From contig OX597821.1 of assembly GCA_951406725.2 (NCBI GenBank), forward strand, positions 70,122,001 through 70,186,000: a stretch of 64,000 bases of DNA. The letters run 5' to 3'. This stretch comes from Octopus vulgaris. Its lineage: Eukaryota. Below, piece by piece: positions 1-64,000 of this stretch. The notes below the pieces were generated by a model, which searched no databases, was not told the origin of the DNA, and saw only the letters and a list, made by a program, of their open reading frames with translations. A program made the translations under genes and the position numbers. Every line of letters starts with the position of its first letter. Within the stretch, counting starts at the first letter, position 1.

Positions 1-165
1 AGGAGGTGCAGATGAGGGCAGCTGCATTGAACTCTCTCATGCACCAAATGGCAGTTGCTAAAAAGCATTCGTGAAGTAAAATCATGTAGCAACACCAAAT
101 GGCGGTGCCCCAGCATGGCCACAGTTCGTGAGCTGAAACTAGATAAAATAAAATAATAAAAAAAA
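1..165 (+). mobile_element. 3' end of CR1/L2-like LINE (same family as 48308-50100)
   Basis: GAGGTGCAGATGAGGGCAGC...GGCGGTGCCCCAGCATGGCC...GCTGAAAC matches the tails at 42700-42835 and 49960-50100; ends in an A-rich tail. Confidence 0.8.
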
Positions 166-1444
166 TACATATATATATATATACGGCCTGAATGTGGAAT
201 AATATCAGAGTTCTAACATTAGCCGAAGGCCGTTTGGGACAGTGACAACCAGAAGCAGTTATAGCAACTTCAATACTTGAAACGTTCTTATTTTATCGAT
301 CCCAAGAAATAAGAAAAACAAATTGGTCTCGACAGGAATCGAACTTGGGACGACAAGGGAGCCATGAAGACTGTATATTTTGTTAATATGCGTTCCATAT
401 TCTGTTAACCTGCCGCCGTTTTTCTTTCAAAATTTTTCTAATTTTGACAAATGATTTTAAAATTGGAATAAAGCCATTAATTTTGAGGATGATCGGTTTT
501 GGGTCTAGTTTACTTGATCGATGCCTCCCGAGGCTTTAGTTTGTAACCCCATAGCCCTTCATTGGAAGAATGAAGGCAAAGTTTGAAATCAGAACGTAGA
601 AAGACGTCAGTAAATACTGCAAAATAGAATGTAACGCGCAACGGTATCACATGACCTGTTTGGTTAGAGATGGTGAGCTTACAATTGTTAGATCGTGATT
701 TCAAATCTCAGATCGGGTGGCAAGTTATATTCCTGAACAAGGCGCTACACTTCACGTTGCTCCAATCCACACATCTGAGGATGACTACCAGCGACAGCTG
801 GGAATTAACTTTCAGAAAGACTTGCGGCTCATCCAGGAAAGGCTGTGGCAACACGAAATAGCTTAAACACATGTGAAACTCGAATAAGCTCAGGCCTCAT
901 GCAGTTGTATGTGCCCGAAGCAGACACTTTATAAATGTTCAAGACTTTTAGAAGTTGTTTCAGAAGTTCTGATCTGGTTTGAAACTGGGTAACAGGGACT
1001 GTTACGAGGGATCTGTTTGATTCAATAAAAGGCGAGAGAAAATGAAAAAAAAAAAAGCAAGAATAGGAAAAAAGGAAATGAAATAAAATAGGTGGATAGA
1101 AAGAAAAGAAAGAAGGAAAGTAAAAGAATACAGAAAGATGGTGAGGTGGGGTAAAGGAATGAAAGAAGGAAGATACGAAGGAAGAAACGAAGGAAACTAC
1201 AAAAATACTGAAAAGTAAGGAGAAAGGAAGAAAAGAAGAGAAAAGGAGAAAAGAAAAGCTGAAAGAAAGAACGAATGAATAAGTGAAGGAAGGAATGTAA
1301 GGGACTTAGGGAAGAAAGAAGGAGAGGCAGAGGGAAGAAAGGAAGAAAGCTTTAAGCGACATTGATGGAAAGATTTAGTCGAATGAGGAATGAAGTAAAA
1401 TATTTTTTCTGTTATCGGAATGGTGGATGGAGACAGATGTTGCT

Positions 1445-2010
1445 CCATATATACTCAGTCATCATTGCAGCCACTCATTGCTAATGCCTCGTTAAACTGG
1501 GGGTAGGGCTCTCTGGAAGATCTTTCACTCTTTCTCTCCCCCGATGCTCTTGTCGAGGTCTCTAATTACGGCTGAAAAGTGGTTAGTGTTTCTAATTAGG
1601 CTTTCTGCAGAGGTAGTGTTTGCCTATCTTGAAGTGAACAGTAACATCCAAAAAGTCGACCTTCGCTAACTTCCTGGTTCGAGTAATAGTAAAGCTAAAT
1701 GTTTTGAAAATGGATTTCGGATTCTACCTGAACCTATTCAGTGGCTTGAGATTTCCAGGCCATCATCCCTGTACAGGACCGAATTTGAGAGCATATACGA
1801 TTTTTGAGTATCCAGGGTAAATGACCCTGTGGAATCAATAACCTCAGCCCTGTCGTAATTTTCTTCGGATAAATCGAACAGGGGCTTACGTTCCTTCATT
1901 ACCAAGTATGAAATGCCATGAACCAGGGGCGACTTTCTCGAGTTCCAAATGATTTTTGTCTCAACATCGCTAATTCTAGTAAATTGTCTACCAAAGTAGA
2001 AGGGACCAAA
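1445..2010 (-). pseudogene. Penelope-like reverse transcriptase relic
   Basis: Minus strand reads LYRDDGL and VDFLDVT plus a YD.AEV-like motif, the same motif set as 45385-46570; many stops and frameshifts. Confidence 0.65.
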
Positions 2011-2195
2011 ACGAAGATTTTCAATTTATGTATTTATGCACATGTGCATGTAACTATTGTACATGCGTATGTATAAGGGTGTATATGAAAAGTACAAACA
2101 CACACATACATACAAACACTCTCACACAAACGAGATGGAGAGCTGTGTTATGAAAATGTAATTCTTTTCTCAATTAAAGTGAACTTCATATTCAA

Positions 2196-2273
2196 GGCTC
2201 TGATGAAGCTATATAGGATGTTATCCTGTTACTCAACTAACAGCCCACCACATAGCGGAAACAGCTGTAAGCT
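2196..2273 (+). ncRNA. Type I hammerhead ribozyme motif (PLE-type)
   Basis: ggct-CTGATGA-a-gctat...atagc-g-GAAAC-agct-GTA-agct; palindromic loop 3; 3' half recurs at ~36305-36325. Confidence 0.7.
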
Positions 2274-2484
2274 AAGGGAGTTCATTGCATAACATTTTGC
2301 TTTTTCCAGTGTTGTCTCGTTGTTCTTATTACCACTCTTTACTCGTCTAACATTGTGTTCTGGACCATACATGTATTGAGTTCTACACCAGCCGTAGTGA
2401 GTGAACTACTATCGATCTGTTATTATTTGTTTATATACAGACATACAAATCAATGTACGCATACAGTAATATATACATATATAC

Positions 2485-2640
2485 AAAAAAAAAACAAGAC
2501 AAAAACAAAAGACGAAGACAGGTGGTGTACAAAACAAACAGATGTATTAGTATAACGCTCAGGAATAGGAAAAAGTCTTTTACATTTCGAGCCTACGCTC
2601 TTCTACAGAAAGGGACACAGAAAAAAAAAGGAGAGAAAAA
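2485..2640 (-). mobile_element. Short non-autonomous PLE-like element with variant hammerhead (2577-2612)
   Basis: Minus strand cttt-CTGTAGA-a-gagc-gtag-gctc-GAAA-TGTA-aaag; related copies at ~18215, 35075, 39000, 50750, 60465, 62175. Confidence 0.65.
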
Positions 2641-3102
2641 ATGTATATATACATATATATTTATATGCACGTGTGTGTGTGTGTGTGTGCGCGCGTGTGA
2701 AGCAACTCATTGATGTATAAAGTATCACATTGTGGCCTCAGTAAGTTTCTAGAGTAGAAAGTAACGCAACAAAAATCCCTCGCTAAATACTTGTCCTCCA
2801 TTTTTGCTTTCGGCTCATTTCTTGTTTACTTGTGTTTCTTTTCCCTGTTTATCTTCATTTACGTATTCTGAAAATGTTTGCTTTCTTCTAATTCTATAGT
2901 TTGAATTTGTGTTTCCATTCCATTTAAATCTCTATAAGAATTTCAATTAATTAACGTTATTTTAGTCATAGAAAAGATACAAATAAACAAATCGATGGTT
3001 TAAAATTAAAAAGAAGTCAATGAGGATTTGGTGACACCTGCGAGCTGTTTGAAATGGAGGAGATTTTATTCAAGTGATTAACGATTTTTAATGAATCTAA
3101 AA

Positions 3103-3187
<85 letters not shown>

Positions 3188-3479
3188 GATATCTCTCAAT
3201 ACACACACACACACATCGTTATCTCTCTCCACTTACGTACTCAACCGCACACACGCACACAGATTTAACATATCCGCCGTATTTTTTATTATCAATCAGT
3301 TTGAACTCGTTCTTTCCCCATCTCTCTCTCTTTTTCTTATATATTTGCACACACAAACATATAAACGTTCATGCATGCATGCACTCTTATATATTTGCAC
3401 ACACAGACATATAAACGTGCATGCATGCATGCACATATTAAAGATATAACAAAAATTATAAAAATAGAATTGAGAATAA

Positions 3480-4720
3480 TAAATAGAATCCCTCGTAGCG
3501 GAGCCGGCCGTCCATCTTGGGTAATTCGGGAAAAAACTTTATACAATATGTCTCGGATTGCTCTGCCCCCTCCAAAACATGGGAAGTGCCACTTTGCTTT
3601 TTCTCTCTTCCTCCTTAAAAGCTGCTTACACAGAGTCCATTCAGCCTCACCAGTCTTGCCATTCCCGTCCACCTTTTGATAAACACTCTAGAAGTTAGCG
3701 CTACCTTCTCCTATCCTCGCTTTCCTGTTCAAAAGAAATTTGAAGATAGTGAGAGCTTGGCCGGATAGGAAAGATCCTGTGCTCAAATCTTTGAGATGGG
3801 TCCACAACACAACCTCTTTTGTCACAGCCACTAAGCAGAGAAAAATCTGCTTCCCTTCTCTGCTAAAGGAAGCTGGTGCGTCGATCAACACGGAATGCTT
3901 GGTGGACAGCCGAACTCGTCTTAAACGAGACAACAGCTGCTCAACACAATCCCACAAATCACTAATGTGCGGACACTGAACGATTGCGAGCGCGACGGTT
4001 TAGTCATCTTTCAATGCATCCGGGGAAGTTAGTTGGCGCTTCCATACCTAAAGAGCTTGTCTCGGACCGGTAATTCCCCCCTGTAGCCCCCTGCTATGCC
4101 AAAGAGTTTTGGAAATTGTCCATAGTATTCAAGGTGAAATCCTCAAAAGAATCCACTCATACTGTCATTATACCCTCAACTAATCCACCCTATAGAAATC
4201 GTGAGTTATTTTCCTGCTAATGGCTTTGTTCCGTTGGTACAATGCTGTGAGCGTCTGGCAACATTCGAGTGGATAAAGACCAAAATCCTATTCTTTGTTT
4301 GACCCCGGACTACAGCTTGGTCACGGAAACGAGCTGCAGAAAGACGGGTCGTACGAAAGGCACCGACACCAATACACCCTCGTTTTCATCACCGTCCTTG
4401 ACACCTTTGCGGTGATTTAGATATTTCTGCAACTATGTCAATCTCAATGTGCGCTGGTGCATCATCAAGGACGGCATCCTGAGTACACCACAGAGTGGGT
4501 GTTGACTTCAGGTGGTTTTCCTTAAGAATCGGAAAAGCAAGCCCTCCAATCTGGTCAGAGTTTTCTTGCGAAAAGACACGACTGTTAGGCGTTAGTACAC
4601 CACCGAAGCGATGCACGCATTCGCTACTTCTGCCCGCTTTTCAGACGCAGTTTCATCTCACTATTTCTGTTTGCGATTGGCGATCCTGCTCGTGACCTCT
4701 TCCCAGTTCCTATCTGGAGA
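3480..4720 (-). mobile_element. Tx1/L1-clade LINE 3' relic (ORF2 C-terminus)
   Basis: Degenerate minus-strand coding: ..KRAEVANA.IASVVY.RL.., a Cys/His zinc-binding remnant, and ORF 3688-3957 (WDCVEQLLSR...FLCLVAVTKEVVLWT). Confidence 0.55.
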
Positions 4721-4734
4721 TCTGGTCCGAAATA

Positions 4735-5305
4735 ATAATTCTTTCTACTAAAGGCACAAGGCCTGACATTTTGAGGGAGTGGACTAGTCGATAAGAGCAA
4801 CCCCTGTGTTTCATAGGTACTTATTGTATCGACTCCGAAAGGATGAAAGGCAAAGTCGAACTCTGCAGAATGTGAACTCAGAACGTAAAGACAGACGAAA
4901 TGCCGCTAAGCCTTTGACCTAGCATGCTAACGATTCTGCCAACTCACCGACTCCTGGTCCAAAATAATAATATTGGTTTCACATTTGGCAGAAGGCTACC
5001 AATTTCGGAGGAGGTTTCAGTCGATCACGTTAACCCCAGTGCTTTACTGGTATTCATTTCATCGACCCCGTAGGCATGGAAAGCAAAGTCGGATTCGACA
5101 GAATTTGAACTCAGAACATAAAGACAGACAAGATACCACAAAACAATTTTCCCGACGCAGTAACCACTGTACCAGCTCACCGCTTTCAAAAGAATAAAAA
5201 ACTAAGTCAACCCCGGTGGCATTTGAACGCAGAAAATAAAGTCTGATGAAATGCCGCAAAGCATTTTGCCTGGTGCAGTAACGATTCTGTCAGTTCGGTA
5301 CTTTA
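4735..5305 (-). mobile_element. Cluster of three tRNA-derived SINE copies (family A)
   Basis: Repeated GAAAGGATGAAAGGCAAAGTCGA..GAA(T)TTGAACTCAGAAC..GCTAACGATTCTGCCA; the reverse complement gives a tRNA-like head with a GAGTTCAAATTC B-box; AAT-type ends. Confidence 0.8.
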
Positions 5306-5694
5306 CCATAAGGATAATAAATATCAATCACTTTTTGAGTAAATGCAATTACCAACAGAAAACGGGTATAAACGCAGGCTAGACTTTGCAAATAAAAGAG
5401 TGCTTTGGGATGTTAAGCAAGTGTGTAACTTGGTTAAGTGTGTGACTTGGTTAACATTTATATAATGTAAACAAACATACGTGCGCAGACACATTCAATC
5501 ACTCACACACGCATATGTATGCACATGCATGGATGTACATACATAGGTATGCGTATGTATGAGTATATATACATAAACACACACGCACACACACATATAT
5601 ATATAGGGAGAGGGGAATATATATATGCATAAGGCGGCGAGCTGGCAGAAACGTTAGCGCGCCGGGCGAAATGCTTTGCGGTATTTCGTCTGTG

Positions 5695-6500
5695 AGCATT
5701 CCGAATGACCGTCGAATCAAAAACAGAACTCCGCGTGCTTTGTTGGCAGCATGGACGCATTGGGCCGAAGGCGAAAAGGAAGAATCCACCAAGATACCCA
5801 GGTCCTTTACTTGGTCGGTCTTCTCCAGCAGCAGACGACCCGGTTCGAAATCAAGTTGAGTTGCAGGAGAGGAGCCAACAGGCAGATGACAGCACTTTGA
5901 CACGTTCAGACACAGGTCCCATTCGTTTGACCATCTCCAAACTTGGTGGAGGCATCGACGAAAATCTTCTATATCACTGCGAGGAGCGACCAGTTTGACA
6001 TCGTCGGCAAATAGAAGGGTGTGTTGCGTGAGGTCGTCGGGCAAGTCATTGATGAAGACTAAAAACAATATCGGCCCAAGCACTGAACCTTGAGGCATGC
6101 CACTGCTCGCACTGGAGACGTCGGACAGCGAACCATTAACTTGGACTTGGAAGGAGCGATCTGAGAGGAAGGCACCAACTCATCGTACAATACCCGGATG
6201 GAAACGATATGCTTGAAGTTTGACAAGTAATAGACGGTGATTAACCGAGTCAAAAGCTTTGGCAAAGTCCAATAAATCTATGTCAACAGCATCACCATCA
6301 TCCAGGATACGCGTCACCAATTCTTCCATTACCAGTAAGTTGGTCAAGCATGATCTCTTCGGCACGAAGCCGTGTTGGGAATCAGAGATAGAGGCGGTGT
6401 TTTGGAGGTGGAGCAACATACTTTTCTTCAGGATGGTTTCGAACATCTTGCTGATTATTGAAGTAAGGGAAACCGGTCGGTAGTTAAGCTGGTCTTCGCT
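5695..6500 (-). pseudogene. CR1/L2-like reverse transcriptase fragment
   Basis: RPVSLTSII, QHGFVPKRSCLTNLL, DFAKAFDSVNH, PQGSVLGPILFLVFINDLP, FADDVK; frameshifted across ORFs 6180-6446 and 5499-6098. Confidence 0.9.
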
Positions 6501-6639
6501 TAATGATGGGCTACAGCAAATATTCTGCTCAATACCACAGATTTGCTTGTCAGTTGTTTCACCTTTACCAGTTGACCACGTCCCTTAGTGGCTGGCGATA
6601 TGTGCATCTCTGATCATGAGCAGAAGTAGTGGGGGAGCA

Positions 6640-6955
6640 AGCTGACAACAAGGTATGCGATAAGGAATAAAGCAAAGTCGAAAGATATGATATGTTAGCT
6701 TGGGATGCTAAGCTGTTGTGGTCGTTGTAAAAGGTGGTAGTAGTTCCAATAATTGTTGGAGCCCTGGAAACAGTGAGTAAAAATCTTGAGAAGTACATGG
6801 AAGAAATAGGGGCTGCATGGAAGAAAACAGCACTGCTTAGAACCGATCGAACACTCCGGAAGGTGCTCGAAAAATAAGCTGGTAGTGAACAGCTGACACT
6901 GTAGTACATCTCCAGCGTTAGAAGTTGAGCAAAGACAATAATAATAATAATAATG
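6640..6955 (+). mobile_element. R4/Dong-like LINE 3' end (restriction-like endonuclease end)
   Basis: VVVPIIVGAL.TV.KNL...KTALL.T.RTLRKVL followed by a short UTR and (AAT)n. Confidence 0.75.
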
Positions 6956-6959
6956 TCTA

Positions 6960-8200
6960 CATAATGGTGGAAAAGGAGAATAACGCAGTCTATTAACGAG
7001 ACAAGAATAGAAGACAATATCTGGAACGGAAAAAAAGAAATGAAATTCAACGAGAGAAATATGTTCAGTTAGAGAGGAAGTATAGTGTAAAGAGAAAGGG
7101 AATCAATGTTGTGATTGAGGAATGAAAACCGAGGTTGAAAACTAAAGCACATAAACTAAAGAGATATGAACAGAGAATTGAGCAATACAAAGTAAACAGA
7201 CTCTTGGAACAATATCGGAAACGAGTCTATCAGGAACTGGATGGGAAAGAAAAAGGTAAAAATGCTGTGCCGGATGCTGAAGAAAACAAAGGATCCTGGT
7301 CAAACATATAGTCTCAGGAGAAACAACACGAAACTGAAGCAGAGTGGTTTAAGACACTGGAGGTTTTGAGTATAACCAAGGAGATAATTAGTGATCAGTG
7401 CAGGAAAATTCCTAATTGGAAAGCGCCTAACCCAGATGGGGCTCGGGGCTTTTGGCGTAAAAACTCAGCAGAAGAGAATTGCAAAATAGATGGACGAAAT
7501 ACTGAGTAGTGACATCCAAGTACCGGCCTGAAGAGCAAGACCGGCACTATGCCAAAAGGACCCAAATAAAGGGAATGCGGTTGGAAATGTCCGACCAATA
7601 TCTTGTTTGCCACTGATGTGGAAACTGATGACGGGCATCATATCAAACAGTATCTGTAAGTACCTAGATGAGAACAACCAGTCGAATAAAAAGGGTGTAG
7701 ACGTAACAGCAGATGAATGAAAGATCAATTACTAATCGACAAGACTATCCTGGCTGACTGCAAAATACACAAATATTTGGCGATGGCATGGGTGGACTGC
7801 AGGAAAGCATATGACATGGTCCCACACGCGTAGATTATTGAAAACCTTAAAATACTTAAGGTCTCCCAAAATATCCTGAAGTTGATACAAAACTCAATGA
7901 CAATGTGGCGAACTCAACTCACAGCATGGGGAGATAAGCTGGGAGAAGTACATATCAAAAGAGGAATCTTTTAAGGGGACACTCTGTCGCCTTTTCTATT
8001 TGTTGTCTGCATATTGGCACTAACGAGCGTCTTAAGATGCGTGTGAGGTACATGCTAGGCAGGGTGAAAGTAAACAACCTGTGGTTTATGGATGAGCTAA
8101 AGCTATTCGCTAAGACTGAGAAAGAAATTGAGAGTTTGACGGCAACTGTGAGGATGATTAGCTAAGATATTGGCATGGAATTTGGGATCGAGAAATGTGG
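6960..8200 (+). pseudogene. R4/Dong-like reverse transcriptase relic
   Basis: NWKAP.PDG, RPISCLPLMWKLMTGII, KDQLLIDK, MAWVD.RKAYDMVPH, KRGIF.GDTLSP, FMDELKLF, DIGMEFGIEKC; multiple stops. Confidence 0.85.
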
Positions 8201-8364
8201 TCGATTAGATCAACCTCAGTGCGTAACTGGTGCTTAATTTATCAATTCCGTAAGGATGAAAGGCAAAGTCAACCGCGGCGAAATTTGAACTCAAAACGTA
8301 ACGGTAGACGAAATACCGCCAAGTATTCAGCCCGGCGTGCTAAGGATTCTGCCAGCTTGCCACT

Positions 8365-9300
<936 letters not shown>

Positions 9301-10674
9301 TGCTAAATTACACACAAGGACAAGCATTTTCAGCGAAGAAACCATCAACAGCGGTTGAGTGATTTTTTTTATTTAACTGATTCCAAGAAGAGAAATAAAA
9401 CTGTCCTCAATAGAATTTGAACTCGGAACTTCAGAAAATAAACCAAATATACCAAGGCAACTAGTCCAATATCCCAGTGATTCTACCAGTCTCCCCCTCT
9501 TCCACAAAGTAACAACAAAAATTATTTGTCGATCTTGTAAAAACTTGTCTGTAGTGTCTATGAGTGCATACATAAGTGTCCCAAAATATTGTATATCAAG
9601 CAGCGGTATAAACAAATATACGCACACGCTTACATACATTAAAATATACCTACACATCAACACGTATACATGTATGTATGTATGTGTGTGTGTGTGTGTG
9701 TGTGTCTGCATGTATGTGCGTGTATGTGTATATATTTGTGCGTGTGTGTGTGGTTGAGGTTGAAATCACACACGTCGCAAAGTACAAAGACATCAATAGA
9801 TTAAAATATAACGAGCAGCAGAAACAATGAAATCGCACTTGAAACCGTTAAAAATTTGAAGACAAAACTCAGAGAATTCTCCAAACAAACTGAACCCCCA
9901 GCCAAGCAATTCACAAAAGGTACATAAAATATAAATATATATATAAGGACATTATAGTATTAAAGCTATATTTGTTGAAGGAGTCATATATCAACGCTAT
10001 TGATTCATATAATGAAATGTGCCATTGTAACGGGGTTGACATAAGCTCTGTGTTCATACAGGATGTTGATTTTATATTGCTGATAATTAAAAACTGCAGG
10101 GTAACATACACTGTTAGCGTATACAGACATACACACAGATACACACTCCACTCGCAGATGTGGATGTGTAGGTGCTGGCGTGTGTGGTTAAGAAATTCGC
10201 TTATTAAAACTTGTGGTCTTGGGTTCGGTCCTACTGCGTGGCAGCTTGTGTAAATGTCTTCTGCTAAGCCCTGTGCCGACCAAAAGTTTTAAGTGGATTT
10301 GGTAGACGGAAACTGAAAAAAGCTCATTTTGTACACACACAAACACACACTAGTTATATATATAATTAGTTGCTTATTGACATTGTCTGCAAGTGGCTAA
10401 GCATACTGTAGCTACTAGTATACTTCATGAAATCCTAAAACTGAATCAGTGAGTGGGAGTGTGTGACAAAACTGTAACTTGCCTTGCTGATATGACATAT
10501 CCGACGGGCCTCAGTGCAGTTTCTGCCAAACCAGATTCGTTGTAGAAAGGCCACTAACCAAACATACCATGTACTGAGATGGAACTTATGAACGCGCGTT
10601 TGCTAAGCGACCTTCTTAACCATTCCATTATATACCGGTGTGCATAAGTGCATCTATATGCATACACTTTATAG

Positions 10675-10960
10675 ATACACCAGGGTAATCACATAAATGC
10701 GAAACAAGGTGGAAAAATAGTACTCCAATACCAGAGGTAGAGTAATATGCTTCACAAAAACTGTTACTCAGAGTTCCACGTTCCCGGTCGTTGGACAGTT
10801 TTGCTTAGATTCTAATCAAAACTGTGCGACGAACGGGAACGTGGAACACTGAGTAACAGTTTTTGTGATATTTCTGCTGCTTTTTAATAAAGTTCATTAC
10901 TCTACTTCTGGTATTCGAGTACTATTTTTCCACCTTGTTTCGCATTTATCTGATTACCCT

Positions 10961-10965
<5 letters not shown>
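10675..10965. mobile_element. Fold-back PLE-like element with two decayed hammerheads
   Basis: Inverted arms centred near 10810; aaaactgt-[g]CGACGA-acg-ggaa-cgt-GGAAC-actga-GTA-acagtttt; family copy at 39221-39550; abuts (TA)n. Confidence 0.75.
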
Positions 10966-11003
<38 letters not shown>

Positions 11004-11203
11004 GACAAATCCGAATTATCTTATTACGGATAATTCGAAAAGATAACCGATACCTGGGTAGCAAACTCACAACAGAAAAAGCACGGTTGAAGTTACGACC
11101 ATAGGGCATAAACTCCGTGCCTTAGTGCAAAATTTGAAGTTTAATATATTAAGTATAGGAAAGAATGGAGCTGAACGAAGATTTAACAAAATTCCTTTAT
11201 TTC

Positions 11204-11288
11204 ATTTTCGACATATGTTTCGAAGTCTGCAAAGTCCCTAATTCCGAATGAATAGGAGTCCATTATGCAGCTTTCTCTTCAGGAAAAT
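11204..11288 (-). ncRNA. Type I hammerhead ribozyme motif
   Basis: attttc-CTGAAGA-long stem II-GAAAC-atat-GTC-gaaaat on the minus strand. Confidence 0.8.
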
Positions 11289-12465
11289 CCAGGAACTTAA
11301 TTCTCCAACAAAATGCACAACAAGTTTTTCGACGACTGCTCACGAGGAGCCCATAGAGATAATGATAAATAATGTCTATTTATAGGGGGTGACGCCAGAT
11401 TGGTTGAAAGTATGAGAAAATGTCCGTTGAAATAGTTCAAGGGTTCAATCAAGGTAGGAGAAGGAAGGTATAGGAAAATTGAAGTGAGGGAATGTATTCT
11501 GTATGACTGGTGTTTATATTTGATTTATTTTATGAATGAGTGCTCGTATGTATGAGTGTGTAAAATTGCCTTAATGTGTGTGTGTGTGCGTCTTTCAATG
11601 CGTGAATGTGTGTTTGGAAGGCAGAGAGAAAGCGGTAGAAAGAATTAACGGTCAGGAACTGAAAAGACTGTGTCTGAATATGAAAGAGTTCGGAATTACA
11701 GAGGGCACAGATTTTTCTGCCCTTATCAAACGGTAAGGACACGGTGTCTTTACCGTTTGATAAGAGGCAGAAAAATCTGTGCCTTCTGTAATTCTCTTTC
11801 ATATTCTGTTTGCCAGGCCAACTAATAAACTCGATTGTCGAGAGTTCTTTCAGATGCCTACACTGGAAAAAGCATACCTTTCACTCATACCAATGAAGTC
11901 TAATATAGATAACCCCTGGATTTCCTACAAAATTGAAAGGTGATATCTCATCCCTTTAGTATAAAAGACTTTCTCATAATCGCTAAAACTACTACCAATC
12001 CCAGCAGTAACCTTCTATCTTGTCATTACTATTGTGGTCTCCATCTGCCCTCGCCCTATTAATTTGACACATTCGAACACACAGACACAGTCTTTTCAGT
12101 TCCTGACCGTTAATTCTTTCTATCTCTTTCTCTCTGCCTTCCAAACACACATTCACGCATTGAAAGACGCACACACACACATTAAGGCAATTTTACACAC
12201 TCATACATACGAGCCTCATTCATAAAATAAATCCAATATAAACACCAGTCATACAGAATACATTCCCTCACTTCAATTTTCCTATACCTTCCTTCTCCTC
12301 CCTTGATTGAACCCTTGGACTATTTCAACGGACATTTTCTCATACTTTCAACCAATCTGGCGTCACCCCTATAAATAGACATTGTTTATCATTATCTCTA
12401 TGGGCTCCTCGTGAGCAGTCGTCGAAAAACTTGTTGTGCATTTTGTTGGAGAATTAAGTTCCTGG

Positions 12466-12551
12466 ATTTTCCTGAAGAGAAAGCTGCATAATGGACTCCT
12501 TATTCATTCGGAATTAGGGACTTTGCAGACTTCGAAACATATGTCGAAAAT
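12466..12551 (+). ncRNA. Type I hammerhead ribozyme motif
   Basis: attttc-CTGAAGA-gaaagctgca...tgcagacttc-GAAAC-atat-GTC-gaaaat; 6-bp stem I, GUC cleavage triplet. Confidence 0.85.
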
Positions 12552-12595
12552 GAAATAAAGGAATTTTGTTAAATCTTCGTTCAGCTCCATTCTTT

Positions 12596-12676
<81 letters not shown>

Positions 12677-13403
12677 CACACATGCATACATACATATGTG
12701 TGTGTGTGTGTGTTTAGATATAGGCATATATAATATATACATATGGAAGAGGTGCTTGTATAAGCCATTCCTGTCTCGAGTCTCAGGACGTGTACGAGTG
12801 ACCGAGATCACAACGCCACCTCTGAACGGGACGCCAGGGGTGTACACCTTTGCGGCTGAGTGGACTGGAGCAACGTGAAATAAAGTATTTCGTTGAAAAA
12901 CTCAACGTACGGCGCAGTCCGAGTATCGAAACTGTGATCTTACGATCGTGCGTGCCACACCCTAACCACTACGCCACGCGCCTTCTCCGTGTTTATGTAC
13001 ACGTACATAAACACATTATACACGCCCTCATATGCACTGGATAAGATCTGAAAGGATCAATTAGAATGCTAATTCAATGCTTTGAATTTTTGTCATCTTT
13101 GGTTACGTGACAACTCGACATTGTTATTTATGACGATATTAAAAAGGTGTGGGGTGGGAGGAGGGACTTCGAAAATGTACCAAACTCGTTGTTGATAAAC
13201 TTGTTTATATTGTCCGAGATGGACGTAGTAACATAATATTGTTACTGTATCTCATGTAAAAGTATAAAATATATACCATGGACAACTACATAATGTTATC
13301 TATTAATATATAACACTTGAATAGGTATGTATATGAAGATATCTGTTACCTAATCCATATCAAAATACATAGTCAGCTGACTATAGTAAATTCTATGAAA
13401 ATA

Positions 13404-13797
13404 CTAGCAGTATCGCCCGGCGTTGCTCGGGTTTGTTTCGACCCTTTAAAATTGGAATTTTTGGAAAAGTAAAAATTTTGCATTATGTAGCTTGTTATTC
13501 TCTTTAAGTGAACATTTTTCAGGTTGAAATACACCGAAAAATGGCGACACAGCAGTCAAAAAATCGTAAAAAATCGGGATTTTCATAGAAAAAAAGCACC
13601 TTTTTGATGTAAATAATTTTTGGTGTTAACATGGTCCGATTTGAATTTTTTCTCCTACGGAAGGAAGAGCACGCCTTCTATCATACTATCAATTTTGGTC
13701 AACTTGCGCCGCAGGATCTCGGAGGAGATAGTGTTAGTTGAAGGCTACCAAACCTGCCACACACACGCAGCCAAATTCAGCTTTATTTATAGAGAGA
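13404..13797 (-). mobile_element. Non-autonomous Helitron
   Basis: Minus strand starts TC, ends with hairpin CCCGAGCAACGCCGGG then CTAG, sits between A and T, no TSD. Confidence 0.85.
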
Positions 13798-15384
13798 TAA
13801 GTGCAAGTCAGCTTGCGTAACTCATATGCAAATATATTAACGATCAATTAGCTAAAGTAATTGATTTTTATATAATCACAAGCGGATTCGAGATAAAAGC
13901 CTTGCCATGAATAGGAGAATAGTATTTTGGTTGAAACTTTTCTTTGCAGTCGAAATGGGGTTCGTTTATTCGAAGAATCTCTGGAGTGCTTGAGAGGATG
14001 TGTAGCTCGGATATCAGGGAGTCTCTCCAGGTCAAGCCGTTACTTCTCCACATTGAGGGGTCACAGATCCTGTACCACGGACATAAGATTAGAATGTCAC
14101 AGGAATGAATTGCAAAATTGTTTCTTCAAGCCAAGCCAGACGACAGAAAAGTTAGAGGCAGATCAAGAACGAACCGTTTAGATAATATATATAGTCTCAG
14201 AATCAAACCGGCAAGATTAATAGCATTTGCTTCTGATAGGAAGCTATAAAAGAGGTCCCCGAGGACTTGAACTCCACGACTCACGGCAGGAGATGAATGG
14301 ATGGATGAATGAGACTTCTTTGCTGAAGAAATCGAATCGGTTTTTCGTTTCTTTTCTTCTTTTTTTCGTCATAAATATCTTAAACTTAACAACTATATGG
14401 CATTCTGGACCGTTGAATAGTACACATGAGTGTTTCAAGAGTTTTGTGTGAACTTATACAATTTCATCTCAAACAAGAAGGGCAAAGAATTTTGTTCCTA
14501 TAGCTCATCTGATTGCCATTAAAGGGCTCCGTATCTCTTTGCTCTTAGATTTTACAAATCTATCAGCGCAACGAGCAGCGAGCTTCCTGCAAACATCTAG
14601 ATTGCTTGCTTCCCTCTTAGTTCCACTCGGGCCGACAGCCATCCGTTATCTTGTCTCCCGGAACTTACTGCTCCACGTCTATTTTGGTCATTTATTCGCT
14701 CTTTTTCCTGCTTCCGGCATTCACTTTATTACGATGGTAGCATATCTCTCCCACGGTAATCGAAGCACATGGCTAATCACTCCAGGTATTACTGATCAAT
14801 AAATACTCAGGGAATGTATGTTTATAGAGATTTTATTTTTACTTCGATTTTTTTCTTTTTTTTTTTTGATACTGCTGCAATCTTTCAGACCTTTTCGTTC
14901 TTGACCCAGATGCGGTAAAACATCACCACTTTATTCTATTGCTGATGGTATTCACTTTCTATTCGCAAATATGTTAACTACAACAAACTCAATTACATCT
15001 ATTGAAGACAAAGTTGTAGTCCTACATTTTAAATACCTCTACTTGTCAGTTCCTATTTTGTGTTTTCAACCCTTTTTTAATATATTAGACATTTTTTTTT
15101 TAGCGTTTTATAAAGTTACCTTTTAAGAGTGACAAAATAGAGCGATCAAGGAGCGCTTCTTTTGATAAGTGTACATAGAAGCGATCACCGCACCACTGAA
15201 GGACCAATGTGCTTAAAACAACATCTTTAGAATAGCCCCCAATAAGTTGAATCTTATTGATAAGTTGAATCTCTATGATACCCAGGTACTTATATTCTTC
15301 CTCTCCGACTTCCTTTATGGTTTCACTACTTTCCAATTTGATCCTATGGCTTTTATTAACCCCCTTCCTTTTGAGAATAAGTTG

Positions 15385-15925
15385 AGACCTTCCGAGTATT
15401 CGTCTCCGCTCGCGCGGGTACCACTCGACAACTTCGCGGGTCCACCGATTATCGGTGAGCCGGGCGACGTGTCTAGCCTGTCTAAACTTGTTGCGTGTAT
15501 ATTCTACGATGACATCCCTCACGCCGGACTTCTGTCTGATGACCTTGCAACTGATGTGCTCTCTCAACGAGATTCCAAGCATTGACTTCTCCATGGCTCT
15601 TTGAGCCGTTACCAATCTCTGCTCTTCTCTCTTTGGTGTAGCTCATGTTTCATTGCCATATAACATTGCAGGTAGAACTGTGCTATTGATGAGGTTGGTG
15701 CAGGTGGTCCTGTCCAACTTTCCCTTGAGCACATCCCTTATTCCATTAAACGCATTCCATACGGCTCTTACTCTCCGCGAGATCTCCTTTTCGATGACCC
15801 GGTAAGATGAACCGCATGAAAATGAAGTTCATGCGGTCCGTCAACGTACCAACAGGTCGAATGGTGGTCGGCAGTGATGAAATAGAAGAGGTAAAGGAAA
15901 TATCTACCTGAGACAGGAAGTGAAT
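15385..15925 (-). mobile_element. RTE-clade LINE fragment with inverted 5' segment
   Basis: Minus: EKEISRRVRA.WNAF, TAQRAMEKSMLGISLRE, RHVARLTDNRWTREVVEWYPR; plus strand 15800-15925: KMNRMK.KFM..EIEEVKE.YL.QEVN. Confidence 0.8.
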
Positions 15926-16559
15926 ATATATATATATCTATATATATATATATATATGCGTGTGTGTGTGTATGTGTGTGTAAAATTATAACTGAGGATA
16001 TCTAAGAGATACCACCATGCCTGACTCCAAAACCACATCAAGTATTCGTATATTGTGTGTGTGTGTGTATGTGTGTGTGTGTGTATGTATATATATATAT
16101 ATATTGTATAATTTGTATTTATATACTATGTTTTGAAATATCTCACTGAGGAGGCAAAGTATATTTTTTATACAGAACCAGAAACTCAGATCTGCGATTA
16201 TCCAGTAATTTACTTGTTTATTTGTTTTCTCACCTTGTGCTCTATAAATATTTGATGCGGTTTAGCATCAGGCTTTGACTGCCATTTCTACCATGGTGGT
16301 ATCTGTGAGATACCTTCAATTAAATTTTAATCATAATTATTGACTATAAGGTTTTTCTTCCTATGATCGCTATTTTAAATAAAGGCCTTATCTTATTTAT
16401 AAGAAAATTATATATATGTGTGTATGTGTGCGTGCATACATACATACTTACATACATGCATACATGCATACATAAATACATACATACATGCATACATACA
16501 TATATACGACTCTACCGCAACATATCATTAGATGAAAGGATGAGCCTATATGAGCAGAT

Positions 16560-17210
16560 GACTATATATGTATATGCTAGTAGAAAGCTCCGGTATGATA
16601 GTAACATCGATCATCAAAGCAGTTTATCATAGACAAATAGCCAGATTACTACTTCCCACTTTGAAGAGTATGCGTTTGCAATCCAGGAACCGGAAATATC
16701 AACCAAGTACCTGATGCACAAAAGGGATAACGATGCAGGAAAAGCTGCACAATGAGAGAATCGATTCAGACTTTGTGGAATTTACACTGAAGATATCAGC
16801 CACATCATAAGAGGTTGTCCGAAAATGTCATCACGGTTTTACCTTCTGATTAGACATGACGTTGGAATGCACCAGTGAATACCTCAATAAAATGTAAGCA
16901 CGACTGACCTGATATAATGATTTGAAACTGTGCACAGTTGTGGAAATTAACTGCCAGCGGATGTTAACATAAATCTGAAGATCAGTAAAAAAGAGAGCAC
17001 CTATGCTGAACTATTGAGAAATCTGCAGTTACTCTATCCAAATTACAAGTTCAGGTTGGTACCTGTAATTATTGGGGCCCTGGGATTTGTAATACACTGC
17101 CTAAATACCAATCTTGATAAATTAGGCTTCTCAAAATCAGAAAGGAGAAAGCTAATCCGAAGACTACAAATCCAATCTATCACTGGAACTGTAAAAGTCT
17201 GTTTAAATAT
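16560..17210 (+). mobile_element. R4/Dong-like LINE 3' relic (zinc knuckle plus endonuclease end)
   Basis: AFAIQE, RLCG...EDISHII.GCPKMS..RHD, VPVIIGALG (ORF 17014-17304). Confidence 0.7.
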
Positions 17211-17444
17211 ATATTTAAATATATATGAGCATTCTATATATGTAACTATATGCATGAGCCTAAAAAAATATTTGCGTATGCAAAAATTAATAACACAAAT
17301 GTAAAATTACAATTGGATACAAGTAGCAACATCTCAATAACTTACACAGATACATGAGAAAAGATAGGGAGACCTAAATCTTTTCTGTAAAAATGTAAAT
17401 GGTTTTTCCTCCAGGACAAATAAGTCGTTCGGCGAAATGAAAAA

Positions 17445-18145
17445 AAAAAAAATTTTTCCTGAAGTTCCTAAATTAGGTTTGTGTACCAAAACGAAGACAT
17501 GGTTTCAAATGCAAGAATACGCCATACCGACATTTAAACAAAAACGAATGGTATCGTTCGCAGCGTTAGAATAGATAAAATTAGAGTAAGAGAGAGACTA
17601 GATAAATTAAGAGTTATGCAAAAAATGGAATATTCTAAATTGGCAGCACCAAATGTATACAGGTAAGAAAAAGAATGACAAGATGAAAGTGTGCGCTGAG
17701 TTCTCCTCTGGTTTAAACGTGCCACTAATCTTGAAACGTGCCACTAATCGCTACCTACTCCGGAGGATATTTTTGCGAAATTAATCGGTGGCAAGATATT
17801 TTCTGAACAGAATCTCTCTGATGCGCTCTCCTATTAATTAGAATAGACGGTAAATGCTCTAAATGCTTAACAATTAACACATATAAAGGACTGTATAATT
17901 AAAATCGGTTACCATGTGGCTTAATCCAGGGATCAGCTCATAGATCACACACATTTACGGATTACGACATGACTTTGAGTGAAGAGAAGTCTGATATTTT
18001 CTTACCGAAAATAAAGTATTTAGGATAAATCATTGGCAGAAATGGACGTCGACCAGACCTGTCGAGAGCAGCGGCAATTAAAAATATGTCCCCCACCCGA
18101 CATATATTACGATATTATAAGCATTTTTAGGACTGGCAAATTATT
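17445..18145 (+). pseudogene. Ty3/Gypsy pol (RT) relic
   Basis: LGLCTKTK, EYS.(W)AAP.VY, VCA.FSSGLN, LPTPEDIFAKL.GGKIFS..LSDA, TINTYKGLY..NRLP, KYLG.II. Confidence 0.8.
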
Positions 18146-18148
18146 ACC

Positions 18149-18218
<70 letters not shown>

Positions 18219-18436
18219 GAGATTTACAGAAAAACACAAGACGAAGACGGGTGTATGAACAACAAGCAGGTGTATTAATTTGACGCTCAGGAAAGTGAGA
18301 AAGTATTTTACGTTTCGAGCCTACACCATTCAGCAGAAAGGAATAAGAGAAAATAAACAGAGAAAGATTAAAAAACTTGTGAATTTAGTGGTCAAGCATT
18401 TATATATATATATATATATATATACATACACATACA

Positions 18437-19108
18437 TACTAGTCTGATCAATAAGTATCCGGACTGTTGCCATAGAAACGAAGCTAAGGCATGCAGAGTA
18501 AAGCCACTTCACGCAGATTGACTTTAAACCTTTTGTGCATGCGCTCTAAGTTTTAACGTTATAGCTCACTTAGGTTGTTTACAGAAGTGCTTGGAAGGAA
18601 AGTGTGTAGCTGTTTTGGCACAAACTTGGCAGACGCGTCTCGTACCCAATTTTTCAGTGATAATGGACTGAACTAAACCGTAACTAATCTGTTCATCCAC
18701 TAATAACTCACGGATGATGAATCGACGATTTCTCCGCACAGCTGCATGCACATCTGCGATGTTTTTCTCAGCTTTGCTGGTTGCGGGTCTTCCAGAACGT
18801 TCGTCAATATCGGCGTTTTTCAGCCATCTTGAAAACGTCTGAACCACTGGTACACTTATGTGCGTCTCATACACTCTTCTCCATACACTTTCTGCAACTT
18901 TGCAGGCATCACAATGACAACCTTCTCTGTCGTAATCAATACGACGATCACACGCTACACACTTTCCTTCCAATCAGTGAGCTATAACGTTAAAACTTTG
19001 TGAATATGAACAACAGATTACAAATTCAATCTGTACCAAGCGGCTTTACACTGCGTACTTAAGCTCCGTTACTATGGTAATAGTCCGGATACTTATTGAT
19101 CACGGCTA
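18437..19108 (-). mobile_element. Internally deleted mariner element with TIRs
   Basis: TGATCAATAAGTATCCGGACT ... AGTCCGGATACTTATTGATCA; ORF 18566-18973 has the HTH/linker DERSGRPATS...VRRNRR..IREL...SIITEKLG.RRV. Confidence 0.85.
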
Positions 19109-19138
19109 AGATCAAGGTCTAATATCTACTCTTAACAG

Positions 19139-19185
<47 letters not shown>

Positions 19186-19392
19186 TGTGTAGTGAATGTA
19201 TGTGTGTAGGTGTCGGCGACGAGAAGTATTTTGAATTCATTAACTTTTTTACTTTTATATTTGTTTTTTTTTTCTATATTTTTCTAGAAATATTTTGGCG
19301 ACAGCCTTTTCTTTCTAACAGAATCAGAAAGAAAATACAAAATAAATGCGTAATCACAAAATATAAATTAAAATAAGCAGAAAATACACTCA

Positions 19393-19442
<50 letters not shown>

Positions 19443-20828
19443 ATATATACATAATGTGTGTGTGTGTCTGTGTGTGTGTCTGTGTCTGCGTGTGAGTGTG
19501 TGTGATTGTTTGTGTGTATGTGTATGTGTGTGAATGGGTATTAAGAAAACAAATTGATCGAACGTGAAACCCTAGAAACGAACGAAATAATCAGGAAGAG
19601 AAACTAGAAATATCGATTTCTTCCAACAGCAACAATACTATCGTATAATCGTGTCAAACAAGAATTCTCCTGTTTCTTCTATTCTCAGTCGAAATCTAGG
19701 TGCAGAGTAAGGCTAAGAGACTACTCCGTTTGAAATTACCCCAATATATGACTGGTGTATAATTGATAGACCCCCTATAATTGGTGCTTTGTCTTGCTGG
19801 GTTCATTCATCTTTGTCCTGAAGACGAATGTGGAGAAGTCATTCCAGTAAAGTTAGGTCCCTCCATGTAGACACAAATCCATGAGAGAGCATCTACATTG
19901 TCACGTGTTCACATGGAAACGCAATGATGCTGTGACTGAGTGTAGATCATTTAGAATTCACACAATTTGACAGAAATTACAATCAATTCATCTTCGGATC
20001 GCACCAATTCTTTCTATGCCATTATGTCGAGGAAAGATCCCTGGTGATTGCTAAAATATGCAAATAGCGCTTATGGAATTATTGTAGGAAAATTCCAAGG
20101 TGGGCTCCATGCTCAGCCTTCTTTCGGTGCTTTTCACAGGATACTATCTTGCTTTCATTCTACCACATCATTGTCATCACTCAAACACAAAGACCCAAAA
20201 CAAATCTCTCACCGCATTTCGTCCGACACTCATCAGATTCTATGAATTTACAACTCCGATCTAGTCATTTGTTTTATCGAAATCCCGAAGAACGAAATGC
20301 ATCATCTTCATTGGTAGGAATTGAACTTAAAACATCAACAGTGGGAACATATACAAGCAGGAATTTTCCGATACTCTACTAATTCTGCCAATTCCCCACT
20401 TCCTCGTTCTCTACCAGATTTAAAAAAGAAGGATACATTGGCTAATGGAGCCTTAAATAAACAGTCTTTAACAAGAGCGTTGTCCATCCTCGACGTCCAC
20501 AAAGCCCAACTATAAATACAATTATCCATCAATGCTTTCCGTCATAATGTATCAGTTTGACCTGCCAGTTCCTCCAAACTCTTGGATTACTTCCTTTCTT
20601 ATATTTGGCAAGGAGTATCTTTCTCGAAATATTATATGTACCCTAACTTATGTAAGATAATACAATATCATCTCTTCGCTATTATTTATTGGCATCACCT
20701 TTTATATCTTGAATTCTCAGCTGCATTGCTGAAAGTTGTTTTAAATCGTTAAAATCATTTAATAAAGTTGATTATTGAAAAGACTGGCCTTTAAAATGTC
20801 TAAAATACAGACACAAATTAATTTAAAC

Positions 20829-21146
20829 CAGAAGTTCTCAAACTGTTTGGGCCACCGCTCCCTCATGGCCACATAACACCGTCATCGCTCCCACGCCAAT
20901 TTTTATGTATAAATAAATAGTTTATATTTTACTAATTTATATACACTATGAATCACTTGATATTTAATATAGTATACAATTGGTATACAATATTATAATA
21001 ATAATATAATAAATTCATAGCGTTCCCCAATTCACTGCCATCCTCCCAACGCCTCCTTATCTTCTACCAGCCCCTTAAGCACCAGCGACCAACTCGACTG
21101 TCTCAACGCCCACCGCGGGCAGTAGTGCCCACTTTGAGAATCTATG
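20829..21146. mobile_element. hAT (Charlie-like) MITE
   Basis: Ends CAGAAGTTCTCAAA / TTTGAGAATCTATG; perfect 8-bp TSD ATTTAAAC at 20821-20828 and 21147-21154. Confidence 0.85.
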
Positions 21147-22269
21147 ATTTAAACAATCGGGTACTCTGTAATGAAAAGATTGGAGACCACTTCCTGAAAT
21201 GTATTACATCTGAAATAAACAGACAGAATGGCCACTTTACACATTCACCCCTTAATCATTTATGACTGACTTGATGGCGGCTTTTCTAGTTTTTTTAACT
21301 TTGCTCGGGAAACCAAACTCTCTGCGTTAAAGCGCTCACATACATGCACATATACAGATATATATAGACAAACACACTCACACATATATTTGTTTTTAAT
21401 TTTTGGCACAAGGCCAACAATTTTGTGGTAGAAGTTCGATTATATCAACTCTAGTGTTCAAATTGTACTTATTTTATCAACCACGAAAGCTTAGAAGGGC
21501 AAAGTCAACCTCGACGATCTTTGGACTCACAACATAAAACCGAAAGAAATTTCGATGTATTTGCTTCGGCACAGTAACAATTCTACCGCCTTGCACATAC
21601 AATGAAAAACATATTTCAGCCAGATGATCGTCTGAAGATAATTAAAATAATTATCTGATCATAGACAGAGAACTACAAATTTGCTGTTTGAATGTAGAAT
21701 GTGAAAGGGTGTAACTAAATGCTAGTAACTATTTTGTTGATGGGTCTGATAACTTTTTCTTTCTTTGTGTATGTGTGTGTGTGTGTGTGTGTACTAATCG
21801 CACTTTTAAAACCAAACACCTTATCTATTGAAGAAAATATGATTTTGGAAATATGAGCTCTTAGTGTTTTGGCCACTTAACTTCGTTTACCTTTTAGCAT
21901 TAAAAAATCAGAATGTTTGAGTATTTCGTGGATATCGATTTTTGAATTGATAAACCACCATCGCATTATTATTAAAAATTCACCGACCACGGGTTACTCC
22001 GGATTTTCATCGTACAGCTTGTGGCCCCATCGTAGATACGAAGGGGGTTGCGAGGACAGTCAATGGCGAAAATAAAATGGAAAAAATGTGTGTCAGTATA
22101 TAGTATGTGTGATTATTTAGTACTTATTGAAGTTGTCAGTCTCGAGCAGGATTCGAACAGGCTGTTGTTTACATCTCAGTTTTGTCAATCAAAATAACCC
22201 ATGGTACCACAACATCCAGACATTATTCGCATAGAACAGTAAGAGGAAAGTCCTAGTTCGATTTTTTGA

Positions 22270-22470
22270 AAGCCTAAAGAAATCCGCTCGCGCATTCACA
22301 GCAAACAAGGCACAGGGCCAGACTTTAGATCGTGTAGGTGTATTTTTAAGCACTCAGATGTTTACACACGGCCAATTATACGTCGCTTTGAGTAGAGCAA
22401 CGGACTCCAGTAATTTGAAAATATCGTCTACAAACAGAAAATATCGTCTACAAAGATGTTTTGCAATCAT
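22270..22470 (+). pseudogene. Helitron PIF1-like helicase C-terminal relic
   Basis: AFTANKAQGQTLDRVGVFLSTQMFTHGQLYVALSRAT...NIVYKDVL. Confidence 0.85.
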
Positions 22471-22904
22471 CTTGATGTTATCGAAAGGAATAGGATTCAT
22501 AATTTAAAAAAGGAAATTAGTGGACTTTGAATGTATAAGAGTGTAAAATATTGTAAACAACTAAAATAAAAGTATATCTAAATATAAGGCTGTCCCAAAA
22601 GTTCGTAGAAAATCTTGGAAAATAATGGTCTTTATTTTGAGGAAAAATAAAAGTATATCTAAATAACATTTTTCTCTTAATACTTTTTATGCAGTGGTAG
22701 AAGGAAGGTCTGGCTTTCGTTAGGAGTGGTCCACATAACCATTCCTGATACAGAGGCTGGGAGCCTATTTCAATTCGGGAGTGAAAGGTCATCACATGTC
22801 CCTTAGTCGCAAACACATGTCATATAGCTGCAACAGAATGCTGTATCACCAACAATAATGTGATTTCTCTAAGACATCACCCAGTAATCTATCAAAGTTT
22901 GCAG

Positions 22905-23098
22905 AATGCAGAATGCTCGATTGAAAGAAAATTTTAATGAATTGAGAAAATGAAAAAATATATAAATATATATTTATATTTTTTTTCATTTTCTCAATTC
23001 ATTAAAATTTTCTTTCAATCGAGCATTCTGCATTTTTACAATTTTTTATTGCTTATCATTTCTCCACGTGCGGTCAACACAACCCCACCATTTATTGA

Positions 23099-23152
<54 letters not shown>

Positions 23153-23822
23153 CTCGTAATATCCTTTCGGGGTAAAACTATGGTTAATCAGTTACGCACT
23201 GGGGTCGATGTAATCGACTTAATCCGTTTGTCTGTCCTTGTTTGTCCCCTCTGCGTTTAGGCCCCTTGTGGGTTGTAAAGAAATCTGTATCATTATCATA
23301 AACGCAGGAAGGATAGTTCGGGTTCAGTCCTACTGCTCGGCCTTTTTTATCGAACGGCTAAGCACCGATTGTCAAGCATGCCTTGACTGGAAACAAAACA
23401 AAGGCATGCATACATGTATGTGCGTGTGTGTATGATGGGTCATGGGTCGGCCCAGAACTTTAGTGGAAGACACTTGTTCAAAGTGCCGCGCAGTAGGACT
23501 GAACCCGAACTATCCTTCCTGCGCTTATGATAATCATACCTTGACTGTCTATGTCTAATATTTGTAGTTTACTAGCAACTCTACCTGTCTGCGATGGAGG
23601 CATAAAATGAGGGAGGGAAGTCATAACAGAAGTCTGCTTTGAGAAATGATAAGCAATAAAAAATTGTAAAAATGCAGAATGCTCGATTGAAAGAAAATTT
23701 TAATGAATTGAGAAAATGAAAAAATATATAAATATATATTTATATATTTTTTCATTTTCTCAATTCATTAAAATTTTCTTTCAATCGAGCATTCTGCATT
23801 TTTACAATTTTTTATTGCTTAT
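22905..23822. repeat. Nested inverted repeats; one AT-rich hairpin present twice
   Basis: Hairpin TGCAGAATGCTCGATTGAAAG...CTTTCAATCGAGCATTCTGCA at ~22907-23032 and ~23641-23822; a further inverted pair at ~23290-23337 / ~23490-23535. Confidence 0.85.
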
Positions 23823-23834
23823 ATATATATTCTT

Positions 23835-24402
23835 TTATTCTTTTATTTGTTTCAGTCATTTGACTGCAGCCATGCTGGAGCACTGCCTTTTGTCGAACAA
23901 ATCGATCCCAGGACTTATCTTTTGTAAGTCTAGTACTTATTCTATCGGTTCTTTTGCCGAACCACTAAAATGGTTGGGAGGACAAACACAGACACACAAA
24001 CATTACCCCTCTGCAAAGGAATTTTATTTAATTCTTTCGCAGGAAGGATTAGTTCGACGAGACGTGTTCTGTCCTCACCTTCGAAACACGCTGGAGTTGA
24101 ACTAAGGACGGCTGATGAAGGGGATTTTTCCTTGTGTAGTTGTCTTGTACTCTGTTTTTTCGTTGTTAAAGGAATGGTCCGTTTTTACGTTTTCGTTTCA
24201 TTGAGTTCTACGTCTATTTGTGGTGTCCTGTACATACGTATATATATTTATATATGCATGTATATATACATGTAGGTACGCACATATATGTTTGTATGTA
24301 TGCATATATTTTATTTATTACACTATTGTATGACTGAGCGCCTTCGCGTCGATTCGATTCGATTCGTTTGGTTTCGTTTCGTTTCTTCTTCTTCTCTAGG
24401 CT

Positions 24403-24474
<72 letters not shown>

Positions 24475-24645
24475 ACGGGCATACGACGGGTTTCTTTCAG
24501 TTTCCGTCTACCAAATCCATTCACATGGCCTTGTTCAGTCGAGGTTACAGTAGAAGACACTTGCCCAAGGTTCCACGCAGTGGGACTGAACCCAGAACCA
24601 TGTGGTTGGTAAGCAAGCTACTTACCACACAGCTACTCCGGCACC
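23835..24645 (-). mobile_element. tRNA-derived SINE family B, split by an insertion
   Basis: Tail 23835-24000 and head 24480-24645 match the intact copy at 56440-56850. Confidence 0.8.
24049..24123 (+). ncRNA. Non-circularly permuted (pseudoknotted) hammerhead candidate, family J1
   Basis: ttagttcgac-gaga-CGTGT-T-ctgtcc-tcac-cttc-GAAACACG-ctgga-gttgaactaa-ggacgg-CTGATGA-a-gggg. Confidence 0.75.
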
Positions 24646-24859
24646 TATATAAATATTTATGTACATATGCGTGTATTTGTATATATATATGTATATATAT
24701 ATATAATATACATAGTGCTCCAGCATGGCCTTAGTCAAATGACTGAAATGTTTAAAAGAATAAAAGAATAAAAAATTATTCAGTTCTATATTTAAGACAT
24801 GAGGAATTATGTACATTATTTACATTTGACGGATATTTGTACTCAACTTGTTTGTTGTT

Positions 24860-24905
24860 AACACAACGTTTCGGCTGATATACTTTCCACCCTTCATCAG
24901 GTGTC
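24860..24905 (-). ncRNA. Minimal type I hammerhead motif
   Basis: gacac-CTGATGA-a-gggtg...cagcc-GAAAC-GTT-gtgtt. Confidence 0.7.
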
Positions 24906-24974
24906 TTGGGGAAATTTCGAACCTGGGCTCTCATTCCTAAGGTATATTTCGATATTATTATTATTATTATTATT

Positions 24975-25055
24975 ATTCAGGTCACTGCCTGGAATCGAAC
25001 TTGGAATCTTGTGTTATTAGCCCGCGCTTTTAACCACCACGCCATATGCCTGTGG
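24975..25055 (-). mobile_element. tRNA-like SINE head
   Basis: A-box TGGCGTGGTGG and B-box AGTTCGATTCC on the minus strand, followed by (AAT)n. Confidence 0.7.
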
Positions 25056-27007
25056 GTAATTATGCATTGACATTTAGGGCTTATAAAGCTAATATTTTCC
25101 TATCCTTCTTTAATACCGGTTCCCATATGCTCTTCATATCTGCACTCGGTTTGATTCGGAGGTTGTGTCCTGTGGGATGAAGTTAAAATAATATAGACCA
25201 CCATTGGGAAATACGGAAACTGAAAGAAGCAGCGCAATTAAACCTTTTTTTATATTTTATTTGTTTTAGTCATTGGACTCCGACCTGCTGAGGCACCGTT
25301 ATGAAGGGTTTTAGTCTAGAAAATCTACTAAGTTGTTAATGTCTGGTTCTTATTCTATCGGCCTCATTTGCCCAACGGCTAAGTTAGAGAGACGTGAATA
25401 TAACAACACCGATTGTCAAGCAGTGTGACCGGAGACAAAATAAAGACATACATACATACATACATACATACATACATACATACATACATACATACATACA
25501 TACAATCATACGTGTGAGTACGTGTGACATATCTGCGGCTGAAGTCAGCTTTGCCCATCCTACTTTCATAACGAATAAATAAGGTACCAGTCATGTAGTA
25601 AGGTCCATTTTTCTGTATCTGGAAAAAAATCTTTTGCTCTGACCAGAACTAGAGAGGGATATAATTCACTAGGTCTATAAACACACGACAGTCTAAGCCT
25701 CTGCATAGTCTGTCTTGGGTCTTCTAGCACGCCCCGGGAATTGGAGACCAAAGCAAGGTATATATGCGCAGTTTCGGGCAACTTGAAGATGGCTGAATAC
25801 TGAGCTAAAAACGTTGTATGCTAAATGGAGGAGCGATTACAAGCGTGATTTCAACAAGAGAACATGCGATTTTATTGTTCTTCCAAGCCGACGCGAGCGC
25901 CTCCGCCTGTTCAGTTGCGCTCCTAGAAACAACAGCCACAGCCTTAAAACACACTTTGCCATCTTAAAGAAATAAAAGGTTACATTGCATAATGTTTATA
26001 GTCTTCATTAAATTACTACCGAGAGATGGGTAGAATCTGCTGACTGCGATGCGTTTGGTCACAAATCTTTTGTCCAATCGGAGCCCGACGTTTTGTAAAA
26101 CAACAGCAGCAGCAACAATTAAAACAATTATTTTTATTATCATTAACAGTATTAACCCTTACGAACAATATCGAAATATCTAACCAGTTTTCCTAACCAT
26201 CATCATCATCATCGTCATCCTCAGCAGCAGCAGCAGCATCGCTGTCGTCGTCTCGTCATCATCGAATTATTTCTACTCTTCGCCTCCTTCTCTCTCAAGC
26301 CACCGTCGACGATGGCTCCCGCGTCATCGTCGCTGCCCTTTGCGACATCATTAACTTTCATCATTAACATCATCATGAAATTATAATGATGATTAAAACA
26401 ACAACAACAACAACAACAATAAATCCGATGGCTATTGGTTGTAACAATGAGATCGATAAATATGTGTGTGTGTGTGTGTGTGTAGTATGTATGTATGTAT
26501 ATTCCCATTTGTATTATCATCATCTGGTCTTTTTGTTTCGCCATGTTCCATCTTATTGAACAACGCTAACATCAAATGACGCTGTGTTGTTTAATGTTTG
26601 TTGGATAAAACTGATGCCTGTCTTCGTCTTTATCTCGCGCATACTTGTGGCCAAAGTTTACAACATATAAAACGCACAAAAGCCGAACACCTTAGCATCT
26701 CAACCTCAATATAATTCTTCCCTTCTTCTTCTTATTCTTCTTCTTCTTCTTCTTCGCCGTCGTCGTCGTCGTCCTTGTGTTCTTATCGCACCAAATTATC
26801 ATAACAATGAAAAACAGGCGATCGTAATAAATAATAGCACTCGTAAAATCAGTACTAAACATCGCACACACTTATACACACATACGTATCACCTCACAAA
26901 CATTCCGCGCACATACATAAACAATTAAACAAACGCGCATATAGGTACACGCATACTTATTCCCATATGCTCACAAGAGAACACAAGTGACCAGGCGTGG
27001 AAATATG

Positions 27008-27061
<54 letters not shown>

Positions 27062-27419
27062 TACAGTCGCATATTTATACACATTAATAATCACATATAC
27101 GTGCATACATGCGGGCTCACAAACACAAACTCGTAATCACACATTAACATTGAATCAAAGACATACCTAAATATATGTATGACTCTTTTTCAATGTTAAC
27201 CTACGGACCTACACATTCACTCAGATATCTGTCAGCCTCTCTCATTGCCTTTCTTTTTGTCTATCTATCTGTCTATCTGTCTCACTGTATGTCCTTCTGT
27301 CAGTCTGTCTGTCTATATATCTACCTAGCTATCTGCTTGCTTGTCTGTCATGTAGCTATCCATCCATCTATCTATCTATCTATCTACTTATCTACCTACC
27401 TACCTACCTACCTACCTAC

Positions 27420-27489
<70 letters not shown>

Positions 27490-28669
27490 GTCAGTGTGTA
27501 CCGGCCAATCTGTCTGCCTATGTACCTATCAACCTCCTTATCTATCTGCTTCATCTTGAAATCCCTCACTTAACCTATCAATTGATCTACCTATTTTTCT
27601 GCCTTCTTGTAAACATATTTGACTCACTCCCTTTTTTCTTACTCACTTCTTCTCTTACTTCACTTTCGTTTACTGGTTGATCCTTTTGTCTTCCTCCGTT
27701 TCGCTCTTGAAATTTCTACATTTTTACCTCTCTGTTACTCAATTGTGGATTACTGGTTTTCTAATTATCATCAATTGTTATTTTATCTACATCTTTCTTC
27801 TTTCTCGAATATTACCAATATTTCTATCTTCATCATACTCAACCTAATCCCATATACATATATTCCCTTTTCTCCATACCTGTCTATTAACTTCACTTTT
27901 TTCTTCCTAGATTCAACATATTTATCGTTTACATTTCCCATCATCTCTATATAAGCCACCTTTTAAGCATTCTTACTCTAATTCCATCTTTTAGAACTGA
28001 CCCCCTATCTCTTCCTTATCTCGAATTATTATAACTCTCGGTCTCATTTATTTTACATATCTCATTACTACCTGATTGCTTTACTTTATTCTTCTCTCCC
28101 CGCGCTCTCTCCATGAGTCTGTTTGCCAGTCTCAGTATCCATTTGAGAGCGTGTGTTAGAGTTTGTCTGTCTGTCTGATTATCTATCTATCTGTCCATCT
28201 GTCAATTTGTCTGTCTGTCTGTCTGTCTATCCATTTGAATCTGTCAGACAGTCAGTCTGATTGTCTATATGCCTACCTCATCATTCTGCCGTCTTCTTTT
28301 ATATTTTCTTCTTTTGTTGTTGTAGATGAGTTTTCATATTGATTTTGTCTTGGACAGTCGATTCACTGTATTCTATTCTTCTGACGCAATTATCTAGTCT
28401 GATGTCATGAAATCGTTGCATTTCTACATACATTCTCACATACATATATACACAAACACATATCTGTGTGTACATACACGTATATATATATATATATATA
28501 CATATAATAAATATATATACATACATAATTACCCTCTGCTGTTCTGATCACATTTATCAAATGGAAATTCTTCCTTTCTTTGAATATAACGAACATTATT
28601 GTAACAATATTCCACCTAGAAGTAGAATTCATACATACATACATACATACAATACATACAATACATACA

Positions 28670-28726
<57 letters not shown>

Positions 28727-29099
28727 ACATTTACCTATTCACAGATCATTCATTTACATCAAATTAAAATCAGTCACTGACTATATATTGATTATTGATA
28801 ATTCACGCGCGCACACACATACACACACACTCGCATATACACATGTATGTATGTGTGCTTGTATATATGTTTATATGGATATTTATATATATATGTATAT
28901 TTATATAAATGTCTGTATGTATAGGTGAAATAAATTTTAATGATGCTTTGTCGCTCGCAGAACCATCAGGATCTACTCAGAGGCCTTTCAAGCCCTTCTA
29001 ATCTCATTGCAATGATAGAAACCCTGTATTATCAGCAGACATGTCAGGCTCACAAGCTTTTCTCACCTTATCCTGTACGCTTCACTTGAGTGGAGCAAC

Positions 29100-29745
29100 A
29101 AGGACTGAACTAGTCTTCATCAAGTGAAGAGTTTCCCTTGCGGACTTTTATCAACCACAGCCATCTTGATCCAGTTTCAGCTGCCGTGGCTTGGTTTTCT
29201 TCAGTTGTTTGGGTTCCTGACCTATCTTCTGCAGTAAATAGCACACTAACCGAGGCAGAAAACTGCGGCGGCCGACTTCAGTGAGGAATGAGGCCATATG
29301 CCAACCCTAGATAAGGGCCTCGCCGACTAAGTCTTGATATTTCGACTCCTTTACCGAGTCTGTCCCGCTAGGGCATTGTGCGTTCAACCGCGATGACTGT
29401 TTTTGTATTCTTGAGCAACAGGAATATGTCTGGTCGGAGAGATGTTGCCACTCTCTTTTCTGGAAAGACAATTCTGCTCTAAGGTCCACCTGCATCATTC
29501 AGTCTCAGACTAAACACAGATTAGGCAATGTGTCGCTTTCCATCTTCGCCTTGAGAACTTTTTCTCGTTCCTTTGCGATTTTGATATCCTCTGGTGGCGG
29601 TGGGTGGTGTTTATTATCTTTCACCCTTTGCAGATTAGTCCACTCGGTAATTTCTGCAAGAATCTTGTCACGTCTCCCCTTGTATCGGCTTTCTCCCGGT
29701 GCTCTTGGATATCCGTTCAAAATGTAGTTCAGGGTGCAACGAGTT
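29100..29745 (-). mobile_element. R2/Hero-like LINE 3' relic (restriction-like endonuclease)
   Basis: ILNG.P.A..ESRY..R.DKIL, MQVDL..LSF..VATSLRPDI, KESKYQDLV, EVG.R.F, AE.GSRWLW. Confidence 0.7.
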
Positions 29746-29760
29746 GTTCTGTACTGCTTG

Positions 29761-29796
<36 letters not shown>

Positions 29797-29940
29797 TACA
29801 GTAATCTAGCGAAAACTTTGGAAGGAATTGCATTACTGTTGCACATATGTTGTGTCTCAACCCGTTATTGCTATCTGTAATCTTATGATTTAACGCTGTG
29901 TTGCTGTCACACATACTTATGTAATATATATATATATACA

Positions 29941-30317
29941 TTATATTAAATTAGAGATAAAACCACTATTAGGCAAATCATACAATGAAAAACTTAAGCC
30001 AATACATAAGATTAATTCATTTATATTATTTAAATATATATCAAAATTATTAAAAAAGATAATTAATATAACACTACGATCGTTTGATGGCTGTTCAATT
30101 CTTAAAATTTTCGAGTTACAGTCATTCTTCAGGTGGTTTACATATTTAACTTGGCGAGGTTTAATCAATGAAACGATCGTAGTGTTATATTAATTATCTT
30201 TTTTAATACTTTTGATATATATTTAAATAATATAAATGAATTAATCTTATGTATTGGCTTAAGGTTTTCATTGTATGATTTGCCTAATAGTGGTTTTATC
30301 TCTAATTTAATATAATA
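29941..30317. mobile_element. Fold-back PLE-like element with hammerhead (30071-30137, minus)
   Basis: Arms ~29941-30086 / ~30170-30317; cac-CTGAAGA-atgactgt...acagccat-[c]AAAC-gatc-GTA-gtg; the right arm keeps GAAACGATCGTA. Confidence 0.75.
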
Positions 30318-33300
30318 TAATATTTTACTATAAAATTGGATTCAATCCTAAATCTGATTTTTCCCTGTAAGTTTGGATTTATTCCATAATATTTTATTAT
30401 TAATATATATATACATATATAAATCCAAATAAGGGGAGAAAGAAATCTTTTAACACACTTTTAACGATTCGCTACAATTGATTCTGTGCGCAATATTCCA
30501 AGTGAAAATTTACGTAACGTTTGAAGTTGAAGACATTGGAGTGCTACTTCATCAAACATGCATCAAAAGTGCGCTCTCACATTGTGCGTCTTCCAGATAT
30601 TGTTTTTGCTGTCTTTCTTTCTTTTTGCCTATATCAGGAGGAATCGAAAAGTTATTTGGATTACAGTTTACTCTTCGTTACACCCACACAATGGGTAATT
30701 TAGGTATTAGTCTGGAATTCGACGACGAAGATAGCCCAGAACTCAGGTTTAGTGATTCCCCATAAATACCCTAACTTTATATCATACCAGGACCTAGGTG
30801 TATATATATATATATACATACACGCACACACACACATACACACACACACACCCGCACACACACACATGTATATTTACATAACTCCCTACACATCATATAA
30901 TAATGACGTCATAACTGATGACGCTGATCTCTGATGAGACTGCAATCGTCCAGGCTAACTCTTCAAAATTTTAAGCACCAAGAGAAGAACTATATACCTG
31001 ATACATTTATCAATGACTTCCTGTGTACAACGTGCTGAGTAATTTCAATCGAGTGATAAGAAAAGATAATTTCTTGATAACCAGAAGACACGCAACATAA
31101 ATAACAATATATGAAAAGCAAGGAAACTGGTGGCCGCCAGGATGTGCAATAATTAGGCCATAGAAATGTTCGATAACTTACATCAAATTCTTTTATCGAT
31201 CACATCTATAGCACTTTTTTTATTTATAAACAGTCTGAATAAGAGATCAAGCAGGCTTCCAAACACGCTGTTTAAATTCTCTAAATATATATAAAGTATA
31301 TCAGTCAGAAAGAAATACCTTTAAGGAACCATTAAGTAATCATAATATTATTATAAAAGAAATTTTTTAAATAAAAAAAATTAACACCTTTACAAATTAT
31401 AAGAATCTGATTCTTTTTCTCTCCATGAAACAGAAAATCGCAACAGAAATGGCTGGATTTGCTCTATCTAGACACAAATAGAATTAGCGCCGTAAACGAG
31501 TCGAAAAATAGCGCACATTCGTGAGATCAATTAGAGGTTCTGCTTCATTGCACTTTTTGCGTCTCTTTCCTCCAATTCTGTCGCCTTCGGACCAGCTGAT
31601 GTTCAGGAGGTTGAACTCACCAGAAATACATTAATGCCTTCATCTAGTTTTGTTGGTACATTTTTTTTTCACTGTAAGGCTTTCCTGAAATTTACCATCG
31701 CGATTTGAGGCATCGTATGAGCGATATAATGTCTATATTACTTGTATGTATCAAGTTCTTTTACATGCACCATGAGTGTGTCGCAGACAGAATTTGAATG
31801 TGACAACAAGGTCAGTGGTAAGACATCTTAGGAAACGGATTCGTTCTCTATGTAGTGTTGTGTCTCCCAAGATATAGACAAATACCATTAAGAGAACATA
31901 GAGAGATATGCGAGGAATCTCCAACCGAACTTCAAACTGTTTCCTACATGTTAATGCAATGGTACAACTTCTGTACAACATCGGTTAAATAAAGAGATTA
32001 CAGTCATTTAAAAATATCAACCTTACCTGAATATAGACTCATAACCACTTTTTGTCTATGTAAATATTTTAATTCATGAATATATCTTTTTTTAATATAT
32101 GTATAACCAATATACTTTCTAAAAATGCTTCTTATAATAATAATCGCTGGTTACTTCCTCTAAAATATATTTACCTCCCGATTCATTTACAACATAATGG
32201 TCTTCCTTCTAACGTGGAATGAAAATTTATTATGATAGCATGAAATTATAATACTACGAGCTACATAGTTATGATTAGCGTAAGCGAAACCGGGCGACTA
32301 ATGCAATTTTATTTCATAAAAATATATACAAATTTTGCAACATAAAATTTCTGTGTATCTCCCTTCATTTACACACACACACACACACACACGCACATCA
32401 CGTTATATGTGGTCGACAAGGCTATTGGATGTTGTAATACACCGCTGTCACAATGCCCTTTGCATAATTTTAGCTTTCAGTTGATGCCACCCCGGTGGCT
32501 AGATGAACAGGCTAACATTCCTCTTGATGGGAAAGCCACTCCATAGCCGAGACATCCATTTACAGTTGAGTGGACGGAAGCAACGTGAAATGAAGTGTTT
32601 TACCCAAGAATACAACACGCTGCTCCATCCGGCTATCGAACCCAAGATCTAGCAATCGTGAGTGCAACGTCCTAATTCCTAGGTAGGTCACGTACTTTCA
32701 CATATCTATCTATTTATCTGTTGTCTTGCTCAAAGACACAACACATAGCTCGGTCCGGGAGTTGAACTCCATGCCTCATGATTGTGAGTCCGACACTCTA
32801 ACTACTGAGCCATGCACTTTCATATACGTATGTATGTATGTATGTATGGATGGATGGATGGATGGATGGATGGATGGATGTACCTTTGTTTTTGTTAGTT
32901 TTACGTATTTATTGATTATTTGTTTGTCATTCCAGACTTACTACACCAATTTTTCCAGCCATATTGTCATTGCGAAGAGGAAAATTTAGAAATTGAAAAC
33001 CCACGACGTGTGAGAAATTTGAGACTAAGGATAAAACAGGAAGTGTATTTGAAAATTATGCAATAAAAAATATATGAAAATATATTGCCTGTTTTCCTCG
33101 TGTTATCATAAACTTTCCGCTTCCCTCATCAGCGTTTACTTTATTAATACTTGTTAGTTAAACAGTATGTGTGTGTGTGTGCAAGTATGCGGAAAAAATT
33201 TTTTCGTTAACATTATACAATGTATTGCCTCTTAATTTTGCTCGTTTCCGATGTTTTCCTCTGAGTCCCATGGAGTTTATTAAAAACAGTAAAGTTCCGA

Positions 33301-34591
33301 AATCCAGGCTCACCGTTTCTAGCCTTTGGTGAAGAAAATAGAAAACTAATGCAGTCATATTTATCATGTGTGTGTGTGTGTGTGTAAGCTTGTGTGTTTT
33401 TCCGCATGTTTGCATATACATATATAATTATACAAACACACACAATATATGTAGTGAAGAATGGAAAGTTCTCTATACACGTGGGATGCGTATATAAGAA
33501 AGGAAAGAAATCTAAGATTCACAGAAAGTTTGTATAATAAAGTTTATGGTGATATTAGGATCATAATAATTTGTAATGATAAATTTTATTATACAAACTT
33601 TCTGTGACTCTTATATTTCTTTTGTTTCTTATATATATATATATATATGTGTGTGTATGTGTGTGTGTGTGTATGAATATATATGTAGGTATATATATAT
33701 AAATATGTATGCATCTGTACACACAGTATGTATGTTGAGAAACACGTGTGTGTGTGTGTATGTGCGCGCACACATGCATATAAACAAAATGCGAAGTTTC
33801 CCTTTAGTGCATAAATTTAGACTAAAAACGGTTACATACATATAATAGTTACATGCCGGCTTAGAAGCACATATACATAAATACATGCGTAGAGACTTAC
33901 ACAGATTCTTAAACACTCAAATGTGCTTTTTCTTTACATAAACATATACACACATAAATACGCGCTTAAATAAAACAATAAAATGCCACGAATTCAAAGA
34001 AAAAATAAAAATCTCAAAAATTATCAACTCTAAGACAATAAACAAAACACACTCAGACTTCGAGTTTTTCCTCCCCATCCTTCCTCGAACTAGAACCAAG
34101 CACAAAACAAGTAAACTTAAAGAATAGCTAAAATAAATTAATAGATATATAAAATAATATATGCGAAAACTGAAAGACAATTTTGCGGATTACAATAAAA
34201 CATGCAGATTTTTGTGAAGAGTTATAGCATTGCCTGAGGAGGGTCAAGACTTGAAACGTAAAACAAACATCATCATGATACAAAAGATAGGAGAGAAATA
34301 AATGAAGTTCTGTTTACTGTATAGCTTAATGTGTGAAGCTATATAAGCAGCCTGCAACTGTTCGTTTGTTGTCTCTTTGGAGTTGGTTGTCTTCTTTGAA
34401 AGTTCAACTCGTTGATTTCTTTGGCCTGTCTTCTTTGCCGTCTTTCTTCCATTTCTCTCTCTCTTTTTTTTCTTTTTTGACGTGCTAAAGTGGGAGAAAT
34501 GGAAAATTCTGTCTGTTTCTGTATCTATCAGAAACTATCTATGCCTTAATGATATATGTGTCTCTGACTCCCCATTTATTTTCTCCTCTCC

Positions 34592-34648
<57 letters not shown>

Positions 34649-34854
34649 TGAAATGGATAAATGAATTATCTTGTTACGGATTATTCAAAATTTAACCGAT
34701 ACCTGGGTAGCAAAAATCACAACAGAGAAAACACGGTTGAGGTTACGACCATGGGGTGTCGCAACCGTGCCTTAGCGCGGATAATTGAAGTTTTATATAT
34801 TCAGTGAAGGGAAGAAATGGAGCTGAACGAAGATTCTACAAAATTCCTTTTATT

Positions 34855-34940
34855 ATTTTCTACACATGTTTCAAAGGCTGCAAATTTCCAAATTCGGATT
34901 GAATAAGGAGACCATTTTGCAGCTTTCTCTTCAGGAAAAT
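34855..34940 (-). ncRNA. Type I hammerhead motif (family of 12466-12551)
   Basis: attttc-CTGAAGA-gaaagctgcaaa...tttgcagccttt-GAAAC-atgt-GTA-gaaaat. Confidence 0.75.
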
Positions 34941-35030
34941 CCAGGAATTTAAATCTCCAAAACAAATGCGCAGCAAGCTATTCGAACAAAACGCTCCCTA
35001 GAGCCCATGGTAAGGCACAAAACTGTCTCT

Positions 35031-35078
<48 letters not shown>

Positions 35079-36084
35079 GAAATTTATAGAAAAACAAGAG
35101 ACGAATAGAGGTGTATGAACAACAGGCAAGTATATTAGTTTGTCGCTCGGGAAAAATGAAAGTCTTTTACGGTTCGAGCTTATGCTCTTCAACAGAAAAG
35201 AAGAAGAAATAAGTAGAGAAAGAATGAAGAAAACGTGTAGGGTTCAGCGGTCCAGCATGTCGAGTGATTGGGAAAAAAAGTGGTTGTAAGAAAGGGAGAT
35301 AACAGTAGTGCTACTGATCCCAACAAGAGGTGTGCATGTTTGTGTGTGTGAGTGTGTGAATAGGGGCGAATGACTCTGACGTGTATGTTAGTGTATGTGG
35401 ATGCGTGTTGTGTGTAGCAGCTGATGCCTGCTTTTTCATGTGGTGTGTGTACAGGTGTATGTGTATATGACCAGACAGTGTGCATGTGTATGGTGTATGT
35501 ATGTGGGCGAAAGTTATCTTTGTCTATGAGTATTGCATGTGTTAATGCGTGTTGCGTGTGTATGTATATATTGTCTGTTTAGGTATAATGTGCTTGTATG
35601 GAAGTGTGCATAATGGTGTGTGGTGTGTGTACTGAGTTAAACAGTATGTGTGGCTGCTCGTATAGTGGTATGTGTGGTGACGCTATTGAAGATGGTGTGT
35701 AGATGATAGTATGTGGATATGTGAACGATGGTGAATGGTGTGGGTGCTGATAAGTGGTCAGTGTTAGTGTGTGTAGAGTGGTGTGGGGGTGGTATCAAAT
35801 GAGGAGAGGAGATGAGGTTGGTGTCAGATGAAGAGACGAGGTGAGTTGAGCACACGTGGTGCAAGGAATTAATATGTCACTTAGGCATAGTGAGACTAAT
35901 AACCTGGTGTAGAATTCATTATACGTATGGTCCCAGAATGCAATATTATATGAATATAGACAGGGGTAACAGTAAACAAAGAGATGACACTGGAAGAAAC
36001 CAAATGTTATGTAAGGAACTTCAGTGGCTTACTGTTGTTTCTGCTGTAAGATGTGGTGGACTCTTAGTTTACTACCAAGATAAA

Positions 36085-36365
36085 CATAGCTTCCTCAGAG
36101 CCTTGAAGAGAAAGTGCACTTTATTTGGGAAAGTTCCAGAAAATACAGGCGTTGCGAGTGAGAAAGTTCATGCTGATGCCTATATTCGCATGCTTTTTTC
36201 TAACTTGGGATCGAACTTTCCATAACCATCAACATAAATGTTCTCACTCGCAACGCCTGTATGTTTTGAAAATGTAACTTTCCCAAATAAAGTGCTCTCA
36301 TGCCAGAAACAGCTGTAAGCTAATGAAATTCATTACATAACATTTGGTTTTTACTGTTTCATCTA
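36085..36365. mobile_element. Fold-back copy of the 2150-2400 element family
   Basis: GCACTTTATTTGGGAAAG..ATACAGGCGTTGCGAGTGAGAA with its reverse complement at 36240-36296; hammerhead halves on both arms. Confidence 0.7.
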
Positions 36366-37279
36366 CATATATATATATAGTGTGTGTGTGTGTGTGTTTG
36401 TGTGGAGGGTGTATGGCCCCAGCGGTGAGGGTGTTGCCCTCAAGATCACAAGGTGGCGGTTTCAGTCCTTGACCGCGTGTTGCATTGTATTCTTGAGTAA
36501 AGCACCTCAACTTATGTTGTTCTGCGATCACTTGGACAGCTGACTTGTAGCTCGAAGTGGACCACGCTTGTGAAAGGACCCTGAATGAAGGTGTATGGCA
36601 AAATATCGTGGGTTGCATACGTAACTGCACACACTCTATGCTGCGAGAACACGTGTCGGTAATTTTGAACTAAAGACGCTGTATAATTAACTGTTAAATT
36701 AAAAGATGTGAAGATGTACCAGCCGCCGTACTCTTTTAATTGTTTTGGATTTACACTCCTGAAAATATTCACAATTCAGCAAAAAGAACTCGGATTTACT
36801 CATCTGAAGAATTATATTGGGATTACTCACTTTAAGCGATCTTTGGTGCTTCTTACTACTTGATGTGGTTAGCCGTAACTTCAACTATACCTGAGAGCTC
36901 TTACAGTATACACCTGGATAATTTATCCCGATATATACATCACATTATACTAGTTTCCCAGTTACAAAATCAGAAATTGTATGACACTATTTTTTCTATA
37001 TTGCAAGCGAGGTAAAATACTACTATGACTAGCAAACGAGTGCCCACCACCGACGAGATCCTATTAGATCAAAATCATGTGATCTGGGGGTCTTGAAGCT
37101 AGTGTGGCTTGCAATAAATATACAGTGCGAGAAGCGCACAGATAAACCAGCTGGAGATGTCTTCCTGCGGTTAAATGGTAGTATAGTCGTCTCTTAGCGG
37201 ACAGCAGCAGGCATTAAAGCGGCCATAAGCAATACTATATACATATATACATGCATACATACATACATACATACATACA

Positions 37280-37310
<31 letters not shown>

Positions 37311-38826
37311 TAAAATGTACGTGTGTCTGTTTATGTCTTTATGCATGTGTACATTCATGCAAAGAAGCGGTGGATATAGAAAGTGTCGCAACATCCGCAT
37401 GACACTAATTGGGAATGTCCCGCAAGGTCTGTTCTGATCACATGTGCAAAATAAGCATACGCACGTATTATATATATATTTTGTATGTATGTATGAGCGT
37501 TTGTTCCGTGTCTATCTGATGAGCTAAAGATTATAATATTTAACGAGTTTTCTCAATTCGTACGTTATTCGGCTTCTCGAATAGGGCGAATGTGTATGTA
37601 GGAGTTTTGTATTACCTAATGGAAAAATTCTTACAGGAAACCTTGTGTATCTTAGAGAATAGTACGGCATTAGATGACACAAACATGGAACATTATTGAT
37701 ATTATTATCGCTATAATAAGGTGTTATATTCTAATGATATATGGTCAGTAAAAGTACAGTATTGTACGGCAAATTTTGTTGAATATTATAAATTGTTAAG
37801 TGTTTGTGCTTTTCCAAAGTCACATTTTGGGTGAAGGGTGAAAGGATTGCAATATGGCCCCTGCCTCACTTGACCCAGGATGTGACAGTAGGGGGAGAAA
37901 CGATTACATCAGCGTTGGACAGGTGACTGGTGGTTTATCTAACCAACTCGAATGAGATGAGGAATGGCAAAAGTGACAAATGGATTTAGGATTTTAACTG
38001 AGAGAGACTCGAAACAAATATATCGGAGACTACATATACGCGCGCACACAGGCATGCACGCGCTTACGTGTGCGTGTGCATGTGCGTGCGTGCGTGTGTG
38101 GGTGATGTATGTTCGCACACATACACACACACTCGTCTAACTCAAACCACATCTACTGTTTTCTATCGCTCTCTCTCTCACTCCTTCTCTACCTGTCTCA
38201 CGGCTTTTCTTGTCTTCATTATCTCATCCACAACACACATCTTCGTAACTGTCTGAAATTTACTTTCACTTCTTTCTCTCTTTCGTTCTTCCGTTCTTTA
38301 GGGGTTTTTTCTGCTTTAAAACTCATTTCATGACTCCCAAAGTATGGCTTCTCTGTAAAAATAATAAATATTAAAAAATAACAACAAAAGAAAACAAATT
38401 AATTGATCCCTTTATGGCTCAAAGAAGCAAAGTATGTCTTTTGGAAGAAAATACGAGAGAAAGAGAGAGAGAGAGAGAGACAGACAGAGGGGTAGGGGGC
38501 CACGTGGCTTCTTTAATGTAACCCCAAACAAAACGAAACAAATTACATGGAGCCCTCAAAAGATAGAGAGGCAGAAATAACAGCTGCTTTGATTTCTGGC
38601 AGACGACAACAACATTGTATCTATGCAAGGAAACAACAAATGCACAACTGAGACAATATCGACAGAAAGTATCTTCTGTGGCGATGGCAGATATGGAGAG
38701 AGTAACCTTTCGGCACATCCAAAGTGCAGTGAAGTTTACTGTAGATATATGTGTTCCTCTCTGTGTGTGCGCTTGCATATGTGCGTGTGTTGTGTTGTGT
38801 GTATGTATAATATAGGTATATATACA

Positions 38827-38931
38827 TACGAGAGGTGTGTGAAAAGTCTTGAACCTCAAAAAACTTAAAACATGGTACAAAACTTCAAGGCTCAAAGGCC
38901 TTGAAGGCTCATAGCTTTTCATACACCCATC

Positions 38932-38935
<4 letters not shown>
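38827..38935. mobile_element. Tc1/mariner-type MITE
   Basis: TACGAGAGGTGTGTGAAAAG ... CTTTTCATACACCCATCGT terminal inverted repeats. Confidence 0.65.
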
Positions 38936-38998
<63 letters not shown>

Positions 38999-39096
38999 AT
39001 CAAAACATGAAAAAAAAAAGAGAAAACACAACAACGCGAGGACGTGGAACAAGTATAGTGTTATTGGACGCTCAGGAAAGGAAAGAAAGAAGGAGG

Positions 39097-39131
39097 ATTT
39101 AACGTTTCGAGCGGAGCTCTTCATCAGAAAC
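39097..39131 (-). ncRNA. Minimal type I hammerhead motif
   Basis: gttt-CTGATGA-a-gagc-tcc-gctc-GAAAC-GTT-aaat; sister copy 60534-60568 (+) has a decayed core. Confidence 0.8.
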
Positions 39132-39493
39132 ATAGGAGAAGGAAAGATCCATGGAAGGGAAGACAGAGGAAAAAAATCGCCAACGATACACACGCGGTCA
39201 CATTTATATATATATATATACCGGAGTAAAAACATAAATGTGAAACAAGGTGGGGAAAAGAGTACTCAATTACCAGAAGGAGAGTAATATGCTTTATTTC
39301 AAAGCAGCAGAAATATTTAAAAAAATTCAATATAATTTTTTATAATTTATATTGAATTCATTTATTTGTTTATTTTGTTTATCGCATGCTTAAGAACGTT
39401 ATTTGAAAGGACGAATGAAACAAATCCATTTTCAAAGGTGTATCCTTTAACTAGTTTTGATCAAATTGTTATTTCTGTTTTATTTTAACAAAA

Positions 39494-39531
39494 CTGTCCG
39501 ACGAACGGGAACGTGAAACTCTGAGTAACAG
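39494..39531 (+). ncRNA. Type I hammerhead motif, U4C core
   Basis: ctgt-CCGACGA-acg-ggaa-cgt-GAAAC-tctga-GTA-acag. Confidence 0.7.
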
Positions 39532-39548
39532 CTTTTCTTATATTTCTG

Positions 39549-39607
<59 letters not shown>

Positions 39608-39615
39608 TATATATG

Positions 39616-39646
<31 letters not shown>

Positions 39647-39649
39647 GTA

Positions 39650-39763
<114 letters not shown>

Positions 39764-39766
39764 GTA

Positions 39767-39813
<47 letters not shown>

Positions 39814-40032
39814 ATATATATAATGATAAATATCAAAGTGAGTTATATACAGTAGCGGTAACACATCGTGACGTATTTTTGCCATTTCAATATGGCTAAC
39901 CCCTAAGGGTGGATGCTACTGTAGTTTTTAGCCCCAGGAGGACACACTCCTCCAGCTGGCCATAGACACACTTTCTGTGTCCTGTCAGTATTTGCAAAGG
40001 GAAGTCATCCTTCCCGTCTTCAACTTATGATA

Positions 40033-40077
40033 CACACGGACTCGAGTTTCGAGGTATTGACCTCTCGTCAGCGTGTG
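40033..40077 (-). ncRNA. Canonical type I hammerhead ribozyme
   Basis: Reverse complement of 40311-40355. Confidence 0.9.
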
Positions 40078-40310
40078 ACAATCATAGTTGTCGCCGAGAA
40101 TTAGATTTCCTTCACAAATACTTATACTTTTTCCAGCGCCCACTGTCGCTGATATTGAAAAAGTGAAATCAAACAATGAAAAAATATCAAAGTGAGTTAT
40201 ATACAGTAGCGGTAACACATCGTGACGTATTTTTGCCATTTCAATATGGCTAACCCCTAAGTATAAGTATTTGTGAAGGAAATCTAATTCTCGGCGACAA
40301 CTATGATTGT

Positions 40311-40355
40311 CACACGCTGACGAGAGGTCAATACCTCGAAACTCGAGTCCGTGTG
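40311..40355 (+). ncRNA. Canonical type I hammerhead ribozyme
   Basis: cacacg-CTGACGA-gaggt-caat-acctc-GAAAC-tcga-GTC-cgtgtg; perfect stems, palindromic loop 3. Confidence 0.92.
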
Positions 40356-40516
40356 TATCATAAGTTGAAGACGGGAAGGATGACTTCCCTTTGCAAATAC
40401 TGACAGGACACAGAAAGTGTGTCTATGGCCAGCTGGAGGAGTGTGTCCTCCTGGGGCTAAAAACTACAGTAGCATCCACCCTTAGGGGTTAGCCATATTG
40501 AAATGGCAAAAATACG

Positions 40517-40631
<115 letters not shown>

Positions 40632-41074
40632 ATATATATATATATATATATAGTTTATTCTTGTGTTGGATTAAAAGCATCCATCATTATACATGTTTCA
40701 ATTTTGAAGTCTATCTATTTCGTCGGTTATAATGATAATAAAACTACATTCATGCTGTGAGTGTTCATAGGGATGTATATATCTATGAATGTATCCATGT
40801 GAATAGATATAAGAGGGCGTGTTATAGGTGTGAATTACGCCAATATCAACGCACACACATGTAGCTTTAGTCGTCACTCGCATGCGTGTAAAACCCAGTA
40901 ACATGTAGCATGCATTCACTGCCTCGAAAGGCGAAATGAAACGATTCGATATGGTTGTTCGGACGGCGAGTATTTGGCACGGTTAAATGGATATTCAGCT
41001 TGTTTTGGCGATTGTACGTTTTGGTTCTGGAGACGAAGTGTGCGAGTGCGCACGCAGAAATATGTACACATTCA

Positions 41075-41705
41075 GAGTGAGCGGGAGAGAGGAAGGGAGA
41101 GGTAGAGTGAGAGGGAGAGGTAGAGGGAGAAAGGAAGGGAGAGAGAGAGAGAGGAAGGGAGAGGTAGAGAGAGAGAGGATGGGAGAGGTAGAGAGAGAGG
41201 GAGAGGTAGAGGGAGAAAGGAAGGGAGAGAGAGAGAGAGGAAGGGAGAGGTAGAGAGAGGGGGATATGTTGGGAGAGGTAGGGAGATGGTGAGGAAGGGA
41301 GAGGTAGGGAGAGAGAGAGGAAGGGAGAGGTAGAGAGAGAGAGGAAGGGAGAGGTAGAGAGAGAGAATAAGGGAGAGGTAGAGAGAGAGAGAGGAAGGGA
41401 GAGTTAGAGAGAGAGAGAGGAGGGGAGAGGTAGAGAGAAGTTGAGAGAGGAAGGGAGAGGTAGAGAGGGAGAAGAAGGGAGAGGTAGAGAGAGTGACGAA
41501 GGGGTAGAGAGAGAGGAAAGGAGAAGTAGAGAGAGAGAGTAAGGGAGAGGAAGGGAGAGTTAGAGAGAGAGAGGAAGGGAGAGGTAGAGAGAGAGACGGA
41601 GGGAGAGGTAGAGAGAGAGACGAAGGGCGAGGTAGAGAGAAAGAGAGTAAGGGAGATGTAGAGAGAGAGAGAGAGAGTAAGGGAGAGGTAGGGAGAGAGA
41701 GGTTA
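41075..41705 (+). repeat. Polypurine minisatellite (GGGAGAGGTA(GA)nGGAA)
   Basis: Direct reading; about 630 bp, almost all purine on the + strand. Confidence 0.9.
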
Positions 41706-41834
41706 GAAATGTAACTGAATGCTTGCACACATGTTGTTTGAGTGACAGACTGACAGACAGAGGGAAAAAGCAGTCACAAACAAGCAGTGAAAGACAGGCA
41801 GGCAGAGAAAGAAAGAGAACGGGAGAAGCAATAA

Positions 41835-42832
41835 AATGCCTGATATGAAACAAGTCTGGCTAGCCACCCTTGCAAGCTACGCAGACGATACGAAAGTCTC
41901 GCAGAAAATACAGAATCCCTGGGTTGTTGCACACCTGCAGCAGGAGTTGAACTCAATTTATAGATGGGCTGAGGATAATGATATGCAATTTAATGCTGGA
42001 AAATCCCAATCCCTGCGCTACGAGCGCCCAACACTGAAAGTAAAACTTACGGGGTACACTGGCCCACAGGGAATTACAATCCCAGAGCTTAAATCAGTGC
42101 GGGACTTGGCTATCGACATGAATGATGATACCCCTTTCCAAGTGCACATTACCAAGATGGCGACAAAGTGCCGACGGCTGGATGGATGGATCCTGAGAAC
42201 GTTCAGAACCAGAGAGAAGGAAACCTTGATGGTCCTCTGGAGGATATTCAACCTCAACCGCCTGGACTACTACTCCTAGCTATGGTCACCCCACAGTATA
42301 AAATTAACAGCGGATCTTGAAGCAATCCAGCGAAGCTTCACAAAGAAAATCGTCTCAGTGCAACAGCTCAGCTACTGGGATATGCTGAAACAGCTAAGAC
42401 TTTACTCCCTGGAACGAAGGCAGGAGAGATATGCAGTTATATATATCTGGTGGTTCCTAGAAGTGATTGTGCCAAATTTTGGCATTGATATCTACACAAA
42501 TGCCAGAACGGATCCCAGCAATGCCATCGCGCTTCACGACCAGTTACTGCAACAACGTGGGTTTCAGGGGCCTGCAGCTTTTTAATATTTTTTCCCTAAG
42601 AGCCTGTGGGCCCGCCACAAGGTGGACGTAGGTGCTTTCAAGTTAAAATTGGATCTCTTCCTCTCAAGAGTCCCAGATTAACCTACCCTGCGGTAGGAGA
42701 TGCAATTGAGGGTAGCGACATCACATCAAACTCCCTTATTCACCAAATGCTACATATCAGAGGAGGAGGCTCTCAACAACAGAGTAGCAAAATGGCGGTG
42801 CCCCAGCATGGTCACAGCTCGGATGTGAAACT

Positions 42833-42835
<3 letters not shown>
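41835..42835 (+). mobile_element. 5'-truncated CR1/L2-like LINE
   Basis: LASYADDTK, GWILRTF, RLDY.S.LWSP, LYSLERRQERY; 3' tail shared with 48308-50100. Confidence 0.9.
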
Positions 42836-42873
<38 letters not shown>

Positions 42874-42963
42874 CGGAGATGTACTTACATAGCAAGTGAC
42901 CTGATCTGAGATCGTGTGCTGGAACGAAAATAATTGCAGCGTAGAATGTGTTTCGTACGGAAT

Positions 42964-43014
42964 TTTGTCAGTGAATAGGTCACAGTCTCAAAGCGATGAA
43001 AATATTTTGACAAA
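42964..43014 (+). ncRNA. Type I hammerhead motif with swapped 3-8 pair
   Basis: tttgtca-GTGAATA-g-gtcac...gcgat-GAAA-atat-TT-tgacaaa; 7-bp stem I. Confidence 0.6.
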
Positions 43015-43092
43015 TTAAATTTAAATGTTGAAGTGAATCTAACGGTTTTTGTGTTTCTTAAATGGCTTATAAACACCTTCCACGCTGCAATT

Positions 43093-43149
<57 letters not shown>

Positions 43150-43486
43150 AATACACTTACTTTCATCTGAAGTTTTCCTCGCTGATGAAGGAAAAATGCT
43201 TTTAGAATAATCCAGAAATCGGGCTGATACGGAGATATTTAAATTTTCATGAATTTCTGTTGGCTCGCTTCTTCGCTTTCGACACGTGTAAATAATAATA
43301 GTCAAAATATTTTAATGCCGTTAGATGATTTAGCATCTATTGCAGTATATTGGTAAAGAAATTTTTTTTTAGCCTTGTTTATAATTGTATTTATAACTTC
43401 ACCTTTAAGGGTACCTTTTAATATGCTGGCCATTGATAAATTTCTTTCTTTTTAAAATTTTTTCCTTATATTTGAAGTGTATATAT

Positions 43487-43518
<32 letters not shown>

Positions 43519-43534
43519 CACTTCAAATATGAGG

Positions 43535-43575
<41 letters not shown>

Positions 43576-43631
43576 TATGTGTGTGTATGTATGTATATAC
43601 ATATATATTCAGAGTGTTTTGGAAATTCCTT

Positions 43632-43710
43632 GATACAGTTAAGGTTGAGAAAAATTGGGAACAAACAGTGTCTGTGTTTGTTCCCAATTTTTCTCAACCT
43701 TAACTGTATC
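43632..43710. repeat. Perfect ~36-bp-arm hairpin
   Basis: GATACAGTTAAGGTTGAGAAAAATTGGGAACAAACA ... TGTTTGTTCCCAATTTTTCTCAACCTTAACTGTATC. Confidence 0.9.
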
Positions 43711-44045
43711 CACTCACACACAGGGGTATATATATACACACATACATGTAATATAATATTCGACGGGTTTTTTTTTCCAATTTCCGTCAACCAAATATAC
43801 TCACAAAGCTTTGGTAAAATCGAGCATATATACAAGATACCTTCCAAATGTGTGACGCAGTGGGATTGAACACGGGTGTATGTGGTTATGAAACAACTTT
43901 ATTGCCAACCAGCCACGCCTACATACATGCATACATACATACATGCATGCATACAAACATACATACATGCATACATACATACATACATACATACATACAT
44001 ACATACATACATACATACACACATACATACATACACGCATACATA

Positions 44046-45311
44046 TCAGGTCATCCCATAAGTTCTGCCCGAATTTTGAATAATGGAAACAAGTGATCAA
44101 ATGTTTTATTTAATTGAAAGTTAATCATCAATGTACTTTCGCTGATTATCTATGACTTCCTTCCATCTATTTAAAAGCTTTTAAATCCCATGAATGTAAA
44201 ACTCTTTTGCTTTCAAAGCGAAGAACTCTGAAATGTCAGTTTCGACCTCCTCCTGGCTTGTGAAAGTTATGTCCCGCAAATGATTCTGTAAACTACGAAA
44301 CAAATGATAGTCTGAAGGAGCAAGGTCGGGAGAATAAGGTGGATGAGGAATTTTTGCACAACCAAGCACTTCGATCTTCTGTGATGTGATCTTTGCAGTG
44401 TCGGATCGCACATTGTTCTGATGAAACATCACTCCTTTTTCGATTCACTAAAGCAGGTCTTTCTTTTTTCAAAGCTTGGTTCAAACACTCTAATTGCTGA
44501 CAGTAGACTTGAGCATTGATTGTTGCATTAGGTGGTAACAATTCAAAGTGAATTACTCATTTGCAATCCCACCAGATAGAGAGAAGAACCTTTTTTCCAT
44601 GAAGTTCCCTTTTCAGTTGTGGGTGAGGTTTTTCCCTTTTACCAAGGCACTTTTTACGACGGTTAACATTTTGATAGAAGATCCATTTTTCGTAACCACA
44701 AGTCTATTCAAAAAGGGTGAAATGAGTTCGCGAGAATGGAGAGAAGAGCAGATGTCAACTAGGGATTTGCAGTTGCTTTCGGACAATTCATGAGGCACTC
44801 ATTTTTCAAGTTTAGGAATCTTTCCAAGTTGTTGAAGATGACGATGAACAGTTGTATGGTTTGAACTAAGCTTTATTGCAAATTCTTCAACTGATAATGC
44901 AGGATTTTCTTCAAGTAATTCCTCAAGGAGTTTATCATCAAACTCAACTGGACGTTCTGTTCGATCTTCATCTTCAAGGCTGAAATCTCCACTTCTGAAT
45001 TTTGCAAACCATCTTCTGCAAGTTCTTTTATTCAAGCATTATTTCCCACAAACTGAATGTATGTTTCTAGTCGCTTCGGCTGCAGAGTTTTCTTTTCTGT
45101 ACTCATAAAGCATTATGTGCCTCAAATGCTCTTTGGATACTTCCATTTTAGAAATTTTAATACTTTTATTCTGTAAAATAATATTTAATTAGTTTAGTTG
45201 TACATAAATGCATAAAAATAGTTTTTAATTTCATTAGACATTTTAAAATACTATTAAATTTCATTCAATTTAAAAAAGGTAAAATTGGACAGAACTTATG
45301 GGATGACCTGA
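44046..45311 (-). mobile_element. Full-length mariner transposon
   Basis: TIRs TCAGGTCATCCCATAAGTTCTG / CAGAACTTATGGGATGACCTGA, TA duplication on both sides, inserted in (TACA)n. Confidence 0.95.
44121..45146 (-). pseudogene. Mariner transposase, frameshifted
   Basis: MEVSKEHLRHIML, RRWFAKFRSGDFSLEDE.R.ERP, PHELSE, INAQVYCQQL, HPPYSPDLAPSDYHLF; split over at least four ORFs. Confidence 0.92.
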
Positions 45312-45384
45312 TACATACATGCATGTATACATACATACATACATACATACATACATACATACATACATACATACATACATACGT

Positions 45385-46570
45385 GTGATATTGTCAATTT
45401 TTACCCGTCAATATCTAAGCCTTTGCAAGGAAATACGATGATTCTACCAGTGTCAAAAAGAGTGAGGATTCTCTTTTCGATGTACCGATGGGGGCTTATG
45501 ATGGGGCGGAGTTGTGTATGTTTATAGGAACATATTTTGCATAACCTGCATCTAAAATTCCCTTTTAAAGATGCAGGATTATACAGAGATGTCGGTCACT
45601 CTAATTTAAACGGCCACAATTCAGATTAATTTAGGAAGAATCTGATTACTTTCTTCCAAAGAACGGGCTTACGGATTACGATAGAAAGTAAGCTTAATAA
45701 CGTTGACTTTTTAGATATCAACTCAGATTTGCAATCAGATAAATTTAAACCTTACCGTAAGCCCAATGAAAAGCTATGTTGTTTTAGCAAAGAATCTAAT
45801 TCTTAAGAACCTAGTTAGTAATGTGGGAAGGCGAATATCATCAATTTCTTCAGATGAGACAGCATTTCAAAACGTCGTGCCATATTATAATAATGCATTA
45901 AGGAAAAGTGGATTCTCGGAAAAGATCCAGTATAGTCAAGCTAATTCTAACAATAATAGACAACGTAGAACTAGACCTAGGAAAGTTTTGTGGGTTAACC
46001 TCGCATTTAATATTGCCGTGAAAACTAATATAGGTGGGGAATACATGAAACTAGTTTCTAATTTTCAGTCTAGCCACAAGTTCTACAGAATTGTTAATAG
46101 AACACTGAAGATTTGCTATTCTTGTTGCAAAAACTTCACCACTTTCATTAATCGGCATAACACGAAAATTTTTACAAACACCCACAATACTGAATCTAAT
46201 CTGAGGAACTGCATCTTCAAAGTTAAGACTTGTCTGTTGGAACGTAGATGTCTTGAAATAGGAATTGTTTACAGAGCTAAAGTCCAGAGGAATACAAAAC
46301 ATATACAGGGGCTTCGGAAAATTCATTCAGGACTCGATTCTATGCCCACCGAAATTCTTTCCGATACCCCGAGAATAGGACAGCAACTAGACTTGCAAAG
46401 CATGTCTGGCAAGTGAAAGAGAATGACACCCGTCCTTTCAGTGTAACCGGGGAAATTCTAGAAAAAGCATCATCATACGAACATGGAGTTTCAAAAAGAG
46501 CCATGAAATGTAATCTTTGCCTCTCAGAACCAGAGACGCGAGCTCTTAAATTCCTGCAGGCACGCCGCGA
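45385..46570 (+). pseudogene. Penelope-like element RT plus GIY-YIG endonuclease relic
   Basis: DIVNFYPSI, FDVPMGAYDGAELC, GLYRD, VDFLDI, ORF 45766-46416 (RRISSISSDE..F..YNNAL.KSGF, RKVLW.N...VKTNIG, Cys-rich linker, IVYRAKV), CNLCLSE, SCRH. Confidence 0.85.
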
Positions 46571-46941
46571 GGTTTAAAACGTCAACCGATAAAATATTGT
46601 ATGGGTAAAATATTTTGACTTTCGGAAAAGTTTGACTGTCGCATTTGAAATTGACTTTACACCTTAAAGTTATTTTGTATTAAGGAAGCCTTTGAGTGGT
46701 TTACAAATTTAAGCTTAAGCTTCGCCGAGGTTTATTTTTATTGTTCACTCACGCATTTAATTATGTTATATTAATTTATATTAATTTATTGTGCAATTTC
46801 TTTATTTTAGCATTTTAATATTATATATATACCAGACAGTTCTTTTTAATGTTTGCGTATATGATGTATATATCTTGATGTGAAAATATATATATGTGTG
46901 TGTGTGTATTGTAGGTATGTGTATTCATATGTATGTGTGTA

Positions 46942-47011
<70 letters not shown>

Positions 47012-48307
47012 TGTGTACGTATATATGTATATATGTGTGTGGGCATATATTTGATGCGTGTCAATATGTGTCTGTATTTGAATGTATGTTTGTATTTATG
47101 TAGATCTGCATGTAATTTTATCTGTGCCTTTCGCACGCTGAACGAAGTTTCTAACTTTCGTTAGGTTCTTATACGAACGCCAATCATTTCACTCTATCTC
47201 TATTTGTTTTTTCTCTAATTTTCTGTTTCTTTTCTTATATTTTCTTCTTTTCCCTTTTTCTCCCCCCACCTCAAAACTTGTTATTCTATTATTTTTTTCC
47301 TTTTCTTTCTTTCGCCTGTAAGAACTAAGTTGTATAAGCATACACCAGGAGGTTTTGCGTGCGTATATATACATATATATGCATTTGTATATATATTTGT
47401 TTTGCCTATATATATATCTGTATACGTATGGAGCCATGTACCTACGTCTGTATGTTTGGTGTGTATATATACGTATATTATAGATTGTATTATAAATATG
47501 TATGTATTCCTAAATGTATGTGTATTTTAGCGTGAAAAAAAAACCCGGATATTTCTTTTAATTTATTAAGTTATAATTATTTTAAGAACTAGTTATTTAC
47601 CCTGAGTATTTTTGGTTTGAGGTTTTCTTCGATTTTTATAATATGATTTTTTACGCAATTTGTTATTTCATGCCACCGGTTATTGAAAGGGCCGTTAGTT
47701 GAAAGGACCAATGAAACAAGACTATTTTCAAATGGGTATCTATCAAAGTAATTGTATTTCTGCATATAACTTCAACTTGCTCCAATCTAAACAAAACTGT
47801 CTGTACTCTTTCGCCACAACTTTCTCTCCCTTTTTCTTCTGTTGCCCTGATCGCTTAGCCAGCGGGTGGCGTCACCTGAAGGCTAAAACAAGGCGAAGCG
47901 CATTGTGACCAGCGATGTGTAGCAACATCTGATAGCCTGTTCGGTCACGGTGATCACGGTGATTATATATTTATATATATATATATATATAAAGTAATAG
48001 TAATAATAATACTTGGGTGGAATTTTATAGATTCCATCCAAGGGGTTGTTTCGGTACACTCACTGCAGTAAAATAACCCTAGAATACTCATCTCGTCCAT
48101 ACAGGCAACAGACAACGTTTGCCGGAGTAACAATACATAACTGTCGTAGAGTAATGCGGTAGGCGATACAGGCACACGTTCGCTGCTGCGGTGATCCCGT
48201 CTATCTTCTCACCTTACCATCCGCTACGCACAATTGTTTCCTTATCGCTAACATCCGTAATGAGTGGTAACCATTCCGATATCTTTGACACCAACATATT
48301 CATATAT

Positions 48308-50100
48308 AGTCCAACTAAGATCACTGAGATGCTGAATGACCAGTTCAAAAGTGTCTTTACCATCCCGTTGGAACACAGACAAGTGAACGAACCAGTGGAC
48401 TTCTTTGCCACCTCACCTATAACCAGCGAGGCGGTTACAATAGAATGCATTGACATTAGCGAAGATGTCCTACTAGCCATAGATGAAGTGGACACAAACT
48501 CAACTGCTGGTCCAGATGGTTTCCCTGCAATCCTCCTCAAAGCGTGTAAGCATGCCCTGGCAAAACCCCTCAAGATTCTCTTCCAAAGCTTTCTTACAAA
48601 TGGCAAGCTGCCAAGCAAGCTGAAGGAGGGAATAATATGCCCAATACATAAAGGGGGAAGTAGAGCAGATGCCAAAAACTATAGGCCTATCTCTCTGACT
48701 TCACACATCAACAAAGTCATGTAACAGACAATCAGAAAGAAACTAATCGCATTCTTTGAGGAAAATATTTTGATGGTTTTCGACCAGATAGGATCTGCCT
48801 GACCCAGCTCTTACAACATTATGACTGGGTGTTGAGGCAGTTACTCAAAAAATCAAATGTGGACGTAATCTACCTTGATTTTGCAAAAGCTTTTGACAAG
48901 GTGGATCATGGTATGATATGCCACAAACTGCATGACCTCAGCACCTCTATGAACACACAAATAGTGAGTGGTGTTCCACAGGGCACTGTCTTGGGACCAC
49001 TGCTCTTTATAGTGGCCCTCTCAGATATGCCCTCAAATGCCCAGATAGCCACTCTGGCAAGCTATGCAGACGATACGAAAGTCTCGCAGAAAATACAGAA
49101 CCCCAGCGATGTTGCACACCTGCAGCAGGAGTTGGACTCAATCTACAGATGGGCTGAGGATAATAATATACAGATTAATGCTGAAAATTTCCAGGCCCTG
49201 CGCTACCAGCATCCAAAACTGAATATTAAACTTACAGGATACACCGGTCCACAAGGAATTTCAATCCCAGAGCCCAACACTGAAAGTAAAACTTACGGGG
49301 TACACTGGCCCACAGGGAATTAGAATCCCAGAGCTTAAATCAGTGCGGGACTTGGCTATCGACATGAGTGATGATACCTCTTTCCAAGTGCACATTACCA
49401 GGATGGCGACAAAGTGCCGACGACTGGCTGGATGGATCCTAAGAACATTCAGAACCAAAGATAAGGAAACCATGATGGTCCTCTGGCGGTCATTCGTCCT
49501 CAGCCGCCTAGATTACTGCTCACAGCTATGGTCACCCACCAGTGTGAGATTAACAGTGGACCTTGAAGCAATCCAGAAAAGATTCACAAAGAAGATCGTC
49601 CCATTGCAACAGCTCAGCTACTGGGAAAGGTTGAAACAGCTAAGACTCTACTCCTTGGAGAGAAGACGGGAGAGGTATGCAGTAATATATGTCTGGAAGA
49701 TCCTGGAAGGAATTGTGACAAATTTTGGCATTGAAAGCTACACCAATGCCAGAACGGGACGACACTGCATAATGCCAAAGATCCCAGCAATGCCATCACG
49801 CTTCAGGAGCAGCTTCTGCAACAGCCTGGGTTTCAAGGGCCCACAGCTTTTTAATATTCTCCCAAAGAGTCTGAGAAACTTGCACAAAGTAGATGTAGCA
49901 GTTTTTAAATCAAAGCTGGACATCTTCCCGTCGAGAGTTCCAGATAAACCTACCTCACGGCAAGAGGTGCAAATGAGAGTAGCTATATCAAACTCCATTC
50001 TTCACCAAGTGCCACATATTAGAGGAGGTTCTTCGCAATAACAGTGTAGCACAAGGCGGCGGTGCATCAGCATGGCCGCGGCTCTGAGCTGAAACAAACA
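48308..50100 (+). mobile_element. CR1/L2-like LINE, 5'-truncated, with internal deletion and duplication
   Basis: AGPDGFPA, NYRPISLTS, YLDFAKAFDKVDH, SGVPQGTVLGPLLF, YADDTK, SRLDYCSQLWSP, LYSLERRRERY; A-rich tail. Confidence 0.92.
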
Positions 50101-50514
50101 AAAAAAAAGACACACATTCATACAATGAAAAACACACACACACACATTGTCTGTGTAAATATAAATATACAACTAATAAATCGTTGTCGCTCGATTAATT
50201 TTTGCCGCCGGTGCTATCAGATGATATTAAATCTTTCCCTTCCGTATCTCCAATGAAAATAAAGGAAAGCGATAAAAAGTAGGCGAACGAAAATACATAA
50301 ACAACCCTGCCTACCTCCTCTAATTCTCACACAACCTGGATAAACAATGAAATCTTAACTCCACACACATTTTACATTCATAATTTCAGATTTATTTTTT
50401 TATAAATTATTTCACGAATGACAAAACGGTGCAGGATTTGGCAGAATCGGGAGGTCGCTCGACTGCGTGATACTTGCGATATTTGTTTAGTTCTTTTATA
50501 TTCAAGTTTTTAAC

Positions 50515-50708
50515 TTGTTTCAACCATTAGAATGCGGCCATGCTGGGGTACCACCCTAAAGAGTTCTAGTCGAAAGAATCGACCCCAGTACTTACATTTT
50601 AAGCCTGGCCACTTATTATATCAGTTGTTTTGCTAAACCGATAGCTTACGGGGACGCAAACACACCAACACCGTTTGCAAAGCTGTAATGGGGAACAAAC
50701 ACAAACAC

Positions 50709-50750
<42 letters not shown>

Positions 50751-51105
50751 TTTCTCTCCTTTATTTTCTCTCCTTTTTTTTCTCTCCTTGTTTCTTTCTG
50801 TGTCCCTTTCTGTAGAAGAGCGTAGGCTCGAAACACAAAAGACTTTTTCTATTACTGAGCGTTATACTAATACATCTGTTTGTTTTCTACATCACCTGTC
50901 TTCGTCTTTTGTTTTTTTCGTAAACTCTCCCTATATATACGACGGGTTTCTTTCAGTTTCCGTCTGCCAGATCCACTCATAAGAATTTGGTCGGCCCGTG
51001 GTTATAGTAGAGTAGTAGAAGACACTTGCCCAAGGTGACATATAGTGAGATTGAACCTGGAACCATGTAGTTGAGAAGCAAACCTCTCACCACTCAGCTA
51101 TACCT
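50515..51105 (-). mobile_element. SINE family B split by a hammerhead element (50750-50930, +)
   Basis: Tail 50515-50705, head 50940-51105; insert carries cttt-CTGTAGA-a-gagc-gtag-gctc-GAAAC at 50806-50841. Confidence 0.75.
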
Positions 51106-51390
51106 TGCGTACATTTATTCCACGTTTTATGTTGAAAATTATATCAAAGTCAAATGTGCTTTACATTATGCTGGGATCGCTCAAACGTATTGAAATCGAT
51201 TTAATCGATGAAACCGATTATTCTCTGTTAAAGAAATCTGAAACGTATTGCTTCAATCAGACATTATTCCATATTTCATAAATTACTGATACATCGATAT
51301 TGTTCCTTTTCGATGTTGTGATACGCGGCAGGATAAAACTCTACATACAAAATCAGCAACACTGTATGACCATGAAGTAATTACACTGTA

Positions 51391-51436
<46 letters not shown>

Positions 51437-51440
<4 letters not shown>

Positions 51441-51658
51441 GTTGTTTACTGTCAACTTAACGTGACAGTCCTGTAAGGGAATTTCACCACCGCTGTTTAA
51501 CCCTAGGAAGCATCGACGCTTCCTGTCGGCTTTGACACATTTCCTGTGTCAGAAATGTGTCTAAGCAGACAGGAAGCGTCGATGCTTCCTAGGGCTAAAC
51601 AGCGGTGGTGAAATTCCCTTACAGGACTGTCACGTTAAATTGACAGTAAACAACCACT
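51437..51658. repeat. Fold-back element, ~108-bp arms, abutting (TA)n
   Basis: AGTGGTTGTTTACTGTCAA...GACACATTTC / GAAATGTGTC...TTGACAGTAAACAACCACT; partial similarity to 39920-39985. Confidence 0.85.
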
Positions 51659-51918
51659 CTATCGCTCCACCACCGTACATATCTCTTTGAGATATTTAGA
51701 AATTTAATATTTCTGATTTATATATATATTATATATATAAAGCGGGATGACCACTAAGTGGACATCCACTATGCCAGAATTCATCCCACTTAGTGGTCAT
51801 CTCTTATATGTAGGTAATATAATTTTTCTGAATCTTCAGATTTTTCTTTATGCTAGACCACTGGTTCTAAATTGATATTAATCAAATTAACATTCAATTT
51901 TTCACCGTTATTATTTTA

Positions 51919-52760
<842 letters not shown>

Positions 52761-52802
52761 TATATGCATATATATACATGTGTGTGTGTGTGTGTGTGTG
52801 TG

Positions 52803-52950
52803 TGAGGAAAGTGATAGCTTAATGGTTTGAGCACGCAAACGGAAATTGAGAGGTACAGGTTTCGATTCCCTGTGGAGGCTTGCTGACCACTTTTTAATGG
52901 CAGCGCTCCAGCATGGCCGCAACTCTTGAGCCAAAACTAGTAAAGGAAAA
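52803..52950 (+). mobile_element. Short tRNA-derived SINE with CR1-like tail
   Basis: TAGCTTAATGG A-box, GGTTTCGATTCC B-box, tail GCGCTCCAGCATGGCCGCA. Confidence 0.65.
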
Positions 52951-53656
52951 CTATAAATATGGTTATTTAATATGGTTATATTTAATCCGTAATTGTTAGT
53001 CCGACAAAATTTATTGTTCGCGAAGAACCATGGATAAAACAAAGTATACATTTGTGGTGCGAAGAAGAATTCTGAATGTGAAATGTTTATGCATTCACAA
53101 ACGTATCTCTGAGTTCTTCATTTTTATTCGCTAACGACAGCTTTTGTTTTCAAATTGTCACTCCTGGAACATATGTCGTAGGTACGCAAAAATAGCATTG
53201 CGAATAAAAAAAAAATATTTAGATAATTTCAAATATGATTGAGGCATAATTAACTTTTACAAAGGCTGTGTTTGCCATGGGAACCTTTTTTTGCAATAGG
53301 TATTGAAGAACATCAACAATCAGTACATGGCACCATCTGACGGCAGAACGGTGAACGCACTTCTCGCTCCGTGGCAATCATCGGCACTGTCTATTGCAAG
53401 AGATACAACCTTGAAAGGACTATATAATTGTTTCTTTATAGCCAATCAACATCAGAACACGATGTGATCATGCCCGACGCCGAACCCGGGTTGAACAAAA
53501 GTTTGCACTGGGTGCACGAAGGCATTGTTGCAAAGAGACAAACATTTAGATCAGTTGAAAGGTTTGGGGGACATTTGAGACACTTAAAAAGGCCGTATTC
53601 GGTGCTAATGCCGCTATGATTAGCAGTGACAATAAAGCAGCAAGCTGAGAAAATCT

Positions 53657-54072
53657 ATTTCTTTACTACCCACAAGGGGCTAAACACAGAGAGGACAAAC
53701 AAGGACAGACAAACGGATTAAGTCAATTATATCGACCCCAGTGCGTAACTGGTACTTATTTAATCGACCCCGAAAGGATGATAAGCAAAGTCGACCTCGG
53801 CGGAATTTGAACTCAGAACGTAAAGACAGACGAAATGCCTATTTCTTTACTACCCACAAGAAGTTAAACACAGAGAGGACAAACAAGGACACACAAACGG
53901 ATTAAGTCAATTATATCGACCCCAGTGCGTAACTGGTACTTATTTAATCGACCCCGAAAGGATGATAAGCAAAGTCGACCTCGGCGGAATTTGAATTCAG
54001 AACGTAGCGGCAGACGAAATACCGCTAAGCTTTTCGCCCGGCGTGCTAACATTTCTGCCAGCTCTCCGCCTT
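53657..54072 (-). mobile_element. Tandem dimer of SINE family A
   Basis: Near-identical ~183-bp units starting TATTTCTTTACTACCCACAAG at ~53657 and ~53840; only the second has the full head. Confidence 0.85.
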
Positions 54073-54680
54073 ACTGACAGAATCATTAACACCCCAGATA
54101 AAATGCTTAGCGGTATACTTCCGGTTATGTCCTTCGTTCAAATGCCGCCGAAGACGACAATGTGCACTGGGGTCAATGCCATGGCTTCTTCATGCCTTCA
54201 ACTTGCTAGCCTTCTGCCAAAATAGTTAGCTGTTGAAGAATGGTTGCTTTTTGTCAAGCTTGTTATTAATAATGTAGAGAAGGTTAGGTATTGTGCTGGT
54301 TTTCAATGTTAGTTGTGGTATTGAAGATGAGAATAATATAGCGATGGTTGTGGTGGTGGTGTTGGTGCTGGGTGGGGTAGTGGTTTGGGGGTCTTTTTCT
54401 TAAATAGAGATAATCACCGTTGAAATGTTTTAAGAATTATCTTAAGAAACATGAGGCGTGAACGTACGCGTTTGGCGAAAGAATTACACGTCAATGTTTG
54501 TTTAACCCCACGAGTAGTATAAGAATGCGTGTGCGTGTATGCGTGTGTGTGTGTATGCATATAAACATATATGTTTGTGCGTATGGCTGAACGACATATT
54601 GTGATATATCTGCAAAGTAAAGTTTTCTTTATATATGAAAACAAACATTAGTCACACATGTAGTGTATGTGTGTGTATAT

Positions 54681-54713
<33 letters not shown>

Positions 54714-54836
54714 CATACACACACACATATATATATACATACACACATATATATACATATATATATATACACACACACATATATGCGCATACACACACAC
54801 ATATATGCGCATACACACACATACATTTATATGCAC

Positions 54837-54873
<37 letters not shown>

Positions 54874-54950
54874 TATACATACACATACATATATACAAAC
54901 ACACACATATATACATACACATACATACACACACCCACACACACACACTC

Positions 54951-55051
<101 letters not shown>

Positions 55052-55117
55052 TATACATACACATACATATATACAAACACACACATACATACATACACAC
55101 ACATACATACACACACC

Positions 55118-55185
<68 letters not shown>

Positions 55186-55468
55186 TATATATATATACAT
55201 ATATATATATACACACACATACATACACACGCATTGAGACCTCCGTCCGTTGATATATAATAAATATGTCAGTCTACACACTATCAATGGAAGAAGCATA
55301 GAAAAGAATGAGAGAGAAGTCAAAGAAAGAAAGAAAGAAAGAAAGAAAGAAATTCTGAGTTTGAGAACGGAATCAGTAAGAAGGAAAAGGGGACCAAAGG
55401 AAAATGAGTGAGTGAAATGGGTGAAATACTAAGGTCATCGGGCTACGGTATGTGTAAAAGTAATTAGG

Positions 55469-55533
<65 letters not shown>

Positions 55534-56439
55534 ATGTATATATATATGTGTGTGTGTATGCATATATATTTATATATATATGTGTGTGTGTGTGTATCAT
55601 AAACTAAATTGAGTTACAGTATGCAAATTAGTAGCACTAGTTCGCTGAATTAACGGGAATTGTTGAGTATTTAAACAGATTGGCTGCTCGTTTCTTTGGG
55701 ATTGGTCAAATTGATGGAGACACATCTGATGAGAATCCAATGTGGTTTGCAAGTTAAGGATTTTCATAATTTCTTTTTCTTCCAGTCTGCGGAGAAACAG
55801 CAAAATTAGCCCAGTTTATATATCTACTAAATAGGCTATACGCATATGTATTTATTCTCATCTAAAGTGGAGACAAGTACCAACACTTCCATGTGACACA
55901 CTTGAATAACTGAGAATCTGTTCGCATAAAACCATAGGTTTCCTTGTTATATGCAGGCGTGACATGTAATGAATGGTTGTCGAGTGGGTTCGTGATAGAC
56001 ATAAAACTTCTCGTGACGCTTTAAGATTACGCAACAATACTAGACGGGTCTCCCATATCCTGCTCTGACAGGGAAGCCAACGGTGATGGTTCAGCAGCCC
56101 ATACGTAAGCATTTGTAGACTTTGTCTCTCTTATCTCTCACCTGGTCTGGTCACAGACGATTTCTCTCCAAAAGACAGACAGAAAGGGAGAAGACAGGAA
56201 TGCCATACCAGACTACTACTTTCTTTATCGACCCCAAAATGATGAAATGCGAAAATGCCCTCGGCTTTAATTGAACACAGTGCTCTAAGAGTCGCAAGGA
56301 AAACTAAGGCAATGAATCCGCTCTCTGCCTAATCCTACAAATTAGCTGCCTTACATTTACATACATGCATACACCCACACCCACAGAGACACATATACAT
56401 TGTGTGTATTTATGCATATATATGTACACATATACATAT

Positions 56440-56850
56440 ATACTCTTTTACTCTTTTACTTGTTTCAGTCATTTGACTGCAGCCATGCTGGAGCACCGCC
56501 TTTAGTCGAGCAAATCGACCCCGGGACTTATTCTTTGTAAGTCCAGTACTTATTCTATCGGTCTCTTTTGCCGAAACGCTAAGTGACGGGGATGTAAACA
56601 CGCCAGCATCGGTTGTCAAGCAATGCTAGGGGGACAAACACAGACACACAAACATATACACACACACTTATATACATATACATATATACGACAGGCTTCT
56701 TTCAGTTTCCGTCTACCAAATCCACTCAGAAGGCATTGGTCGGCCCGGGGCAATAGCAGAAGACACTTGCCCAAGATGCCACGCAGTGGGACTGAACCCG
56801 GAACCATGTGGTTGGTTAGCAAGCTACTTACCACACAGCCACTCCTGCGC
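56440..56850 (-). mobile_element. Full-length tRNA-derived SINE family B
   Basis: Head GCAGGAGTGGCTGTGTGGTAAG..GGTTCAGTCCC, internal CA/TA microsatellite, tail GGCGGTGCTCCAGCATGGCTGCAG..CTGAAAC plus (GAGTAAAA)n. Confidence 0.85.
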
Positions 56851-57286
56851 CTATGCATATATACATTAATGCATGCCTACATACACAGAAGCCCAGATGC
56901 ATATGCATATATTCATATATGTGTGCGTGTGTGCGTGCTGTGTGTGTATCTATGTGCATATAAGTTTATGCATAAATACACACATTTATACAGATATCAC
57001 ATATATATTTATGTATACTGATAGAAATACGTGTGTGTGTGTGCGTGTGTGAGCATGTGTCGAGCTGCTTATCCACATGTCAAATTGATGGGAAAAAACA
57101 TGTTTTCTACACGAGTTTAGCCACGTATTGAACAAGATAATCCTCGTTGGTGATCCGTTGTTGTAAACGATGTTCTAAATATAAATACTTATTAAATTAA
57201 AATTGTTGTTAGCTTCAAATATGTGAACATTGATTGTTAATTAACTTTCTTACTGGACAAATGATCAAGCAATAAACAGAAAACTA

Positions 57287-57335
<49 letters not shown>

Positions 57336-57569
57336 GTATGGTAGAGGGAATTCTAAACAGGGACACAAACAAGAGGCAACAACAGATATTTAGAAACTGG
57401 CATGAAAATAGCAAAAAGAACATATATTAAATATGATAGTTATGTTATCCGCCTCCTCATTCTGTCTGCTCCTCCATCCCCATCTATCACTACGATTACT
57501 CCTCCTCCTCCTCCTCCTCCTCACCTACCTCTACTACTACTACTACTACAAAAATACTCATACCAATAC

Positions 57570-57805
57570 CTATTTCTTTATTACCCACAAGGGGCTAAAC
57601 ATAGAGGGGACAAACAAGAACAGACATAGGTATTAAGTCGATTACATCGACCCCAGTGCGGAACTGGTACTCAATTTATCGACCCCGAAAGGATGAAAGG
57701 CAAAGTCAACCTCGGCGGAATTTGAACTCACAACGTAACGACAGACGAAATACCACTAAGCATTTCATCCGGCGTGCTAACGTTTCTGCCAGCTCGCCGC
57801 CTTTA
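57570..57805 (-). mobile_element. SINE family A
   Basis: Matches 53840-54072. Confidence 0.85.
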
Positions 57806-58134
57806 CTCATACCAATACCTTTCAATTACCCATGTTCTTTTTGTTTTTTAACGTTTTTTTATCGTTTTAGTCGTTTCACTCATCAGACTGCGCCCATGCT
57901 GCAGCACCCTCTTGGAGAATTTAGTCGAACAAGTAGCCCCGAATACTTACTTCTAAATCTGTACTTTTTGTATCGGTCTTCTACCAAAACCCTAAGTTAC
58001 AGGGACGTAACGAAACCAACTCCGCTAGTAACGCAATCGTGAGGAAACAAAGTGTGTGTGTGTGTGCACTCGCGTGTGCATGTGTGTGTATCTCTGTGTA
58101 CGCATGTACGTGTATACACACACAAACACACACG

Positions 58135-58189
<55 letters not shown>

Positions 58190-58353
58190 GTTCTTGTTTG
58201 TCTCCTGTCCAAGCTTGATTTACGCGTTCGTCACCACAACCTCGTTTAGGTTTAGCAGCCCTTACTGTTTCTTTTCACTGTCCTATTTGTGTTACCAATT
58301 TTGACCCTCCACAAATTCCTCAATTTTAAAAAAAATTTTACTTTGCGGGAGAA

Positions 58354-58433
58354 ACTGTTTTATCGAAAGCGTATATTGTTGTAAAATGCTCGAAATACGA
58401 GACTAGAAAAACAGTCAACAACTGATGAAGGGT
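58354..58433 (+). ncRNA. Non-circularly permuted (pseudoknotted) hammerhead candidate, family J2
   Basis: actgtttt-atcgaaag-CGTAT-A-ttgttg-taaaat-gctc-GAAATACG-agactaga-aaaacagt-caacaa-CTGATGA-a-gggt. Confidence 0.78.
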
Positions 58434-58554
58434 CGTTCTTTATGTTGTTTGTCTTGTTTTCCATTTGTGTCTTTCGTTGTTCGAAAGACTAGTTCATATT
58501 CTATGTACTCGTACTTCGTATTTTTTGTTGTACACGTTTCGTGACGTCCTGTGT

Positions 58555-58635
<81 letters not shown>

Positions 58636-58729
58636 CGTGTAGATCTACGTATGTACATATACGTATGTATATATGCATATATATATTACTTATTATATGA
58701 CCGAACGCTACGGATCCTCTTCCAAATAA

Positions 58730-58773
<44 letters not shown>

Positions 58774-58829
58774 CTGAAGAGTACCAACGAAATTAAATGA
58801 AACTTTAATATATATATATATATATATAT

Positions 58830-59258
58830 AACAGGTACTTGGAGAGAAGAACGGAACGAAACGAACGAATCGAATCGAATCGACGCGAGGGCGCTGTCAT
58901 ACAATAGTGTAATAAATAAAATATATGCATACATACATACATATATGTACGTACCTACATCTACATGTATGTATACATGCATATATAAATATATATACGT
59001 GAGTACAGGACACCACAAATAGACGTAGAACTCAACGATTAAAGAAAACGGAAAAACAAGCATGGAACAAACCATTTTTTTACAATAGAAAAAGAGAGTA
59101 CAAGACAAACTACACAAGGAAAAATCCCATTCATCAGCTGTCCCTAGTTCAACTCTAGCGTGTTTCGAACACGACTCGTCAAACTAGCCCTTCCTGCGAG
59201 AGAATTAAATAAAATTACTTCGCCGAGGGGTAAAAACATACGTACGCCTTTCTGTTTG

Positions 59259-59262
<4 letters not shown>
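58830..59262 (-). mobile_element. Second J1 element; permuted hammerhead has a 13-nt deletion (59126-59187)
   Basis: Reverse complement aligns to 24003-24410 throughout; flanked by (TA)n and (TG)n. Confidence 0.8.
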
Positions 59263-59296
<34 letters not shown>

Positions 59297-59790
59297 GTTA
59301 CCCCCCTCGGTCATGAATGACAATGGGATTGCACCTAGAAAGTTACCCTCCGAGGCACAAGTCTGGGCAAGGTAGTTTATGGAAGACCAGCAGTCACCCA
59401 AGCATACCAGCCTCCCCTCTCCACGCTACCGATGTTATCCAAGGGAAAGGCAAAAGGGCCGATACGGCTTGGCACCAGTGACGTCGCAGCTCATTTATTA
59501 ACGTGCAAGTGGCTGAGCACTCCACACACACGTGTACCCTTACGTAGTTCTCGGGGAGATTCAGCGTGACAAGGCTGGCCCCTTTGAAATACAAGTACAA
59601 CAGAAGCTGGAAGAATGAAAGAAAGTTGTGGTGAAAAAGTACAGCAGGGTTCACCCCCCCCCCTGCTGGAGCCACGTGGAGCTTTAGGTGTTTTCGCTCA
59701 ATTACTCACAATGCCCACTCTGGGAATCAAAACTGTGATCCTACGACCACGAGTCCGTTGCCCTAACCACTGGGTCATTGCGCCTCCACA
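59297..59790 (-). mobile_element. tRNA-derived SINE (family C)
   Basis: Minus head GGAGGCGCAATGACCCAGTGGTTAGGG...TTTTGATTCCC; between TG/CA tracts. Confidence 0.7.
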
Positions 59791-59861
59791 CACACACACA
59801 CACACACTTACATATATATATATATATCAAAGTGAAGTTGTAAGGTACCGCACGAGTGGAA

Positions 59862-60432
59862 ATATATATGAAAGAAGGTTTGAAAATGCAATTTGTCAAA
59901 AAGATTGTCAAAAGTAAAATGTACAGCTTTATATAAGTTTTGTTGTGTTAAGTACTGGTTGTCACAAAAGTATTAAAATACATATATAGATTCTTTGATA
60001 ATAATAATAATAATAATAATAAGAGAATATTAAAAACAGTTTATAAGGAAATATCTGACAAAATATTCGACAAAATGTTCTGTAAAAATATTAGTTCATT
60101 AAAAATCATGTTTGTTTGGAAGGAAATGTATTAGGAGTTCAAAAAATGTCATATTTGGTTGTATATATATATACACAGAAGGAAATATATTTAGGAGTGA
60201 ACTTTTTGTCTAATATTTTGTCAGATATCTCCTTGTAAACTGTATTTAACATTTTCTTATTATCAAAGAATGTATATATGCATTTTAATACTTTTGTGGC
60301 AACCAGTACTTAACACAACAAAGCTTATACAAAGCTTTACATTTTACTTTTGACAATCTTTTTTCTAAAAAAGTGAAACCGGTCAAGTGAATAAACATCT
60401 TTAAAATTGCATTTTCAAACCATCTTTCATAT
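59862..60432. mobile_element. AT-rich fold-back element between TA tracts
   Basis: Arms ~59862-60075 / ~60205-60432; residual hammerhead 3' half GAAAC-cg-GTC at ~60375. Confidence 0.75.
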
Positions 60433-62273
60433 ATATATATATATATATATATAGCTTTCAAAATGTGACCTCGTGTGTACCGTTGGCGATTTTTTCCTCT
60501 CTCTTCCCTTCTCTGGATCTTTCTTTCTCCTATGTTTCCGACGGAGAGCTCCGCTCGAAACGTTAAACCCTCCTTCTTTCCTGAGCGTCCAATAATACTA
60601 TATTTGTTCCACGTCCTCGCGTTGTTGTGTTGTTTTTTTGTGCTTTCTTGTTTGGATTAACTATATATATATATAAGTGCAAGCATATATGAGTGTCTGA
60701 ATTCTCTCTCTCTAACTGTCTGTCCCCCGCCCTCGTTTCTCTATATAGATTGTAAATCCTTTCTTCTTGGGGCAAAAGGCTTCAAATTCGTGGTAAGGGG
60801 TCTGGTCATTCACATCGCTCCTGGTGCTTGACCAGTACTTATTTCATGGACTCCGAAAGGACGAAAGGCAAAGTCGACCTCGGAACAATTTGAACGCAGA
60901 ACCTAAAAATGGCCGAAATGTCTCCTAGCAGTTTGCACGGCACGCTAACGATGCAACCAGTTCGTCGTCTCTTACAGAAGTAGGTATGTATGTATGTATG
61001 TATGTATGTATGTATGTATGTATGTATGTATGTATGTATGTATAGATAGATAGATAGATAGATAGATACATACATACATACACACACACGTGCGCGCGCA
61101 TACACACACACGTGCGCGCGCATACACACACACACATATATATGTATATTATATATATGTGTATACATACATACATATATACATACATACATACATTCAT
61201 TCAATACACGTGCGCACACATGTACAGCTCCTGACGAGTTTTATAAATATCTCGCCGTCGTCGACAATAAATTTTATTAAAATGTTAGCTTCTGAAAAAA
61301 ATTATAAACAAATTTAAGACATTAATATAGAGAAGAAAAAATTCAACTTTCCTAAAATATATTTAAACCCATCTCTAACTCTTCTCCCCCTCCGTTACCT
61401 ACACACACACACATATATATATATATATCTATATATATATATATATATAGATAGATAACCACTCACACGCGTATAGTGAAAGATAGAGACATAGATACGT
61501 GTTTATATTGACACACGCACGTGTGACACAGAGAAGTTAATTGAAATCTGATTGAAATGTTGTAATATTCGACCATTCTGACAAGGAGAGCAGTAAGTGG
61601 TTCAGGGGGAGAGAGAGAGAGAGGGAAAGAGAGATTAAGAGAGGGAATGATAGAGGGAGAGGGAGAGAAAGTAAGAGAGGGGGTTAGAGAAGGTGAGTAG
61701 GCGTTGCTGTGTTTGTTTCGCTATAGCATGCATTTCTGTGTGTGTTTGCATGTGTGCGCGTGAGATGATTGTGTGTGTGTGTGTCTGCGCGTGTGTATAT
61801 ATATACATATATATGTATTTATATTTATAGATGTGTCTGTATGCTGATGATCTTGCAGATGCTCGCGTGTACATATACGTGAATATTAACAAGTGAAACT
61901 AATTAGTACATAGGTAATCGTTTTTTATTTCGTATATTTTCATTTGTCTTGCTTATTTTTTACACTTTGTTTTTTTTTTGCTGAGTTTTTTCTTGAGAAC
62001 ACATTCTTCGTGGAAAATAGCGATTTTGACGTCTATATCTAGCATATTGACTGTCCACTTTTAGTGGTCAGTCCTTTAAATTTTGTATGTAAAAAATATT
62101 TTAATCTTCGGATTTTTTTGATATGCTAAACCACTGGTTTTAATTGATTAATATCAATTTCTACCCTTATTCAATTCGAAACGTCAAACCCTCCTTCTTC
62201 CCTGAGCGTCCAATAATACTTTATTTGTTCCACATCCTTGCGTTGTTGTTTTTTTGTTTTCTTGTTTGGATTA

Positions 62274-62317
<44 letters not shown>

Positions 62318-62588
62318 TATATAAAAAGAGAGAAAAAAGCGAGTGATAGACAGACAGATTGAGATGGACGAGAAGAGAGTGGAGGAATAGTTGTTTCCAT
62401 GTGAGCGTATTTTTATGTTGTTTTGTGTGTGTGTGTGTGTGTGTGAATGAGTGAGAGAGATGAGAGAGAAGGATCAAGCAAGAAAGTGGTTGGAAAGGAA
62501 TGCTTATGTAAGAGCAGTTTGTGGTTTTGGAAAAACTTGTTGAGGGTTAGATAGAGAGATCGATCTTTCGATCGATCGGTAGACAGAC

Positions 62589-62630
<42 letters not shown>

Positions 62631-63149
62631 TGATAGATAGATAGATAGATATGTTTCTTTATTAGCCACACAGGGCTGCACACAGAAAGAACAACTTACA
62701 AGGTAGAGCTTTTCTTTTGGGGGTAAAAAAGGGGGGTGGTTTTGATCAAAAGGGATCGTAAAAGGAAAGAAAGAGGACAAAAAAAGGGGAGGATTTAAAA
62801 AAAAGGGGGAGAGAGGGGAAAAAAAAGAAAAGGGGAGAGGAAAAAAAAGTTGATCAATAGGGATCGTAATCACAGAAATGTCAATATGAAGTGTAAAGGG
62901 GAGGACAGGTGAGGTTTACCCGTGGAAGGAAAAGCCTACGGAAAAGACCACGGTAACTTCGGTCGAACAAACAGGTAGATGAATAGAAAGATGCAAAAAC
63001 AAATAGATAGATAGATAGACTCAGTGAGAAAGATAGAGAAAGTAATGGAGTGTGTGCATGTTGAGATGTGTATGGTACGAGTTATTGGGGGGAATAGTTT
63101 TGTATTTAAAAAGATATTTCAATGCGACACTTCATTTCTTGCAATCCAT

Positions 63150-63184
<35 letters not shown>

Positions 63185-63332
63185 CTCTCTCTCTCTATCT
63201 CGCTCGCTCTCTGTCTGTCTGTCTCTTTCATCCCGCTTTTGTCTGTTGCTCTCTCTCTCTCTCACTATCTACCACCGTCTTTCTATGCAATATATATTTG
63301 CTAACGTCTCTTGAAATCCCTCCGTTTTGTTC

Positions 63333-63364
<32 letters not shown>

Positions 63365-63379
63365 GTGTGTGTGTGTGTG

Positions 63380-63410
<31 letters not shown>

Positions 63411-63490
63411 TTCTCCCCTTTCAGTGTTCTTTTTCTGCTTCTGCTCCCCCCTCTCTCTCTGTATGTGTGTATGCGTGTGTATAATGCATG

Positions 63491-63535
<45 letters not shown>

Positions 63536-64000
63536 ATGCGTGTTTATAACTTTGAATATATTCTGCATATTTATGTTTGTGTGTTCATGTTTGTGCGTTT
63601 GTATGTATGTGTGTGTTTATGTGTATGGGAATTTGTGTGTGTCTGTATGTCTGTGTGTGTGTATGCTTGTCTGTCCGTATTACCTATGTCCCAACTTATC
63701 TATCTGTTTACTTACATATCCAGTTACCTACACACATACGTCTACATCACAGCATATTACCAACTCTACCTGTATATATATATAAACTGTGGGCATTAGG
63801 GTATTACTAACTTCTACGTATATTTCCTATTTAGTACTGGAATGTTTCATTTATGATGACGTACTCTAGCATTTGTCTGTGCGTTGGGTCCTTCGGGTGC
63901 TTAAATAAAATGCGGATGTCAACTTGACCCAGTGTGCCTCTGTTTTGTTCTTTGGCATGTTGATAGAGTATGAAGGATATTATTTTGTCGTCATATTGTC

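Follow-up and report, generated by a model that had tools for sequence, protein, structure and literature searches.

A predicted split-core hammerhead motif in Penelope-like repeats of the Octopus vulgaris genome

The DNA analysed here, referred to as the window, is a stretch of 64,000 nucleotides from contig OX597821.1 of the Octopus vulgaris assembly GCA_951406725.2 (positions 70,122,001 to 70,186,000, forward strand). Positions 24003–24406 of the window hold a 5'-truncated copy of a non-coding repeat, designated family A, and the whole motif described below occupies positions 24006–24123. A second motif of the same kind lies further downstream. The features are as follows.

24003–24406, plus strand: family A copy, a 5'-truncated, non-coding 784-bp repeat unit; its 3' end abuts (TA)n
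24006–24010, plus strand: 5' strand of helix P0, CCCCT; partner at 24119–24123; 92.6% paired
24011–24042, plus strand: hairpin between P0 and stem II, with zero linking bases
24043–24047, plus strand: 5' strand of stem II, GAAGG, from the upstream leader; G24043 is G10.1
24049–24058, plus strand: 5' strand of the clamp (stem I–II interaction helix); partner at 24096–24105
24063–24068, plus strand: block S, with the 3' strand of stem III (CGTGT) and H17 (U24068), from the core alignment
24069–24074, plus strand: 5' strand of stem I, CTGTCC; covariation in 5 of 6 pairs
24075–24077, plus strand: linker TCA, 3 nt, from stem I to stem II, read from the sequence
24078–24090, plus strand: block G, with the 3' strand of stem II (CCTTC), G12-A13-A14-A15.1 (24083–24086) and the 5' strand of stem III (ACACG)
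24096–24105, plus strand: 3' strand of the clamp, from covariation
24106–24118, plus strand: 3' strand of stem I (GGACGG) and core C3–A9 (CTGATGA), from letters and covariation
24119–24123, plus strand: 3' strand of P0, AGGGG, immediately 3' of A9; not stem II
24407–24472, no strand: (TA)33 microsatellite, probably the target of the insertion; the same ending is seen in other family A copies
58303–58434, plus strand: family J, second split-core motif in the window, with different stems and an AUA triplet

The original prediction described this motif as a hammerhead core whose strands follow an order that no circular permutation yields. Re-reading of the window confirmed all letters and coordinates given for it, namely CGTGT (24063–67), T24068, CTGTCC (24069–74), GAAA (24083–86), CACG (24087–90), GGACGG (24106–11), CTGATGA (24112–18), and the clamp (24049–58/24096–105). 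The full core and the order S-G-C were borne out as well. The cut predicted 3' of U24068, that is, between 24068 and 24069 (GUU), agrees with the placement of this base as H17, and the short linker postulated between stems I and II is seen as the 3-nt TCA. The extent of the motif was underestimated, its true start lying 43 nt further 5', and the large family of Penelope-like repeats that contains it had been overlooked. Every helix closes in the window copy: P0, the hairpin, stem II (24043–47/24078–82), the clamp, stem III (24063–67/24086–90), and stem I (24069–74/24106–11). All helices and core bases are thus intact in this copy, and they are also kept in 32 of 74 distinct ungapped family A sequences.

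The hairpin at 24011–24042 has the base CTGC/GCAG and an upper stem formed by 24016–23 and 24030–37; it is also present in the minimum free energy fold. The minimum free energy fold of 24040–24135 is ordinary (z −0.30), as expected for a pseudoknot. Standard models had been anticipated to miss the motif, and Rfam indeed gave zero matches within the window at gathering scores. The loop between the clamp and stem III contains a tandem G-A in family A and, in family C, a pattern that we take to be kink-turn-like; both were read by eye and do not occur in all families.

Several other elements were observed in the window. A canonical type I core, whose stem II has 2 bp and whose stem III loop is tiny, is located on the minus strand at about 24860–24905, 800 bp from the motif. 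Minimal CUGAnGA..GAAA cores in canonical order occur at 39127 (minus), 20236 (minus), 40071 (minus), and 40317 (plus), the last two as an inverted pair. Positions ~23650–23820 are covered by a nearly perfect inverted repeat, whose arms measure about 85 bp and flank a TA tract. One more copy, of family A/B, lies on the minus strand at ~58830–59240 and has lost 13 nt from the predicted cut onwards. Strands of stems I and II are removed by this deletion, for which a 3-nt microhomology could be an alternative cause.

The 784-bp unit has no coding frame of note. A search of the genome (2.8 Gb, 227 contigs) revealed 345 exact copies of a 22-mer from the motif against 0 of its reversed form, and 489 matches to a 31-mer. 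The genome-wide descriptor search that the original prediction had proposed gave 2,610 matches to a loose S-G-C core pattern, a few of them double-counted, against 39 in the reversed control. A second, complementary S-G-C pattern gave 1,670 matches against 203. Families with different stems were labelled A, A2–4, B, C, D, E, F, G, and H, and family J was seen in the window. For the latter, the cut is predicted after 58375, and a 27-mer has 137 exact matches in the genome. Single matches at C1:144476623, C1:119416379, and C1:101491580 resemble further families with their own stem I. The scrambled order with a U3:A8 core was also searched for and rejected, showing no enrichment (71 matches versus 304 reversed). 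Two pattern matches were found in viral contigs, neither showing flanking stems when inspected by eye. The motif region of family A is also present in three other organisms, so that the family is not confined to one species.

Among the repeat copies, the 3' end is at either of two fixed positions, each at (TA)n, and the 5' end varies. Head-to-tail partial tandems and head-to-head inversions at the 5' end are present, and some copies extend further 5'. Family A copies are mostly shorter than 1.5 units. The 5' truncation, partial tandems, inverted 5' copies, and (TA)n targets are traits of Penelope elements and Naiads. Family F provided a check of the proposed structure: from truncated copies, the S block, stem I strand, and clamp that they lacked were predicted in writing before longer copies were seen. 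Those copies that reach that far match the prediction (CGCG-UC, TTGTCC, and CTGTTTTA), some with point changes. Families C and G have the same split-core wiring, as found by anchored complement search. Family G has the motif within the 3' UTR of a non-LTR element, some 105 nt before the element's 3' end. The ORF of this element ends in what is presumably a restriction-like endonuclease motif, for which Pfam gave zero matches. Family G copies (L274–L303) also carry a second GAAA near the end, so that a type I core could form as well if they were tandem or circular.

All letters of the hammerhead core were found: C3-U4-G5-A6-N7-G8-A9, G12-A13-A14-A15.1, U16.1, and H17. In the aligned rows of the different families, H17 is U, C, or A, but never G; the catalytic letters and the NUH rule are constant while the stems vary. 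Alignment A3 was made with structure-blind MAFFT from 19 chosen rows; families C and G misaligned and were left out, and their wiring was examined by the anchored search instead. Covariation in the stems, on which the original prediction had been made to depend, was detected. Stems I and III are 94.7% paired over the 19 rows, with 28 both-sided cells versus 8.7 after shuffling, 0 of 500 shuffles as good, and 51.5% in the best slid control; the rows share ancestry and are not independent events, so that here and below the shuffle control overstates significance and shuffle counts are not probabilities. Both-sided changes occur in 8 of the 11 pairs of these stems. They also occur in 9 of the 10 pairs of the clamp (15 rows). 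The clamp was correctly placed by the original prediction, while the role assigned to it was not correct: the helix is the equivalent of a stem I–II interaction helix, not an extension of stem III.

The remaining helices are those that split the core. The five bases preceding GAAA find a Watson-Crick partner 35–43 nt upstream in all families. Stem II built with this leader strand exists in five Watson-Crick versions (GAAGG/CCTTC, GAACG/CGTTC, GAGCA/TGCTC, GACAC/GTGTC, and GGCCC/GGGCC), and its closing pair G10.1–C11.1 is G-C in 18 of 19 rows. For the bases that follow CUGAnGA, the pairing partner lies further upstream than the stem II strand, and the hairpin fills the gap. P0 shows a change from C-G to A-U in family J and from U-A to G-C in family E. 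In the latter, A24119 is replaced by C together with the replacement of U24010 by G; this A, which had been regarded as a spare base after A9, is therefore part of the first P0 pair. At the second pair of the hairpin base, U-A and C-G are each found in 9 rows. Taken together, leader stem II, P0, and the hairpin are paired in 93.6% of 266 cells, with 27 both-sided cells versus 7.5 shuffled, 0 of 500 shuffles as good, and slid controls of at most 55.6%. In the anchored search, the automatic choice of P0 was off-target in several rows of families C, F, J, and G, and P0 was read by eye.

Because CCUUC pairs with the upstream GAAGG and AGGGG pairs with the upstream CCCCU, the link between A9 and G10.1 is predicted to be open, giving a four-way junction. 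A hammerhead has a continuous backbone from A9 to 10.1, with at most 1–2 extra nucleotides; in the fold predicted here this backbone is interrupted. Covariation and sequence comparison identify the core letters, stems I and III, leader stem II, P0, the hairpin, and the clamp as elements of the predicted fold, and we have high confidence in the split-core structure as described. The wiring so predicted lies outside the six described hammerhead permutations.

The 5' ends of the repeat copies were examined relative to the predicted cut. The family A sample comprised the first 90 of the 489 anchor matches in genome order, with the anchor located 3' of the core. In 23 of these 90 copies, the 5' end falls within −5 to +19 of the predicted cut (in L174 the end was moved by eye, from −19 to −2). 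The rate of 5' ends is 0.011–0.012 per nt at the cut, 0.0029 just 3' of it, and 0.0008–0.0022 upstream. None of 5000 constant-hazard simulations reached this pile-up in any 25-nt window, a window that was picked post hoc with two widths tried, the scan statistic allowing for position. The predicted cut site is read through in 62 of the 90 copies. In family F, 9 of 20 ends are at 0 to +11, two of them exactly at 0, and none at −1 to −11. No pile-up was seen in family J (2 of 30 ends at the site), for which its AUA triplet may, post hoc, be the cause. Among 18 copies with a non-G at −3, 8 have junctions that fit position 0, three of these 8 being inversion starts, and one copy has an insertion at the site. 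Many family A junctions are at +6 to +11 and not at 0; TA microhomology may draw them there. Hammerhead cleavage by the motif RNA is considered likely.

A different reading of these ends is that the fold exists but has little or no cleavage activity, serving as a binding or priming signal for a retroelement protein, with reverse transcriptase stalling in the knot. The 62 of 90 copies that cross the site would agree with this, as would the lack of a pile-up in family J and the position of the family G motif, where a cut would separate the ORF from the 3' end. Against it, all catalytic letters and the NUH rule are preserved while the stems change. Moreover, an enzyme moving from 3' to 5' would meet the helices at +54 to +9 and would already have copied the partners of positions 0 to +8; the ends nonetheless cluster at 0 to +8 and drop sharply just upstream. 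We consider this reading unlikely.

The choice of stem II strand raises another alternative. The original prediction built stem II from CTTC and GGGG, and our own first reading was likewise a plain type SGC ribozyme, with a tail helix at 24041–48/24125–32. Such an ordinary type SGC would have stem II CUUC/GGGG and one extra A after A9, and the upstream pairings would be an off state or incidental. The pairs G-C, G-U, G-U, and G-C can be formed in family A, these 4 pairs were 90% paired on 15 rows, and canonical cores of the same genome also have short stems II. Our first reading seemed supported on those 15 rows when scored together with the clamp. With CUUC/GGGG and the tail helix scored jointly, it fell to shuffle level on 19 rows, once family J was added (75.3% paired, 195 of 500 shuffles as good), and was rejected. 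Both-sided changes are absent in the CUUC/GGGG stem, and families C, F, and G form just 1–2 pairs beside the core, against the 5 Watson-Crick pairs in five versions offered by the leader. An ordinary type SGC is very improbable on this evidence. It is more improbable still that the pairings form between two RNAs or two tandem units, the dimeric mode reported for minimal Penelope hammerheads: covariation is blind to cis versus trans, partial tandems are frequent, and hammerheads of animal retrozymes are reported to cleave as dimers in the covered part of PMC7229834, but P0, the hairpin, the clamp, and stem III make up a nested stable fold in a single molecule, no tiny stem III loop forces dimerisation, and SGC ribozymes with a similar linker cleave co-transcriptionally according to the covered sections of PMC10085705.

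The split-core fold is thus the reading that we prefer. The intact copy in the window is likely to be a self-cleaving S-G-C hammerhead in a non-coding Penelope-like repeat, with the strand predicted to be open between A9 and G10.1 and a four-way junction. Two cuts in a transcript longer than one unit would release a free unit-length RNA, which may then circularise. The reverse transcriptase/endonuclease of a Naiad, or of another Penelope-type element, would likely prime at nicked (TA)n, with the UAUAUA tract inside the unit as the priming partner. With cut linear RNA as the template, copies would end at or just past the cut, and with circles or uncut multimers they would cross it. The element 3' end is 357 nt past the predicted cut and the unit joint has a TATATA tract, so that copies crossing the cut must have been made from a circle or from a multimer that had stayed uncut.

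No ORF with GIY-YIG and reverse transcriptase domains was found in the unit or attached to the family A copies examined, and family A is non-autonomous at best. The search for an autonomous partner by GIY-YIG gave 148 matches; 20 loci were read, one of them with the motif. A young full-length Penelope-type element was seen at L272 (G000:C16:20834500–20841000), with a 781-aa ORF for reverse transcriptase plus GIY-YIG, an upstream 359-aa frame, and 456-bp direct repeats that are 99% alike. Its hammerhead-like core has U3:A8 and type I order, and many 781-aa copies exist in the genome. This family was rejected as the autonomous partner since its core is of type I instead. At L271:4950–6650, a 1.3-unit split-core copy is joined head-to-head and without a gap to a truncated ORF of the canonical Penelope type. 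This fusion may be a template switch by one enzyme, and the identity of the fused fragment means that another helper is possible. At L112, the minus strand near 4470–5200 of the reversed locus contains an uninterrupted 243-aa frame with an NPA motif, which is presumably aquaporin-like and possibly a processed copy.

The link to Naiads comes from family C, which matches, almost letter for letter as compared by eye, the last ~190 nt of the Naiad_Ovul consensus in the covered part of the supplement to PMC8557442. The preceding record (Naiad_Obim by file order) also ends in family C. Short core searches of that supplement found the motif in these two octopus records only, and this gives no extension to other Naiads. 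Of 12 family C loci fetched from the genome, 8 contained the motif, and none of these had a Naiad ORF upstream, which is in line with the description of cephalopod Naiads as remnants in the sections of PMC8557442 covered. Families A and C have common wiring and short motifs, from which we infer their homology. We somewhat favour a Naiad as the helper mobilising family A.

We find it reasonably probable that the motif is an active hammerhead, opened after A9 with a four-way junction, and is the ribozyme that had been considered missing from octopus Naiads; that it has spread to many non-coding derivatives and also to an unrelated non-LTR element, in the 3' UTR; and that the 5' ends of the genomic copies preserve its cut as a fossil. 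If true, this would mean that a broken backbone and two additional helices are tolerated in the hammerhead core at a supposedly unbreakable place, and current descriptors would therefore miss a whole class. The half cores described for Naiads would also be accounted for, and the clustering of copy ends at the predicted cut would be a testable handle on the role of Penelope-element hammerheads.

Among Penelope-like elements, Naiads resemble the octopus repeats in that they target (TA)n, are truncated at the 5' end, and occur as partial tandems and as copies inverted at the 5' end, and the Naiad_Ovul consensus ends in family C; unlike them, family A has no ORF. In the covered part of their description, no canonical hammerhead is reported for Naiads, and Naiad_Ovul is marked with (TA)n and HHR_half_core (Craig et al., 2021, PMC8557442). 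The non-LTR retrozymes of animals are similarly non-coding, hammerhead-bearing, and arranged in head-to-tail units, and were proposed to be non-autonomous Penelope derivatives copied from circles (PMC7229834; bioRxiv 10.64898/2026.07.22.740005). They differ in having type I hammerheads, units of ~200–400 bp, and up to long arrays, as opposed to the split core and 784-bp unit in octopus. The covered sections of these two texts use type I models only and make no mention of octopus. Natural core variants were described with small insertions of 1–2 nt being tolerated (Perreault et al., 2011, PMC3088659); a stem IV, an additional or extra stem, or a four-way junction is absent from the part of that article covered. 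Neither a split-core hammerhead nor a scrambled hammerhead in an animal genome was found in the literature searched, which included few subscription journals.

The closest known relatives are the type SGC ribozymes, HRIMA-1 and its variants (Eckert et al., 2023, PMC10085705). The original prediction had left novelty to a literature check, and the S-G-C order, the ~3-nt linker, and an extra I–II helix are already published there. In the sections covered, type SGC has a linker of ~3 nt, a helix that spans stems I and II on their other sides, and cleavage rates of 0.007–0.19 per min; its RNAs are almost only metatranscriptomic, with none from genomes of known organisms. The octopus motif shares the order S, G, CUGAnGA, the 3-nt linker, the helix across stems I and II, and the full core. 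Its clamp joins the far sides of these stems and suggests an SGC-like mode of working, yet the uninterrupted block C that defines the type is missing from the predicted wiring. The scheme of six permutations takes CUGAnGA and the stem strands on either side of it to be a single continuous block (PMC10085705, sections covered); in the octopus fold, S is preceded by the stem II strand, and A9 is followed directly by an extra helix. The octopus motif also differs from type SGC in being present as thousands of chromosomal copies in an animal and, if our reading is true, would move non-circular permutations from anonymous metatranscriptome RNAs to animal chromosomes.

Follow-up and report, generated by a model that had tools for sequence, protein, structure and literature searches.

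Hammerhead ribozymes use G12 as the base and the 2'-OH of G8 as the acid, as set out in passages of Zhan et al. 2024 (PMC11300833). In Eckert et al. 2023 (PMC10085705), the motif is divided into blocks S, G and C, and the types SGC and CSG were validated with constructs that cleave co-transcriptionally. This division assumes that CUGAnGA is contiguous with its adjacent paired strands, leaving six possible orders, and in both validated types a helix joins the outer ends of stems I and II. The examples originate from metatranscriptome and metagenome searches, with type CSG listed as soil DNA, and the supplement text mentions neither Octopus, Metazoa nor Eukaryota. In animals, non-LTR retrozymes form non-coding tandem monomers with one hammerhead each and are proposed to be non-autonomous derivatives of Penelope-like elements that spread by rolling circle; the main-text passages of the preprint describing them (bioRxiv 10.64898/2026.07.22.740005) contain nothing on permuted ribozymes, Octopus or cephalopods.

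Here we compare these systems with J2, a candidate ribozyme in a 64-kb stretch of the Octopus vulgaris genome (contig OX597821.1, positions 70,122,001 to 70,186,000; hereafter the window), and with a second site of the same layout, J1. We put the probability that J2 is a real, selected and probably active split-core hammerhead at roughly three in four, as a combined structural and functional reading.

The proposed J2 fold and its known relatives

The proposed ribozyme would comprise four segments in the order D-S-G-C (Table 1): D provides the 10.x strand, S holds stem III, the cut site and stem I, G carries the 11.x strand, GAAA and stem III, and C contains stem I and CUGAUGA. The pair G10.1-C11.1 would connect the first segment with the third, with the chain entering at G10.1 and leaving after A9. 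A clamp, built from the strand after 10.x and the strand before 2.x, would tie together the outer ends of stems I and II, and the resulting topology would be that of type CSG opened between A9 and G10.1.

Table 1. Coordinates of J1, J2 and the parts of the J2 ribozyme within the window.
Feature	Position	Strand	Basis or remark
Intact J1 split-core hammerhead; D GAAGG 24043-47 with CCTTC 24078-82; predicted cut 24068/24069	24043..24118	+	
J1-type copy with a 12-13 nt deletion removing stem I strand and linker	59131..59193	-	predicted dead
J2 non-coding element, 5'-truncated copy in (TA)n	~58186..58730 (boundaries approximate)	+	blastn against family copies
Block D, 5' strand of stem II; G58349 = G10.1	58349..58353	+	family alignment, covariation
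Clamp K, 5' strand (stem I-II interaction helix)	58355..58361	+	pairing with 58408..58414
Stem III, 16.x strand CGTAT; U16.1 = 58374	58370..58374	+	letters, covariation
H17 = A58375 (triplet AUA); predicted cut	58375/58376	+	analogy to hammerhead core; genomic 5' end pile-up directly downstream
Stem I, 1.x strand TTGTTG	58376..58381	+	letters, covariation
Linker after the stem I 1.x strand	58382..58386	+	
Stem II, 11.x strand TGCTC; C11.1 = 58391; partner 58349-53	58387..58391	+	covariation
G12 A13 A14 A15.1 (GAAA 58392-95) and stem III 15.x strand	58392..58399	+	invariant in 21/21 rows
Clamp K, 3' strand	58408..58414	+	pairing with 58355..58361
Stem I, 2.x strand CAACAA	58416..58421	+	covariation
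Core C3-U4-G5-A6-U7-G8-A9 (CTGATGA)	58422..58428	+	chain would exit after A9 in the best model
Stem II strand GGGT of the sequence-only reading	58430..58433	+	not conserved as partner across families

As far as the published description goes, type SGC shares with J2 the S-G-C order, a short S-G linker and the outer-end helix. However, its stem II strand lies directly 3' of CUGAnGA, while in J2 the two are about 75 nt apart and the 10.x strand comes first. The SGC order itself had been regarded as unconventional in a sequence-only reading of this DNA, which also proposed a selected ribozyme in a mobile element; selection and the mobile element were borne out, but the order was already published as type SGC (PMC10085705). 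In type CSG, as described there, CUGAnGA comes first, followed by the stem II strand, S and G, an order that J2 does not follow. The pseudoknotted (PK) hammerhead takes most of helix II from an upstream strand, as does J2, yet in the passages of its description A9, G10.1 and C11.1 belong to one stem-loop in canonical order, whereas G10.1 of J2 comes from upstream (PMC11300833). Its loop II moreover pairs with the loop of helix IV, a pairing that J2 did not display.

The circularly permuted types I-III have the orders CGS, GSC or SCG, and J2, with S-G-C, lies outside them. The D-S-G-C order also falls outside the six permutations considered in 2023. One-base insertions occur naturally at the A9-G10.1 step, and 8-letter cores seen in the covered Naiad consensus sequences are consistent with them. 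Minizymes and miniribozymes, among them engineered versions with a single G10.1-C11.1 pair, indicate that this step is tolerant (PMC544870). In the literature found, with most subscription papers outside the search, neither the split-core topology nor permuted hammerheads in Naiads or octopus are described; PMC10162972 likewise offers nothing on the subject.

To identify the fold, we used a descriptor of the core and stems I and III in S-G-C order, which is blind to stem II and clamp. Within the window it matched J1 (24112) and J2 (58422) and nothing else, and it yielded no match in 1.77 Mb of reversed or complemented loci and, among the matches listed, none in 120 viral loci carrying motif words only. 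The scrambled layout shared by J1 and J2 therefore exceeds chance. Applied to genomic loci of element families, the descriptor gave 106 matches (91 unique, 15 clusters), the unique matches being dominated by three families that were themselves search targets. A CSG-type descriptor had no match in the window or the collected genomic loci.

Other searches were less specific or did not register the fold. Among 150 of 298 listed rows, the Rfam scan of the whole window gave only sub-threshold matches, mostly to microsatellites, and a local Rfam scan at J2 gave no hammerhead match. Nested, non-pseudoknot folding of the J2 region was unremarkable (z -0.64), as expected for a pseudoknot. In the genome (2.8 Gb, 227 contigs), a broad pattern search returned 12,249 matches against 9 in the control, an overcount for the split-core form, as about 55 of the first 100 matches listed belonged, counted by eye, to a canonical-order hammerhead family. 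Another genome pattern search was only weakly enriched (12,227 versus 8,664 in the control). Since Rfam and the usual descriptors miss the split-core fold, ribozyme censuses are likely incomplete.

The strand that forms stem II

For the 11.x strand, two partners were compared: the upstream block D and the strand following CUGAUGA-A, which the sequence-only reading had drawn as GCTC/GGGT. The upstream partner made at least four of five Watson-Crick pairs in 86 of the 91 unique matches (all five in 67), and its first base was G in 83 of these 86. The post-core partner reached at least three of four Watson-Crick pairs in only 6 of 91 matches and was complete in 53 of 91 with G-U allowed. When the 11.x strand came from the family itself, a perfect upstream partner was present in 11 of 15 clusters; with the strand of another family this was so in 5 of 190 trials. 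In 14 of the 15 cluster representatives the first base of D gives G-C with position 11.1, and in four of them the post-core position opposite 11.1 is not G. The paired letters change from family to family: GAAGG/CCTTC in J1, GAGCA/TGCTC in the J2 family and, found by pattern search, GAACG/CGTTC, GACAC/GTGTC, GGCTG/CAGCC, GGCCG/CGGCC, GCGCT/AGCGC and GCACC/GGTGC in further families.

Covariation was tested in an automatic alignment of 21 hand-picked rows, with both stem II helices compared on the same rows; shared ancestry of the families inflates the shuffle tests. The upstream helix (58349-53/58387-91) was 86.5% paired with a covariation of 0.685 (0 of 500 shuffles), against 69% and 0.207 (378 of 500 shuffles) for GCTC/GGGT, which gave way to the upstream helix on these figures. 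All four helices together were 84.9% paired with a covariation of 0.640, and 16 of 18 pairs had two-sided changes; sliding the partners out of register gave at most 41.5%. The clamp was the weakest helix, with 66% paired in the automatic alignment. Copies thus kept stems I and III, the clamp and the upstream stem II, as the earlier proposal demanded of homologous copies, but not its post-core stem II.

The hammerhead core C3-A9, G12-A13-A14, U16.1-A15.1 and H17 is present. Its catalytic positions are invariant in 21/21 rows, with U16.1-A15.1 being U-A in every row, and the invariance claimed for GAAA and CTGATGA held in these rows; H17 was never G in the descriptor matches, by construction. 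Stems I, II and III with R10.1-Y11.1 are all formed only if the upstream strand is used, with one mismatch in the window copy. Stem II takes its 10.x strand from the 5' end of the ribozyme, and the core is split between A9 and G10.1, with G10.1 located 73 nt before C3 and about 75 nt upstream of A9.

J2 could alternatively be an ordinary type-SGC hammerhead, in which the strand after CUGAUGA-A forms stem II and the clamp extends stem III. This is a validated fold, four pairs (two of them G-U) can be drawn in both J1 and J2, those 53 matches complete the helix with G-U, and the G following the core in J1, J2 and the octopus family N could pair with C11.1. Nevertheless, we regard it as very unlikely, since the post-core helix shows no covariation, fails in families J7 and J9 as well as in the Naiads of Acropora, part 12 and part 19 (C or A after the core), and leaves the G-led upstream complement unexplained.

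J1, J2 and N allow either helix to be drawn. D might instead act as a conserved inhibitor, sequestering the 11.x strand as the RNA is transcribed, with a short post-core G10.1-C11.1 helix as the active form. Such a two-state switch would resemble the engineered miniribozymes with a single G10.1-C11.1 pair (PMC544870), and more than half of the copies run through the cut. We give it very little chance, as four of 15 representatives have no post-core G while D provides the G-C pair in 14 of 15. In addition, the CSG Naiads, as printed in the supplement passages, have a D strand and then a clamp strand right after A9, where it is plainly stem II.

The same pairings might also form between two tandem copies as a domain-swapped dimer. 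Tandem copies exist, the short loops joining clamp and stem III on both strands may be strained, and Penelope-like hammerheads reportedly cleave as dimers. All split-core stems, however, have 4-10 bp, and minimal dimeric hammerhead motifs differ from this. SGC and CSG constructs with an equivalent helix cleave co-transcriptionally according to their description (PMC10085705), and we consider the dimer improbable. Two further candidate structures were rejected. Pairing of the 5' flank with the post-core strand would give a fifth helix, which seemed possible in J1 and J2 but competes with stem II and looked inconsistent across families; a kink-turn in the loop between clamp and stem III suited only J1.

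All J2 letters quoted in the sequence-only reading were found in place, including the clamp strands ACTGTTTT (58354-61) and AAAACAGT (58408-15). Its clamp stands as a helix of 7 bp; the eighth pair, A58354-U58415, arises in the window copy from a T where the family majority has C. The family clamp accordingly has 7 bp and a 1-nt spacer ahead of stem I, contrary to the claim that it abuts strand C. Going by the text of Eckert et al., it is probably their stem I-II interaction helix.

Block D of the window copy reads GAGAA instead of the family GAGCA, and A58352 faces G58388 as a mismatch. The duplex energy of stem II is -1.7 kcal/mol in this copy, compared with -1.5 for the rival post-core helix; the corresponding values are -5.4 versus -1.5 for the J2 family copy and -4.6 versus 0.0 kcal/mol for J1. 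The window copy may be impaired by this mismatch. Among unbiased copies retrieved with a strict pattern (n = 23), the pair was intact in 10 and carried substitutions in 13, as expected of neutrally ageing insertions.

Elements and 5' ends at the predicted cut

J1 and J2 are non-coding monomers of about 770-790 nt that occur as partial tandems with one hammerhead each, as in the animal retrozymes of the preprint passages; in one locus (L039), successive ribozymes are 785 nt apart. Animal retrozyme monomers measure 170-400 nt, and the J monomers, at about 780 nt, are longer. Their 3' end is sharp and runs into (TA)n, their 5' ends vary, and partial tandems and inversions are found. A first look at the genome gave 2011 J2 and 1601 J1 candidates, of which 40 each were scored. 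The monomers align weakly but collinearly in several segments (E 1e-6 to 0.02), which makes J1 and J2 homologous, diverged relatives and overturns the earlier view of J2 as an independent case. No open reading frame was found in 60 J1/J2 loci, a protein database search for a coding partner was empty, and comparison with Naiad loci gave nothing beyond microsatellites and nested insertions.

In the window, J2 (58186-58730, plus strand) and a J1-type copy (~58830-59230, minus strand) lie tail to tail, about 100 nt apart; in the latter, a deletion between short direct repeats took away the stem I strand. In another locus (L012), J1 and J2 are joined directly. At J2 monomer junctions (L004, L010, L030), the 3' boundary, which is fixed, looks like a splice donor, and a long run of pyrimidines closed by AG comes after it in the next monomer, an arrangement like that of the 5' intron in Penelope-like elements.

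To map where homology starts, copies were chosen in genome order by an anchor downstream of the cut (151 nt for J1, about 123 nt for J2), and the first 90 of 956 J1 matches and the first 80 of 450 J2 matches were used. For J1, 19 of 65 junctions in a 335-nt interval fell at 0 to +19 from the predicted cut, against 3.2 expected from the background hazard (P 1e-9); for J2 there were 11 of 60, against 3.4 expected on the same basis (P 8e-4). This interval was picked after a hint from an earlier search result. Positions -20 to -1 held four (J1) and three (J2) junctions, and the best non-overlapping intervals elsewhere held six and eight. Of the 11 J2 junctions, one (L411) is due to an internal deletion, and a few stem from inversions; given these cases and the hinted interval, the J2 footprint alone is moderate evidence, while that of J1 is strong. 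Covariation thus bears out stems I and III as first proposed, and the pile-up supports the proposed cut at 58375/58376.

The pile-up of 5' ends just 3' of the predicted cut suggests cleavage in vivo, and the simplest reading of the excess is a reverse transcriptase running off RNA cut there. Copies extending past the cut (51 of 90 for J1, 45 of 80 for J2) call for templates that were circular, multimeric or uncut.

A structure that is conserved but not catalytic, such as a protein-binding or packaging signal, could produce 5' ends if reverse transcriptase stalled in the pseudoknot. The spread of the junctions over +0 to +23, not on one base, and the absence of cut ends from RNA reads would suit this idea. 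In contrast, the excess ends at the cut, and none is seen at the fold's 3' edge, which a stalling enzyme would reach first; invariant catalytic positions in 21/21 rows with a retained U16.1-A15.1 pair are at odds with a purely structural role. We judge it highly improbable and retain the split-core hammerhead.

Three raw RNA runs (about 6% of each) had no pile-up of read starts or ends at the cut, which such libraries rarely show; we take this as neutral on cleavage. J2-like reads occurred in both mate directions, mostly 90-95% alike and partly aligned, J1 was nearly uncovered, and no back-joint was seen on a reference lacking the full monomer junction. An opposite-strand joint inside J2 (L012:1507/1560) appeared in all three runs with 22-48 reads and many starts, and is probably an expressed inverted copy in the sequenced organism.

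Naiads and a proposed life cycle

Naiad Penelope-like elements target (TA)n, with partial tandem and inverted insertions, and were reported without canonical hammerheads, some being labelled 'HHR_core' or 'HHR_half_core' that fit no descriptor (passages of Craig et al. 2021, PMC8557442). They share the (TA)n target, partial tandems and inversions with J1 and J2, which differ in having no open reading frame. By eye, the D-S-G-C layout can be recognised in 10 of the 54 published consensus sequences: Bfor (stem I of only 2 bp), one in the Clytia stretch, three of Acropora (Aacu with two mismatches), two in supplement part 12, one in part 19, Obim and the next one, taken as Ovul. Several of these (Acropora, part 12, part 19) have C or A after the core in the printed consensus, unable to pair with C11.1. 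Eight other, non-cephalopod consensus sequences (Nbra-1, -2 and -3, Hcon, Hpol, two in part 13 and one in part 16) appear by eye to be of type CSG, in which CUGAnGA is followed immediately by the D strand and clamp. The remaining 36 lie outside the supplement passages covered or have no visible hammerhead. Several 'HHR_core' and 'HHR_half_core' Naiads may thus be readable, by eye, as complete permuted ribozymes. Bivalve and hemichordate Naiad stretches (parts 21, 25 and 26) hold a different conserved 3' motif that is not a hammerhead. Two protein motifs had no match among the listed lines of the supplement text (PMC8557442).

In the octopus genome, a family that we call N (708 pattern matches versus 3 in the control, a minority being J variants) matches the published Naiad_Obim/Ovul 3' end. 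It lies sense-downstream of reverse-transcriptase (RT) fragments, for example one of 292 aa about 850 nt upstream in L190; RVT_1 matches to such fragments gave E-values of 2e-4 and 1e-5, below the Pfam cut-off. With a Naiad-like 3' end and RT upstream in sense, N qualifies as a Naiad. All these copies are decayed and showed no N-terminal nuclease, and the longest open frame among 83 Naiad-like RT matches is 292 aa. J1 and J2 do not group with Naiads: they showed neither a GIY-YIG, CxC or RT reading frame nor homology to Naiad ends, and homology to family N was undetected. A Neptune-type reading frame in L203 was rejected as their partner, as it is a separate insertion; its end (4380-5501, minus strand) includes GIY-YIG, and the visible 3' region has no CUGANGA.

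A remnant of a Penelope-like element with a C-terminal nuclease occupies 45430-46570 (plus strand) of the window. The related family has 6662 candidates, many of them near-identical copies with frames of up to 727-774 aa. This 727-aa family looks recently active and is a candidate mobiliser of the very young J1.

In our best model, the split-core fold would be the processing ribozyme of both Naiads and non-coding, retrozyme-like elements such as J1 and J2. The model builds on the observed covarying pairings, the tandem and (TA)n anatomy, the link between family N and RT remnants, and the excess of 5' ends. Once the last block, CUGAUGA, is transcribed, cleavage after H17 (A58375) would leave a 2',3'-cyclic phosphate and a 5'-OH and free monomers from tandem or read-through transcripts. 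Re-ligation to circles might be aided by the three helices that hold the products. A Penelope-like enzyme would then prime reverse transcription at a (TA)n nick and start from a fixed point about 350 nt 3' of the cut, running off at the cut on linear RNA and reading through on circular or uncut RNA to give partial tandems. The layout itself may have originated by tandem duplication of an element followed by loss of the outer halves, which would shift the clamp-stem I-CUGAnGA part of CSG from front to back and yield D-S-G-C.

We think it likely that this is a seventh natural hammerhead topology, with a core discontinuous at A9/G10.1, and an old and widespread Naiad processing ribozyme from ctenophores to cephalopods, related by circular permutation to the type CSG kept by nematode and other Naiads. 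Non-circular permutations would then be common in animal genomes, on the order of 10^4 copies in this one, the apparent lack of a Naiad hammerhead would be largely a descriptor artefact, and insertion ends would record cleavage in vivo. A split core breaks the assumption, as worded in Eckert et al., the one paper on non-circular hammerhead permutations among the literature found, that CUGAnGA is inseparable from its stem II strand (PMC10085705), and would place non-circular permuted hammerheads in animal chromosomes at high copy number. It also offers an answer to the apparent absence of hammerheads from Naiads compared with other Penelope-like elements, and tandem duplication would be a simple route between two permutations within one retroelement clade. 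For ribozyme engineering, a core tolerating free 5' and 3' ends at A9/G10.1 would provide a new attachment point.

The window also contains canonical-order motifs. At 24894-24900 (minus strand) lies a member of a very abundant hammerhead family (CUGAUGA-A, stem II, GAAA), and CUGAUGA followed by GAAA marks candidate hammerheads at 57880-57886, 39121-39127 and 20230-20236 (all minus strand). The repeat search of the window was dominated by microsatellites, and ordinary LINE-type RT fragments are located at 5499-6179 (minus strand), 48155-50041 (plus strand) and 41791-42279 (plus strand).
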